From NCBI GenBank assembly GCA_963849325.1, contig CAWKHF010000006.1:128001-192000 (forward strand): a DNA stretch of 64,000 nt, written 5' to 3'. Below are positions 1 to 64,000 of this stretch, piece after piece. A program made the position numbers and the translations under genes. Position 1 is the first letter of the stretch, and every line of letters begins with the position of its first letter. This stretch comes from an uncultured Planctomycetota bacterium. Its GTDB lineage: Bacteria > Planctomycetota > Planctomycetia > Gemmatales > Gemmataceae. The notes beneath the pieces are model-generated. The model was not told where the DNA came from and searched no databases. It saw only the letters and a list, made by a program, of their open reading frames with translations.

Positions 1-351
1 TGGTTGCGGTTTGGGAGGGACCGGCGCGTCCTCGCGCGGCCGCGGCGGCAGTTCGTCTTCCAGCTCGTCCAGGAACAGCCGGGGCGGCGGCACCACCAGG
101 ATGGGCGGGGGTGGGTAGAGGATCGTCATCTGTCGGTAGCTGTAGCCGAGTGGACCGAGGCGGAAGCCCGGCCCGTAAACGCCGCCGAGCGAGATGGCCA
201 CGCGGACGCGCGGCCGGAGGATGCCGAACCCGATGCCACCATAGCCGATCCCGCCGTAGCCGTAGCCGCCGGGCAACAGCAGCTGCGCCCGCGAGGGCAC
301 GGCCCCGAGAGCGAGGGCCGCCAACGCCAGCAAGCAACGGATGCGCGTCAT
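1..351 (-). CDS. Secreted Gly/Pro-rich hypothetical protein, partial (runs off window start)
   Basis: Manual translation from ATG at 351: MTRIRCLLALAALALGAVPSRAQLLLPGGYGYGGIGYGG...; signal-peptide-like N-terminus; AAGGA upstream; open to position 1. Confidence 0.7.
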   Translation of the reverse strand, partial: MTRIRCLLALAALALGAVPSRAQLLLPGGYGYGGIGYGGIGFGILRPRVRVAISLGGVYGPGFRLGPLGYSYRQMTILYPPPPILVVPPPRLFLDELEDELPPRPREDAPVPPKPQP

Positions 352-516
352 GGCGGGTCCGTCCTTTCGTGTCGATCCTCTTTGTTCCGGAGTGCCGGCG
401 CGGGGCCGGCGCGAGGGAGCTGCTTCTTCCGCAATTATCGACGGCGCCGCAGTCCCATGCAAGGCAGAAGTGGAAAAGGGGGATGGGCAAGGTGCGTGCG
501 CGGATTGCGGTAGTCG

Positions 517-641
517 CCCTCGTTCCCAAGCTCTGCTTGGGAACGCACGTCGGGAAGCTCTGCTTCCCGTCCAAGCATGGGGCCGACCCCGAAGCAGAGC
601 TTCGCATCCGTGCGTTCCCAAGCAGAGCTTGGGAACGAGGG
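517..641. repeat. Composite palindromic (REP/BIME-like) element
   Basis: Perfect 33-bp inverted repeat CCCTCGTTCCCAAGCTCTGCTTGGGAACGCACG at 517-549 and 609-641; inner GAAGCTCTGCTTC/GAAGCAGAGCTTC units. Confidence 0.85.
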
Positions 642-918
642 ACTGCGTATTGATTTCTCTCAAAATGTCAACCCAAAAAATAGTTACAAATCCGTAGGTT
701 GATGAGATCAAAATGAGAAAAGGACAGCAAACTTACCGAACCGTACTCCAAGCTGAGCCATGACTTGAGGAAAAAATCGAAAAAATCAAAAAATCCTTGT
801 CCGATTTGAAGCGCCGATTTCGATGGAATAAGTAGGGCCGATGGAAACGCCGTCCGGTGTTTTCCTCCCTTCCGGCCCGTGACGCACCCCCTACAGACCC
901 GCACCGTGAGGTAAACCC

Positions 919-1667
919 ATGAGCCCGCCGTTCCGTTCCGCGCCTCGAATCGTCCTCCCTTCGTTTGCCGCCTTCCTCCAGGGGCAGGCGTTGCGCCTGC
1001 TGCGTGCGGCCTGGGACGCGGCCCGGGCCGAGGGCCGCGACGTTTGGCAGTTCGCCGTGGAGATCGGCCAACTCCGCGCCCTGGGACTGAGTTCACACGG
1101 ACCTGCGCCGCCTGCTGTGCCGCGGCTACCTGCGCATGCCCGCGAACGCACGCGCTTGGGGACCGGCCAACGCGCCTTCCGCGCTCTCGATAGCCTGGTC
1201 CTGCCGAGCCGAACTTGCTTCGTACTGACCGAGGAGGGACGGAGGGCCGTCTCCGCTCTGGCCGTCGAGGGGGAGATGGACGCGCATCCCTTCGGAGTGG
1301 TGCCGCGCTGGACGGCGCGACGCGGCGGTTGTCGTGGCAGGGTTGCCTCATCAAACAGTTCCAAAAGGTTGCGGCCAACCAGGAGAGAGTGCTGGCCGTG
1401 CTGGAGGAGGAGGGTTGGCCGCCGTGCGTCGATGATCCGCTGCCGCCGGTTCGGGGCATCGATCCCAAGGTCCGCCTGCACGACACGATCAAGGCCCTCA
1501 ACCGGAGCCATCGGCTGCGGATCATCTCCTTCCGTGGCGACGGCAGTGGTCGGGGCATTCGCTGGGACTACTGGAAACCGGAGCTTCCCCCAACTTCCCC
1601 CCAAGCGCCCCTTGAGGATCCCACGGAGGCCGAGAACAAGCCGCGAGGTCCGGTTTCCGAGCGGTAA
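919..1667 (+). CDS. Hypothetical protein, possible C-terminal winged-helix DNA-binding region (frameshifted)
   Basis: Joins ORF 919 frame (GRDVWQFAVEIGQL...) to ORF 1215-1667 frame (...NQERVLAVLEEEGWPPCVDDPLPP...RLHDTIKALN). Confidence 0.5.
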
Positions 1668-1842
1668 GCGGCCGTCCAACCAAAAGTCCCCATTTCGCCG
1701 AAGGCCGCGACCGGACACCTTTTCTCTCCCTTGTTCCTTTTCCGGCGGCACGGCGGCGAGTAAGTTGGACGAATGGAAAAAATGCGTCCTCGGGAGAGAC
1801 GATTCGCTCGCGTCCGCACTTAACTATAGTATGAGCGCTGTC

Positions 1843-2478
1843 ATGAGCGATAATTCCGGCGAGGTTTCCGATCTGCTCCAACGAGCCGCCGCGGAGGATG
1901 CGGAGGCCCTACGGGAATTATTCTCCCGTTATCGCGATCGGCTCAAACGGATGGTCCACCTGCGTCTGAGCCGCCGGCTGTCGGGACGGGTGGACGATTC
2001 GGACGTGGTGCAGGAAGCGTTTCTGGAGATCAGCCGAAAATTGCCGGAATACGCGCGGGCGCCGCAGATGCCGTTGTTTCTGTGGCTGCGACACATGACC
2101 GGCCTGAAGTTGACGGAAATCCATCGCCGTCATCTGGGGACGCAGCTGCGCGATGCCGACCGCGAGGTCTCGCTGCATCGCGGCGGACTGCCCGAGGCCG
2201 ACTCCGTATCACTGGCGGCGCAACTGCTCGGCAAATTGACGACGCCCTCGCAGGCCGCCATCAAGGCCGAGCAGCGCATTTACGTCCAGGAAGCGCTCAA
2301 CAGCATGGACCCCCTTGACCGGGAAGTGCTGGCGCTGAAGCACTTCGAGCAGCTCAGTACCAGCGAAATCGCCCAGGTGCTGGGGCTGTCCAAGGCCGGC
2401 GCCGGCAGCCGTTATCTCCGCGCGATCAAACGGCTGCGCGAGATCCTCGAGCGCATTCCCGGTTTTCGGGACCTGTAA
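1843..2478 (+). CDS. ECF RNA polymerase sigma-70 factor, Planctomycete type
   Basis: Region 2 (RYRDRLKRMVHLRL...RVDDSDVVQEAF) and region 4 (DREVLALKHFEQLSTSEIAQVLG); alternative start 1831. Confidence 0.92.
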   Translation: MSDNSGEVSDLLQRAAAEDAEALRELFSRYRDRLKRMVHLRLSRRLSGRVDDSDVVQEAFLEISRKLPEYARAPQMPLFLWLRHMTGLKLTEIHRRHLGTQLRDADREVSLHRGGLPEADSVSLAAQLLGKLTTPSQAAIKAEQRIYVQEALNSMDPLDREVLALKHFEQLSTSEIAQVLGLSKAGAGSRYLRAIKRLREILERIPGFRDL

Positions 2479-2550
2479 CCACCACGGACAGCGACAGAGG
2501 CGGATTCCCTGCTAACCGTTCGTTCGCTCCATCAATGGGGAGGGGGCCGT

Positions 2551-5500
2551 ATGTCCGCATCGGAATCGCGTTCCGCGGTCGTGCTGGAATTGGCGGAGGA
2601 GTTTCTGGAACGCTACCGCCAGGGACAACGGCCGTCCCTCAAGGAATACATCGACCGCCATCCCGAGCTGGCCGCCGACATCAAGGACGTGTTCCCGGCC
2701 ATGGCCCTGATGGAGAACGTCGCCCTGGCCGATGAATCTCTGGCCGACGAGGCCACCGGGCCGGCCCCGACGACCGGGGCCGCGCCGCCGACGCAACTGG
2801 GCGATTATCGCATCCTCCGCGAGGTCGGCCGAGGCGGAATGGGCATCGTCTACGAGGCCGAGCAGATCTCGCTGGGACGCCACGTCGCGCTGAAAGTCCT
2901 GCCGCGCAAAATGTTCGTCGATGCCCAGCAACGACGGCGTTTCGAGCGCGAGTCCAAGGCGGCGGCCCGGCTGCACCACACCAACATCGTGCCGGTCTTC
3001 GGCGTCGGCGAGCACGAGGGCTTGCCCTATTACGTCATGCAGTTCATTCAAGGGCTGGGACTGGATGACGTGCTCGACGAGCTGAAACGCATGCACGGCG
3101 GCACGCCGACGGCGACGGGCGGCGAACTGCGTGTCGGACGCAAGGACGTGTCGGCGGCGGACGCGGCCCACTCGCTCCTGACCGGCGCCTTCCAGGAGCC
3201 GAGCGGGGGGCGTCAGCCCCCGGAGTTTCGCCCCTCTCAGGGGGCTGACGCCCCCCGCTCCACCGAGGGCAGCACCGACAAACTGTCCGATTCGTTCACC
3301 TTGTCATCGTCGGCGGTGAAGCTGCCCGGCTCGGGCGGGGTCGCGCACAGCAAGGGCAAGAAGGCGAGTTACGGACAGAGCGTGGCCCGGATCGGCGTGC
3401 AGGTGGCCGACGCTCTGGAATACGCCCACAAGCAGGGCATTCAGCACCGCGACATCAAGCCCTCCAATCTGCTCCTGGACACGCGCGGCACCGTCTGGGT
3501 GACGGACTTCGGCCTGGCCCGGGCCGACAGCGAGGACCATCTGACGCAGACCGGCGACATTGTCGGCACGCTGCGCTACATGCCGCCGGAGGCCTTCGAG
3601 GGGCGAGCGGACAAGCGCGGCGACATCTATTCGCTGGGTTTGACGCTGTACGAATTGCTGGCGCTCCAGCCGGCCTTTGCGGAACGAGACCGCCATCGGC
3701 TCATCAAGCTCGTGACGACGGAAGAGCCGGCGCGGTTGGACAAGCTGAACCGGGCCATCCCGCGCGACCTGGTGACGATCGTCCACAAGGCCATCGACCG
3801 CGAGCCGTCCCGTCGTTATGCGACGGCCGGCGAGCTGGCGGCCGATTTGCAGCGCTTTCTCGACGATGAGCCGATCCGGGCGCGGCGTATTTCGTTCGTG
3901 GAGCGCTTCGGGCGATGGTGCCGCCATCATCCGGGCGTGGCGACGCTGACGACGACGCTGGCCGCGATCCTTCTCGCCGTCACGATGGCCTCGGTTTTCG
4001 CGGCGGCCCGCTTCGATGGGCTGGCCCGCGAGCAAGCGACGGCGGCGGAGAACGAACGGCAGGCGCGGCGCGAGGCCGAGGAAGCCAAGGAACACGAGGC
4101 GGCACTGCGCAAACAAGCGGAGAGCAATCTGCGCGAGGCGGAACGGCAAAAGCAACGAGCCGACGCCAACTTCGCCAAGGCCCAGAAGGCGGTGGACGAT
4201 TATTTCACCACGGTCAGCGATAGCCACCTGCTGCGCGCCGCGGGCATGCAGCCGCTCCGCCGCGACTTGCTGCAATCGGCGCTGGCGTTTTACCAGGACT
4301 TCCTCAAGGAGCGCGGCGACGATCCGGCCCTGCGCGGCGACCTGGCGGCGGCCTTTCTGCGCGTGGGCAAGATTCGCCTGGAGCTGGGCGAAAGGGCCGC
4401 GTCAGGCAAAGCCTACGCGCAGGCGCGGCAGCTGTACGAGGCGCTGACCAGGGCCGCGCCCGAGTCCGTCGAGTGGCGGCACGGCCTGGCCCAGTCCTAT
4501 TACGGTCTGGGCCGCAATGACGAGGCCATCGCTCTGTGGCAGAAGCTGGTCCAACCCGATCAGTCCCGCTTCCAGAAGGAGCTGGCCGATGCCTATCACA
4601 TTCGGGCGTCCAGGTATCAGAAAGAGGGCAAGATCGCCGAGGCGTTGCAGGTACGCCAGCAGATCCTGCCTATCCGGGAAAGGCTGCTCCGTCTCCACCC
4701 CGACGACCCCGACGCCCAGCGCGACCTGGGCGGGGCGCTGAGCAACCTGGGCGGCCTCCTGCTCCGAAACGGACGGCTCGCGGAGACGCTGACGCTGTTT
4801 CGTCGAGCCGCCGATCACGCCGAAGCCGCCTTTGCCCGCGCGCCGCAGGTGATCGCCAATGGAACGTTCCTCGTTCTTTGCCAGAACTGGATCGCCTTCC
4901 TCGAACAACATTTCGGACGAGAGAAAGAGGCGCTGGCGGCCTTCCGGCGCGGCCTGGAAGTAGCGCGGAAAGTGGCGCGAGACAATCCGGCGGTCCCGCA
5001 AGCACAGAGCTACCTGTTCCGATCCTACAGCTACCTGGCGCACTACCAGCGCGAACTGAAACAAACCGAGCAGGCGGAACGGAACATGAGGCTGGCCCGC
5101 GAAGTCGGCGAGCGCTTGCCCAGCGACAGTCCCTTCGACCTGTATAACCTGGCCTGCTACCGGGCCCTCTGTTCGACCTCCTTCCGCCAGGGCAACGAGA
5201 AAGCGACGGCCGAGGAGCAGGCCGAGCAAAAGCGCGAGGCGGACCTGGCGATGGAGACGTTACGCAAGGCCGTCGCCGCCGGCTATCAGGAACTGGAGTG
5301 GATTCGCCAGGATTCGGACCTGAACGTGCTGCGCAGCCGAGCGGACTTCAAGGCCCTGGAAGCGGACCTCGCCGCCCGCCTGGCCAAGCCGCCGGACAAG
5401 CTCAAGGCGAACGAGCAGACCCTGGCCCTGCGTCAGAAGTTGGTGGAGGCCGATCCCAAAAACAAGCAGCTTCGCGCCGACCTGGCCGCCAGCCAGCACG

Positions 5501-8082
5501 CCATCGCCCTCATTCAGCTCGACCTCGGCAAGACGGACGAAGCACAAAAGCAACTGCAACAGGCCATCGCCCTGCGCGAAGCCCTGGTCCAGGACGAGCC
5601 AAAGAATGCCCAATACCAGGCGGACCTGGCGGTGAGCCGCTTCGCCCTGGGTGAGTTTCATTGGCAGTCCGGCCGGCTGGCCGAGGCCGCCAGGACGTGG
5701 CAGCGCCAGCTGGACGCTCTGGAAGCGGCCACGCGCCAGGCACCCGATCACTCCTCCTTCACCAGCCAGCTTGTCGCCATGCGGCGAACCGTCGGCGAAC
5801 ATTACGCGCGGGCCGGGCTGTTCCCCGATGCGGCTGCCCAATTCGACCGTCTGATCCAATGGGAAGGAGCGAGCGAGGAGGACTATTACAATGCGGCCTG
5901 CCTGGCGCTGCGGGCCGGCGATGCCGCCGCTTATCGCCGAAACTGTGAGGCCATGGCCAAACGATTTGCGGACGCCACGGAAGGGAGCCACGGTCGCATG
6001 TTGGTCTGGGCCGGCGGTCTCGCGGACAACTCCGGCGTGGATAGTTCGCAACTGCTCAAGCGCGTGAGCGTCACGACGGAAACGAACACGGCCCGCGAGC
6101 GTTGGTGGCATCTCGTGCTTGCGCTGACTCATTACCGGGCCGGCCGGTTCGCCGAAGCGATTGCCCATGCGAACCAATCGACGGCCCCCAATCCGAGTTG
6201 GATGAGCAAGCTCCAGAGCTGGCCGGTGCTGGCGATGGCGCATCACCGCCTCGGACACGCCGCCGAGTCGCGGAAATGGCTGGACCAATCGCTCGCGGAA
6301 TGGCGCCGCCTCAGTCCTCTGCTGCGTTCTCCCGACAGCCGGATCGTCCTTCCGTCTACTTCGGGAGACTGGAACAAGTACTGGCACGATTGGCTGACAT
6401 TTGAGGTCCTTCTCCGCGAGGCATCCCTGTTGATTGCGGGCGTCGCGCCGGTGGCAGAGGCTCACGACCATGCCCATCGCAGCTTGCTCTACCGCCAGCT
6501 CGGCGAGAGCGCGAAGGCCGAGGCCGAATGGCAGACGGCCATCCGGCTCGCGCCGCGCGAGCCGGCGATGTGGCTGGCGCGGGCGCGCGTCTTCGCTCAG
6601 CTGGGTCAACACGATAAGGCCGACGCCGACTTCGCCAGGGCCGCCGCCCTGACGCCCGAGGAGCTGGATCGCTTTCCCCAGGCCGGCTGGTGGGTGGTGG
6701 GGCCGTATCCGGAAGACCTCAAACGGCCCTGTCCACCGGAAAAGGAGCCGGACCCGTCCCGTCCCGTCGCCGCCGCCGAGGGCGCCAAGGAATACCATTG
6801 GCAGCCGGCCCCCACGGAGCCGGCCGGCTTGGTGGATCTGTGGAAGTTCTTCAAGGCGAAACACATCTCGGCCTACGCTCTGACCTACGTGTATTCGCCC
6901 AAGGAGCGGACGGCGCTGCTGATGGTCGGCGGAGACGACCGAGTTCGCGTCTGGCTCAATGGCCGACTGTTTCACGAAAGAAATCAAGCGCTCGGTGCGG
7001 CCTGGGAGCCGGACCTTGTTCCGGTGACGCTCAAAGCCGGCCGGAATGTCTTGTTGTGCAAAGTGAGCCAAGTTGTCGGCAACCACTATTTGTTCTTGCG
7101 GATCGGCGACAACCCCATCGATCGCGCCATTGTTCGCGCCAAGCTGGGCTTGTGGGAGGAGGCCGCTGCCCTGTTCGAGCGCGGCATCGACCGGCACTCG
7201 TCTGTGGAACTCGATTGCCGGTATTGCCAGACCCATCTGCTCGTGGGCGACACGGCCGCTTATCGCCGCCGCCTGGACCGCATGTTGGAGCTTTACGACC
7301 AGAACAACATCGCCTGGGCCTGGTTAGCTTACGTGGGGGGAATGGTGGACAGCGCGGTCAAACCCCTGCGGCTGGTGGAGCTGGCAGAGCATGGCCTGGA
7401 GCGCAACAACAACGGCTTTGCTTTCCATGCCGCCGGACTCGCCCACTACCGTGCCGGCCAATGGGATCGAGCCATCGAGCGGTTTGAAGAGAGCTTGAAA
7501 AATCCCCGCTGGCAAGTCGCGGGGGGCCATGCCTCCGAATTCGGGTTGGCCCTGACCCACCACCGCCTGGGCCATGCCCAGCAAGCCCGCCAATGGTTCG
7601 ACAAGGCCGAGCAATGGTACGACAAGGCGATGGAGCAGGCGCGCGCTTCCTCCCCCCGCTCCGCGACGCTCTTTAACTGGGCGGATTGGCCGAATTTCGT
7701 CCTTCTCCGCCGCGAGGCCCACAAGGTAATCCTGGGGACGGAACCCGCGGACGATCCGCGTTTGAAGCAATTAACCGACAGGATGCGCGACTGGCTCCAG
7801 AAGCGCGATCCGGCCACGGTCGATTACGACGTGGCGATTTCCCTGCACTCCTGGCAACCGCGTCTGCGGCTGGCGCACGGCCGCCGCCTGGCCGAGCTGA
7901 AACGCTACAAGGAAGCCGAAGCCGACCTGAATTTGGCCGTGCAGCGCCAACCCGACGATCCGGAAGTGTGGAAAGCACGCGGACAGATTTACGCCGAGAC
8001 CGGACAGAAGGACAAGGCCGCCGCGGACTTTCACCAGGCCCAAACGCTGATCGAACAACACAAAGCCGAGCCGAAGAAGTGA
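2551..8082 (+). CDS. Hanks-type Ser/Thr protein kinase with TM helix, TPR repeats and a beta-sandwich (PA14-like) insert
   Basis: GRGGMGIVY, VALK, HRDIKPSN, DFG, GTLRYMPPE motifs; hydrophobic segment; many TPR-like repeats; AYALTYVYSP...GGDDRVRVWLNG domain. Confidence 0.93.
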   Translation: MSASESRSAVVLELAEEFLERYRQGQRPSLKEYIDRHPELAADIKDVFPAMALMENVALADESLADEATGPAPTTGAAPPTQLGDYRILREVGRGGMGIVYEAEQISLGRHVALKVLPRKMFVDAQQRRRFERESKAAARLHHTNIVPVFGVGEHEGLPYYVMQFIQGLGLDDVLDELKRMHGGTPTATGGELRVGRKDVSAADAAHSLLTGAFQEPSGGRQPPEFRPSQGADAPRSTEGSTDKLSDSFTLSSSAVKLPGSGGVAHSKGKKASYGQSVARIGVQVADALEYAHKQGIQHRDIKPSNLLLDTRGTVWVTDFGLARADSEDHLTQTGDIVGTLRYMPPEAFEGRADKRGDIYSLGLTLYELLALQPAFAERDRHRLIKLVTTEEPARLDKLNRAIPRDLVTIVHKAIDREPSRRYATAGELAADLQRFLDDEPIRARRISFVERFGRWCRHHPGVATLTTTLAAILLAVTMASVFAAARFDGLAREQATAAENERQARREAEEAKEHEAALRKQAESNLREAERQKQRADANFAKAQKAVDDYFTTVSDSHLLRAAGMQPLRRDLLQSALAFYQDFLKERGDDPALRGDLAAAFLRVGKIRLELGERAASGKAYAQARQLYEALTRAAPESVEWRHGLAQSYYGLGRNDEAIALWQKLVQPDQSRFQKELADAYHIRASRYQKEGKIAEALQVRQQILPIRERLLRLHPDDPDAQRDLGGALSNLGGLLLRNGRLAETLTLFRRAADHAEAAFARAPQVIANGTFLVLCQNWIAFLEQHFGREKEALAAFRRGLEVARKVARDNPAVPQAQSYLFRSYSYLAHYQRELKQTEQAERNMRLAREVGERLPSDSPFDLYNLACYRALCSTSFRQGNEKATAEEQAEQKREADLAMETLRKAVAAGYQELEWIRQDSDLNVLRSRADFKALEADLAARLAKPPDKLKANEQTLALRQKLVEADPKNKQLRADLAASQHAIALIQLDLGKTDEAQKQLQQAIALREALVQDEPKNAQYQADLAVSRFALGEFHWQSGRLAEAARTWQRQLDALEAATRQAPDHSSFTSQLVAMRRTVGEHYARAGLFPDAAAQFDRLIQWEGASEEDYYNAACLALRAGDAAAYRRNCEAMAKRFADATEGSHGRMLVWAGGLADNSGVDSSQLLKRVSVTTETNTARERWWHLVLALTHYRAGRFAEAIAHANQSTAPNPSWMSKLQSWPVLAMAHHRLGHAAESRKWLDQSLAEWRRLSPLLRSPDSRIVLPSTSGDWNKYWHDWLTFEVLLREASLLIAGVAPVAEAHDHAHRSLLYRQLGESAKAEAEWQTAIRLAPREPAMWLARARVFAQLGQHDKADADFARAAALTPEELDRFPQAGWWVVGPYPEDLKRPCPPEKEPDPSRPVAAAEGAKEYHWQPAPTEPAGLVDLWKFFKAKHISAYALTYVYSPKERTALLMVGGDDRVRVWLNGRLFHERNQALGAAWEPDLVPVTLKAGRNVLLCKVSQVVGNHYLFLRIGDNPIDRAIVRAKLGLWEEAAALFERGIDRHSSVELDCRYCQTHLLVGDTAAYRRRLDRMLELYDQNNIAWAWLAYVGGMVDSAVKPLRLVELAEHGLERNNNGFAFHAAGLAHYRAGQWDRAIERFEESLKNPRWQVAGGHASEFGLALTHHRLGHAQQARQWFDKAEQWYDKAMEQARASSPRSATLFNWADWPNFVLLRREAHKVILGTEPADDPRLKQLTDRMRDWLQKRDPATVDYDVAISLHSWQPRLRLAHGRRLAELKRYKEAEADLNLAVQRQPDDPEVWKARGQIYAETGQKDKAAADFHQAQTLIEQHKAEPKK
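3201..3260. repeat. Palindromic element inside the kinase CDS
   Basis: Perfect 21-bp inverted repeat GAGCGGGGGGCGTCAGCCCCC / GGGGGCTGACGCCCCCCGCTC with 18-nt spacer; 60 nt total. Confidence 0.8.
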
Positions 8083-8102
8083 TGCGCGGAAAGGACGATC
8101 TT

Positions 8103-8157
8103 TCGGAGCCCGCGGCGTCAGCGAGGGTCATTCCCTCGCTGACGCCGCGGGCTCCGA
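8103..8157. repeat. REP-like palindrome between convergent genes (possible terminator)
   Basis: 25-bp perfect inverted repeat TCGGAGCCCGCGGCGTCAGCGAGGG, 5-nt loop. Confidence 0.85.
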
Positions 8158-8179
8158 CAACACCTCGTTGGCTCCGGCC

Positions 8180-10702
8180 CTAGGCGCCGTGATAATCGAT
8201 GTCCTTGACCTCCAGCGCGTATTTCTGGATGAAATCGCGGCGCGGCTCGACCTTCTCGCCCATCAGCATGCGGAACATCTCATCCGCCTTCAGCGCGTCG
8301 TCCAGCTGCACCTTGAGCAGGATGCGCTTGTCGGGGTCCAGCGTCGTCTCCCACAGCTCTTCGGGGTCCATCTCGCCCAGTCCCTTGAAGCGCGTGATCG
8401 ACAGGCCGCGCTCGCCCAGTTTGCGGACCTCGACGATCAGCTCGCGCAGGGTGGCCAGCAGACGGCGTTGTTCGCCGTTCTCCAGCACCAGTCGCGGCGG
8501 CGGCTCGCGGCCGGCCAGGCGCGGCGCCGGCACCAGATCGCTCGGCTTCAGGCCGAAGCGCTCGCAGCTCCGTCAGACCGCGATTGACCTCGGGCACCTC
8601 GTGCAGTTCCTGTTCGTACAGGACTTCGCCGTGGCCGTTGCCGCTGCGCCGGCGTCTCGTCGCCCACCACCAGTTCGCGGCCCAGACGTTCTTCCTCCGC
8701 TGGCGGAACGCGTCCACCTCCTCGCGGCTGTAACACCATTCGATCGTGGCTGCCCAGCAGCACGCGATAGCGCGGCAATCCGCCGGCGCCGTTGCGGGCC
8801 AAGAACTCGCGCAGGTTCAGGCCACGCCGCTCCAGCGTTTGCAGCGCTCCCTCCAGCCGGTTCAGCACTTGCAACAGCGCCGACAGCTCGCCGGCTTGCA
8901 GCACGCGCGGCGGCGTATCGCCCTCCGCCGGCGGCGGCAGCACACTCAGCCGCGTGTCGCGCAAGCCCGCGGTCGATCAGCTCGCGCTGCATCTCCTCGG
9001 CCGTCTGCACGAAGCGCACGTGCTTCTTCTGCGTCACCTTGTACAGCGGCGGCCGGGCCACGTAGATGTGGCCGTCGGCCACCAGGCGCGGCATCTGCCG
9101 ATAGAAGAACGTCAGCAGCAGCGTGCGGATGTGCTGGCCGTCCACGTCGGCGTCGGTCAGAATGATGACCTTGTCGTAGCGCAAATTCTTGAGATTATCG
9201 TCCTCGCTGTTGCCGATGTCGATGCCGATGGCGGAGATGAGGCTGCAAATCTCGTCGTTTTTCAGCAGGTTCTCGACACGGGCCTTCTCGACGTTGAGCG
9301 GCTTGCCGCGCAGCGGCAGGATGGCCTGGAACTTGCGGTCGCGGCCGGTCTCGGCCGAGCCGCCGGCCGAGTCGCCCTCCACCAGAAACAGTTCCGAGGC
9401 GTCGCGGTCGCGCTCGGTGCAGTCGAACAGCTTGCCCGGCAGACCGCCGCCGGACAGGATGCTCTTGCGGTCCTTCAGCGCCTTCTTGGCCTTGGCCGCC
9501 GCCTCGCGCGCCTCGGCCGCCAACGTCACCTTCTTCATGATCCGCTGGGCGTCCTTGGGGTTCTCCTCCAGGTACTTCGCCAGCTGTTCGTTGACGACGC
9601 TGGTGACGATGCCTTCGACCTCGGGGTTGTTCAGGCGGATCTTGTTCTGCGACTCGAACTGCGGCTCGGGGCACTGCACGCTGACGATGGCCGTCAGGCC
9701 CTCGCGGAAGTCCTCGCCGATGGGCGAGACGTTCTTGAACAATTCTTCCTTGCCGCCGTAGGTGTTGAGCGTGCGCGTCAGGGCCGCGCGGAAGCCGGAC
9801 AGGTGCGTGCCGCCGACCGGGTTGTAGGCGTTGTTGGCGTAGCAGCGCACGCGCTCCTCGTCGCTGGTCGTGTACTGCAGCGCCACCTCGACGCGGACGT
9901 CGTCCACCATCTTTTCGATGTAGATGGGCTTGTGCAGCACTTCCTCGGAGCGGTTGAGATAGGCGACGAACTCGGCGATGCCGCCGTCGTACTTGAACGT
10001 CTCTTCCTTGCCGGTGCGCTTGTCGATCAGCTGGAAGGCCAGCCCCTTGTTGAGGAAGGCCAGCTCGCGCAGGCGCACTTCCAGGGTGTCGTAGTCGAAG
10101 CGCGTCTCGTTGAAGATTTCGGGGTCGGGCTTGAAGGTGACGAGGGTGCCGGTGCCCTTGGCGGCGCCGATGTCCTTGACCTCGGTGATGGCCTTGCCGC
10201 GCTCGTATTCCTGCTTGTAGACGCGGCCGTTGCGGCGCACCTCGGCCTCGGTCCATTCGCTCAGGGCGGTGACCGCCTTGGCGCCCATGCCGTGCAGGCC
10301 GGCCGACACCTTGTACGATTCTTGTCGAACTTGGCGCCGGCGCCGACGGTGGTCAGCACCACTTCCAGCGTCGGCCGCTTGGCGTCGGGGTGCTCCTCGA
10401 CGGGGATGCCGCGGCCGTCGTCGGTGACGCTGATGCTGCCGTCCACGTTGATCTTGACCTGGATGTTGTGGCAGTGGCCCGCCAGTGCTTCGTCGACGCT
10501 GTTGTAGACCAGCTCGTAGACGAGGTGGTGCAGGCCGCTGGAGCCGGTGTCGCCGATGTACATGCCGGGGCGGCGGCGGATGTGGTCGGCGTCGCGCAGG
10601 ATCTGCACGTTGCTCGCCGCCGTAATCCTCGGAGGCGATCAACGTCGCCTGTTCCTCGGCGGTCAGAGCTTTGTCGGCGATCCCAACATTTTCTTCGTTC
10701 AT
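8180..10702 (-). CDS. gyrB: DNA gyrase subunit B (several apparent indel errors)
   Basis: [67 protein letters not shown] spread across frames; long insertion before the C-terminal tail. Confidence 0.96.
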
Positions 10703-10739
10703 CGGTGTGTCCTCACAAATCGGCGGTCGGCCGCCGCGT

Positions 10740-11066
10740 TCATTCCAGAACTCCCGCGCGGAAGCGCAGGTCGGTCAGGGGGGTATCGGGCAGACGGCGG
10801 CGCAGCTGTTCCAGCAGGCGCCGTTTGTGGAAATGGGCCAGTTCTTGCAGCAGCACGGCGTTGTCGACTGTCACCTCCAGCACGCCGCGGCGCAGGGCGG
10901 CGGGGCGCGTGTGGGCGGCGTGTTCGGCCCCGACGACCTCGGCCCAGGCTCGCTCCAGGTGCAGCCGGTCCTGCCGCCGACCCCAGCCGCGCGCCGTGAA
11001 CAGCCGGCTCAGAATCTCGCCCAGCCGCTCCGGTCCTCGATTGGGCACGTCCCGGCGTATGGCCAT
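10740..11066 (-). CDS. DUF721/DciA family protein
   Basis: WAEVVG...HTRP..LRRGVLEVTVDNAVLLQEL pattern; canonical position between dnaN and gyrB. Confidence 0.85.
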   Translation of the reverse strand: MAIRRDVPNRGPERLGEILSRLFTARGWGRRQDRLHLERAWAEVVGAEHAAHTRPAALRRGVLEVTVDNAVLLQELAHFHKRRLLEQLRRRLPDTPLTDLRFRAGVLE

Positions 11067-11071
11067 GAATC

Positions 11072-11177
11072 AGTTCTGAGTTCTGAGTGCTGAGTTCTGA
11101 GTGCCCAACACACAGTCCTCAGTCTCCTATTTTCTTGCCCGTCTTTACTCAGAACTCAGAACTCAGCACTCAGAACT
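11072..11177. repeat. Inverted heptamer tandem arrays (AGTTCTG)n ... (CAGAACT)n
   Basis: About 4.5 units at 11072-11102 and about 4.5 complementary units at 11147-11177. Confidence 0.85.
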
Positions 11178-12280
11178 ATGTCAGCGGCATGACCAGGTAC
11201 GAATAGTTCGCGCCGCTGCGGAACAGGGCCGGACTGCCGGCGTCGATCAGGTCCAGCGTCAGCTCCGCGTCCGGCGGCAGCACCTTGAGCATGTCCACCA
11301 GGTACGTCGGGTTGAAGCTGATGTCCAGCGTCTTGCCGTCGTACTCGATGGGCAGCTCGACCTTGGACCGCCCGGCCGTCGCGCCCTGGGCCTTGAGCGT
11401 CAGGTTGTCCTTGGCGAAGCGGAAGGTCACGCGCTTGCTGTCCTCGTCGGTCATGATGGCCGCCTGCCGCACCGCCGCTTGGAACGGCACCGCTTGCAGG
11501 ACGACCCGCACCGCCTGCTTTTTCGGCATCACCTGGCGGTAATCGGGGAAGCGGCCCTCGACGAGCCGGCTGTAGATCACCGCCCGCTCGGTGCGGAACA
11601 GCACCTCGTTGGGCCGCAGACAGATGCGCACCGGTTTCCTCGTCGTCCTGCAGGTTGCGTTCGAGCAGGCTCATGGCCTTGGTCGGCACCACGGGCGTCT
11701 GTCCCCGCGTCGTGTGGCCGCCGTGGCCGGTGGCGGTCCCCTGGGCCAGGGCCAGGCGCCGGCCATCGGTCGCCACCAGGCGAGCGATGTTGTCTTCCAG
11801 CTCCCACATGACGCCGGTCATCGAGTAACGGGCCGTCTCGTCGGCGGCGGCGAACACGGTGCGGCGGATCATCTCGCGCAGACTGCCGGCCGTGATCTCG
11901 TGAAACTTGTCCTCGGCGAAGGTCGGCAGGTCGGGAAACTGCGCCGGATCCTCGCTGGGCATCTCGAACTCCAGCGACGGTCCCTTGACCACGCAGGCGC
12001 TGGGATCGGCCTCGATCTCCAGCTCGTCGTCGCGCGTCTCGCGCAGGATGGCGAGCAGCTTGGCCGCCGGCAGGATCGCCTCGCCCGGTTCCTGGATGGT
12101 CAACCCTTGCACGTCCAGGCGGATGCCGACCTCCATGTCGGTGGCCATGAGGGTGCAGCGGCCGTCGCTGGCGATGGCCTTGATGTTCTTCAGGATCGGC
12201 TTGACGTCGCGGGCCGGAATGGCCGCGCTGACCAGCTGGCAGGCTGCCAGCAATCCCTCGCGATGACAGATGGCCTTCAT
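11176..12280 (-). CDS. dnaN: DNA polymerase III beta clamp (one apparent frameshift near 11630)
   Basis: LMATDMEVGI, LVATDGRRLA, SRLVEGRFPDY, FNPTYLVD, YLVMP motifs. Confidence 0.95.
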
Positions 12281-12597
12281 GCAATCCTCCTTGCCCTGCC
12301 GGCTCATGCCGGCCGTTTACCCCAAATGAATCCTTACTTCTCTATATCCCCAGCAGTCGTATTGAGGTGAGACCTCAAACGGTTACTTCCTCTACTACCG
12401 GCACCTGTTATCCTTGCGGGATCAAGGGTTGCGCTTGTGTTCCCGTTGTGGAAATCCCGTCGATCGCCTGTCGCGCCGGCATCGGTTGGCGTCGAGCGAA
12501 TCAGGCCGATCCGCACGGCGACGGCGAAGGCGGGCGGATACCGTCGCCTCGCGACGGGCACTCATCGAGCCGACAACGGGTTTTCCACCAGGTTGTG
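12281..12597. promoter_or_regulatory. dnaA-dnaN intergenic region, candidate oriC
   Basis: Position; locally lower GC; degenerate DnaA-box-like 9-mers (TTTTCCACC near 12581, TGTGGAAAT near 12447, ATATCCCCA near 12344). Confidence 0.35.
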
Positions 12598-13587
12598 TCA
12601 TGCGAGGTCCGCGTGCAGCTGCCGCACGGCCCCGGACAGGCGAATGTCTGAGGCGAGGGCTTGTTCGACCTTGCGGCAGGCGTGCAGGACGGTGCTGTGG
12701 TCTCGTCCGCCGAAGTACGAGCCGATCTGCTGCAACGACAGCTCGGTCAGCTGGCGGGCCAGGTACATGCCGACCTGGCGGGGCAGCAGAACGCCGCGCG
12801 ATCGGCTCCGCGCTTGCAGCTGCCGCGGCTCGACCTGGAAATACCGGCCGACGCGCTGGGCGATGCGTTCCACCGTGGGCCGGCCCGCCGACGCCTCCAC
12901 GTCGAAATGCTCGGCGATCCTTTCGACGCCGAGCGGTTGGCCCGGAAGGGGAGTCAGGCTCGCCAGGCGGGCCACAGCCCCTTCGAGCTGGCGGACACTG
13001 CCGGGAACATGGTCGGCCAGCCAGTCGATTGCGTCCGGCCCCACCTTCAGTCCACGCCGATGGAGACGATCTTGCAAGAAGGTCCGCCGGCTGTGCGGCG
13101 ATAACGGTCCCAGACCGACGACCAGACCGCTGCCCAGCCGGCTTGCCACCCGCGCCGGCAGATGAGCCAGTTGCGCCGGTCCTCCCAGGGCCGTGAATAC
13201 CAGCTGCTGTCCGCGCGACAGGCCGCGATCCATCAGATGTACAAATGTTTCCTCGACGCGCGCGGGCAAGTGTTGCACGTCCTCGACCACGAGCAAGTCC
13301 GCCTGCCGGGCCGCTTTCAGATCTTCCCGGTCGGCGTCGGATCGAAGCAGCGACTCGACATCGCCCGCAGCGAGCCGCGCGACTTGCAAGTCGGGTGCTC
13401 GTCCGGTGACGTCGGACAGCAGGGCCGAGACGAGATGACTTTTGCCGGTGCCGGCGGGTCCGTACAGGAACAGCGGATTGATAGTCCGTCGCGGGCCGCG
13501 TCCGCAGACGCAGTCGGCCACGCGCTCGACGGCCAGCCGCGCCGCCTCGTTCTCCGCCAGCGGGACCCAACTCGCAAACGTCTGCAT
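12598..13587 (-). CDS. dnaA: DnaA-family replication initiator, short form (AAA+ plus domain IV only)
   Basis: NPLFLYGPAGTGKSHL Walker A, LLVVEDVQHL Walker B, SVRQLEGA, PRQVGMYLAR, GGRDHSTVLHA; alternative start 13641. Confidence 0.88.
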   Translation of the reverse strand: MQTFASWVPLAENEAARLAVERVADCVCGRGPRRTINPLFLYGPAGTGKSHLVSALLSDVTGRAPDLQVARLAAGDVESLLRSDADREDLKAARQADLLVVEDVQHLPARVEETFVHLMDRGLSRGQQLVFTALGGPAQLAHLPARVASRLGSGLVVGLGPLSPHSRRTFLQDRLHRRGLKVGPDAIDWLADHVPGSVRQLEGAVARLASLTPLPGQPLGVERIAEHFDVEASAGRPTVERIAQRVGRYFQVEPRQLQARSRSRGVLLPRQVGMYLARQLTELSLQQIGSYFGGRDHSTVLHACRKVEQALASDIRLSGAVRQLHADLA

Positions 13588-13852
13588 GCCCTTGCGCTTC
13601 GCCTCGCTATGGTTCGGTCTTCCCTCTGCAGCTGACATCATTTTAGCGAAATCCGCCCCCCGCCACAAGCACAATCGTCGTAACGAAACTTCTTGTGCGC
13701 CAAGGAGATAAGTACGAGATCGCCCCAACCTCCCTCGGAACGAACGTTCACCCTTTCGGGAGGGGTGACGCACCAGCGGCCCGCATGTTCGGCACAATCG
13801 TAACTCCTTACAATGCAAGGCGTATCCTTGAAGCGGGATTGGAGGGCCGGGC

Positions 13853-14526
13853 ATGATGTTCGAGATGGCCGAGGAATGCCTTTCGCTAGGTCTGCGCCGA
13901 GGTCCGTCATCTTCCGCGACGTGCGTATCGCCGCCGCTGGACCCGACCTGCGGGCGGAGATCGGTCGGGAAGTGCGGGCCGTCCGCGATCGGTTCGCCAC
14001 TCCGGCCGAGGTGCGCTCCGGTGCGGAGGTGGCGGCGTTTCAGGCGCTGCATCGCCGCGTCGGTGTCAATCCGCGCAAGGAGTCGTCCTCGGTCGAGCGC
14101 TTGCTCCTCCTCGCCCTCAAGCGCGGCGAACTGCCCGCCATCAACAGTCTGGTCGATGCGTATAACCTTGTCTCGCTGCGCACACGCTGCTCGCTGGGGG
14201 CGCACGACCTCGACGCGATCACCCTGCCGGTGGGTCTGCGCCTGCTGACCGGCCGGGAGTCGTTCACGCCGCTAGGCGAGACGACGCCCGTGGCCGTCGT
14301 GCCCGGCGAGTACGGTTACGTGGATGCGGCGGATCGGCTGTTGTGCCGGCTCGACGTGCGCCAGGCGGACTTCAGCAAGGTGACGCAGCGCACGCGCAAC
14401 GTGCTACTGATCGTCGAGGGGACCGCCGAGCACGCTCCGGACGTGCTGCGCCAGGCGATGGTGGAGGTGATCGAGCAGGTGAGGCGCTCTTGTGGAGGGA
14501 CGGCGGAAATCGCCGCGCAGCCCTGA
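13853..14526 (+). CDS. B3/B4 tRNA-binding/editing domain protein (PheRS beta-related; frameshift near 13900)
   Basis: SSVERLL...LPAINSLVDAYNLVSL...LGAHDLD, GEYGYVD, TRNVLLIVEG. Confidence 0.85.
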
Positions 14527-14540
14527 AGGATCGATGGCCC

Positions 14541-15314
14541 TTATTCCTCGGCCGGCTCGTCGGACAACGTCGGCCCCGGTTCGGCCGTCAGCGCGTCGCG
14601 CCAGAACGACGGCACGTCCGCCCACGCCGCCTCGTAGGTCGCTTCCAGCGGCACCGAGACGTAGACCTCGGGCGTCAGAAAGAGCGGCATGTCCGGCAGC
14701 GGCAATCCGACCGCGACCGGCTGAACGAACGCCTCCGGGCATGGTCCCCCGATGTACGCGGCGAGGGTGAGCCGGCGATCCGGGGGCAGCGCGAACGGCT
14801 CCTCCTCGATCTCGTCCCAGATGGCCTTGTGAAGCCCATACGGGTCGCGCGAACTCGGTGGAAACAAATCCAGGAGCAGCAGATGGACGCCGGCCCGCAG
14901 CATCTCGCCAACCTTGTCCACCAGCGACCGCAAGCCGTGCCGATTGTTCTTGTTCCCCGGCGAAACGATCTCGACGATGGCGATGACCTGGTGATTGCTC
15001 TTGTGGCGAATCACAACCAACTTGGTCCGGGTGGCGTACAGTTCCGTCTCGCTGCGCCGCCGATACTCGACGCGCGGCGGGGTCGTGGCGAGGGCGATGC
15101 CTCCCGTCGGATCTCCGCGAGGCGGCGAGCCGTTGGCGGGCCGTTGCAGGGTGAGGACATCCGGGCCGAGACCTCCGGCGGTCTGCTCCGCCAGGGCGTA
15201 ATACTCCGGCGGCAGGAGTCCACGGTTCAAGGCGCGCCGGATTTCCGTGATCCAGGTGTGGTGAAAGTCGTGAAAGATGCTCGCATCAACGCGCGTCCAG
15301 TCGTGAATCGGCAT
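14541..15314 (-). CDS. DUF4058 family protein (restriction-endonuclease-like fold)
   Basis: MPIHDWTRVD..IFHDFH N-terminus; AIVEIVSPGNK; GVHLLLLDLFPP; LPDMPLFL. Confidence 0.85.
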   Translation of the reverse strand: MPIHDWTRVDASIFHDFHHTWITEIRRALNRGLLPPEYYALAEQTAGGLGPDVLTLQRPANGSPPRGDPTGGIALATTPPRVEYRRRSETELYATRTKLVVIRHKSNHQVIAIVEIVSPGNKNNRHGLRSLVDKVGEMLRAGVHLLLLDLFPPSSRDPYGLHKAIWDEIEEEPFALPPDRRLTLAAYIGGPCPEAFVQPVAVGLPLPDMPLFLTPEVYVSVPLEATYEAAWADVPSFWRDALTAEPGPTLSDEPAEE

Positions 15315-15422
15315 GGGGTTCTCTTTCGCCGGGAGGAGGGAGAATCGATCCAGGATTATTCTATGCCGAAAGGGCTATAACGATTCGGGGAGATTGCCAA
15401 CGTCATTGCACGAGAGGGAGCC

Positions 15423-15794
15423 ATGAATCCGCTGGCCGAGATCCTCTACGACATCCTGCGCCAACGGACTTCGCTGGTCGATCCGCGTATCACTTACGCT
15501 GAGTTGGCTGAGCAGGTGCGCGACGCCGGCGCGACCTTCGAGTGGGTCCATCATCGCAGCCGGCAGTTGTACGCCGCCCTGGCTGAGGTCGGCGCCGAGT
15601 GCCGGCGCTTGCGGCTGCCGCCGCTGCCCGCCCTCGTCGTGCGAGCCGACACAGGCCGGCCAGGCGACGCCTACTACGAGGGGAAATGTACGGGCATCGT
15701 CTACCGCGGCGAGCGCATCGCCGGCTGGCGCCGAGACCTGGAGGCGGTGAAAGGGACCGCGTATCCCGCGCGAGACATTCGTTCCAAAGATTAA
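15423..15794 (+). CDS. Hypothetical protein
   Basis: GGGAG RBS; ITYAELA...LPPLPALVV..DTGRPGDAYY pattern. Confidence 0.7.
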   Translation: MNPLAEILYDILRQRTSLVDPRITYAELAEQVRDAGATFEWVHHRSRQLYAALAEVGAECRRLRLPPLPALVVRADTGRPGDAYYEGKCTGIVYRGERIAGWRRDLEAVKGTAYPARDIRSKD

Positions 15795-15867
15795 TCACGG
15801 ATAACACGGATAAAGAAAGGGAATTCATCTTTCTTTCTTTATCTGTGTTATCCGTGTTATCCGTGGT
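15794..15867. repeat. Inverted nonamer tandem arrays (CACGGATAA)2 ... (TTATCYGTG)3
   Basis: Direct reading; lies between two convergent genes. Confidence 0.85.
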
Positions 15868-15887
15868 TCTTTTCTTCCCTCGGATGG

Positions 15888-17187
15888 CTAGAAGACTTCG
15901 CGTCGAGATACGAACAGCAGCAAACTACCATCTTCGCGGATGCCGGCGTCCTGCTCCTCGGCGCTGATGCCGTGCCGCCCCTCGGCGGCGCTGAGGCTGT
16001 AACGGCCTTCGCGCCGCGAGCTGCCGCAAGCCGGCGTCGAAGACGCCGCGCTCCAGCGGCAGTGCCCGCCGCAGGGCGACCAGGCTGACGTGGTTGTGCG
16101 AGCCGTGCGCGCGGTCCAGCCGTGCGAACGCCTCCTCGAAGCGAGACGGGAAATCCAGCGGTGTCGGTGCCGGCTTCGGCTCGGAGGGAGGCGCCGCCGT
16201 CGTCACGGGTGGAGCTACGGTCGCTGACGAACCGGCGTTGACGTCCGCGAGGAGAAACAACAGGGGTTTTTTCTTGCTGAGCAGGACGCCAATCCCATCG
16301 GGCAGGGGAGGCGCGCTCAGTCGCCGGCTCACGGCGTCGGTGAAAGAGACTTGCAAGCTCTTGTGTAGCTTCTTTTTCAGATCGGCCACCGACAGGATCT
16401 GGTTATCCGGCGTTCGCGTCGCGGCGATCACCTTGAAGAGCAATAGGGGCGAGGCGAGGAGGCGCTCGGCGTCGTCCGCCAGCGCGGTGGGGCTGTCCGC
16501 GCGGCTCGGCAGGGCGAGGACGGCCTGGCTACGGAAGGGTTCGCGGCCCACGGACTGCTTTCGCGTCGTTGCGCTGGCGGGGAGGCCGGTCAACTCATAG
16601 AGGCGGTCCAGCGGCACCGGATAAGCATCCACTCCGCGCAGACGCTGCTCGCTCAACACCTGCACCAGCTTTTCGCTCAGCTCCTCGGCGGGTTTCTTCT
16701 TCGGCGGCGGCGGCGGTGGCGGTGGCAATCGCTGCAGATACAGGTACGGCTTGTTCTTCACGGTCAGCACGCCGACGGCCGGCGGTAGGGTATTGTCGGC
16801 GATGTGTCGTTCCAGCGCCGCCCGGAACGCCGGCTGCAGCGCCTTGTCCACCTTGATGACGACCTTCGCCGGCGTATGCACCGGCTTCTCGGCGCTGCAC
16901 ACCCGTCCCAGGGCGAATTCCAGGAGCTGGGGGCTGGCGGCGAGTCGTTCGGCGTCCTCGGCGAGGGCGATGGGGCTGCTGGCGTCCTTCTTGCTCGCGG
17001 GAATCCATTGGGATGCGAATGGTTTCTTGGCCAGTGCCTTGCCTACCTGCTCGGGTGTTGCCTGCGGATCGGCCAGGGCGGCGAGCCGATCCACGGTCAA
17101 CGGATAGTCACTGCCCGACTGCCGCTGCCGTTCGAGGGCGTCCAGCAGCTTCCGGGCCAGTTCGGCGATGGTGTCCGCTTTCGGCAT
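15888..17187 (-). CDS. Hypothetical protein with internal duplication (frameshift near 16020)
   Basis: ORF 15925-17208 plus shifted tail ...GRYSLSAAEGRHG...LLFVSRREVF*; repeated SP(I/T)ALA(E/D)DAERL.ASP.LL motif. Confidence 0.7.
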
Positions 17188-17198
17188 GGCCGGTTCCC

Positions 17199-17813
17199 TC
17201 AGCGCCATTGGGCGAAGCGGCGCAGCATCTCCAGGCCGACGCGCTGGCTCTTCTCGGGATGGAACTGCGTGGCGAAGACGTTGTCCTGCCAGACGGCCGA
17301 CGCGAACGGCGTCGGATAATCGGTCTCGGTCGCCGTCAGGTCCGGGTCGCGCGGCACGACGTAATAGGAGTGGACGAAGTAGACCGACGACTCGGGCGGC
17401 AGGCCAGCCAGCGGCGGCGCCGGCTTGCGGACGCGCAGCTGGTTCCAGCCCATGTGCGGCACCTTCAGTCCCGGCATGTCCGGGAAGCGCACGACCTCAC
17501 CCGGGAAGTAGTCGAGCCCGCGATGGTGGCCGTCCTCGTGGCTGGTGGTGAACAGCAGCTGCAGGCCCAGGCAGATGCCGAAGAACGGTTTGCCGCCGCG
17601 CAGATGTTCCAGGAGCGGCGCGGTCAGGCCGGCCTCGTGCAGCCGAGCGATGGCGTCGCGGAAGGCGCCGACGCCCGGCAGCACGACCTTGTCCGCCTCG
17701 GCGATGCGGTTGGGATCGCCGCTGATGTCCGCGGCGTGGCCGACCTTCTCGAACGCCTTCTGCACGCTGCGCAGGTTGGCCATACCATAATCGATAATGA
17801 GGATCTTTTTCAT
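17199..17813 (-). CDS. hisH: Imidazole glycerol phosphate synthase glutaminase subunit
   Basis: IIDYGMANLRSV, LPGVGAF, GICLGLQ, PHMGWN, YFVHSY, QFHPEKS. Confidence 0.96.
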   Translation of the reverse strand: MKKILIIDYGMANLRSVQKAFEKVGHAADISGDPNRIAEADKVVLPGVGAFRDAIARLHEAGLTAPLLEHLRGGKPFFGICLGLQLLFTTSHEDGHHRGLDYFPGEVVRFPDMPGLKVPHMGWNQLRVRKPAPPLAGLPPESSVYFVHSYYVVPRDPDLTATETDYPTPFASAVWQDNVFATQFHPEKSQRVGLEMLRRFAQWR

Positions 17814-17823
17814 GGCGATTGCT

Positions 17824-18260
17824 TCAATACAGCTCGTAGATGTGTTCTCCGCCGTGAGCGGGATTGCCGGTCAGGACACGATTGCGCAGATCCACGACGA
17901 GATCGAGATGCTCCAGGGGCAATTGGCCGATCAGCACCGGCACGCTATCGGGAACCTCCATCACATCCATGGTGCAGGCGCGTCCCTGGATGGTGAGTCG
18001 GACGGCCTCGAACATGCCGGCTTCCGATACGCCGATGCTGCTCGTGACGTGCTTGGAGCCGGTGCGCGACAAGCCGAGCTGCTGAATCAACCGGGTCGGC
18101 ATCGACAATAAGGTCGCCCCCGTATCGACGAGGGCGTCCGGGACGACGATGCGCCGGGCCTGGTCGGCGGGCAGACGGCCGCGCTCGACGTCCCAGAGGT
18201 CTTTCAAGCTCTCGATGGTGGCTTCCGTGGTGACGCCCCCATAGGAATCTCCGATTTCAT
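17824..18260 (-). CDS. Clan AA (retropepsin-like) aspartic protease (frameshift near 18235)
   Basis: ALVDTGAT catalytic motif; VLIGQLPLEHLDLVVD. Confidence 0.85.
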
Positions 18261-18303
18261 GGACCGCTCTCCTCTTTTTATCGTGCCGATCCGAACTCTG
18301 GCG

Positions 18304-19735
18304 TCAGGGTTGTGTTCTCGTTCGCCGCACGCGCAGGCGCAATGTCTTCTCGATAAGCCGGCGATGCCAACGTCCGCGTTCCTCCAGTGTGCTCGAAATC
18401 CTCGGTTTTGTCCACCGTCCCCGTCTTCGTATTGACCCACTCGGCCCGGTACGCGCCGGCCGGCATCTCCATTTCCAGAGTCGCTTGCGTGCCGCCCTTG
18501 ACGTACACCGCATACGTCCGTCCTGGCGCGGCCAGTACGCGCGCCGTCGCCTTCGCCTCCGGCGGATTGCCGGTCAGCGCCGCCGTGACGCGGCCGCCCT
18601 TGAGGACGCTATTGTCCGGCCGCATCGACACGAAATCGAGGCCGTCCATGAACTCCTTGAGGATTTGCAGCTGCTTGCGCAGCGCCGGCCCGCCGCCGCC
18701 GGGCGAAGTCGTCACCTTCGCCGTCCCATCCGGGTGCTTGCAGGTGAACGAATAATCGAGGTTACTGTACACGGCGCCGCCGGCCAGCAGGAAGTCCCAG
18801 CCTTCGGTGCGGTAGGGCAGGTCGCCCGTGCCGCGAAAGCCGGTCTCGTCATCGCCGACGGGCCGGGCGAGCTTGGCATTGACGGCCACGCTGTCGGGCG
18901 GCGTCGCATAGTGGAAGTTGAAGAGAGAGACGTGCGGGTTCGGTCTGTCGATCTTCTTCGAGCCGTTGGCGATGTTCTGGGCGATCAGGTGCCGCCGGCC
19001 GTCGGCATCGCGGAGGACGGCGACGATGCGGTCGTTCCACTCGCGCGTCACGCCGCCGAAATAAGGCTCATTGCAGACCTCATAATACAGGTTATCGAAG
19101 TCCTTCAGCTCGGCGGCGAGCTTGCGCACGAGTGCTTCCTGCGCGGCGGTCAGCGCCTTGTCCTTGAGCGTATACACGTCGAGCCGGCCGACCTTTCCGG
19201 CGCCCTGCACGTTGTTGGCGGCGTTCATGGGGTTGACCGCCCATAGCTTGTCGTCGTAGATGGTGCAGAACAGCGACAGCTCGACGACGATGCCGCGTTT
19301 GCCGGCCTCGGCGACGAAGTCCTTGAGGCGAGCGAAGTAGTCCGCGTCCCATTTCCCCAGATCGAACTGGTTGCCGCCGTCGCCAGCCCCGCCCCTGCCG
19401 CTGCGCGCCACGGGCAGAGGAAACGGCCGGGCGCCGGCGCCAGCGTGTTCTCGACGATGCCGAACGAGCCGGGTATCTCGCGGTAGGTGCCGGCGAACGT
19501 GCGCGTGAGGTTGAACCGTGCGCGCCTGCAACTCGTTGAGGTAGGGAACGTAATCGAAATCGCGGTTGAGTACGGCGCCGTAGTGCTCGCCGGAGGTGAC
19601 GAGCACGGCCGGCTTGCCGCGAAAGAGGAAGTAATGCGGATTGTCGGGATGCAGAGCGAGCGGTTTGTCGGCCGCCCGCGCCGGCAGGGCCGTCAGGGAC
19701 AAAACAAGGAGCGCCCATCGGACGGATATTCGCAT
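18304..19735 (-). CDS. Secreted glycoside-hydrolase-like protein (clan GH-A-like TIM barrel; frameshifted)
   Basis: Signal peptide; HPDNPHYFLFRGKP, YYEVCNEP, FNFHY, DDETGF; C-terminal beta domain. Confidence 0.7.
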
Positions 19736-20080
19736 GGTCCTGTCCTTCGCCGGGCCAGGAGGACTCTTCCTACCCGGCAAGATTTTTATTCCCCGGTTTG
19801 ACAGTCCGGGATTGTGACTTATGGTTTTGTAGGAAAAAGCAGTCGTTTGTGTCGGGCCGACGATCTCTCCTTGCGAGGCTCCCGGCCCCTTCCAGACCCC
19901 CCTCGACACGCGCTGCTTCTCAGAATGAAATCTCCCCACGCCGATACTTTCCCCTCGCAACGGTAAGACCTCCCCAGCTACGAGTCAGGCCACGGCACCG
20001 CCGCGCTCGTTACCCTGTGTGCGGTAGTCGGCCTGCCTCCCGGAAGACAACGTCCCGATAACCCGTCACCCCACCGGAGA

Positions 20081-21558
20081 ATGGCAATGCCCGTCCTGTT
20101 CCGTTTCCTCCGCGAACTCGGAATCCACACGACACCACGCCCGCGCCCGCGCCGGTACGGCACCGCATCCGGCCATTGCTCGAAACGCTGGAAGACCGCT
20201 TGCAACCGTCAGCCTGTAGTACCGCCGTCGTGGAACCGCCCGCGCATCAGCCGCCGTCGCCGGCTTGCGGGAGCGGCACGGACGGGGGCCACTCCGATAA
20301 AGACAATCACTCGGACAAAGACAATCACTCGGACAAAGACAAATGCGTGGGCGGCACGGACGGGGCCCAGTCGAACCAAGACCATCACTCGGACAAAGAC
20401 AAATCGTCGAACCAAGATAATCACTCGGACAAAGACAAATCGCCGGACAAAGACAAACACGATGCGCCTCCGCCGCCGGATCATGGGGGAGGCCCTTCGG
20501 GCACCAATTCGGTGTTCAGCGAAAGCGACGTGCTGGTCGCCTCCAAGATGGATACGACCAACGGCACCTTCAACGTCTGGTACAGTGATGAGCACGCCCT
20601 GGCCCTGGGCGTTCGCGAGGTCATCGTCAAGACGGCCAGCGGCACCACGGTCACGGACTATCCGACCACTCCGCTCACCTCCAATCCCGGCGCCGCTACC
20701 AATCCCGCCGTGGGCACGACCGCGACCACGGGCGACCAGGCGGGGACCGATGCCTACGGCTATCTGCTGACGCCCTCGTTGTACATCACGGACAACACCA
20801 CCGGCGTCTCCAGCAGCGTGGCCATCACACCCAGTGCCGTGTTCGGCACCTGGAAGTACTTCGTGCGGACGGTCGATTACACCCATTCGACGACGACACC
20901 CACCATAACGATGACGGCGGACTCCGATCCCGCCAAGAACGGCTGGAACCTGGGTGCCGGCGCCGATGCTCCACCGTCGGGCCTGTCCACCCAGGGCTAC
21001 ACGTCGGAGGTGCGCTGGAACCTGAACGACCTGTATCAGCAGGGCGTGCTCAAGGTGGGCGACAGCTATAGCTTCAAGGTCATCGTTCACGATGGCGATC
21101 AGAACAAGGCCGGCGGCGACGCCGGGGAAGCCATCTACAACGTGGGGACCTACTGCGGCCCGACCTCGAACTCCGGCACGCCGCCGACCAGCCTGTCGGG
21201 GTCCGTTTACAACGTGACCAACGGTGGCCAGGCCGCCCTGTCCGGCGTGATGTTGACCCTCACGGGAACCACCGCCAGCGGCCAGACGGTGAACCTAACG
21301 ACCACGACGGCGGCGGACGGATCGTACTCGTTCTCGAACGTGTTGCCAGGGACGTACACCATCACCCAGACCGTCCCGTCAGGCATGACCGACACGGCGA
21401 CCAGTCCGGGAACGGTCGCCGGCGCGACGGACGGCTCGGTGGCGACGCAGGGGGTCATCGACCAGATTCATCTACTCTGCGGCAACACGGGCGTGAACTA
21501 CGATTTCGACGACGCCAGTTCCGCCAGCACCACCCCCATCACCATCATCACCGCCTGA
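20081..21558 (+). CDS. Secreted/surface protein with Planctomycete LE.LEDR signature and C-terminal SdrD B-like domain (frameshift near 20170)
   Basis: Arg-rich N-terminus then LETLEDR; LSGVMLTLTG...TTTTAADGSYSFSNVLPGTYTITQT. Confidence 0.75.
20290..20460 (+). repeat. Coding tandem repeats (HSDKDN/HSDKDK)
   Basis: Repeated CACTCGGACAAAGACAA units. Confidence 0.8.
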
Positions 21559-21753
21559 TACGGAGCGATTCGAGGTCTGATCGACGAGCGGCCGGGGGAG
21601 TCGTTGTCGCGACAACGACTCCCCTATCTTTTTCCCTTCACGGCGTCGGGGGTGACTCCAGAGGGAGCCAACGACTCGGAAGGAGGACTTTTCTTCCCCG
21701 TTCGCGGTGCGCCTGTTGACAAAAGAGGTCATATAAGGGTTCGGCGGGCTTGC

Positions 21754-22350
21754 TCACTCTTGCTTCTGCGATAACCGGCCAGGATTCTCATAGAGCAGGA
21801 CAAGGACCGTCTGGGTGAAATCCATCACCCGAACCGCGTCTTCTTTGGAGACGGAGGCAATATGGTGGGCAGCCTGGTTTCCAACCTCGCGTATGTGGTC
21901 AACCCAGGGTAAAGCTCTCGCGGGAATCAGGTTGGCGTCCACGAGTTTCTGAACGCATGTCTGGAAATGCTCCCCTTCCCTCGCCACCCCTTGATTGACG
22001 GCTACGATCATCAGCATCTTCCGGCATAGCAGAGCCACGGCTGTATATGCCCATTCCGTCAAGCAGATGCGTGCCTCGCGGTAAATGCGAACAAGATCAC
22101 TGGGAAGATTGGAGATTTTGGCTCCTGCAAATGGGGAAGGCGTCTGGGATTCGACTACAAGCTCGTTGAAGTAAGTAGGGTTGCCACATCTAGGGCAAAT
22201 CCGAATCTCATCGCGGAGACGATCACCTTCGCGCAATCCAATATATCCTTCGGTCGAAGTCACCTCAAGGTCATCGCAGAAGCGGCAGATGTAAGGCCGC
22301 GGTCCAAGGGTACGAGTATCATGCCATTCTACCAGCATAGGTTGCTCCAT
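21754..22350 (-). CDS. DUF4145 (HEPN-like) protein with N-terminal Zn-ribbon
   Basis: CRFC and CPRC pairs; ALLCRKML; IREVGNQAAH; lower GC than neighbours. Confidence 0.8.
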   Translation of the reverse strand: MEQPMLVEWHDTRTLGPRPYICRFCDDLEVTSTEGYIGLREGDRLRDEIRICPRCGNPTYFNELVVESQTPSPFAGAKISNLPSDLVRIYREARICLTEWAYTAVALLCRKMLMIVAVNQGVAREGEHFQTCVQKLVDANLIPARALPWVDHIREVGNQAAHHIASVSKEDAVRVMDFTQTVLVLLYENPGRLSQKQE

Positions 22351-22658
22351 TGCTCGCGGTGAAACGAGGCAGTGTCACTTGTAGTCCGGGCCCCTCTTCG
22401 CCGAACTATGTTCTTCGGCGGCGTGCCGAAGCAGGTGCTTAGGGCGTGCGCCCTAATTCGGATATTTCAACCCCTGCTATGCCGCACCGTCAAGCGAAAT
22501 CGGTATCGAGGCCGCCATTCCGGAATGGATATGCTTCCCTTCGGTTGACAGCTGCGCGCGGGCGTGGGAGACTGCACATTCTCCGCCCGCCCTCGCGACG
22601 CCCTCGGGGGTCATCGCCCGCTCGGTGGCATCCCACAATCCCCACCCGGAGGCTCCTC

Positions 22659-25600
22659 ATGCGCCTGCGATCCCCTTTGTTTTCGCGCCGATTCGCCGCC
22701 ATCGCCGTCCTGCTCGCCGTCGTCGGCGTCGTGCCGTGGCTGCCGGCCGCGGAGGACGCCGCGGCGCCGGGATTGGTCGCCACCCTGAAGGGACACACGC
22801 GAGGCCGTCTACGCCGTCGCCTTCACGCCGGACGGCAAGTACGTCGTCACCGGCAGCGGCGATCACAGCGTCAAGGTGTGGGACGGCGCCACCGGCAAGG
22901 AGATCAAGAGCTTCGGCGGGCCGACCGGCCATCAGAACCTCGTCCTCAGCGTGTCCGTCAGCGCCGACGGCGGCCTGATCGCTTCGGGCGGCTCCGACAA
23001 CAAGGCCAAGCTCTGGGACTTCCCCAGCTCCAGCCCGCTGCGCGACATCGCCAAGAGCGAAGGCGCCGGCGTCCTCGCCGTCAGCCCCGACGGCACGAAG
23101 CTCGCCGGCGGCGATAAGGATGGGCATGTGAAGATATGGAACAGCGCCGATGGCAAGGAGCTGTTCCAGCTCGACGGGCACCGCGGCCCCGTCACCGGCT
23201 TCGCCTTCAGCGCCAACGGCCAGCTCCTCGTCTCGTGCGGCAGCGATCAGGACGCTGCGTTTCTGGAACCCGGCCAACGGCCAGAGCCGTCGCCGTCATC
23301 GGCGCGCACGCGGCGGCGGTTCGCGGCGTCGCCTTCAGTCCCAACAACAACGCCGTCTACAGCGCCGGCGCCGACGGCAGCCTTGAAGTTCTGGGCGCTG
23401 CCGCCGGTCGCCTCGAAACCGCTGGGCGCGCCGCACGGCGACGCCGTGACGCGCCCTGGCTCTGTCGGCGGACGGCAATTCGCTCGTCTCCGCCAGCGCC
23501 GACAAGAGCGTGCGCCTGGCGAACGCGGCGAACGGCCAGCTGGTCCGCGATTTCACGGGGGCGGCGGCGGCCGTCGAGTCGCGTGGCCCTGTCGCCCAAT
23601 GGCGCCTTGATCGCGGCGGGTACAGCCGACAGACGCCTGCTCGTCTGGCAAGCCAAGGATGGCCAAGTGCTCGCCAACGTCGCGCAGCCCGGCGACGGGC
23701 CTCGCCTTCAACCCCGCCTCGAACCAGCTTCTGACCGGCGGCGGCGACGGCGCGCTCAAGCTGTGGGCCATGCCGCCGGCGCCGGAGCGGATGCTGACGC
23801 ATCCCGACGCCGTGCGTGCGGCGGTCGGTCAGCGCCGACGGCAAGCGGCTGTTCACCGGCGGCGCCGACAAGATCGTCCGCGCCTGGAACCTGGCCGATC
23901 CACAGCAGCCGGAGCGCCAGTTCTCCGGCCACACCGCCGCCGTCAACGCCGTCGCCGTCAGCGCCAATGGCAAGCTCCTCGCCTCGGCCGGCGACGATGA
24001 GACGATCCGCTTCTGGAACCAGACCAACGGCCAGCAGACCGCCTTCATCGGCGCCCACGCCGGCCCGGTGACGAGCCTGTCCTTCAACGCCGGCGGGCAA
24101 GTGCTGTCGGCGTCGGCGGACGGCAGCGTCAAGCTGTGGCAGCCGCCGGCCGCGGCGGCGAAGCTGCTCGCCCATCCCGGCCAGGTCACCAGCGCCGTCC
24201 TCAGCCCCGATGGCACGCGTCTGCTGACCGGCTGCGGCGACAAGCAGGTCCGCCTGTGGAACCTGACGCACCGGCCAGGTCGAGCGGCCATTCGCCGGCC
24301 ACACGCTCGGCGTCCTGTGCGTGGCGATGAATGCGGCCGGCACGCAGGTCGCCGCCGGCGGCGCCGACAAGACGCTGCTTCGTCTGGGAGACGGCGACCG
24401 CCAAGGAGATCAAGAAATTCGCCCTCGCCGCCGCCGTCAACAGCGTGGCGTTTTCGCCCGACGGCAAGCTCCCTCGCCGCCGGCCTCGCCGATAACAGCA
24501 TTCACCTCTTCGACCTGGCGATGGGCAAGGAAATCAAGACGCTCACCGGACATACCGGAGCCGTCAACGCGCTGTCGTTCACCGCCAAGGGCGATCAGCT
24601 CGTCTCGGCCAGCGCCGACAAGACGGTGCAGGTGTGGACCGTCGCCGACGGCAAAGTCGAAGACGAAGCTGGAGCACGGCGCGGCGGTGCAGGCGCTGGC
24701 TCTGAGCAAGGACGGCGCCCGCGTGGCGGCCGGCGGCGCGGACAAAACGGTCAAGGTCTGGACGCTGGCCGACGGCAAGCCGCAGGCGACGATCGCCACG
24801 CCCGCCGCCGTGCACGGCGTCGCGCTTCAGCCCGGATGGCACGCGCCTGCTGGTCGGCGGCGCGGACAACAAGGCCCGCGTCTACGGATCGATGGCCAGC
24901 TCGTCGAGTTCTTCCCGCACGAGGGGCCGGTACTCGCCGTCGCTTTCCACGGCGACGGCAAGCGTCGTCTTCACCGCCAGCGCCGACAAGACGGTGCGGC
25001 CGTGGTCGCTGTCGCTGTTGTGGCAGGCGCGCCACGCCGGCCCGGTGCGGCAGGCGCTGTTCAACGGCCGCGGCGATCGCGTCGTCTCCTGCGGCGACGA
25101 CAAGACGATCAAGGTCTGGAACGCCGCCGACGGCAAGCTCGTCCAGTCGCTCGACGCCCACGACGGTCCCGTCGCCGGCGTCGCCGTCAACGCCGACGCC
25201 ACGCGCCTCGTCTCGTGCGGCGCCGACAAGACGGTGAAGGTCTTCGCGCTGCCGGCCAAGCCGGACGCCAAGGAAGAAAAGCCCGTCGTCCTCACGCTGC
25301 CGGCGGCCGCCTCCGCCGTGGCCCTCAGTCCCAACGGTCGGCGCGTCGCCGTCGCCGTCGCCGGCGCGAAGACCTCGCGATGTCCACGTCTTCGACGCCG
25401 CCAGCGGCAAGGAGCTGCTCGTCTTCGCCGAGCACGCCGGGGCGATCCGCGCGCTCGAGCTTCCTCGCCGACAATCGCACGCTCGTCTCGGCCGGCGCGG
25501 ACAAGATCGGTTCGTCTCTCGGACATGAACGTGCTCGCATCTTTCGATGCCCACGCCGGCGGCGTGACGAGCGTGGCGTTCCACACCAACGGCACGCAGG

Positions 25601-27332
25601 CGCTCTCGGCCGGCGCGGACAAGACCGTCAAGCTGTGGGACGTGACGAAAGGCCAGGTGCTCAAGACGTTCGGCCCGCTGCCGGAGGCGGTCCGCGCCGT
25701 CGCCTTCAACCGCGCCGGCACGCAGATCGGCGCGGCCGCCGGCAAGACGGTGACGGTGTGGAACGTCGCCGACGGCAAGGAAGTGCGCAAGCTGGAGCAT
25801 CCGGCCGAGGTGGCGGGCCTGTCGTTCAGCGCCGACGGCACGCGCCTGGCGACCGCCGCGGCCGACAACGAGGTCCGCGTCTGGGAGCTGGCCACCGGCA
25901 ACGAATTGCAGGCGTTCCTCCACGCCGGCACCCGTACGCGCCGTCGCCTGTCACGCCGGCAACAATGCGCTCGTCCTCTCCGGCAGCGCCGACAAGACCG
26001 TCGCCCTGCACACGATGACGGTGGCGCGCGTGCTGTCCGCCGGCGCCCCGCTGCGCGCCGTGGCCGTCACCGCCAACGGCACGCACGTCCTGACGGCCGG
26101 CGACGACGGCAAGGTCAAGCTGTGGAACGCCGGCACCGGCGCCAACGACCGCACCCTGGACGGCGGCGGCAAGGCGCTGCATGCCCTGGCCGTGTCGAAA
26201 AACAACGTCCTGCTCGCGGCCGGCGGCGACGATCGGACTGTGCGCGTCTTCACCTTCGCCGACGGCAAACTGCTCGCCGAGATCAAAGCGCCCGGCGTCG
26301 TCCGCAGTCTGACGTTCACGCCCAACAGCCAGACGCTCGCCGCCGCCTGCGTCCCGCCGGAGGGTGGTCCTGCCGCAACAGGCGTCATCCAGACGTGGAA
26401 CGTCGTCTACAATCCCGGCCAGCCGGTGCCGGCCGAGTTCGGCAAGCCGGTACAGACCTACGCCGGCGCCGGCGCGGTCGCCGACGTCGCCTTCGCCGGC
26501 AACGGCAGCACCTTCTACTCCGGCAGCGCCGACAAGGCGATCAAGGTGTGGAAGTTCGCCGCCGACACGCCGGCGAAGACATTTCCAGCACCCCAACCTC
26601 GTCGATGCGGTGGCCTTCAACCCGGACGGCACGCAGCTGGCAACCGGCTGTCACGATGGCCGGGTGCGCATCTTCGACGTGGCCAAGGGCACGGTGGTCC
26701 GCGAGATCCAGGCCCACGTCACCATGCCGCAGCCGTCCGCCGTCTACTGCCTGGCCTGGAGCGCCGACGGCAAACAGATCGTCTCCGGCAGCTTCGATCA
26801 CAGCCTGAAACTGTGGAACGCCGCCGACGGCAAGCTGATCCGCGAGTTCAAGGGCTACGAGGACAAGAAGTTCGAGAAGGGCCACCGCGACGGCGTGTCG
26901 TGTCGCTGGCGCTGGCGCCGGACGGCAAGACGCTGGCCTCGGCCGGCGGCTGGGACCACGCCGATCAAGATCTGGAACGTCGCCGACGGCAGCGTGCTGC
27001 GCGAGCTGACCAATCCGACCATCAAGGCCGGCGCCGGGCCGCAATCGCCGCAGGCCCATCCGGGCGTGGTGTACGCGCTGCGCTACACGCCGGACGGCAA
27101 GCGTCTGGTCAGCGTCGGCGGAGCGCCGCGGAACCAGGGCTATTTGGCGATCTGGAACGCCGCCGACGGCAAGATGCTGTACGGCGGCGAGCAGGCGCTG
27201 GGCACGCTGTTCTCGCTGGCGGTGTCGCCGGACGGCAAGTTCCTGGCCGTCGGCAGCGGCGGCGGTGCCAACGCCGCCGGCGAGGAGGGCAACAGGAATA
27301 ATGCCTATGTGATGAAGCTGCCGACGAAGTAA
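22659..27332 (+). CDS. Very large secreted WD40-repeat protein (about 1550 aa, many apparent indels)
   Basis: Signal peptide; continuous GH...V..VAFSPDG...SG.D.TVK.W repeats across successive frames. Confidence 0.88.
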
Positions 27333-27362
27333 GACAGGCAACGGAGAGGGCCGGTGCCGGCC

Positions 27363-27803
27363 TCAGAAATCTAGGGTGAACTGCTGGCCGGGACCGTCGA
27401 GGAGCAGCCGGCAGTCCAGCAGAATGTCCAGGCCGATCAGCACCTCGACATCGGGGATGGGGTCTGCCAGTTCCATCACCATCAGATCGCCTCGCGTCAG
27501 CATCGGTCCGGGGAGATTGCCCACCGGAGCAATGCTCAGGCTGACCTCGAACAGTTGAACCGGGACGGATCGACGCGCCGTCTGCGTACGGGTTTGGGCG
27601 GCGGTGGAAATCCCCAACTGCTGGATGATGGCCGTTGCCACGCAGCTAATGCTCGATCCGGTGTCGAGGATTCCGGTCGCCCAAATGGGAACGGGTGGCG
27701 GTTGCCCGGCGGCGATCAAGGCCATCATCGTCGGATGATTTAGGCTAATCATCACCGCCAACCGGAGCTCGTTTTGCTGAATCGGGAAAGTTAGCTGGGA
27801 CAT
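27363..27803 (-). CDS. Clan AA aspartic-protease-like protein
   Basis: GILDTGSSISC; EVLIGLDIL. Confidence 0.8.
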   Translation of the reverse strand: MSQLTFPIQQNELRLAVMISLNHPTMMALIAAGQPPPVPIWATGILDTGSSISCVATAIIQQLGISTAAQTRTQTARRSVPVQLFEVSLSIAPVGNLPGPMLTRGDLMVMELADPIPDVEVLIGLDILLDCRLLLDGPGQQFTLDF

Positions 27804-28171
27804 GGCCAATGACGTCTCAGGCGCAGGAATCGTTCGCGCTCTTGGATCTGGTGGACGAGGAAGGCTTGGAGCAGGAATTTTTGATGGGCTATCCTCAGAG
27901 CTTCCTCTTGCCTTTCCCAGATGCCGATGATCTCTCGCCCTTTGATGAGGATGTATTTTCCCTCATTCCCCTCGGCGAGGAGCCGGCCGACTTCTCGACG
28001 ATAGGTTTCCCACTCCTCGCCGAGCACGTCGCCGGGCCGGGCCGCGGGCAGCTCGGTGTAATGGATGGTCGGCGGCGGGGAAGGGGGCGGCGGAGGCTGC
28101 TGGCGATAGCGCTCCCAGGCCTCGCGGTGGATTCGCGCCACCAGATCGTGTCCGTCCTCGTTCATGGTCAT
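27791..28171 (-). CDS. Small hypothetical protein (DUF5678-like), coupled to the protease gene
   Basis: EWETYRREVGRLLAEGNEGKYILIKGREIIGIW; overlaps the next start. Confidence 0.65.
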   Translation of the reverse strand: MTMNEDGHDLVARIHREAWERYRQQPPPPPSPPPTIHYTELPAARPGDVLGEEWETYRREVGRLLAEGNEGKYILIKGREIIGIWERQEEALRIAHQKFLLQAFLVHQIQERERFLRLRRHWPCPS

Positions 28172-28357
28172 CCCTCCTTGAGGGAGGACGATACCAGATC
28201 GTCGGCCGACGGGCAGCGCCAGTCCCTATCGTAACCGTGGGCGACCCGAGCGCCAAAGACGCCGGGATTCATTGGTCTGACGCTCTGTCGTAGAGTACAA
28301 ACGAGGAAGAGGCGCCGGCGCCTCGGTGCGGACGGGGACTCAGTCGGGAGCACGTCG

Positions 28358-31300
28358 ATGCGATTGGCGGAGCTGCAACAGGCCTTGCGCGCGGCCGACC
28401 CGGCGGCGGTGCTGGTGCCGCCGCGCGTGCTCGATCGCTTGATCCAGGCCCAGCACCAGCTGTCCAACCTGTTCGAGTCCGTGCCGCATCGCAAAGGCTA
28501 CGTCGTCGATCGATCCACCCTGTACCGCTACGTCGAGCAGGACGAGCTGGACCTGGAACCGGATCGTCTGCTGCCGTCAACGGTCATTCTGCTGGCGCGG
28601 CCGTCGCCGAACACCCTGGGGACGCAGGAACGCGAGACCATCCTGCTCATCTACTGGCGGCGACTGTTCCACGCCGCCGTCCATCGTAGTTTGCGACAGC
28701 AGATCGGCGAGGGCCGGCTGACCGCCGCCCTGGTCCGCGAACGCATCGAGGACATCGGCGCCGGCACCTTCGCCGAAATCCGCATGGTGCTCGATCAGGA
28801 AAAGTATCTGCTGCCCGACGAGGGCGACGAAACGGCCGTTTACATGGAGTTCGCCGCGGTTTATCTGGAGCTGCGCTACTTCGCGGCCAACCTGCTGCCG
28901 ATCTACTTCCCCGGCCTGTCCGACCGCGGCAAAATCGACGCCTTGCTGGCGCGCGACGTGGACGCGGCCGGCCTGTTCGCCCAGACCCGCCTGGCCGGCA
29001 TCGCCGACCCGGTCGTGCGCACCGATACCAGCTCCGACGAATCGCACGATTACTACTGGAAGCTGATGGGCACCGCCGACCAGGCGGAGCACGAGGGCAA
29101 CACCGTTCGCGCGGCCATCCTGCGCACCAAGGCCGCCCGTGTCGCTCCGGCGTCGCTGGAAGAGCCGACGCGGCAGCAGGGCCCATGAAGACCTGCGGCA
29201 GTTGACTCGCCGTTTGCAGAGCGGCCCTGGAGTTGAGCGAACGCGAGGCGGACGAATGGCTCATGGACCTGCCGGCCCTTCTGGACAAGGCCGACCAGGG
29301 CAGTTGGCCGGTCGAGGCGGCGCTGCTGTACGACCTGCAAAAAGTCGGCGTCGATCACGAGCGCGACATCTACGCCCTGGACCTGGTGACCTGGCTGACC
29401 TCCGGCGGCCGACGGCCGATCAAGCGGCCGTTGCCCAGTCAGCGGCTGGTGCGCATCACCAAGCACCTGCGCAGCGCCGCCCAGCGTTTGACCCAGGCTC
29501 GCCTGTCCGACGACGAACGGCAGCACCTGGCCCGCCTGTTGCAAGCGGCCCTGCACCACTGCGAGGAACGGCTGCGCGGCCGTTTCCGTCCCGTGCTCAC
29601 CGACGCCCTGTCGAGCGTCGGCCTGCAGCCGGCCAACCCGCCGGAGCGCACCGCCTTCGCCCGCATGATCGAGGAGATGCTCGACCGCATCGTCGAGCTG
29701 GGCTTTTTGACGTTCAGCGACCTGCGCGACACCATCTCGCGCAACCAACTCAAGATGCCGGACCTGGGCGACCCGCAGGAGTTCGTGCGCGGCGATCCGC
29801 TGCTGCGGCTGGACCGTCGGCTGGCGACGGCGCTGGACGGCGTGTATCGGCCCAGCGAGGTGTATCTGCGCTGGCTGGAGCGCCTGACGGCGCCGGCGTT
29901 CGGCACGGTCTCGGGCCGCTGGCTGGTGCTGTTTGTGCTGCTGCCGTTCGGCGGCGCGGCGGTGATGGTGCAAGGCGCTCAAGTGCTCGTCGGGCATTTC
30001 CAGCCGGCGGTCGTGCCCAGCCGCGGCGACCAGGGCGAGGAAGCGGAGCGGCCGGCGCCGTCCGAGGACGCGGAGGGCTCCGAGACCTCGGCGGAGCGCA
30101 TCGGCGTCGAGAAGCTGGAACTACCCTTGTCCTGGAAGCTGGCGGCGATCGCCCTGCTGGGGTTGTTCCTGCTGGCGCTGTTGCACGTCGAATCGTTCCG
30201 CCAGGGCTGCAAGCAGACGCTGGTGCTGACCTACCGCGCGCTGCGCGGCCTGCTGATCGATCTGCCGGTCTACCTGGCGCGTCGGCCTCTGGTGCAGAAA
30301 GCCCTCAAGAGCTGGGCGTTTCAACTGTTGTGGTCGTTCGCGTTCAAGCCGGCGGTGGTGTGCGCCGTGCTGTGGTGGCTGCTGCCGAAAGCCTTCGCCA
30401 GCTGGCAGGTCGGCTGCATTACCTTCCTGCTCGTGGCCATTGTCCTGAACTCGCGGTGTCGGCAAGGCCGTCGGCGAGGCGCTGATGCAATCGCTGGCGA
30501 ACGTCTACGAGCTGCTGCGGGCCGGCCTGCTGCCCGGCCTGCTGCGCCTGCTGTTGTGGGCGTTCAAGCAGACCATCGACACGATGGAATACGTGCTGCA
30601 CACCGTCGATGAATGGCTGCGCTTCCGTCAAGGTGACAGCCAGTTGTCGCTGCTGGTGCGCACCGTCGCCGGCCTGCTGTGGTATCCGGTGGCCTGGCTG
30701 GCGCGCTTCTACCTGGTGGTGCTGATCGAGCCGGGCTTCAACCCGCTCAAGGCGCCGGTGTCGTACCTGGCGGCGAAGTTCATGGTGCCCCTCGTCAAGC
30801 CGTTGACGGAGGGACTGGTGCATCCGCTGGAGCCGGTGCTGGGACCGATCCTGGCCTGGATGATCGCCGTGCCGACGGTGTGGCTGTTGCCGGACCTGTT
30901 CGGCTTCCTGTTCTGGGAGACCAAGGAGAACTGGCGGCTGTACCGGGCCAACCGCGAGCGGTTGCTGCGTCCGGTCGGCGTCGGGCCGCACGGCGAGACG
31001 GTACGGCAACTGTTGCAGCCGGGTTTCCACTCCGGCACGGTGCCGAAGCTGTACGCTCGGCTGCGCCAGGCCGAGCGCGAGGCCATCCGCACCGGCAGTT
31101 GGCGAACCGCGCGGACGTGTCGCCGTGCCCTGGCCGAGGTCGAGCAGACCCTTCGCCGGCTGGTCGAACGCGAGCTGGTCAAGCTGCTGCAAGAGAGTCC
31201 GCGCTGGAAGGGCGAGCCGTTGCGCGTCGGCGGCGTGATGCTGACGCCGACGCGCATCGGCATCGAGTTGACGCAGATCGAGCGGAGTGGGTCCGGTGCG

Positions 31301-31769
31301 TCTGGAGTGGGAGGACCAGGCCGGCTGGCTGGTGGCGGGTATCCGCGAGCCGGGTTGGCTGGAGTCGTTGGCCGAGGAGCCGCGACAAGCGGTGACGACG
31401 GCCCTGGCCGGGCTGTACAAGCTGGCCGGCATCGACCTGGTGCGCGAGCAGATGCGGCCAACGCTGCCGGCGGCGGCGTCCGGCTTCACGCTGACGCCGC
31501 GCGACCTGGTGCTGGAGGTCGGCCCGCACCACGCGCCGGCCGTCCGTTATGACCTGACCAAACCCAAGGGTCCGCTCAGGCCGCGCACCCTGACCGGAGC
31601 GCCGGCGCCGGACTGGCCGACCCTCGATCCGAAGCGGCTGATCTTCGCGCGGGTGCCGCTGTCGTGGCAGCAGTGGGTCGAAAGCTGGCAGGGCAACCCC
31701 GACGGCAAGCCGCCGCGGACCTTGCTCAGTTCCGGCGTATGGCTCCTGCCGGCGGCGTCAGTGGGGTGA
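28358..31769 (+). CDS. Large hypothetical membrane protein (frameshifted)
   Basis: Consecutive ORFs 28358-29188, 29233-30612, 30485-31552, 31287-31769 with coding-like codon bias; several TM segments. Confidence 0.7.
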
Positions 31770-31781
31770 GGAGGCCGGTCC

Positions 31782-32699
31782 ATGCCCCTGCCCTTCGACG
31801 CCACGCTCAAAGACATCCTGCGGAAGTTCACGCGCGACTTCGAGGAGCAGTTCGGCCTGGTCGGCCCGCAGCCGGCCGTGGTACTCAACGTCGATCTGTC
31901 CACCATCAGCGCCGCCACGGACATCGTGCTCGGCTACGGCGATCCGCCGGTCGGTCTGGTGGACCTCAATTTCCAGTCCGGCCGCGACGCCGACCTGCCC
32001 CGCCGTCTGCTGATGTACAACGCCCTGCTGCACCATCGCTATGGTGTGCCGGTGCATAGCGTGGTCGTGCTGCTGCGTCCGGCGGCCGATGGTCCCGAAC
32101 TGACCAGCGAGCTGCGCTATCAGGGCCGGCCGCGACGCGGCCGGGTGCTGTTCCGCTACGAGGTCGTGCGCCTGTGGCAGCGTCCGGTACGGCGGCTGCT
32201 GGAAGGCCATCGGGGTACGCTGCCCTTGGCGCCGCTGTGTCGTTTGCCGGAAAATGTATCCGCGGAGGATGCGCTGGCCGCAGTAATTCGCCGCCTCGAT
32301 GAACGGCTGCGGCGTGAGGTGCCGCCGGAAGAAGCCGCGCTATTGCTCAATGCGACCTATGTGCTGATCGGACTGCGTGTCTCGCGTGAAGTGGCGGCCC
32401 AGTTATTTCAAGGAGTGCGAAGCATGAGAGAATCCAGTACCTATCAGGCTATCCTTGACGAGGGCCGTCAGGAGGGCCGTCAGGAGGGCCGTCAGGAGGG
32501 CCGTCAGGAGGGGCTTCAGGAAGGGGAAAAGAAGGGTATTCGCGGGATGATTCTGCGACAAGGGCAGCACAAATTTGGTTCGCCGAGCGACGTCACAACC
32601 ACCGCCCTCACGGCCATCACGGACCTGGAACGCCTTCAGCGGATGGCCGATCGACTTCTCATCGTGTCTACCTGGGACGAACTGCTGGCGACGCCGTGA
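31782..32699 (+). CDS. Rpn family recombination-promoting nuclease/putative transposase-like protein
   Basis: PFDATLK, FQSGRD..LPRRLLMYN, MRESSTYQAILDEG, (EGRQ)n, ITDLERL. Confidence 0.82.
   Translation: MPLPFDATLKDILRKFTRDFEEQFGLVGPQPAVVLNVDLSTISAATDIVLGYGDPPVGLVDLNFQSGRDADLPRRLLMYNALLHHRYGVPVHSVVVLLRPAADGPELTSELRYQGRPRRGRVLFRYEVVRLWQRPVRRLLEGHRGTLPLAPLCRLPENVSAEDALAAVIRRLDERLRREVPPEEAALLLNATYVLIGLRVSREVAAQLFQGVRSMRESSTYQAILDEGRQEGRQEGRQEGRQEGLQEGEKKGIRGMILRQGQHKFGSPSDVTTTALTAITDLERLQRMADRLLIVSTWDELLATP
32459..32523 (+). repeat. 12-bp coding tandem repeat GAGGGCCGTCAG x4 (EGRQ)
   Basis: Direct reading. Confidence 0.85.
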
Positions 32700-34156
32700 T
32701 TACAGCAACTCACGGATGGGCTGGCCGTTCTCGACGACGTAGCGCGGCCGGCCGCTGGTGTCGGCGTAGGTCGCGTCCAGCGGCACGCCCATGTGCTGAT
32801 AGATCGTCGCCGCCAGATCGCCGGGCGTGACCGGCCGTTCCTTGATGGTGCCGCCGTCCTTCTCGGTGGCGCCGATCACCTGTCCGTGGCGCAGGCCGCC
32901 GCCGGCCACGGCCATCGACATGACCACCGGCCAATGATTGCGGCCATCCGTGCTGCCCTGCGTGCCCATCGTCGGCGTCCGGCCAAACTCCCCCATCGCC
33001 AGCACCAGCACGTTGTCGAGCAGGCCGCGTTCGTCCAGGTCGTCGACCAGCGTGGTGAGGAGATGATCGAACAGCGGCAAGAGCGGACGCAGTCCCTTCT
33101 GGATGCCGCCGTAGGGCGGGATGTTGTCGCCGTGCGTGTCCCAGGTGCCGGAGGCGGAGTGATAGCTGAGGTCCAGCGTCACGAACGCCGCCCCCGCCTC
33201 GACCAACCGCCGCGCCAACAGCGCCTGCTGGCACCACAGATGTTTGCCGTAACGATCGCGCACCCGGTCGGGTTCCTGCGACAGATCGAAGGCGCACTGC
33301 GCCCGCCGGCCGACGATCAGTTCGACCGCCTGCTGGCCGTAACGGTCCATCGCCTCCATCACGCCGGACGTGTCCAGATCGTTGCGCAGTCGATCGAAGT
33401 CCTTGACGAGCGTTCGCCGTTCGTGGATGCGTTCCTGGCTCAGTCCCAGCGGCAGACGGAACAGGTCGGCGTCGGTCATGCGGCCGGTGTCCTCGCCGAC
33501 GTTGGTGTAGATCGGCAGCCGGGCCGCCTGGTCGGCGATGAACGGATCGTACGGCTTGCCGAGGTAGCCGCCGAAGGCCAGGTGCGAGCGCGACTTCATG
33601 AAGGCGACATAGGGCGGCATGCCGGGGTGGTTCGGCCCGTGCAGCTTGGCGACGACCGAGCCGATGGCCGGGTACAGGCGGCCGCGCGGGTTGACGCGCG
33701 GAGCAGCCTCGACGTTGCCGGTCTGGAAGACCATGTTCGGCTCGTGATTGCTGTGGCGCGCATCGACGGAGCGGATCAGGGTGAAGCGGTCGAGCAGGGC
33801 GGCCATGCGCGGCAGGTGTTCGCAGAAGCGGACGCCGGGCAACTTCGTGGCGATGGTGCCGAAGGGACCGCGATTCTCCACGGGCCGATCCGGCTTGGGA
33901 TCCCAGGTGTCGATGTGGCTCGGCCCGCCGGTCATCCACAAGAGAATGACACTTTTGCCGTCCGGCGCGGTTCGTGCCTCCGAGACGGCGCGGCGCGCTG
34001 CCGCAGTAGGTCCGGCAGGCTGAGTCCGGCGAGACCAGCGAGTCCGGCCTTGAGCATATTGCGACGGCTCAGCAGCGTCAGACCTTCGCGCTGGAGCGGA
34101 CGGAAGCCGATGAAGGCGTGTTGATGCGCGTGGGCGCGGCGGCCGGGATCGTTCAT
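32700..34156 (-). CDS. DUF1501 domain protein with Tat-like signal (frameshift near 33950-34000)
   Basis: SRRNMLKAG; WMTGGPSHIDTWDPKP; ALLARRLVEAG; WDTH; GEFGRTP; GRNHW. Confidence 0.93.
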
Positions 34157-34327
34157 GGAGTCGCTCTCCGCCGAGGCAGGGCTAGAAAAAACTATACCCG
34201 TGGGAGGAGAGGGATGCAAGGATTGCCCGGAGCCGGCCCGCGCTTGACCGATTGCTGGCGGAGGGAGAGAATGAGGCGAGCAATGAGGGGGAGTTTCGGA
34301 AGGGTCCGACGGTCGGAGGAGGAGCCG

Positions 34328-34839
34328 ATGCCCGAAGCCATTTTGTCGCAGGTCATCCGGGAGAGCGCCGAATCGGCGCAGCGCGCTTCTCGCCGCCTCG
34401 CCAACTCTGGAGCGACGGGAGATTGTCGCACTCGTGGACTTTTCGTTGCGGCGAGCGGAGTTATTGCGTTCGGACTGGCAGGCTGTCAAGGAGCGCACTC
34501 GCGGCCGGCGTCGAGTCGGCGCGTTTACAGCTCGCGTTGCAACGACTTATCCAGGGCATCGAGGCGGAACAGCGCCTCGATCGCTTGCTTTTGGAGATGG
34601 CGGAACGTGATTCTCCTCCGGCTGAGGAGGGGACTACCAAGATGGAGGAGTTGCGTCGCGCTATTCAGGAGGTCGAGTCCATCGAGCGATCGGCGAGCCA
34701 TCTGCTCCGTTGGTTGCGGGCACCGCGCGGCCCGCTGGACGAGACCCTTCGGGAGCAATCCGTCCTCGACTTCGAGCGCGGCCATTTCGAGAGCGGCAAC
34801 GACATCCTCGCCCGCCTCCAGGCCGGCGGCGACCTGTGA
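34328..34839 (+). CDS. Hypothetical helical protein, possible antitoxin-like partner (frameshifted)
   Basis: GGAGGAG RBS, MPEAILSQ..., ends GNDILARLQAGGDL. Confidence 0.5.
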
Positions 34840-34854
34840 TGCGGAGGGGGCGCC

Positions 34855-35178
34855 GTGGCCTACACCGTCCAGTTCGCGGACGCCGTCAAAACCTACTTCC
34901 GCGAAAAAGTTCCCTCCCTGGCGCGATCCGTTCGGGTGAGGCTGTTCGCCCAGGTCGTCGGCGACCTCGCCGATCACGGCGAGGTCTTCCGCAACGACCC
35001 GTCCCGGTGCCTCGGTGAGGGTTCTCCTCATTTCCGCTATGAGCTTATCGTTTGGGACGTGGAGGGGGATGGCCGGGTCCACTCGTTCCGATTCATCGTC
35101 AGCGATGCGGCCGCGCCCTACGGGGTTCTCCAGGTCGTCTATGCGGAACACACGGGAGAAACCTCGCTGGGGCCGTGA
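34855..35178 (+). CDS. Small hypothetical protein, RelE-like N-terminus
   Basis: GGAGG RBS; MAYTVQFADAVKTYF; size and position in a two-gene pair. Confidence 0.5.
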   Translation: MAYTVQFADAVKTYFREKVPSLARSVRVRLFAQVVGDLADHGEVFRNDPSRCLGEGSPHFRYELIVWDVEGDGRVHSFRFIVSDAAAPYGVLQVVYAEHTGETSLGP

Positions 35179-35232
35179 TTCTCCCCTGCCGAAGTCGTGT
35201 TGGCGGAGCAATACGGCGAAGGACACAGGGCT

Positions 35233-35901
35233 TCAACGGACGGTGAGCGTGTATTCGGGATGGCCGACCGCGTTGATGCGCTGGCTGAGCCGAAACGATT
35301 GGCCGAACACGGCCGACTTGAGCCAGCCATCGCGCTTGGGTGTCGCGGTGTAGCGCTTGGCGGTGCGGCGGAGGATGTCGAAGCGAACCGGCTCTTGCCG
35401 CGCGTCCACCAGCCAGTATTCGCGGATGCCGGCTTGCCAGTACGCCTGACGCAAGACAACCGTGTCCTTATGGACCGAACTGGAGCTGACGACTTCCAGG
35501 ACCATGTCGGGCGTGCCTTCCAGTTCCACGTGGCCCCCTTCCCATCCTTCGACCAGGTGGACTCGATCGCTCGCAAGGGTGGCATGGGAAACAAACATGG
35601 CATCCGGCACCCCGGAGGTGTTGGCCGCAATGTTGCTCAGCAGGGCCCCGTCACCCAGGAACAGACCCAGGTTCGCCGTCTTCACCAGATGACCTAGCGT
35701 GATCGTGAGTTCCGTCTTGACGAGAACGTGGGTGAAGATCTGCTGCTTGCTCATGTCGATCCACACCTCGCCCTTGAGATACCAGGCGCGGCCATCCTCG
35801 GGAAAGTCGTCGGCGTCGGCCCAGCGGCGAAACGATTCCAGGTCCACGACCCAGCTCGGGATGCTCACGACCCAGTTGGATTCATTAATCACCGTAATCA
35901 T
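35233..35901 (-). CDS. Uma2/DUF820 family endonuclease
   Basis: VPDAMFV, PDMVLEVVSSSS, GIREYWLVD. Confidence 0.9.
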   Translation of the reverse strand: MITVINESNWVVSIPSWVVDLESFRRWADADDFPEDGRAWYLKGEVWIDMSKQQIFTHVLVKTELTITLGHLVKTANLGLFLGDGALLSNIAANTSGVPDAMFVSHATLASDRVHLVEGWEGGHVELEGTPDMVLEVVSSSSVHKDTVVLRQAYWQAGIREYWLVDARQEPVRFDILRRTAKRYTATPKRDGWLKSAVFGQSFRLSQRINAVGHPEYTLTVR

Positions 35902-36008
35902 GGCTTCGCCCTTTCGTTCCGAGAACGAGATCGCTCCCATGATAACGAAAGAGCGGAGGAGCACCATCCGCTGTTGCTTTTATGTCGGATTTGACATAGA
36001 GTGCGCGA

Positions 36009-36371
36009 ATGGACGGCTCCCGGAAACCTCTGGCTTGGTTACACGGTGAGATTAAGACACCTCCTTTCTCGGCGGAAGCGCGGGTGGAGGTGGGAACATT
36101 GCTCCGGCTGCTTCAGGAGGGCCAGACGCTTAGCATGCCGCAGTCGCGGCCCATGCCGAGTGTTGGCCCCCGCTGCCACGAACTTCGCGTGAGGGATGGG
36201 CACAAAAATTGGCGAATCCTTTACCGACTGGACGCCGATGCCATCGTCATCGCGGAGGTATTCGCCAAGGCCACTCGTCAGACGCCTCGGCATATCCTTG
36301 ATACCTGCCAACGACGGCTACGGTTGTATGACGAAGCCGTGCGGAAGGCGAGAGAGAAGGAGAAGGAGTGA
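36009..36371 (+). CDS. Type II toxin, RelE/HigB (Gp49/DUF891-like)
   Basis: KTPPFS.EAR, SRPMPSVGPRCHELRV, WRILYR, VFAKATRQTP. Confidence 0.9.
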   Translation: MDGSRKPLAWLHGEIKTPPFSAEARVEVGTLLRLLQEGQTLSMPQSRPMPSVGPRCHELRVRDGHKNWRILYRLDADAIVIAEVFAKATRQTPRHILDTCQRRLRLYDEAVRKAREKEKE

Positions 36372-36685
36372 TGGATCGAGAGAAACAGAAGGCCCTGCAA
36401 GCGGCCGGCTTCCGGGTCGGAGATGCGGAGGACTTCCTCGAATTGACCGAGGAGGAGCGTCGCCTCGTCGAGCTGCGCGCCGCGGTCAGTCGATCTGTGC
36501 GCCGTCTGCGCGAAAAGCGGCACCTGACTCAACAGCAATTGGCCGGCAAATTGAAGTCGAGCCAGTCGCGGGTCGCCAAGATCGAGGCGGGGTCGGTGGA
36601 TGTCTCGCTCGATCTGCTGTTTCGCGCCCTGTTCGCGGTCGGCGGCGGTTTGGTCGATTTGACGGACCCGGTGGGCAAGACATGA
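36368..36685 (+). CDS. HigA-like XRE HTH antitoxin
   Basis: GDAEDFLEL; LTQQQLAGKLKSSQSRVAKIEAG; overlaps toxin stop. Confidence 0.9.
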   Translation: MMDREKQKALQAAGFRVGDAEDFLELTEEERRLVELRAAVSRSVRRLREKRHLTQQQLAGKLKSSQSRVAKIEAGSVDVSLDLLFRALFAVGGGLVDLTDPVGKT

Positions 36686-36869
36686 TGTCTTAACGGTTCC
36701 CGGTATCTTTTCCGCCCCGTATCACCGAATACGCCGAGATAGACCCATGCTGATCGAAGAAGCGCTCCGTTCCGCTCTGCACGCCAGCCGGGTCGTGTCG
36801 CTGTCGGTGGCCAACCCGCACGGCCCGTTCGGCTTGGTTCAGTTGGCGGCCGTAATTGCCGCTCATCGC

Positions 36870-36932
36870 GAGGCCGCTTCCGCTGGTGAAGGGAATGTCG
36901 GCCACCCAGAACTCACCGGGCTGGATAGTCAT
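36870..36932 (-). pseudogene. N-terminal fragment of a PemK/MazF-like toxin
   Basis: MTIQPGEFWVADIPFTSGSG resembles a MazF start; the expected K.RP..V motif does not follow in any frame I read. Confidence 0.5.
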
Positions 36933-37128
36933 CGTACAGCCCTTCGTCTTCCGGGGCGTAGCCGTTGAGGAAGGCAGCGTGACTCCGCGCCGGCGGCCGA
37001 CGCACCGGCTGGACCCTGACACGCCAACGGCCCGGCCCAATACCGGCCACCAACGCTTCCGGCAGGCGCAGCGGCTCGCCCGGTTGCAGTTCGATTTCGT
37101 AGGTCAGTCGGACCAGTTCGTCTTTCAT
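36913..37128 (-). CDS. Small antitoxin-like protein
   Basis: 71 aa; acidic tail AFLNGYAPEDEGLYDDY; overlaps the PemK-like start. Confidence 0.6.
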   Translation of the reverse strand: MKDELVRLTYEIELQPGEPLRLPEALVAGIGPGRWRVRVQPVRRPPARSHAAFLNGYAPEDEGLYDDYPAR

Positions 37129-37328
37129 CGGTCAAGCCCTCCGCATCCAGGTTAGCCTCCCGGCATCATTCTACCGTGGCTTCGACTTGTCGCCATTTCC
37201 CCGAGGCAAACTTTGACCTCGCCTCCCGATGTACTATGGTTCGGATGAGCCGTCCGCATCAATTCTTGACGAAGGGATGATGTGACGTGATTGACCGTGC
37301 TTCGTCGGCTGGTTAGAGGGTTGCGCCT

Positions 37329-38186
37329 ATGGAATTTAGCCTCTTGGTCCTCATCGGGCTTTGCGTATGCGTTGGAGGTTTTACATGGATGGGGTACCGC
37401 GAGGCGATGGAGAAGAGCCGCGAGGAGGAACTACAGGAAGCTGCTCAGCGCGAGGCAGAGCGGCGTGAGAATGCGAACTACCACCAAGGCCAAGAAGCAC
37501 TGGAGCGCGGCGATTTCGACCTCGCCTTGTCCTGCGCAAACGAAGAAATAAGACGCGATCCAGCACGCATCCGCGGACACCGAATGCGAGGGCAGGCACA
37601 CTACCACAAGGGCATGTACAAGCAGGCAATCGAGGATTACTGCCGCGCCCTCCATTTGGATGCAGAGGAAGGGAACCTCTACCGATTGCGGGCCGATTGT
37701 TACGCAGCGCTCCGTCTCTACTCCCGAGCGATCACGGATTACTCCGACGCCATCCGGTTGGACCCGGCCGACACCATAGCCATCGAACACCGCAAGGCCG
37801 CCTACGCCGAACGGGAAGCTCACGGCGATGCTTCACCAGACGATCTCCCCAGCGAATGTGCCATCATCACCGAACTACCTCCGGCCCGCGAGGAAGACGC
37901 CGGCGCGGATGACGACAATGATCTGCTCTCTGCTCCGCTCCAACGACCGGCGGTGAACGTCGTCCTCCCCGCCAAAGTCTTCAACCCACTCGCCTTGACG
38001 GGCTTCATCCTGGGCCTTGTGTCCGTCGTTCTGTACGCCATCGGGATCATCCCCATCCTCGGGATTGTGTTCAGCGCCATCGGCTTGGGCCGCTTCAACC
38101 CCCAGACGCAGAAGGCCAAGTGGATGGCCGGATGGGGTCTCGCCCTGAGCATCCTCTTTACGGTCATGTTCCTGATGCGGCATTGA
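37329..38186 (+). CDS. TPR-containing membrane protein with C-terminal DUF4190-like region
   Basis: N-terminal TM, 3-4 TPRs, LALTGFILGL...GIVFSAIGL...MAGWGLALS. Confidence 0.8.
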   Translation: MEFSLLVLIGLCVCVGGFTWMGYREAMEKSREEELQEAAQREAERRENANYHQGQEALERGDFDLALSCANEEIRRDPARIRGHRMRGQAHYHKGMYKQAIEDYCRALHLDAEEGNLYRLRADCYAALRLYSRAITDYSDAIRLDPADTIAIEHRKAAYAEREAHGDASPDDLPSECAIITELPPAREEDAGADDDNDLLSAPLQRPAVNVVLPAKVFNPLALTGFILGLVSVVLYAIGIIPILGIVFSAIGLGRFNPQTQKAKWMAGWGLALSILFTVMFLMRH

Positions 38187-38314
38187 ATCTCTGGTGGAAT
38201 CACCAAACCGGCATCCTGTCCTCCAACCCACGATTCCCAGACCATTGCTTGAGCATCTGTCTGTGGTATCCTGGAGGGGAAAGCAATGTTCCCCTAGCGG
38301 CGGAGGGCCGATCC

Positions 38315-38539
38315 ATGAGCACGGTCAATCTGACCTTTCTGATCCTCTTCGTGGTGATCTTGGCCGTGCTGCTGGCGAGTTCGCCGGTCCTTCGGGCCGT
38401 GTTCTGGGACACGCTCCGTCATCCCTTCACGCACAGCCGAATTGAAGTCCTCGACGGACAAGTGAAGGTCCATCATGAGGAATCGGTCTCGCCGTCCCAG
38501 ACGCCGCGCCCTCCGATACCACCTGTGGGAGCGAGATAG
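38315..38539 (+). CDS. Small membrane protein
   Basis: GGAGG RBS; hydrophobic N-terminus. Confidence 0.55.
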   Translation: MSTVNLTFLILFVVILAVLLASSPVLRAVFWDTLRHPFTHSRIEVLDGQVKVHHEESVSPSQTPRPPIPPVGAR

Positions 38540-38540
38540 G

Positions 38541-38783
38541 ATGGCCAGGAAGGCATCGTCTCCGAAGCCGCCCAATCTGGACGTGCCGGTCAGTTACAAG
38601 ACGGTGTTCTGGGTGGTTGTGCTTCTCGCCGTCCTCTCGCTGGGGTCCAGTCTCTATCTCGCCACCCGTCCGCCGGACTTGCAGACCGAGACGCTGAAGA
38701 AGGTTGTCGAGACCTGCGATACCACCTGGAAGATGTGCTGCGGCGCCATCCTCGGTTTGCTCGGCGGCAAGCGATTGCCTTGA
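38541..38783 (+). CDS. Small membrane protein
   Basis: Starts 1 nt after previous stop; TM segment; ends GAILGLLGGKRLP. Confidence 0.55.
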   Translation: MARKASSPKPPNLDVPVSYKTVFWVVVLLAVLSLGSSLYLATRPPDLQTETLKKVVETCDTTWKMCCGAILGLLGGKRLP

Positions 38784-38794
38784 CCAGCCCTCTA

Positions 38795-40299
38795 TCAACG
38801 GCCCATCTTCTCTTGCTCCATCGAGGGCACGGTCGGATCACCAGATCGCACTCGTCCCAAGCCCAGGACACCGTACACCGCCGCCCCCAGTGCGATGAAG
38901 CCGACGCCGGCCAGCGCCTCCGCCTGCTGGTTGAGGAACATATTGACCAGCACGAACGCCGGCAGGATCACGTACAGCGCCGGCACCACCGGATAGCCCA
39001 GGCAGCGGTACGGCCGTTCGGCGTCGGGACGACGGCGGCGGAAGACGAAAATCGACACCACCGCCAGCGTCTCGAAGATGACGACGCCGAACATGGCGAA
39101 GTCGGTCAGACGATCGAAGTGCGACTTGCTCTCCTCCAGCCAGCCCATCCAGGTCAGAAACGCCACCGTGACGATTTGCAGCGACGACCAGGCGGCCAGC
39201 ACGACGATGGCCAGGGCCGGCGTGCGATAGCGAGCGTGGACAGCGCCCAGGGCGCGCGGGGCCAGGCCGTCCTCGCCCATCGCGTACAACAGACGCGGGC
39301 CGACCAGCAGATTGCCGTTGAGCGCTCCGAAGACGGAACACATCACCGCCGCCGAGGCCGCCGCCGCTCCCAGCGGACCCAGCAGACGCAAACTGAAGTC
39401 GGTCGCCACCGTCGTCTCTTTCAGCTCGGCCATCTCCACGCGCGGGATGACCAGGTAATAGGCCAGGTTGGCGCCCAGGTACAGGGTGATGATGATGGCG
39501 ACGCCGCCCAGCAGCGCCAGCGGCAGGTTGCGCTGCGGGCGGCGCACCTCCTCGGCCACCGGGGCGATGTTCTGCCAGCCGTGGTAGGCCCACAGTACCC
39601 CCAGATAAGCCGTCGCCAAACCGCTGAGCGACACTTGCCGCCAATCGTCCGGCCAAACCGGACGCAGGTTGTCGAAGCGCGGCGTCACCGGGGCCGACGA
39701 CCCACGCGGCGAGGACCAGGAACGGCAACACGGCGATGGCGGCCAGCGAGCCGACCTTGACCGTGGTAATCACCAGCTGGACCAGACCGCCCCAGCGCAC
39801 GCCGCGGACGTTGACCCAGGCCAGGACAGCCAGGATCGACACCGTTAACAGTCGCTGCGGCCAGAAGCCGAGCTGCGTGCCCGGCGGCAGACCGACCAGG
39901 CTTGTTGGAACGCCTCGTTGCGAAGGATGTCGTGCAGCGATTCGGTGAAGATGGTGGCCAGGGCCGCCAGCGAGGCGGAACGGATGATGCAGAAATCCAC
40001 CCAGCCCCACAGGAAGCCGGCCAGTCGGCCATATGCCTCGCGCAGAAAGACGTAGTTGCCGCCGGCTCGCGGCAGGAGCACGCCACCTCGGCGTAGGCCA
40101 GCGCGCCCAGCAGGACGAGCACGCCGCCCAGCACCCAGACCAGGGCGGCCAACCCGAAGTGGGGGACGTTTTCGGCGACCGACTGCGGCTTCTTGAAGAC
40201 GCCCGAGCCGATGACGGTGCCGACCACGACCGCGGTCGCCATCAGCGGACCCAGGGCACGCACCAGGCCCGACGACGAGGAAGCAGAAGATGGTTTCAT
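38795..40299 (-). CDS. APC family amino-acid permease (frameshifted)
   Basis: VVGTVIGSGVF, GGNYVFLREAYG, WAYHGWQN...AEEVRRPQRNLP, PRLLYAMG.DG, RPYRCLGYP. Confidence 0.9.
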
Positions 40300-40848
40300 G
40301 GCCGACCAGTGTACGGCATCGGCGGGCCAAGCGGGAGTCGGTTTCGCCGCCCGCGGCGCACGCGAATGTCCCAGGAACAACGTGTCCCGACTGAATTCGT
40401 CCGACGCGATCGCCGATGAGATAAATAATTTTCCGCCGCCACCGATTTTTCCATCGAAGTCGTCTTGGCCGGAAGAGAGGCTCATTCTACACTTGCTCAG
40501 ATTCGCGGGTGGACTAGCGCAGCTGGGCGCTGGCGCGATCCGACACGAGGCAAGCAGCTTAGCGAGGTTCGCGCGAACGAGGCAAGCGGCACGAAGCCGG
40601 CGACCGGGCGGGTTGTGCCAGTTGGGACGAAGATACCTGACGAAATCGACGCGCGAGTCTGAATTTGTCTGGGTAGGGCTTGTATTTTGTGCGCTTCGCG
40701 TTAGCATCCGCGTGGATGTGAAGTGCCTTCGACAGCTGCCGACCGCCGGCGGCCTCCGCGACAGCCCCCGCGGACCCTGGAAACGAGGCGGATCGACGAT
40801 GTCGGAGTGTACGCGAGGCATCTGAGTCTTTTGGAGGCATCCTGGACG

Positions 40849-42301
40849 ATGAGTGAATCTGAAGAGCGCACCGGGTTCGAGCCGCGGCCCCTTCACGACA
40901 CCTGCCGCGGCTTCGAGGAAGAAGAACCTCCCGGTAAGCCCAGGCGCCACCCGCTCTGGCGCAACGTCCCCGACCACCTCTGGGACGACTGGCGATGGCA
41001 GTCGCAAAACGCCATCCGCTCCGTCCGGCAACTGCGCGACCTGCTCCCCTTCACGCCGGAGGAACTCGAAGCCATCGGCTCGCTCGAGGCCGAGTACAAG
41101 ACGGCCATCCCGCCCTACTACTTCTCCCTGATCGACCCCGACGACCCCAACGACCCGATCCGCCTGCAAGCGGTGCCCTCGCCGCTGGAGCAGCTCAATC
41201 CGTCGGGCTACGAGCTGGAGGACCCGCTCGAAGAGGACAAGGACTCGCCGGTGCCGGGCCTGACGCACCGCTACCCCGACCGCGCCCTGCTCGTCACCAC
41301 GCACGTCTGCACCATGTACTGCCGCTTCTGCACGCGCAAGCGGGCCACCATGGTGCGCGGCGGCTGGGACGCCATCAGCCGCAACGACGAGCGCATGATC
41401 GAGTACGTCCGCGACCATCCGGAGATCCGCGACGTCATCGTCTCCGGCGGCGACCCGCTGACGCTGCCGGCTGACCAAGCTGCGTTTCTTCCTGGACAAC
41501 CTGGCGGCCATCCCGCACGTCGATGTCATCCGCATCGGCACGCGCGTGCCGGTGACGCTGCCGCAGAAGCTGTACGATCCAGAGCCTGATCGACCTGCTG
41601 GCCTCGGCGGGCAAGGTGTGGATCCAGACGCACTTCAACCACCCGCGCGAGATCACGCCGGAGGCGGCCCGCGTCTGCCTGGCCCTGCTCAAGGCCGGCA
41701 TGCCGGTCAACAACCACACCGTCCTGCTCAAGGGCGTCAACGACTCGCTGGAGACGATGCGGTCGCTGATGCGGGCCTTGCTCCGCATCAAGGTCCGGCC
41801 GTACTACATCTTCCACTGCGACCCGGTCATCGGGGCCGGCCACTTCCGCACCTCGGTGTGGAAGGGCATGGAGATCATGGAAGGGCTGCGCGGCCACATG
41901 TCCGGCCTGGGCATCCCGACCTACGTCGTCGATAGCCCGCACGGCGGCGGCAAGATCCCGCTCATGCCCAACTACCTCGTGTCCGCCAGCGACGACGCCG
42001 TCGTGCTGCGGAACTACGAGGGCATGCTGGTCCGCTACCAGGCGGAGGACAAAGCCGCAAACGGTCCAGCCGACGCCGTCGCGCGGCGTGTCGTCGCTGC
42101 TGCAGGGGAGCAAGATCGGCCCTGATCCCCGAGGGCAACGAGCGCATGGCCCGCCGCGAGCTGACCGTCCTCACCAATCAACAAGCACCTACTTCGGACG
42201 ACGCGCACGACACAACGGCTGCTGCAACGGCTGCTGCGGCCAATGGCCACGCCGAGGAGTTGCTGCCGCTGGGCGTGCTGGCCAACGGCTGTGGCTCGTG
42301 A
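40849..42301 (+). CDS. KamA family radical SAM aminomutase (lysine 2,3-aminomutase-like; frameshifted)
   Basis: GLTHRYPDR, CTMYCRFCTRKR, SGGDPL, THFNHPRE, VLLKGVND, RGHMSGLGIPTYVVDSPHGGGKIP. Confidence 0.93.
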
Positions 42302-42305
42302 ATTC

Positions 42306-42384
42306 GTCCGTGGTCCGAGCCGCGACCGTTAGCGGAGCGTGGGAACTGCACCGCTCCCTAACGGTCGCGGCTCGGACCACGGAC
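42306..42384. repeat. REP-like palindrome
   Basis: 27-bp perfect inverted repeat GTCCGTGGTCCGAGCCGCGACCGTTAG. Confidence 0.85.
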
Positions 42385-42398
42385 TTCAAGGATGAAGG

Positions 42399-43393
42399 AT
42401 GAAGATCGGCATCACTTACGACCTGAAAGCCGACGTCCCCGCCGGCGCCGACCTGCCCGACGACTTCCAGGAAGAGTTCGACAGCCCCGCCACCATCGAG
42501 GCCATCGCCGCGGTGCTGCGCGGCCTGGGACACGAGGTCGAAGCGCTCGGCGACGGCCGGGAGCTGCTCGAACGTCTGCTGCGCGATCCGCCGGACTTCG
42601 TGTTCAACTTCGCCGAGGGCCACGGCATCGGCCGCTGCCGCGAGGCGCGGGTGCCGGCCGTGCTGGAGATGCTCGGCATCCCCTACACCGGCTCCGACCC
42701 GCTCACCCTGGCCGTCACGCTCGACAAGGATTGCGCCAAGCGGCTGGTGCAGTCGGCCGGCGTCCCCGTGCCGCGTTGGACGGTGCTCGAACCGGACCAC
42801 GACCCGACCGCTCTGCCGCGGCTGCCGTACACCGCCATCGTCAAGCCGGCCTGGGAAGGTTCCAGCAAGGGCATCCGCGGCAAGTGCGTCGTCGATCGCG
42901 TGGACGAGCTGGTCGAGGCGGTGACGACCCTGCGCCGCGATCATCGCCAGCCGATCCTCGTCGAGGAGTACATCGCCGGCGAGGAGCTGACCGTCGGCAT
43001 CGTCGGCAACGATCCGCCGCGCATCATCGGCGTCCTGCGCGTGGTGCCGCAGCGGCCGACGAGCGTTTCGTCTACAGCCTGGAGGTCAAGCGCGACTGGC
43101 GAAGACAGGTCCGCTACGAGTGTTTGTCCGGCGGCAGGAGTCCGAGGCGGTGGCGGAGGCCGCTCTGCGGGCGTACCGGACCCTGGGCTGCCGCGACGTG
43201 GCGCGCATCGACTTCCGCCTGCACCAACGGCATGCCGTACTTCCTCGAAGTCAATCCGCTGCCGGGCCTCAACCCGGAGTCGAGCGACCTGGTCATCCTG
43301 TCGCGGCTGGCGGGCTGGAGCTACGAACGACTGATCGAGAGCATCTTGCGCAGGCCGTGGAGCGGACCCAACGCCTCCGAGCCTGAAGCGTAA
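42399..43393 (+). CDS. D-Ala-D-Ala-ligase-like ATP-grasp enzyme (frameshifted 3' part)
   Basis: MKIGITYDL, VFNFAEG, IPYTGSD, IVKPAWEGSSKGI, EEYIAGEE, ARIDFR, FLEVNPLPGL. Confidence 0.88.
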
Positions 43394-43446
43394 GCGAAGG
43401 GACGGCAACTCGGTTGCCGTCCCTTCGCTTACGCTTCAGGCTCGGA
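43376..43446. repeat. REP-like palindrome
   Basis: 34-bp perfect inverted repeat TCCGAGCCTGAAGCGTAAGCGAAGGGACGGCAAC. Confidence 0.9.
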
Positions 43447-43634
43447 TAAAAACAGCGGCGCGGAAACCGTTACAGCCGTGACGATTGCCACAATCTGAGA
43501 CAACGACAACGAGTTGTCACGCTTTCGCATGGATAGGGGTTGCGACGTGGACCGCTCTTATCCAATACTTATCTCGTGGGATATTGTCTCATTGAGGAAA
43601 TCCTGATACCGACATTTGGTAGGTCCGTTTACTT

Positions 43635-44695
43635 ATGATCGCTGAGACGCCAGCCGCCGACCGCTCCTCTCCTACGCGGATCCTCATCCTGCACAACCAG
43701 CCGATCCTGCCGGAAGACCATCCCGACGCCGATTCGGAACACGAAGTCCTCTACACGGCCGAGGTCGTGCAGGGGATCTTGAGCGGAGGCCGGCTACGAC
43801 GTCGCCACGCTGGGCGTGTCGCGCGATCCGTCGGTCCTGCTGGACGGCCTGCGCGAGTATCGGCCGGACGTGGTCTTCAACCTGTTCGAGGGACTGGCCG
43901 ACTTCGGCGACACCGAGGCGCACGTCGCCGGCATCCTGGAATGGCTGGAGCTGCCGTTCACCGGCTGTCCGTATCAGACCTTGTGCCTGGCCCGCAGCAA
44001 GCACCTGACCAAGCACCTGCTGGCCGGGGCCGGCCTGCCGACGGCCCGCTTCTTCGTGGTCGAGGACGTGCCGGTCGAGGATTGCCCGCTGGACTGGCCG
44101 GTGATCGTCAAGCCGGCGACGCAGGACGCCAGCGTCGGCGTCGATCAGGGCAGCGTGGTGACCGACCTGGATCGGCTCAACGAACGCGTGGCATACCTGC
44201 TGGAGACCTACGGCCCGCCGGTGCTGGTGGAGGAGTTCATCCGCGGCCGCGAGTTCAACGTCGGCGTGGTCGAGGCGCCGGAGCTGCGCGTGCTGCCGGT
44301 GTCGGAGATCCTGTTCGTGGAGAAGGACCCGGAGTTCTGGCCGATCGTGACCTACGACGCCAAGTGGAAGCCGGGCACGCGCGACTACGAAGCGACGCCG
44401 CCGGCGTATCCGGCCCGTGTCTCGCCGCGCCTGCGCGACAAGCTGGAGACGCTGGCCCGGCAGGCGTTTCGCCTGCTGGGCTGCCGCGACTACGCCCGCG
44501 TCGATTTCCGGGTGCGCGGCAGCAAGCCGTACATCCTGGAGGTGAACCCCAACCCGGACTTCAGTCCGACGGCCGGCCTGGCCGGCGGCCTGACAGTCGG
44601 CGGGCCTCGCGCACGCGCAGTTCACGGTCGAGTTGGTGCAGCGCGCCCTCGCGCGCGGCGGCAAGGCCGCCACCGCCGTCCGCTGCGGTCCCTGA
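43635..44695 (+). CDS. Second D-Ala-D-Ala-ligase-like ATP-grasp enzyme (frameshifted)
   Basis: VFNLFEG, PFTGC, IVKPATQDASVG, EEFIRGREF, YDAKW, YARVDFR, LEVNPNP. Confidence 0.88.
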
Positions 44696-44760
44696 AATGT
44701 CCGCTCCTTGTTCGCCCTCCCCCAAGGGGGTAGAGGGCGAAGGAAAAGTGGAGGCGCCGA

Positions 44761-45063
44761 TCATTGTTCACTTTGGTAAAGTTCCGCTTCCTCTTTCTGG
44801 AGGTCGGCACTTTGCTCGGGGGTGGGCAGGGCTTTGGCGGCGGCCTCCATCGCGGCCTCCTTGGTCGAAGCCCTCCCGGCCGGTCCCTCGCTGTCGGTGG
44901 GTTCCCGGCTCACCACGGGGTAGTTCGTCAGATACCATACCCAGGGCGCGGGGCCGTTCGGGTCATCACACTCGACCACGGCCGTAATACCCGTGGCTTC
45001 GTCCGTGGCCTCCTGGTGCTGGGCCATCCGCATTTCCAGCGAAGGTTTCCATTGCAGACGCAT
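44761..45063 (-). CDS. Hypothetical protein
   Basis: AAGGAGA RBS before MRLQWKPSLE. Confidence 0.5.
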   Translation of the reverse strand: MRLQWKPSLEMRMAQHQEATDEATGITAVVECDDPNGPAPWVWYLTNYPVVSREPTDSEGPAGRASTKEAAMEAAAKALPTPEQSADLQKEEAELYQSEQ

Positions 45064-45174
45064 GGCAGTCTCTCCTTGGGTTAGACGAATCTGTTCCCCT
45101 CTTGCTCTTGCCCTTCTTCTGACGGAAGGCACGACATTTGCATCCCGGCGGATTACACCTCCGATGGTCCTCCC

Positions 45175-45351
45175 TTACCCCCAAAACGACCGCCTTCTGT
45201 ACCCATGTCCCAGGAAAGAAAGCGCCGCGAGAATGAGGAAGACGACGAAGAGGATTTTCGCCCCCTCCCAGGAGAAATTGGCCACCCCCCCGTAGCCGAG
45301 GAAGGCAGCGACCAGGGCGATGACGAGAAACACGATGGCCAGGCGTAACAT
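45175..45351 (-). CDS. DUF1328 small membrane protein
   Basis: MLRLAIVFLVIALVAAFLGYGGVA...AKILFVVFLIL; AAGGAGG RBS. Confidence 0.9.
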   Translation of the reverse strand: MLRLAIVFLVIALVAAFLGYGGVANFSWEGAKILFVVFLILAALSFLGHGYRRRSFWG

Positions 45352-45483
45352 GGTCAGATCCTCCTTCAAAAAGGTTGGGCTTCGTTGGCGAAGTGCCAGA
45401 CGTGCCCGCGATTGCCACTTCCGGATGGAACATACTCAAAACGTCCTCGCGCCATCCGTGCCGCTCCTCCTCGCGCCGGCCTG

Positions 45484-45675
45484 TCACTGGGTCTCGCCGG
45501 CGTGGAGGCGCACCCACACTTCCAGGCGATGGACGGCAACGTCGGCGGCGGCCTCGAAGCCCAGTCTCACTTTCCCGGCTTTAATGTCCAGCACCGTGAC
45601 TTTGAGGAGAGGGGCGAGGCCGTCGGTCCCTCCGACGACAACCACCTCCTGGCTCTTTCGGGTCAAAACCAACAT
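45484..45675 (-). CDS. csrA: Carbon storage regulator CsrA-family protein
   Basis: MLVLTRK, VTVLDI...VRLGFEA...VHRLEV. Confidence 0.88.
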   Translation of the reverse strand: MLVLTRKSQEVVVVGGTDGLAPLLKVTVLDIKAGKVRLGFEAAADVAVHRLEVWVRLHAGETQ

Positions 45676-46121
45676 GGCAGAACCTCCGTTTTCCTGATGG
45701 ACACACCCTCGATGAGCGCTTGGGAACGCACCAAGCGGCGTTCGCGCAGCAGCAGGATTTCCAGGCGCGCGAGGTCGATCGGCTTGATCAGGTAATGGTC
45801 AAAGCCCGCCTCGTCGCAGAGCCGACGGTGGACCTGGTCCGTCCAGCCGGTGATGGCGATCAGCAGAGTATCCGCGAAGGTCGCCTGCTGCCGCAGCTGT
45901 CGCGCCACCTGGCAGCCGTCCCTCTTCGGCATGGTAAGGTCCAGCAGCACGACATGAGGTTTACGAACAACCGTCATGTCGAGGGCGGCCGCGCCATCGT
46001 AGGCCGTCCGCGCCTCGTGCCCCCACAGGTTCACCAGCACGGACAAGCTGTCCGCGGCGTCTCGATTGTCATCGACGACCAGCACGTGGAGTGTCCGCTG
46101 GCTGTCCGCAAGGCGCGGCAT
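45663..46121 (-). CDS. Single-domain response regulator (REC)
   Basis: VLVVDDN, LLDLTMP..DG, AITG, GFDHYLIKP; start may be 46226. Confidence 0.88.
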   Translation of the reverse strand: MPRLADSQRTLHVLVVDDNRDAADSLSVLVNLWGHEARTAYDGAAALDMTVVRKPHVVLLDLTMPKRDGCQVARQLRQQATFADTLLIAITGWTDQVHRRLCDEAGFDHYLIKPIDLARLEILLLRERRLVRSQALIEGVSIRKTEVLPCWF

Positions 46122-46238
46122 CGAGTCGCCGCTCCGCCGCGCCGGCAAGACATCACCGGGCGGTAGCAACGACGCGCGGACGGCAGGACCGTCCACCCCA
46201 ACGGCTTCCAAACCGAGGCTCAACATGCTAGGACCTCC

Positions 46239-46685
46239 TTATCGACCTTGCGTAGCGGGTCCGCTGCCGCTCCAGGTATCCGCGGGTACGCTGTGGGAGA
46301 GCAGGAACACCTGGACCACCGTGCCGCTGGTGAATACTTTCACCACCGTGCCGCTGGCCGTCTCCACTTCCGCGGCCGCCTCGCGCACCTCCACTCCCGT
46401 GATTCGTTTGATGTCCTGGCGCAGCGAATCCGAGGAGTTGGCGAACAGCTGCCGGTGGAATTCCTGCACCTGCGCGACGCCTTCCGAGCTCATGGCCAGG
46501 GTCTTCTCGGCCGGCGACAGAGCGCCTTGCAGCGTGATCACCAGCGTGTTGTCACTGAGGACCACAGTCACCGATTTGGGTGCGCGGCCTGTAGTCCGGC
46601 ACTCGAAATCGATCGCCGCCTGGGCGATCTGCTGGGCCGCCGAGACGGCCTGACCATCGGATTCAGCCCTGGTCGTAGGGACCAT
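46239..46685 (-). CDS. DUF2294/MpsC-family protein
   Basis: TGRAPKSVTVVLSDNTLVITLQGALSPAEKTLA...ITGVEV. Confidence 0.85.
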   Translation of the reverse strand: MVPTTRAESDGQAVSAAQQIAQAAIDFECRTTGRAPKSVTVVLSDNTLVITLQGALSPAEKTLAMSSEGVAQVQEFHRQLFANSSDSLRQDIKRITGVEVREAAAEVETASGTVVKVFTSGTVVQVFLLSHSVPADTWSGSGPATQGR

Positions 46686-46722
46686 TGCGTCTCTCCCGCT
46701 AAGTCCGCCCCGGTCGGCCGAT

Positions 46723-46774
46723 AAAAAAAGCCGACGCGGTGGATCTCCCGGAAGGGAACCCACCGCGTCGGCTT
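46723..46774 (-). terminator. Intrinsic terminator in the leader of the DUF2294-REC-csrA operon
   Basis: Minus strand AAGCCGACGCGGTGG...CCACCGCGTCGGCTT followed by a T7 run, 38 nt upstream of the ATG. Confidence 0.85.
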
Positions 46775-46868
46775 ACTCGTAAACGGACCCTCTGGCTCGG
46801 CCAGATTGCCCTTTAGCTAGTCATCCAACGCATTCACCTATTCGGATTGGAATAGGTTCGGTATGTTC

Positions 46869-46896
46869 ATTGTAAGACTCGGAGTGGAGAAAGCAA
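46869..46896 (-). promoter_or_regulatory. Candidate sigma70 promoter
   Basis: Minus strand TTGCTT-N16-TACAAT. Confidence 0.5.
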
Positions 46897-46990
46897 GGGG
46901 GGCTTTCCGGTTCCGGACATGCCCTTTCCCAGTATCCTATCTTTCACGGGGCAGACCTTTCACGGGGATGGACCCGCCTTCGAGGTGATC

Positions 46991-47371
46991 ATGAAATCGC
47001 AGGGAGAGATCGAAGCCGCCATCGGCGAAGGGATCAGCCGCTTCGAGCAGGAATACATGGGTCGCGGCCCCAAGCACGTTCACGCCTACCTACTCGGCGA
47101 CCTCCTCGTGGTCCGCCTCCTGGGCGTTTTGACCGTGGCCGAACAGCAGCTGGTCAAGTCGCTTCCGGCCGAGAAGGGCCGCGACCTGCTCAAGCAAGTG
47201 CGCACCCATCTGGTCGAGACGGCGCGTCCGGTCATGGAGGAAATGGTCCAGGAGATCACCGGCATCAAGGTGGTGAGCCTGCACCACGACATCAGCACCC
47301 TCACCGGCGAGGAGGTCATGCTCTTCACGCTGGCCGAGTCGCCTCTGTTCCGTGAGGCAAGGAAAAAGTAG
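46991..47371 (+). CDS. DUF2294/MpsC-family protein
   Basis: MKSQGEIEAAI...EYMGRGPK...GVLTVAEQQL...SLHHDISTLTGEE; GAGGTG RBS. Confidence 0.9.
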   Translation: MKSQGEIEAAIGEGISRFEQEYMGRGPKHVHAYLLGDLLVVRLLGVLTVAEQQLVKSLPAEKGRDLLKQVRTHLVETARPVMEEMVQEITGIKVVSLHHDISTLTGEEVMLFTLAESPLFREARKK

Positions 47372-47473
47372 AGACCCCTCCAGCGAAGGGCGAAGCGGTG
47401 CGGGATGCCGCAGGGGAGATGCCGGCGACGGCGGGTAGAATGACCAAAGGGGAACTTCTTCGCGGAGGATGGT

Positions 47474-47794
47474 ATGATCCTGTCGGACTTTCTCACGCAC
47501 CATGCGGACGGCGAGATTACGTTGACCGGCCATCGCATCGGTCTGTACACCGTGGTGCGTCTGTACCGCGAGGGGCAGTCCGCCGAGCAGATCGCCGAGG
47601 AACTGGAGTCGCTGGGGTTGGCCCTGGTGTACAAAACGCTGGCCTTCTACCTGGAGAATCAGGCGGAAGTGGATGTTTACGTGGACGCTTATCGGGCAGA
47701 ACTGGACCGGCAGGCGCAGCTTCATCGAAAAGGCCCTGGCATTGAGGAATTGCGGCGACGTTGGCAAGAAAAGGGGTTGGGGACGCCGCCGTGA
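47474..47794 (+). CDS. DUF433 antitoxin-like protein, copy 1
   Basis: GHRIGLYTVV...GQSAEQIAEE..SL.LALVYKTLAFY. Confidence 0.85.
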   Translation: MILSDFLTHHADGEITLTGHRIGLYTVVRLYREGQSAEQIAEELESLGLALVYKTLAFYLENQAEVDVYVDAYRAELDRQAQLHRKGPGIEELRRRWQEKGLGTPP

Positions 47795-48165
47795 TGCCTG
47801 TCCTTCGCTACGTCCTGGATGAGAACTTACGCGGCATTCTCTGGCAGGCCATCCAACAACACAACGGTCTCGGCGCCTTCCCCCTCGATGCTGTCCGTGT
47901 CGGCGATCCGCCGGACCTGCCTCTGGGGACGGTGGATCCGAACATTCTTCTGTGGGCCGAATGGGAGGGACGAATCTTCGTGTCTCTGGACAAAACGACA
48001 TTGCCGGGCCACCTGGCCCAGCATCTCCAGCAGGGCCGTCATTCGCCGGGGATTCTCATCGTGACGCCATCCAGCACGCTCGCGGAAGTCCTTGAATATC
48101 TCGTGTACGCCGCCTATGCCGGCAAGCCCATCGATTACGCGGACGGCATCACGTTCATCCCCTGA
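47794..48165 (+). CDS. DUF5615 PIN-like toxin, copy 1
   Basis: YVLDENL, GTVDPNILLWAEWEGRIFVSLD, HSPGI. Confidence 0.85.
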   Translation: MPVLRYVLDENLRGILWQAIQQHNGLGAFPLDAVRVGDPPDLPLGTVDPNILLWAEWEGRIFVSLDKTTLPGHLAQHLQQGRHSPGILIVTPSSTLAEVLEYLVYAAYAGKPIDYADGITFIP

Positions 48166-48195
48166 ACTTCGCCACGGCCCGCAACGGAGGACGCC

Positions 48196-48600
48196 ATGAT
48201 CCTGCCGGACTTTCTCACGCGCCACGCGGACAATGACATTCGCCTGACCGGCCATCGCATCGGCTTGTACACCGTGGTGCGCCTGTACCGCGAAGGGCAG
48301 TCCGCCGAGCAGATCGCCGAGGAGCTGCCGTCGCTGGGGTTGGCCCTGGTGTACAAAACGCTGGCCTTCTACCTGGAGAATCAGGCGGAAGTGGATGTCT
48401 ACATGGATACGTATCGCGCCGAACTGGATCGGCAGGAGGCGCTGTACGACAATAGTCCGGTAGCGCTCAAGATGCGGCGTCTCCGGGAATTGCTCCAGCA
48501 AGCCGATGAACGGTTCGGTTCCGAGCCGGGCTGGGCGACCGTTCCAATCCCGGAGAAGATTCGACGAATGGAGGAAGCAACCTCTCCTCCGGCGGTGTAA
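48196..48600 (+). CDS. DUF433 antitoxin-like protein, copy 2
   Basis: Near-identical N-terminus to copies 1 and 3. Confidence 0.85.
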   Translation: MILPDFLTRHADNDIRLTGHRIGLYTVVRLYREGQSAEQIAEELPSLGLALVYKTLAFYLENQAEVDVYMDTYRAELDRQEALYDNSPVALKMRRLRELLQQADERFGSEPGWATVPIPEKIRRMEEATSPPAV

Positions 48601-48602
48601 CG

Positions 48603-48977
48603 ATGCCCTTACGCTTCGTGCTGGATGAACATCTGCGCGGCGGTGGCCTGTGGCGGATTATCCAGCAACACAACGCGCAGGGGCTGAACCTTCTCGATGC
48701 CGTCCGCGTGGGCGACCCGCTCGATCTCCCTCTGGGAACAACGGATCCGGATGTGTTGATCTGGGCGGAGCGCGAAGGCCGAATCCTCCTGTCGCGCGAT
48801 TTCAGCAGCTTGCCGGGACACCTCGTCCAGCATCTTCGGACGGGACGCCATGCGCCGGGGATCTTTCTCCTTCGCCCGCGTGCCTCGTTGTCTGCCGTGC
48901 TAGGAGACCTTGTCGTGACGGCTCACGCCGGCGATGCGGCTGACTTTCAGGACGCCATCCGCGTCATCCCGTTCTAA
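48603..48977 (+). CDS. DUF5615 PIN-like toxin, copy 2
   Basis: FVLDEHL, GTTDPDVLIWAEREGRILLSRD, HAPGI. Confidence 0.85.
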   Translation: MPLRFVLDEHLRGGGLWRIIQQHNAQGLNLLDAVRVGDPLDLPLGTTDPDVLIWAEREGRILLSRDFSSLPGHLVQHLRTGRHAPGIFLLRPRASLSAVLGDLVVTAHAGDAADFQDAIRVIPF

Positions 48978-49052
48978 TCGACCCCGGCGGTCCAGGATGG
49001 GATGCTCCGGCGATGGCGGGTACAATGAGGAGCCATTTTCGAGGAGCCTACG

Positions 49053-49457
49053 ATGGTCCTGCCGGACTTTCTCACGCGCCACGCGGACAATGACATTCGC
49101 CTGACCGGCCATCGCATCGGCTTGTACACCGTGGTGCGTCTGTACCGCGAAGGGCAGTCCGCCGAGCAGATCGCCGAGGAGCTGCCGTCGCTGGGACTGG
49201 CCCTAGTGTACAAAACGCTGGCTTTCTACCTGGAGAATCAGGCGGAAGTGGATGTTTATATGGACGCCTATCGCGCCGAGTTGGACCGGCAGGAGGCGGC
49301 TTATGTGCCGGGACCGGGGGCGCTCAAACTCCGGCGTCTCCTGGAGCTAGTCCGTGAAGCGGACTCGCGGTATGGCTCTGACCCGGCCTGGTCGGCCCTC
49401 GACATCATTGAGAAATTGCACCGACTTGGGGAGATCCCTCCCACGAATCCGGTGTGA
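49053..49457 (+). CDS. DUF433 antitoxin-like protein, copy 3 (no PIN partner)
   Basis: Near-identical N-terminus to copy 2. Confidence 0.85.
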   Translation: MVLPDFLTRHADNDIRLTGHRIGLYTVVRLYREGQSAEQIAEELPSLGLALVYKTLAFYLENQAEVDVYMDAYRAELDRQEAAYVPGPGALKLRRLLELVREADSRYGSDPAWSALDIIEKLHRLGEIPPTNPV

Positions 49458-49630
49458 CGATGCCGTTGTGCTTGGAGTTGCGCGGAAACCGGCGAAGGGC
49501 ATCGCGAATTGTAACAACCCGCCGCGACAGAAAACTTTCGCCTTCGCCAATCGTCTTCCTTTTAGGAGGTCACGACGAACACGGCCCCAACGCTTGCGGG
49601 CGTTGACTGTCCCGAAGGAGGTACAACGTT

Positions 49631-50647
49631 ATGCGTCGTCTTCTCTTCCGCGTCGCCGGGCTGTGCCTGGCCCCGCTGACCGGGTTGGCCCTGGTCCACG
49701 CCTCCGAGCTGGACGGCAAACCCGCCGTCCGGCCTGTCAAACCCGCCACGCCTGCCACGGTATTCGTCCCGGACAAGGAGCTGACCTGCGGCTCGCACGG
49801 CACGCGCGTCGAGTTCGTCGCCACGCCCAGCAAGGCCGCGGCCATCGCCAAGAAAGAGCAGAAGCTCGTCTTCGTGCTGCACGTCTCCGGCAACTTTGAA
49901 GACCCGCGCTTCACCTGAAACAACGCCGAGGCGCTCCGTGTGAACGCCCTGGCCAATGCCGAAGTCGGCAAGTACCTCAACGAATACTTCGTCTCCTCCT
50001 TCCAGAAGGTCGCCACCTTCCGCATCGTCGGCGGTCAGAAACAGGGCGGCAACGTCGCCAGCTACTTCTGCGCTCCCGATGGCCGCGTCCTGCACGTCGT
50101 CGCCGGGCCGGTCAACGCCGACACCCTGCTGCGCGAAGCGAAGTGGGTCGTCGAGACCACCAAGAAGGCGATGGACGACGCCAAGGGCGACGGCCTGAAG
50201 TTCAAGGCGTTCTTCCGCAAGGCCCATGCCGAGCGCCTCAAGGACGAGCACGGCCTGACCGTCGAGCCGGTCACGTTCGATCCGCCGGCCGATGCGGACG
50301 AGAATGGCGCCTTGACCTACCGCGACCCGAGCGGCCGGCCGCTGGCGCCGAAGCTGCCGCCGCCGCCGATCGATGGGCCGGACGTTACCATTCGGCCGGC
50401 GCTGGCGCTGCAAAAAGCCGAGGCCAAGATGGCCGGCGCGCGTGCTCTGCTCGATCGCCGGGGCCGTCGCTGGGTGCTCGGCAACCAGGGCCGCGTTCAC
50501 GTGCTTCTGGCCGCCCACGCCATGAACAAGATCGAGACGATCTACGCCACCATCTTCGAGGGCATCCTCGGCGAGAAGATCTCGACCAGGCCCGTCGAGG
50601 TCGTCACGCCCTTCCCGTGGCTCAACCACCGCGGTAAGGGCGGGTAA
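49631..50647 (+). CDS. Putative exported thioredoxin-fold selenoprotein (SelN-like), Sec at codon 96 (TGA 49916-49918)
   Basis: ORFs 49631-49918 and 49940-50647 are in frame and separated only by TGA; joined sequence AKKEQKLVFVLHVSGNFEDPRFT-U-NNAEALRVNALANAEVGKYLNEYFVS reads as one Trx-like domain; AAGGAGG RBS only at the first ORF. Confidence 0.72.
49925..49953 (+). promoter_or_regulatory. Candidate bacterial SECIS hairpin
   Basis: GCCGAGGCGCTC-CGTGT-GAACGCCCTGGC, 10 of 12 positions pair; loop begins 18 nt after the TGA and has GT at loop positions 2-3. Confidence 0.55.
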
Positions 50648-50665
50648 GGATCCGTCCCAGAATTC

Positions 50666-50742
50666 CTTCCTGTTTCGCCGCGACGCGCAGCGGAGCGCGG
50701 GAGACTCCCGCGCTCCGCTGCGCGTCGCGGCGAAACAGGAAG
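50666..50742. repeat. Long perfect palindrome (REP-like)
   Basis: 38-bp arms CTTCCTGTTTCGCCGCGACGCGCAGCGGAGCGCGGGAG, 1-nt spacer. Confidence 0.9.
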
Positions 50743-50846
50743 TCGCCGTTCGGCTTTCGTCTTGTCCCAAGCTCCCCCATCTGCTAGACCTTACGGCGTT
50801 ACGACGACGCCTCAATTCAACCAAGGGACGGAAGCGCGCAAGACGT

Positions 50847-51746
50847 ATGATCCCCATTGACCTGAGCGGGAAAACGGCCCTCGTCACCGGCGTGGGCGAC
50901 AACGAGAGCTTCGCCTGGTTCATCGCCAAGGCGCTGCAGGCGGCCGGCGCGCGCCTGGTGTTCGCCGTCCATCCGCGCATGATCCGCATCGTCGAGGGCT
51001 TCCTCAGCGGCGAAGCGCCCGACGACCTGGCCAGCCGTGCCCTGCCCTACGGCGGCGGCAGTCTGAAGGTCGAGAAGCTGCTGCCCTGCGACGTCGGCTA
51101 CGACACTCTCGCCGACGTGCCCGAGGCGACGCGCAACGACCGCCGATACAAGCGCGTCGAGGAGCAGCACGGCGATTACTCCATCGAAGGATTGATGAAG
51201 GCGGTCAAGGAATCGCACGGCGGCATCGACATGCTCGTCCACAGCGTCGCCTTTGCGCCGGAGATCAAGAGCAAGCTGATCGACACGACGCGAGCGGGCT
51301 ACTGGACGGCGATCAGCATCAGTGCTTACTCGCTGATCGGCCTGGTGCGGGCGGCGCTGCCGTTGATGGAGAATCGTCCGAGTGGAGCGTCGGTGGTGGG
51401 TCTGACGTACCTGGGCGGCGCACGGGTGGTGCCGCACTACGGCGGCGGCATGTCCACGGCCAAGGCGGCGCTGGAGATCGACGCCAAGCAGCTGGCCCAC
51501 AACGTCGGCGACAAGGGCATCCGCATCAATCTCATCTCGGCCGGACCCTACGCCTCGCGCACCGCCAAGGGCATCGGCGACATCCAGCAAATGATCGATT
51601 ACGCCGCCCAGCGTTCGCCGCTGCCGCGCGGCGTCACGCCGGAAGAGGTGGCCAACACCACCGTCTTCTTGTGCAGTCCGCTGGCCTCGGGCATCACCGG
51701 ACACGTCCTCTATGTCGATTGCGGCTACAACGTGATGGGCGTGTGA
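50847..51746 (+). CDS. fabI: Enoyl-ACP reductase (chlamydial/plant-like type)
   Basis: IDLSGKTALVTGVGD, LVHS, SISAYS, YGGGMSTAKAALE, ISAGP, ASGITGHVLYVDCG. Confidence 0.92.
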   Translation: MIPIDLSGKTALVTGVGDNESFAWFIAKALQAAGARLVFAVHPRMIRIVEGFLSGEAPDDLASRALPYGGGSLKVEKLLPCDVGYDTLADVPEATRNDRRYKRVEEQHGDYSIEGLMKAVKESHGGIDMLVHSVAFAPEIKSKLIDTTRAGYWTAISISAYSLIGLVRAALPLMENRPSGASVVGLTYLGGARVVPHYGGGMSTAKAALEIDAKQLAHNVGDKGIRINLISAGPYASRTAKGIGDIQQMIDYAAQRSPLPRGVTPEEVANTTVFLCSPLASGITGHVLYVDCGYNVMGV

Positions 51747-51761
51747 GCGGCCGCTTGCGAG

Positions 51762-51819
51762 CCGAGCCCGCGGCGTAAGCGAGGGTTGCAATCTTCCCTC
51801 GCTTACGCCGCGGGCTCGG
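51762..51819. repeat. REP-like palindrome between convergent genes
   Basis: 24-bp inverted repeat CCGAGCCCGCGGCGTAAGCGAGGG; near-identical to 8103-8157. Confidence 0.9.
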
Positions 51820-51849
51820 AAGTAGAAGAACGGTTGGCGGTTGGCGACC

Positions 51850-52413
51850 TCAGGGAGCGGAGTTGCCGGCTGTCAGTCGGCCCGCGCCCGCGGCATTGCT
51901 GTTGCGAGAGCTGTTGGCGGTATTGGCCGTGTTGTTCCGCCGATTGTTGGTGATATTGGCCACGTTGCCGCGGCGGGATTTGTTGGTGGTGTTGGCGGTG
52001 TTGGCGGTGTTGGCCGCATTGGCCGCGTTGCTGTGGTGGGAGTTGTTGATGGTGGTCACGACGCGCGTGTGAGAGCTGTTGGTGGTGGTCACGACGCGGG
52101 TGCGCGAGTTGTTGGCGACATTGCGGGTGTTATTCGAGGTATTGGCGACGTTGCTGTGTCGGGTGTTGTTGGCGACGTTGCTGGTGCGGGCGTTGTTCGA
52201 GGTGTTGGCCACGTTGCTGGTACGGGCGTTGTTCGAGGTGTTGGCGACGTTGCTGGTGCGGGCGTTGCTCGGGACGTTGGTCACGTTGACGTACACGGTT
52301 ACCGGGTAGGCGTTGGCATAGGGGACGCCGGGGCCGTTGCAGGCCCGGACCTGCGTGCCGACCACGGCCACGATCGCCAGACTCACCAGCAGAGACATCA
52401 GAAACTTACGCAT
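51850..52413 (-). CDS. Secreted Asn/Thr/Ala-rich repeat protein
   Basis: GAGGAG RBS; signal peptide; NNARTSNVANTS repeats; NAANAANTANTANT. Confidence 0.75.
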   Translation of the reverse strand: MRKFLMSLLVSLAIVAVVGTQVRACNGPGVPYANAYPVTVYVNVTNVPSNARTSNVANTSNNARTSNVANTSNNARTSNVANNTRHSNVANTSNNTRNVANNSRTRVVTTTNSSHTRVVTTINNSHHSNAANAANTANTANTTNKSRRGNVANITNNRRNNTANTANSSRNSNAAGAGRLTAGNSAP

Positions 52414-52564
52414 GGGAGGCTCCTCGCCGCAGTGCGGCATCAGGGGTGAGAAGAAGGACTTTTCCGGCTGACCATCGTTTCATCGCGGCCAGCCTGCTCG
52501 ACAGATTCAACGCGATTTCGATCCGAAGCGGACAAAACGCCGCGATTTTTTTCGCCCCGGCGTC

Positions 52565-53135
52565 TCAGCGAACGTAGAGGGCGATGGGTACGCCGTACTC
52601 GGGTCCGGCGAGGGACTGCGGCGTCGCATGGCGGATCAGAGCCAGTCCGCCCAGCTTGCTCTGCCAGGTGCCGTCGGTCGCCTGGATGGCCGCGTGCGTC
52701 ACGCGGACGATCCGGCCGGATTCGTTGCGCAGGCCGTAGACGACGACTTTCTGCACTCCCGATTGCCGGCGGAAGTCCAGCACCGACATCCGCCGATAGC
52801 CGGCCGAGCGGTACAGCTGATCCATGAATGCCAGCGGCGCGTTGGCCGGCCCCGTTTGCGGGTCGATCCAGCGATTGTGGATGCCCAGGGAGTGGGAGAT
52901 ACAGTTGTAACGGTCGGTCGCGGGGGCCAGCACTTCAAACGCGGAGCCTAGACGCGGGAAGCTCCTCCGATTGCTGGTGTTCTGCAGGCGCTGCCGCTCG
53001 GTCGCCAGACGGGTCTGGTTCCGCGCGGCGGCCTGGGCCGGAGGAGTCAGGCTCGCCGCCGAGCTGGAATCCCGCCGTGACGACAAGTGCGGCTGTCAGG
53101 AAGAGGATGCGGAGGGAAAGGGTCGTGCTTCGCAT
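52565..53135 (-). CDS. Secreted protein with papain-like Cys/His motifs (frameshift near 53070)
   Basis: Signal peptide MRSTTLSLRILFLTAALVV; YNCISHSLG, THAAIQ, WQSKLG. Confidence 0.65.
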
Positions 53136-53239
53136 GGGAGGCTCTTGAAAGGGCCGCCGGGTTGACTCGCGACTCATCCGATCCAACGCAACACGGGCGG
53201 GGAGCGGACAAATTCGGGAAAATACGGGGATCAAACGAG

Positions 53240-53271
53240 CGACCCCGAGGCGTCAAGACGCCTCGGGGTCG
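53240..53271. repeat. Palindrome
   Basis: CGACCCCGAGGCGTC-AA-GACGCCTCGGGGTCG. Confidence 0.8.
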
Positions 53272-53295
53272 AGAGGAGGGGAATGCGGAATTTCG

Positions 53296-53343
53296 GAGCC
53301 TGAAGCGTAAGCGAAGGTTGCTCTTCGCTTACGCTTCAGGCTC
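53296..53343. repeat. REP-like palindrome
   Basis: 21-bp arms GAGCCTGAAGCGTAAGCGAAG, identical to the core of 43376-43446. Confidence 0.9.
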
Positions 53344-55253
53344 GGAGAGGACAATCAACGTCGGACGGCGGCGCGGCCGCGACAGCGCCAGCGCCTCGCG
53401 GAAATCGATCTGGCGGCAGGACACCCCCGACTCCAGATAGCGGCGCATCAGCGCCATGGTGTCATCGACCAGATCGACCTGGATCAGCAGCAGCTCGCCC
53501 GGCCGAGCGATGGCCAGGGCGTGCTCCAGCGCCGCGATGGCGCCTTGCACTTCCTCGACGTGCTTGACGCGGCGACGGCCGGACAGCCCCTGGCGGAAGA
53601 GGGCGTTGATGGCGCCGGGCGGCCGGCCGCGGATGCAGTTCTCCTCCTCGTAGAGGATAACGCGGTCGAAGGCGTCGCCCAGCAGTTCGCCCTGCCGAAC
53701 CAGGTCGAACGTCGCGGCGGTCGCCGGCGGCGGAGTACACCGCCGAGCGAAACTTGTGCGGCATCGGCTCGAACGTCTCGATCAACGAGGCCAGCGACGA
53801 CGTGTTGTGGCCATAGTCCATGACCACGGTGGCGCCGTTGAACTCGAAGAGGTTGAAGCGAGCCGGCGTGTGCTCGAAGTCGGCGACGAACGACTCCAGG
53901 CCGGCGAGGATGACCTCGCAGGGCACGCCCAGCACCCAGGCGGCGGCGGCGGCGGCCAGGGCGTTCTCGACCTGGAAACCGACGTGTCCGCCGTGCGTCA
54001 TCGGCACGTTCTCCAGGCTGACCAGCGGGATCTCCTGCGCTCCTTCGGCGAGAATGACGCGGCGATCGCGGACGAAGGCGGCCCGGCCGCCGCGGCCGCG
54101 GTGCTCGGCCAGGACCGGATGATGACCGTCGCGCGCGAAGAAGACGACGGCGCCGGGACAGTGCGGCGCCATCTCCGCCACCAGCGGATCGTCGGCCTTC
54201 AAAATGGCGTGGCCGTCCGCGGCGACGACATCGACGATGGTGCGTTTGACGCGGGCCAGCTGTTCGACGGTGTCGATGTCGGCGATGCCGAGGTGATCGC
54301 CCTCGGCGATGTTGGTGACAATGGCAACGTCGCAGCGCATCGAAACCCAGGCCGGCGCGGAGGATGCCGCCGCGGGCCGTCTCCAGCACCGCCGCCTCGA
54401 CGCGCGGATCGCCGAGGATGACGCGGGCGCTGAGTGGGCCGCTGCAATCGCCGGCCTCGATGCGTTGGCCGTCGATGTAGATGCCCTCGGTGCAGGTCAT
54501 GCCGACGCAGCGCTGCGTCCGCGCCAGGATGTGCGCCAGCAAGCGCGTCGTCGTCGTCTTGCCGTTGACGCCGGTGATGGCGGCGATGGGGATGCGTCCG
54601 CTCTGTCCGCCGGGAAAGAGCTGATGGAGAAGATGGTCGGCGGGAGGCAGGTTGTCCGCCAGCGAGACGCGCTGCTGGCGGATGCCGTGGCCCAGGAGGA
54701 ACACGCCCGGCTCGTCGAGGCGGCACAGCGCAATGCGCCGCTGCCGCGCCGCTTGCACCAGGGCCGACTCGGCGGGGTGCGGCCGCAGACACTGGGCCAG
54801 CTCGCGCAGCCGGGACAGTGCGTTCGCCACGTCGAAAGGCCGATCGTACACGGCGGCCAGGCACAGGTCGCGGCCGGTCTCCAGGGCGGCGCGGCCGAGA
54901 TCCTCGTACTCGAATTCGAGGGCCACCTTGTAAACGCCGTCCTCGGACGTCTCGCGGGTGCGGCCAAAGCCGACCTCGGTGCCGGCCAGCGATTGCAATT
55001 CGAGGGCGACGTGTTCGAGGATGTGCGCCTGCCAGGTGCCGCGTCGCAGCCGCGCGAAGAAGCCGCCGCGCGTGCCAACGCTGCAGCGGTGCTCGATCAG
55101 GGACGGAAGCCAGCTTTGCAGCCGTTCGTTGAAGCCGGGTAGCTCGTCGGAAGGGGAGTCCTTGAGAGGCCCCAGATCGACCCACGCCTCCAGGACGGGA
55201 AAATTCGCCCAGATGTTGGGGCCATTTAATACCCGGACTCTCCGAAATTCCAT
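53329..55253 (-). CDS. Cyanophycin synthetase-like protein: N domain plus Mur-ligase domain, no ATP-grasp (frameshifted)
   Basis: LNGPNIWA, EHRCS...HILEHVALELQ, GFGRTR; RIPIAAITGVNGKTTTTRL, ETARGGILRAGLGFD, DHLG, DYGHN, GDRRD. Confidence 0.85.
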
Positions 55254-55276
55254 GGGTGGTCCTCTATTACGAGAAT

Positions 55277-55328
55277 AGCCCGCAGCGCAAGCGACGGATT
55301 TCTGGACCCGTCGCTGATGCTCCGGGCT
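55277..55328. repeat. Degenerate REP-like palindrome
   Basis: AGCCCGCAGCGCAAGCGACGG ... CCGTCGCTGATGCTCCGGGCT. Confidence 0.6.
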
Positions 55329-55645
55329 GGTGGGACAATCGACTCGGAAATCCATTTCTCTGGCGCGTGATGGAGATGGCAGCAAACGGCATTCCTCTGA
55401 GGACGTACTCGACCTCAGCCGTAAGCCAGCCGTGGCCGTAACGAGGAGGCAGCCGGCGGAGGACGCTCCGCGGCGGCTGACTTTGCACGGCCAGCACCTA
55501 GTATAGAAAGAAGAGGCGTCCGCGGTCAGGGGGGCGTCTGCATTTGTCCGGCGGCGCCGCCACGCCGAACCCGCAAACCCCGAACGCGGCGCCGACTTTC
55601 GGCAAAGTACCCCGTCCGTCGTTAAAATAGGAGAAATGGGCAAAC

Positions 55646-57901
55646 TTGAACGAATCGAACGAAGTGTGGGAGGGGCTGCCGGCTGATCGCCGCAACGAGG
55701 TCTCCCGCCAGCTCGAAGCCGGCGAGACGCTGCTGGCGTGGTTCGAGCCGGACCTGGATCGACGACTGCGCTACGTCCGGGGACTGGTCGTGCTGACCGA
55801 TCGCCGCGTCCTGTCGCGTGAGGCGGGCCAATCTGATACGGACGTACACTGGCAGTCCTGGCCCCTGGCTTCGGGCGTCGCCCTGCGCACGACGGAGCAC
55901 GGCGGCTCGGGCATTCTGGAGTTGATCGACGCCACGGGCCGGTTGGCGCACTGGCGCTTCACGGCGGGGCGCGGCACGGCCGCGCAGCGACTGGCGCAAA
56001 AACGGGCCGCCTGGCGTCTCCGTCTGGAGGGCGGCGACGGGGCGGCGGTGACAGCCGTGTGTCCCAGCTGCGGGGCGGCCATCCGCTCGGAGGATGGCCG
56101 TTGCGAAGCGTGCGCGGCCGGGCCGACGAAAGCCTCGGTGTCCTCTCTGTTTCGCCTGATCGCCTTTGGACGGCCGCGCGTCGGCCTGGCCGTGCTCGGC
56201 TTCCTGCTCACCCTGGCCGGCACCGCCGCCAGCCTGGTGCCTCCCTACCTGACCAAGCCGCTGATGGACAATGTGCTCGTCCCGCATCAGGAGGGACGCG
56301 GAGGCGACTTCGGCCTGGTCAAGTGGTATCTGGCCGGACTGGTGGGCGCGGCGCTGTTGCATTGGCTGCTCGACTGGGCCAAGCTGTACGTGTTGGCCTG
56401 GGTCAGCGAACGCATCAGCGCCGATCTGCGCTCGCGGACGTATGCCCACTTGCAGCGTCTATCGGTGGAGTTCTTCGGCGGCAAGCGCACCGGCGACCTG
56501 ATCTCGCGCATCAGCAACGACACCGAACGCCTGTGCAACTTCCTCTCGATCAACCTGATCGACTTCGGCACCGATATTTTGATGATCGTCATGACGTCGG
56601 CGATCCTGCTCTCGCTCGATCCGCTGCTGACGTTGGCGGCGCTGTGTCCGTTTCCGCTGATCGTGTGGATGGTGGCGCGGGTGCGGGGCCGACTGCTGCG
56701 CGGCTATCGGCAGGCGGGGGCGGCGTGGGGTTCGATGACCAGCGTGCTGGCCGACACCATCCCCGGTATCCGCGTCGTCAAGGCGTTCGCCCAGGAAGGC
56801 CGAGAGATTGAGCGCTTCGACGCCAGCAACGAGCGCGTTTTTCACTCCGCCAATCGTCTGAACAAGGTCTGGTCGCTATTCGGACCAACCGTGTCACTGG
56901 CGACGACGAGCGGCCTGCTGATCCTGTGGGGCTTCGGCATCTGGCGCGTTTACCACGGCCCCGTCACGGTCGGCGTCTTGACGGCGTTCCTGGCCTACAT
57001 CGTGCTGTTCTACGCCCGCATCGAGTCGATGATCCGCATGGCCTCGGCGGTGCAGCGCGCGTCAGCCAGTGCTCAACGGATATTCGAGATCCTCGATAAA
57101 TACAGTAACGTGCCCGAGCCGGTACGGCCGGTCCATCCCGGACGCCTGGCCGGCCGCGTCGAGCTGCGCGGCGTGCGTTTCAAGTACGGCGCACGCGAGG
57201 TGCTGCACGGCCTGGACCTGACGGTCGAACCGGGCGAGATGATTGGCCTGGTCGGTCCCAGCGGCGCCGGCAAAAGCACGCTCATCAATCTCATCTGCCG
57301 ATTCTACGACGTCAGCGCCGGCGCCATCCTCGTGGACGGCACCGACGTGCGCTCGTTCCCGATCGAGGAGTATCGCCGCAACATCGGCATCGTGCTGCAA
57401 GAGCCGTTCTTGTTCTACGGCACCATCGCCGAGAACATCGCTTATGGCCGGCCGGACGCCACGCGCGAGGAAATCGTCGCGGCGGCGCGAGCGGCCCGCG
57501 CTCACGAGTTCATCCTGAAGCTGCCGTGTGGATATGACTCCCTGGTGGGCGAACGCGGACAGTCGCTCTCCGGCGGCGAGCGCCAGCGCATCTCCATCGC
57601 CCGGGCGCTCTTGATCAACCCGCGTCTGCTCATCCTCGACGAGGCAACCTCGTCGGTGGACACCGAGACGGAGCGCGAGATTCAGGCGGCGCTGGAGAAC
57701 CTGATCCGCGGCCGAACGACCATCGCCATCGCTCATCGGCTGAGCACGCTGCGCCGCGCCAACCGTCTCGTCGTCGTCGAGAACGGCCGCATCGCCGAGA
57801 TTGGCCGCCACGATGAGCTGCTCGGCGCGCGCGGCAGTTATGCCCGTCTGCACGAGGCGCAAATGGAACTGGTTCACGGGAGAGGCGCGAATGGAACATA
57901 A
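55646..57901 (+). CDS. ABC exporter (TM plus ATPase) with N-terminal extension, DUF1854/cyanophycin-associated type
   Basis: GPSGAGKST, LSGGERQR, ILDEATS, IAHRLST; TM region; CPSC...CEAC; true start may be ATG 55636 with an indel. Confidence 0.92.
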   Translation: MNESNEVWEGLPADRRNEVSRQLEAGETLLAWFEPDLDRRLRYVRGLVVLTDRRVLSREAGQSDTDVHWQSWPLASGVALRTTEHGGSGILELIDATGRLAHWRFTAGRGTAAQRLAQKRAAWRLRLEGGDGAAVTAVCPSCGAAIRSEDGRCEACAAGPTKASVSSLFRLIAFGRPRVGLAVLGFLLTLAGTAASLVPPYLTKPLMDNVLVPHQEGRGGDFGLVKWYLAGLVGAALLHWLLDWAKLYVLAWVSERISADLRSRTYAHLQRLSVEFFGGKRTGDLISRISNDTERLCNFLSINLIDFGTDILMIVMTSAILLSLDPLLTLAALCPFPLIVWMVARVRGRLLRGYRQAGAAWGSMTSVLADTIPGIRVVKAFAQEGREIERFDASNERVFHSANRLNKVWSLFGPTVSLATTSGLLILWGFGIWRVYHGPVTVGVLTAFLAYIVLFYARIESMIRMASAVQRASASAQRIFEILDKYSNVPEPVRPVHPGRLAGRVELRGVRFKYGAREVLHGLDLTVEPGEMIGLVGPSGAGKSTLINLICRFYDVSAGAILVDGTDVRSFPIEEYRRNIGIVLQEPFLFYGTIAENIAYGRPDATREEIVAAARAARAHEFILKLPCGYDSLVGERGQSLSGGERQRISIARALLINPRLLILDEATSSVDTETEREIQAALENLIRGRTTIAIAHRLSTLRRANRLVVVENGRIAEIGRHDELLGARGSYARLHEAQMELVHGRGANGT

Positions 57902-58391
57902 CGGATCGGTAAATGGTCAATCGGAAGCGCAGCCCTTCGGCCTGAGTCACGACGCCTGGGGTCGGCTCGTCTTGACCGACGCCGACGGCCAGCGGCATAG
58001 CGGCGTCGAGCCGGTTCGCGCCTTTCCGCTGTCGGACCCTCGGCACGGCGTCGCCCTGTGCGACGCCCACGGCCGCGAACTGCTGTGGATCGACGACCTG
58101 GACGCGCTGCCGCCGCCCTTGGCGCGGCGGATCGAGGACGAATTCGCGCAGCGCGAGTTCGTGCCGGTCATCCACCGCATTCGGCACGTGTCGTCGCCGA
58201 TGGAGCCATCCGAGTGGGACGTCGAGACCGACCGCGGCCGTACGCGCTTCGTGCTCAACGATGAGGAGGACGTGCATCCGCTCAACGAGTACCGGGCGCT
58301 GCTCACCGACGCGCACGGCATTCGCTACCTCATCCCCGATACGCGGCAGTTCGATGCCCATAGTCGGCGTTTGCTGGAGCGCTATCTGTAA
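57891..58391 (+). CDS. DUF1854 family protein
   Basis: VEPVRAFPLSDP, REFVPVIHRI, WDVETDRG, DAHGIRYLI; overlaps the ABC stop. Confidence 0.88.
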   Translation: MEHNGSVNGQSEAQPFGLSHDAWGRLVLTDADGQRHSGVEPVRAFPLSDPRHGVALCDAHGRELLWIDDLDALPPPLARRIEDEFAQREFVPVIHRIRHVSSPMEPSEWDVETDRGRTRFVLNDEEDVHPLNEYRALLTDAHGIRYLIPDTRQFDAHSRRLLERYL

Positions 58392-58568
58392 GAGAGCGTC
58401 AAGTCGTCTTTCGGAGCCGCAAGCGTAAGCTTCCGACTCGGAAAATGCCTTGGCCTTTTCTTGAAAGGTCGGCGGCCATCCGCTAGAATCATGTGATTTC
58501 CGAGATGTCCGGTTTGCTTCGCCATCGCCCGGCGGCCGGCTGCCGCCGTCGCAGCCCGGAGGAGATTC

Positions 58569-60227
58569 ATGGCCGCACTGCACGTCCTCAAAGGCCCCAA
58601 CGAGGGGACGATCATCCCCCTGGATGGAGACAAATTCATCCTCGGCCGCAATCCCGACTGCGGCATTGTCATCCCGGCGACGTCCGTCAGCCGCGAGCAC
58701 GCCCAAATCCTCCGCCTCCAGGGCCGCTACTACGTCGAGGACAAGCAGAGCCGCAACGGCACCTACGTCAACAACCAGGCCATCGCGGCCCGCACGCCGC
58801 TCAAACACAACGACCGCATCCGCATTTGCGACTTCCTGGCCGCCTTCGTGGACCAGGACAAATTCACGCCGCAGGAAATCGAAGCGGCCGGCGATTCCGA
58901 CGAACACGACGGCTCCTCCACCGTCGAGGCCATGCTCAGCCAGAGCAGCCATCTGCTGCTGGAGCAGCAGCCGGCCGAGAAGCTCCGCCATCTACTGGAG
59001 ATCAGCGGCAACCTCAGCAAGACGCTCGACCTCGACGCCCTGATGCCCAAGATCGTCGAGAGCCTGTTCCAGCTATTCCGCCAGGCCGACCGTTGCTTCG
59101 TCATCCAGGCCGAGGAGGGCAGCAATCGCCTGCTGCCGCGCGTGGTCAAGACTCGGCGGCCGCACGAGGAGACCAACGCTCGGCCCAGCCGCACCATCGT
59201 CCGCCGTTGCCTGGAGACGGCCCAGGCTTTCCTCAGCGACGACGCCAGCCGCGACGATCGCGTTCAGCTCAGCCAGAGCGTCGTCGATTTCCGCATCCGC
59301 TCGGTCATGTGCGTGCCGTTGTGTACGCCGGAGGGCAAGGCGTTCGGCGTCATTCAGCTGGACACGCAGGACCGCAGCAAGAAGTTCACGCAGGAGGACC
59401 TGAAGCTGTTGTGGGGCGTGGCCAACCAGGCGGCCATCGCCATGGAGAACGCTCGGCTGCACGAGGAAGCGGTGGCCCGCGAGCGCTTCAAGCGCGATCT
59501 GGAGTTGGCCACGCGCGTGCAGCACAGCTTCTTGCCCAGCAGTCTGCCCAAGGTGGCCGGCTACGAGTTCTTCGCCCACTATCAACCGGCCCAGGCGGTG
59601 GGCGGCGATTATTACGGTTTCATCCCGCTGCCGCAGGGACGGTTGGCGGTCGCCATCGGCGACGTGGCCGGCAAGGGCATCTCGGCCGCTCTGCTGATGG
59701 CCAAGCTGTCCTCCGACGCTCGCTTCTGCTTCCTGGCGGAGTCCAATCCCGGCCAGGCTGTCAGCAAGCTCAACGACCTGCTCTATCCATTCACCAGCCC
59801 GATGGACCGCTTCGTCACGCTGACCATCGCCGTGCTCGATCCGGCCCGCCACCTCGCCACGCTGGTCAGCGCCGGCCATCCGTCGCCGCTGCTCATCCGC
59901 AAGGGCAATCCCGCCTTGAACGATGCCGTGCCCAAGGCCACGGCCGGGCTGCCCCTGGGCATGATCGAAGGCTGTGCCTACGACTCGTGCCAGGTGGTCC
60001 TGCAGCCGGGCGACAACCTGATCCTGTTCAGCGACGGCGTGCCCGACGCCCTGGACGTGCGCAACAACCCCTTCTCCATGAAGGGCGTGCAGCGCGTCGT
60101 CCAGGAAGCCGGCGCCATCGCCGCCGACGTGCTCGGCGAACGCTTGGCCAAGGCCGTCCGCCAGCACGCCACCAACCGAGACCCCCACGACGACGTCACC
60201 CTCGTTTGCCTGGGACGAACCAACTGA
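58569..60227 (+). CDS. FHA-GAF-SpoIIE (PP2C) protein phosphatase
   Basis: LGRNPDC...SREHA...SRNGTYVN (FHA); IRSVMCVPL (GAF); VGGDYY, GDVAGKG, SDGV, DDVT. Confidence 0.93.
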   Translation: MAALHVLKGPNEGTIIPLDGDKFILGRNPDCGIVIPATSVSREHAQILRLQGRYYVEDKQSRNGTYVNNQAIAARTPLKHNDRIRICDFLAAFVDQDKFTPQEIEAAGDSDEHDGSSTVEAMLSQSSHLLLEQQPAEKLRHLLEISGNLSKTLDLDALMPKIVESLFQLFRQADRCFVIQAEEGSNRLLPRVVKTRRPHEETNARPSRTIVRRCLETAQAFLSDDASRDDRVQLSQSVVDFRIRSVMCVPLCTPEGKAFGVIQLDTQDRSKKFTQEDLKLLWGVANQAAIAMENARLHEEAVARERFKRDLELATRVQHSFLPSSLPKVAGYEFFAHYQPAQAVGGDYYGFIPLPQGRLAVAIGDVAGKGISAALLMAKLSSDARFCFLAESNPGQAVSKLNDLLYPFTSPMDRFVTLTIAVLDPARHLATLVSAGHPSPLLIRKGNPALNDAVPKATAGLPLGMIEGCAYDSCQVVLQPGDNLILFSDGVPDALDVRNNPFSMKGVQRVVQEAGAIAADVLGERLAKAVRQHATNRDPHDDVTLVCLGRTN

Positions 60228-60247
60228 TCGGCCGGAGAGATTGCGCC

Positions 60248-60571
60248 ATGACGGAACCCATCACGGCCCCCAAACCGCGCACGGTCCAGCGGACGAAACG
60301 GCAGCCGCCCTATCACGTCATCCTGCTCGACGACGACGACCACACCTACGAGTACGTCATCCGCATGTTGCAAGAGTTGTTCGCCCACTCCTACGAGACC
60401 GCCTATCTGATGGCGGTGGAAGTGGACACGACCGGACGAGTGATCGTGCTGACCACGACCAAGGAACACGCCGAGTTCAAGTGCGACCAGATCCACGCTT
60501 TCGGGCCGGACCCGCTCAGCTCGCGCGGCTGCGCCGGCTCCATGTCGGCGGTCATCGAACCCGCAGAGTAA
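60248..60571 (+). CDS. clpS: ATP-dependent Clp protease adaptor
   Basis: PPYHVILLDDDDHTYEYVI; MAVEVDTTGR; KEHAEFK. Confidence 0.9.
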   Translation: MTEPITAPKPRTVQRTKRQPPYHVILLDDDDHTYEYVIRMLQELFAHSYETAYLMAVEVDTTGRVIVLTTTKEHAEFKCDQIHAFGPDPLSSRGCAGSMSAVIEPAE

Positions 60572-60577
60572 TGTAAA

Positions 60578-60633
60578 AGGGAATAGGGAATAGGGAATAG
60601 GGAATAGGGAAGAGGGAAGAGGGAAGAGGGAAG
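60578..60633. repeat. Heptamer array (AGGGAAT)4(AGGGAAG)4
   Basis: Direct reading. Confidence 0.92.
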
Positions 60634-60649
60634 AAGGCGAGGGGCGACC

Positions 60650-61015
60650 GTGAGCGTGCAGTGTTATCGAGAATTGATCGTTTGGCAGAAAGCGCTAAAC
60701 CTGGCGAAGCTCTGCTATCAGGTGACAAAGAAGTTTCCGAAAGACGAACTTTTCGGAATAACCAGTCAAATCCGCCGTGCGGCCGCATCGATACCGGCGA
60801 ACATTGCCGAAGGCAACGGTCGGATGCACATCAAGGAATACCTGAATCACCTGAGCATCGCCAATGGTTCTCTGGCGGAGGTGGAAACACACTTGCTTCT
60901 CAGCCGAGAAGTCGAACTATTGTCCGAATCCGACCTTCAAGAATGTCTGGCATTGGCCAATGAAATCGGTCGGATGTTGACGGCACTGCGAACAGCGCTG
61001 GAGCGCCGCCTCTGA
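60650..61015 (+). CDS. Four-helix-bundle protein (23S rRNA intervening-sequence protein / Avd-like family)
   Basis: YRELIVWQKA, FPKDELFGITSQIRRAAASIPANIAEG, LSIANGSLAEVET. Confidence 0.93.
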   Translation: MSVQCYRELIVWQKALNLAKLCYQVTKKFPKDELFGITSQIRRAAASIPANIAEGNGRMHIKEYLNHLSIANGSLAEVETHLLLSREVELLSESDLQECLALANEIGRMLTALRTALERRL

Positions 61016-61016
61016 A

Positions 61017-61047
61017 CCTATTCCCTATTCCCTATTCCCTATTCCCT
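61017..61047. repeat. Heptamer array (ATTCCCT)4, inverted relative to 60578-60633
   Basis: Direct reading. Confidence 0.92.
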
Positions 61048-63218
61048 TTTTTCCTGGGGGCGATCGACGGCGAGGACGGCGGCGCCGGCGGCGTGGCGGA
61101 CCTCGTCGTCGGGATCGTTGATCATCACGTCGCGCAGAGTGCCGAGCTGTCTCAGGGCCAGCGCGCCGAAGCGCCCAGCGTCTGCGCCGCCTCGACGCGC
61201 ACGCTGGCGGGCAGAGAGCGCTGGCGCAGGATCCAGGCGACGTTGGGCAGGGCTGGCTGCGCATCGGTGCCAATGCCTTGCAGCGTGTGCAGGATGGCGA
61301 TGATGTACTCCTTGTCGCCGCGATTGATGACCCGAGCCAGGTGCGGCACTGCGTCCTTGGCCAAGGGACCATACAGCTCCAGGGCGTAAGCGACCGTGAT
61401 GCGGACGCTGATGTCCTCGCGGTCGTTGAGCAAGCGCGTCAGGGCGCGGACAACCTCGGACGCTTCGTTCCGTTCGCGGGCGCGTTCGGCGAGACGGCCG
61501 AGCGTGCGCGCGGCGGCCCAGCGGACGAACTTGTTGCGGTCGGATAGGGTGCGGATCAGGGCCGGGATCGCCGGCGCCGCCCGATCGCCGAAAGTCTCCA
61601 GCACGTCCAGCGCGGCCAGACGAACCTTGTAATCGGCATCGCTCAGCCCCGCCGTCATGGACTCGACAGTGCCCTGGAGGTTCCCCTCCAGCTGCGCCGG
61701 CGGCGGTGGCGCCTCGACCTTCGTGGCGACAAACGCCACCGGCGACACGACGGCGACCGGACGCGCCGGCTCCGTCGCTTGCAGCTTCACCGGCCGGCCC
61801 AGGGTCGCGGCTGGGGTCTGGTCGGCCAACGCCGGCGCGACCGGACGGGAGGGCAGTCCCAACCGCGCGGCCGCCCACTGCGAGGGCCGGGCGGAGGGAC
61901 GACGAGCGCCGCGCGCCGGGATCAAAGGCACACCGATGTCGGGGCCCTTTTTCGGCTCCGGGGTCGGTTCGGTCGGCAGCGGCCGCGGTGCCGGCAGCGG
62001 CGTCTCCTCCATCAGACGCGCCTTCTGCGACACCAGCACCAGCGTTTCCAAGAGATGACAGGCGGCGACCCGCAGTTCCGCGTCCGAGTCCCGCGCGGCA
62101 CGGTTCAACTCCGGTAGGCTCTTTTGCACCGCCGTCAGGATGGGACGATACGGCGGGAGACCGCTGGCGGGCAGCCTGCGATTGCCGGTCAGGTCGTCCA
62201 GGGTCGTCGCCGTTTTCTGGCAGGCTTCGAGGCTGGCGCGGCGCACCTCTCGATCCGAGTCCGAGCAGGCCGACGACGGCGGCCGGGAAGAGCCGCTCCA
62301 GACCCCGCAACGTCGGCTTGGGGTCGGCCTTGTCCATGCGCTGATAAACGAGATCGACCATGTGGGCCAGCGCCGCGCCGTCGCTCGCCGCGTGACGACG
62401 GCGACGCGCTCGGCATCCAGCAGCGGCCGCAGGATCGGCACCGTCACGAGCGGATCGGTCTCCAGCTCGCTCAGGGCTTGCACGGCGGCCACCTGCACCT
62501 GCGGCTGGGCGTCCCGCGTCGCCTTTTGCAGATCGGCGTCCAGCTCGCGCAGACGCTGACGCAGGAAACGCGAACCCATTCCGCCGCTCTTGCGCAACGG
62601 GTTCGTCGGAGCGACGCCCGGCAACTCGGCGTTGTCCTGGCGCCGAGCATGGGCCAAGATTTCGCTAACCAGGTTGGCGGCGGCGATGCGGTCGGCCGAG
62701 CGCTCGCTCCGCAGATAAAAGCGGATACGTCCCTCCAGACGTTCCAGGAGCGTCAGACGCACACTCCGCTTGATCTCGGCGGCGACCAGTTGCGTGGCCT
62801 CGGCGGCGTTGTCCTTGGCCATCGCCACCAGGTTCTCCACGTCGCGTTGGAAGCGGGCGTCGTCCGGCTGCCGCACCGCCGCCTCGACCTTGTCCAGCGG
62901 CACGGCCGTCCCCTCGGACAACTCGGCCGAACCCCACTCCGGCAGCAGCAGGACCCGCGCCACTTCGCCCAGCGAGGGCAGCTGCCGCGCCGCCTCCCGC
63001 AAATCGCGGCGGCGCTGGACCAGGATCTCGACCGGAATGGGATCGTCACTGCCCAGGGAGCGATCCTGGAGCAGCAGACGCTTAAACTCCTCGACCCCGT
63101 CCATGGGCAAAGGGACGGCGCCGGCTCGGCCGCCGACCAATCCGGTCAGGACGACAAGCAGAGCGAACCCCGGAACGCGGGAGGCCAGACCAGAGGAGAG
63201 CAAGGGGATTGGCTGCAT
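61039..63218 (-). CDS. Secreted HEAT-repeat protein (frameshifted)
   Basis: Signal-like N-terminus; repeated D....VR.AA..L units (DADYKVRLAALDVL, DRNKFVRWAAARTLG, DPDDEVRHAAGAAV). Confidence 0.82.
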
Positions 63219-63654
63219 GGCAGTCGTGCTCCTGACGGGGCCATTGCCCCGGGCGGAAAAGCGGACGCCGGCCGAATGCCTGCGCATTTCTCCCATTGTA
63301 ACAACGAGGGGGCGGATGCGCGGCATTTCTTCCTTGACATCGGTTATCCCCCTCGCCAACCTCTCCCGCTTCGCGTCAACCGCCGTGTCGGGCCGGACGC
63401 CGCCGAGCAATTCTAACGATTGCAACGATCTTGCCACCGGCCGCTCTGTACGACGATCACACAACTTGTTTGAAATCGTGACACCGAACCCGACCGCCCC
63501 GGATCGCGGTCCCGCCGGGCATCGCTGCGCAAATCTGTCCTAAGAAGTCATTTAGGACAAATCCGGTTCATCGGATCGATCGATGGCCGCTTGGCACCCG
63601 ATTCGCTCTTTTTATTCAGCGATTCGACCGGAGGCCGGTGATGGGAAAGAAGGT

Positions 63655-63972
63655 ATGCCGCAACTGCTTGAGAGTGTGAGATCGCCTCTTGTCCGCCTCT
63701 CCGGCAATTCCCTGCCGTTACGCAGTGTCCGGCCTTCTCTGCTCGATGTGCGTTTCACCGGCGATCCCTGGGTGGTCGATCATCAGGACGGCTCGGCTTC
63801 TGTCCGGCTGGACGACTATCGCCTGGCTCGGATTGAAACGCTGGCCGTCGATGTGCCCTCCCTCAATCAACTCTTGCTGCAACTCCGTCAGTGGCAGATG
63901 CGCCGCCGTCTGTATTGCCAGATGCGCGCGCGCCGCGGCGAAACGATCGTGCGCAGTCAATCCATCCAGTAA
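63655..63972 (+). CDS. Hypothetical protein
   Basis: 105-codon ORF after AAGAAGGT; no recognised motif. Confidence 0.45.
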   Translation: MPQLLESVRSPLVRLSGNSLPLRSVRPSLLDVRFTGDPWVVDHQDGSASVRLDDYRLARIETLAVDVPSLNQLLLQLRQWQMRRRLYCQMRARRGETIVRSQSIQ

Positions 63973-64000
63973 TGTCCGACGAGGAGGCCGGCGCCGAAGG

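Follow-up and report, generated by a model that had tools for sequence, protein, structure and literature searches.

A conserved leader RNA between divergent DUF2294 (MpsC) genes of Planctomycetota, a probable transcription attenuator

Introduction

In Bacillus subtilis, the terminator in the leader of the hut operon is controlled by HutP, a small dedicated protein that is encoded beside this terminator, binds the RNA just upstream and prevents the terminator. HutP is a hexamer, and it binds UAG repeats together with L-histidine and Mg2+. Another arrangement is found with the BglG/LicT/SacY proteins. Their RNA target, the RAT, is an imperfect hairpin with conserved internal loops, the 3' strand of which is shared with the 5' arm of the terminator, and stabilisation of this hairpin leads to read-through. 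These proteins contain CAT and PRD domains, and their activity is under the control of the sugar phosphotransferase system. General stress can be handled at a different level, at the initiation of transcription, as in the PhyR-NepR-EcfG system of Alphaproteobacteria, which works through an alternative sigma factor. To our knowledge, no general stress response has been described in Planctomycetota, and we know of no function that has been assigned to DUF2294.

The locus considered here lies in a stretch of 64,000 nt from an uncultured bacterium of the planctomycete family Gemmataceae (contig CAWKHF010000006.1, positions 128,001 to 192,000), which is called the window below. A leader RNA is encoded there between two divergent DUF2294 (MpsC) genes, one directly behind the leader (type B) and one pointing away from it (type A). 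The leader belongs to an RNA family that is widely conserved but uncatalogued and that stands before stress genes in Planctomycetota.

The role that is proposed below for the type A protein would resemble that of HutP, and in relatives whose genomes do not have the RNA motif, the type A gene sits directly before a hairpin and terminator, as hutP does. The differences are that the leader RNA is without regular triplet repeats, that the type A model is not significantly similar to any solved chain, and that the type A gene is divergent and would serve many leaders. As in the RAT systems, the 3' strand of the long hairpin of the leader, called the rod, would overlap the 5' arm of the terminator, but at approximately 80 nt the rod is much longer than a RAT, and the proteins of this locus match PF10057 only. 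In protein-dependent antitermination of the HutP, BglG/LicT or PyrR type, the regulator gene is linked to the leader; the type A gene is linked in the same way, and this likeness is one of linkage only. The order of promoter, structured domain, overlapping terminator and varied genes is also that of the guanidine-I (ykkC) and Na+ (DUF1646) riboswitches; unlike these, the leader RNA has no Rfam match and is linked to a conserved protein gene. With CsrB and RsmX/Y/Z it shares multiple copies, strong terminators, csrA nearby and the presence of GGA, whereas it has one conserved GGA and is systematically followed by same-strand genes. Finally, the genes behind the leaders are similar to those of the PhyR-NepR-EcfG regulon (CsbD, BON, DUF892, Dps/ferritin, Hsp20, DUF1328, DUF3309 and DUF4142). 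The leader promoters, in contrast, look housekeeping-like, and the conserved element appears to be an RNA attenuator.

The leader in the window

The spacer between the two divergent PF10057 genes is 305 nt long, and the leader is read on the minus strand. Its promoter (46869..46896) is composed of TTGCTT (46896-46891), a 16-nt spacer and TACAAT (46874-46869). Between the start region and the conserved motif lies a 5' hairpin, P0 (46836..46857), in which ACCTATTC (46857-46850) faces GAATAGGT (46843-46836); as RNA, these arms read ACCUAUUC and GAAUAGGU. The conserved RNA motif itself comprises 113 positions (46723..46836) and consists of a 5' strand, the rod hairpin, the terminator and a U-tract. 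The antiterminator 5' strand, GCGUUGG (46825..46831; family consensus GUCGUCGG), is complementary to CCGACGC (46765-46771), and the sequence thus agrees with the pairing that had been proposed for these two segments. The rod hairpin (46775..46821) is closed by P1 (ACU/AGU) and contains conserved A-G-rich internal loops and covarying stems. Its inner hairpin, UCUGGC/GCCAGA (46791-46805, with arms at 46805-46800 and 46796-46791), is followed by GAGTAAG. The intrinsic terminator (46723..46774) is formed by a 21-bp hairpin (46728-46774), which carries CCGACGC in its 5' arm, and by U7 (46723-46729); the hairpin alone folds at -40.2 kcal/mol, and U7 ends 37 nt before the ATG of the following gene. 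All of the elements listed in a sequence-only reading of the window (promoter, hairpins, GCGTTGG, GAGTAAG, terminator and T7) were found in place on the minus strand. That reading had counted 38 nt from T7 to the ATG, a figure that needs correction by one nucleotide. The elements exceed chance. For the 185-nt leader, the computed folding energy is -86 kcal/mol (z = -5.6, equalled by none of 200 shuffles), and the region matches a covariance model of the family, R1, which was built from 27 copies, with 110.6 bits (E 1e-28).

The first gene behind the leader is the type B DUF2294/MpsC gene (46239..46685, minus strand, 148 aa), with its ATG at 46685 and a Shine-Dalgarno sequence, GGGAGAG, at 46691-46697. 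It is followed on the same strand, with overlaps or short gaps, by genes with Pfam matches to a receiver-only response regulator (45663-46226), CsrA (45484-45675) and DUF1328 (45175-45369). These three genes probably complete the operon that the leader would control. At the end of this putative operon, there is an ORF of 123 aa (44761-45132, minus strand) for which neither Pfam nor NCBIfam gave a match. The type A DUF2294/MpsC gene (46991..47371, plus strand, 126 aa), the candidate regulator, is divergent from the leader. In the stretch that separates the leader promoter from the start of type A, the sequence CTTTCACGGGG occurs twice on the plus strand, 16 nt apart, at approximately 46941-46975. 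This repeat could be an operator or a part of the 5' UTR, and its conservation was not obvious in the 19 other loci compared.

A conserved RNA family

The sequence-only reading could not assign the leader to a known RNA family. This agrees with a covariance search of the whole window against Rfam 15, which gave no match at the gathering score, including for the Na+ DUF1646, Li+ nhaA-I, ykkC and CsrB/Rsm families. When the search was extended to E values up to 10, mir-8303 (26 bits against a required 90), ar7 (25 against 60), CrfA and others appeared; they were rejected because only the terminator hairpin was aligned and the scores were far under the gathering scores. In a BLAST comparison of the spacer with relatives, conservation was confined to 46836-46721, and the copies were multiple and clustered.

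With model R1, three copies were found in the genome to which the window belongs. Among 151 genomes sampled from the order, the leader RNA is present in 28, all of them within the family of the window; by family, it occurs in 27 of the 135 sampled genomes of the window's family and in none of 15 from the sister family. The richest genome of this sample has approximately 17 forward copies. Across the rest of the phylum, 5 of 150 sampled genomes carry the RNA. The loci that are related through the type A protein are labelled as Gemmataceae, Pirellulales, Thermoguttaceae, Planctomycetaceae, Phycisphaerae and Isosphaeraceae MAGs, and a few bins bear other labels. In the literature that was searched, which lay largely outside subscription journals, there was no description of the leader RNA or of a role of DUF2294 in antitermination. 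Given its strong covariation and its absence from Rfam 15, the RNA could join the catalogue as a new family.

The promoter belongs to the conserved arrangement. Of 142 distinct copies, 122 have the pattern TTGNNN-N15-19-TANNNT in the 110 nt that precede them, as against 19 of 142 shuffled controls, and its commonest forms across the copies (TTGCTT, TACAAT and a spacer of 16 nt) are those of the window. From the end of the -10 element to the motif, the median distance is 46 nt, and it is 32 nt in the window. The leader promoter was not called by a simple sigma-70 scanner that was run on the window, because TTGCTT matches only three of six positions. The position of P0 is occupied in most copies by a hairpin of variable, unrelated sequence (94 scored; median z -1.85, window z -4.4). 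The earlier placement of the promoter 5' of the first hairpin is borne out by this recurrence, and with the pattern conserved upstream, the real promoter therefore does not lie downstream of the hairpin. Many type A genes also have a conserved extended -10 element of their own and a partly conserved 5' UTR of approximately 90 nt. In five loci (L097, L101, L115, L151 and L161, at approximately 1400-1420), the extended -10 element of type A, TTTGGTATCAT, stands back to back with the leader promoter.

Two competing folds

The homologous leaders that were collected are conserved, and both the rod and the terminator covary strongly. In the alignment of 57 distinct copies, the terminator form reaches 95.4% paired cells, with double changes at 28 of 35 pairs. 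None of 500 shuffles reached this level of covariation, and the paired fraction dropped to 31-47% in slid controls. The upper stem of the terminator covaries at all of its 15 pairs, whereas the lower stem, AAGCCGRCG, hardly varies, and two of its C positions are kept in all 121 distinct copies. For the rod, pairing reaches 95.7% over these 121 copies, with one pair present as GC in 55, AU in 50 and GU in 15, and with compensatory changes at 8 of 11 inner pairs. Next to the invariant P1 (ACU/AGU), the rod shows a series of conserved A.G oppositions.

The antiterminator helix behaves differently from these stems. Over the 121 copies, 93.5% of its cells are pairable, but there are only two double changes, and the changes in the antiterminator strand (consensus CGUCGG, in the window GCGUUGG) are almost all one-sided. 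A hint that is independent of changes in the helix comes from G15.A80. These two positions are opposed only in the extended form of the rod, and they are swapped to A.G in three copies from at least two lineages, which supports a juxtaposition of the two strands. For the idea of a terminator/antiterminator leader, this means that the terminator is conserved and covarying, while the alternative pairing is conserved too and agrees with the copies, but compensatory changes do not prove it.

Energy calculations are in line with such a switch. The best fold of the nascent window RNA, at -42.3 kcal/mol, contains P0, the rod and a 7-bp antiterminator helix, and the antiterminator core is present in the best nascent fold of 116 of the 121 copies. 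In the full RNA of the window, the terminator is preferred by 8.5 kcal/mol (family median 8.9 kcal/mol). From the nascent antiterminator fold and the preference for the terminator in the complete RNA, we therefore infer termination by default and read-through only when the base of the rod is clamped.

Two further possibilities were considered for the 5' part of the motif and rejected. A pairing of the 5' CGUC with GACG of the 3' rod strand is broken by copies that have AAAG there. A leader peptide starting from AUGACUAG would comprise only 3-5 codons without a fitting Shine-Dalgarno spacing, and the U of its AUG is kept in 88 of 121 copies and is hence not conserved.

The DUF2294 proteins and their linkage to the RNA

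The flanking genes had been named as divergent DUF2294 (MpsC) genes, and both of their products match PF10057/MpsC, which is their only Pfam match. With 121.1 bits (E 3e-35) for type A and 80.6 bits (E 1e-22) for type B, they pass the gathering score of 23 bits; NCBIfam models gave no match to either. PF10057 splits here into two subfamilies with approximately 24% mutual identity, of which type A scores about 120-130 bits and type B 60-85 bits. Relatives of type A fall into 1,566 representative clusters at E values up to 0.001.

Eighty loci from across Planctomycetota were fetched by similarity to the type A protein alone (74-84% identity). Of these nearest relatives of one protein, which are hence a dependent sample, 71 of the 80 have the leader RNA divergent to type A; its 5' end is then 97-456 nt away from the start of the type A gene (median 212 nt). 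In the other nine, the adjacent RNA is missing. The type B gene stands just behind the motif in 44 of 91 copies from the type A loci and in 13 of the 57 copies of the first set, and it is the most frequent type of gene downstream of the leader RNA. With the divergent RNA in so many type A loci and type B behind 44 of 91 copies, the window thus represents the canonical module.

In the sample of the order, in which the genomes are related and the counts dependent, PF10057 is found in 25 of 28 motif-positive and 44 of 123 motif-negative genomes. A comparison of coordinates shows, for 18 of the 25 genomes, that the listed type A match is divergent from a motif copy and at most 600 nt away from it. 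The three motif-positive genomes in which PF10057 was not found are 91-95% complete and carry the weakest motif scores. These three genomes, the 44 motif-negative genomes that keep type A and the nine type A loci without the adjacent RNA count against type A as the factor that opens the leader. In the genome of the window, there is a second type A gene (G000:C5:11115-11450, minus strand; L085 4080-4457). It overlaps the preceding gene for a hybrid histidine kinase/receiver protein. A further copy of the leader RNA (C5:8815-8928) is found 2.2 kb downstream of this type A gene, in the same orientation.

Where the motif is missing from the genome, a covarying hairpin of another kind, together with a terminator, lies behind 10 of 13 type A genes on their own strand (loci L072-L084, e.g., L079:1282-1409, minus strand), 80-200 nt past the type A stop codon. 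The base of this terminator, GGCCGGA..., is similar to that of the motif. Genes for the Sbt_1 bicarbonate transporter or for beta-carbonic anhydrase lie behind 8 of these 10 leaders. This looks like a sister class of leader with an inorganic-carbon theme, distinct from the RNA of the window.

The predicted model of type A has a pLDDT of 94.9 and the order helix, two strands, two helices, two strands. On its long helix, K68 and R71 do not vary among type A proteins, and R64, K68 and R71 of type A correspond to A, Q and H in type B. Such basic helix residues would fit RNA binding by type A and not by type B. Searches of the PDB by sequence and by profile gave nothing significant for type A (best E 0.04, to a SIR2-like protein). 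The best Foldseek matches of the model were weak (E 0.02, to YslB, H-NOX and Bet3), and the VIA fold search gave Z values of 6.6 or less; in these searches, there was no clear relative and no likeness to a known antiterminator. The weak matches that recur (YslB, H-NOX, V4R, Bet3/TRAPP, RbfA and phage neck proteins) are all below a meaningful level, and they may point to a ligand-sensor fold as much as to RNA binding.

Genes behind the leaders

The first set comprises 57 copies, one of which is located at the end of a contig and two of which were left unscanned because of duplicate ORFs. Behind 31 of the 57, an ORF on the same strand that has a Pfam match is found within 250 nt. The matches are to MpsC (13), CsrA (3), desaturase (2), ice-binding-like proteins (2), DUF3309 (2) and PAS (2), with single matches to Hsp20, ferritin, DUF4142, a holin-like family, M48, FKBP and a sigma-54 activator. 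In the second set, there are also matches to DUF892 (2), CsbD, BON, an MscS-like channel, a sigma-70 family protein, KaiC, PilZ, DUF5670 and kinases. A test of reading frames by GC3 on 106 scorable copies gave 89 downstream frames on the same strand versus 17 on the opposite one, and Shine-Dalgarno sites lie 10-100 nt past the U-tract.

CsbD, BON, DUF892, Dps, Hsp20, CsrA and desaturase belong to the general-stress gene set of other bacteria. A shared metabolite or ion theme was sought among the downstream genes of both sets, and a mixed general-stress set was found instead. The sequence-only reading had thought of a leader that senses inorganic carbon or ions; the genes behind the RNA do not support this, being of general-stress and not of inorganic-carbon types. 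It had also stated that DUF2294 genes accompany MpsAB uptake systems. This is not supported by a published study, in which mpsC is reported to lie apart from mpsAB in bacteria other than staphylococci and to give no phenotype when deleted (PMC6689103).

Control of the leader

The leader is very probably a cis-acting transcription attenuator. In the mechanism that is proposed, a strong sigma-70-like promoter would drive an operon of type B DUF2294, the response regulator, CsrA and probably DUF1328. The nascent RNA would fold the 5' hairpin and then a long rod that is based on the GCGUUGG/CCGACGC helix. Once the 3' arm of the terminator has been made, the more stable terminator would capture CCGACGC and transcription would stop at U7, so that the default state would be off. 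For read-through, a factor would be needed to clamp the base of the rod. On the strength of its genomic linkage, the type A DUF2294 protein is the most likely candidate for this factor, with about an even chance, and its recognition site would be the purine-rich internal loops that are conserved in the rod. The reading as a whole, of a default-off attenuator that is opened by type A DUF2294, seems to us evenly balanced between right and wrong. With many leaders per genome, type A would control a general-stress regulon. Type B, which is without the conserved basic face of the type A long helix and would itself be induced, may feed back on type A.

The sequence-only reading had left two options, a riboswitch or a site for the divergent DUF2294 protein, and the second has the stronger genomic support, through the 71 of 80 type A loci. 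A true riboswitch is an unlikely explanation, although much of the architecture would suit one that turns genes on: a conserved structured domain, an overlapping terminator and a strong, constitutive-looking promoter, in multiple copies before varied genes. The rod, with its highly conserved purine-rich internal loops, would then serve as an aptamer. Direct binding of a small molecule or ion linked to stress would stabilise the antiterminator without a protein, and the DUF2294 genes would be no more than favoured cargo. A ligand, however, leaves the conserved, leaderless, divergent type A gene unexplained in those same 71 loci. The regulon is broad and stress-related, without a common metabolite or transporter theme, the fold is a simple rod in which no junction or pseudoknot was detected, and there is no match to a riboswitch of Rfam.

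It is decidedly improbable that another protein runs the leader, such as CsrA acting on the conserved GGA of the 5' strand or an RNA chaperone of the cold-shock type. The 5' strand contains UCGGAUGA, which we take to resemble a CsrA site and whose A13 is present in 106 of 121 copies, but each RNA holds a single conserved GGA, and binding to the 5' strand would favour termination and not read-through. Genes for CsrA lie behind 3 of 57 copies, and one is within the window operon; this linkage is far less consistent than that of type A. The desaturase and ice-binding-like cargo would suggest cold, but no link to a csp gene was seen.

There is little chance that the main product is a trans-acting sRNA of approximately 150 nt, running from the promoter to U7 and present in multiple copies like Qrr or RsmX/Y/Z, with the downstream genes incidental. 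The strong same-strand bias of these genes, their Shine-Dalgarno sites 10-100 nt past the U-tract and the position of type B directly behind 44 of 91 copies do not agree with incidental neighbours, and no second promoter is evident in the 37 nt between the terminator and the ATG in the window. What an sRNA would explain is the own promoter and strong terminator, the multiple and clustered copies and the nearby csrA. Least probable of all, and by our estimate scarcely credible, is an RNA that itself senses temperature or ionic strength by a shift in its fold balance without ligand or protein, for although two folds compete and the cargo includes stress, cold and osmotic genes (desaturase, ice-binding-like, Hsp20, BON and MscS-like), a terminator advantage of approximately 9 kcal/mol is large for a passive switch, loops and a lower stem of such strict sequence conservation suggest that a partner recognises them, and the type A linkage would be unexplained.

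The pairing of DUF2294 with the leader RNA suggests a concrete and testable function for this family, and the RNA marks a candidate stress regulon directly in planctomycete sequence. A wider proposal is offered tentatively, with somewhat less than even confidence: DUF2294/MpsC may be a new class of signal-responsive, RNA-binding antiterminator, in which type A would clamp the rod of at least 10 leaders per genome and so govern a stress regulon in Planctomycetota, the sister leader would gate the bicarbonate transporter and carbonic anhydrase genes, and type B would feed back. If this is true, the widespread DUF2294 domain would gain its first molecular function, and attenuation, in place of an alternative sigma factor, would run a stress response.

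Other genes near the locus

Beyond the type A gene on the plus strand, the window contains three tandem paralogues of 106-134 aa (47474-49457), which begin at 47474, 48196 and 49053, and the first of which matches DUF433. Behind each of the first two lies a partner ORF of 124-134 aa (47761-48165 and 48603-48977). The arrangement looks like a two-gene cassette repeated in tandem, possibly of the toxin-antitoxin type.
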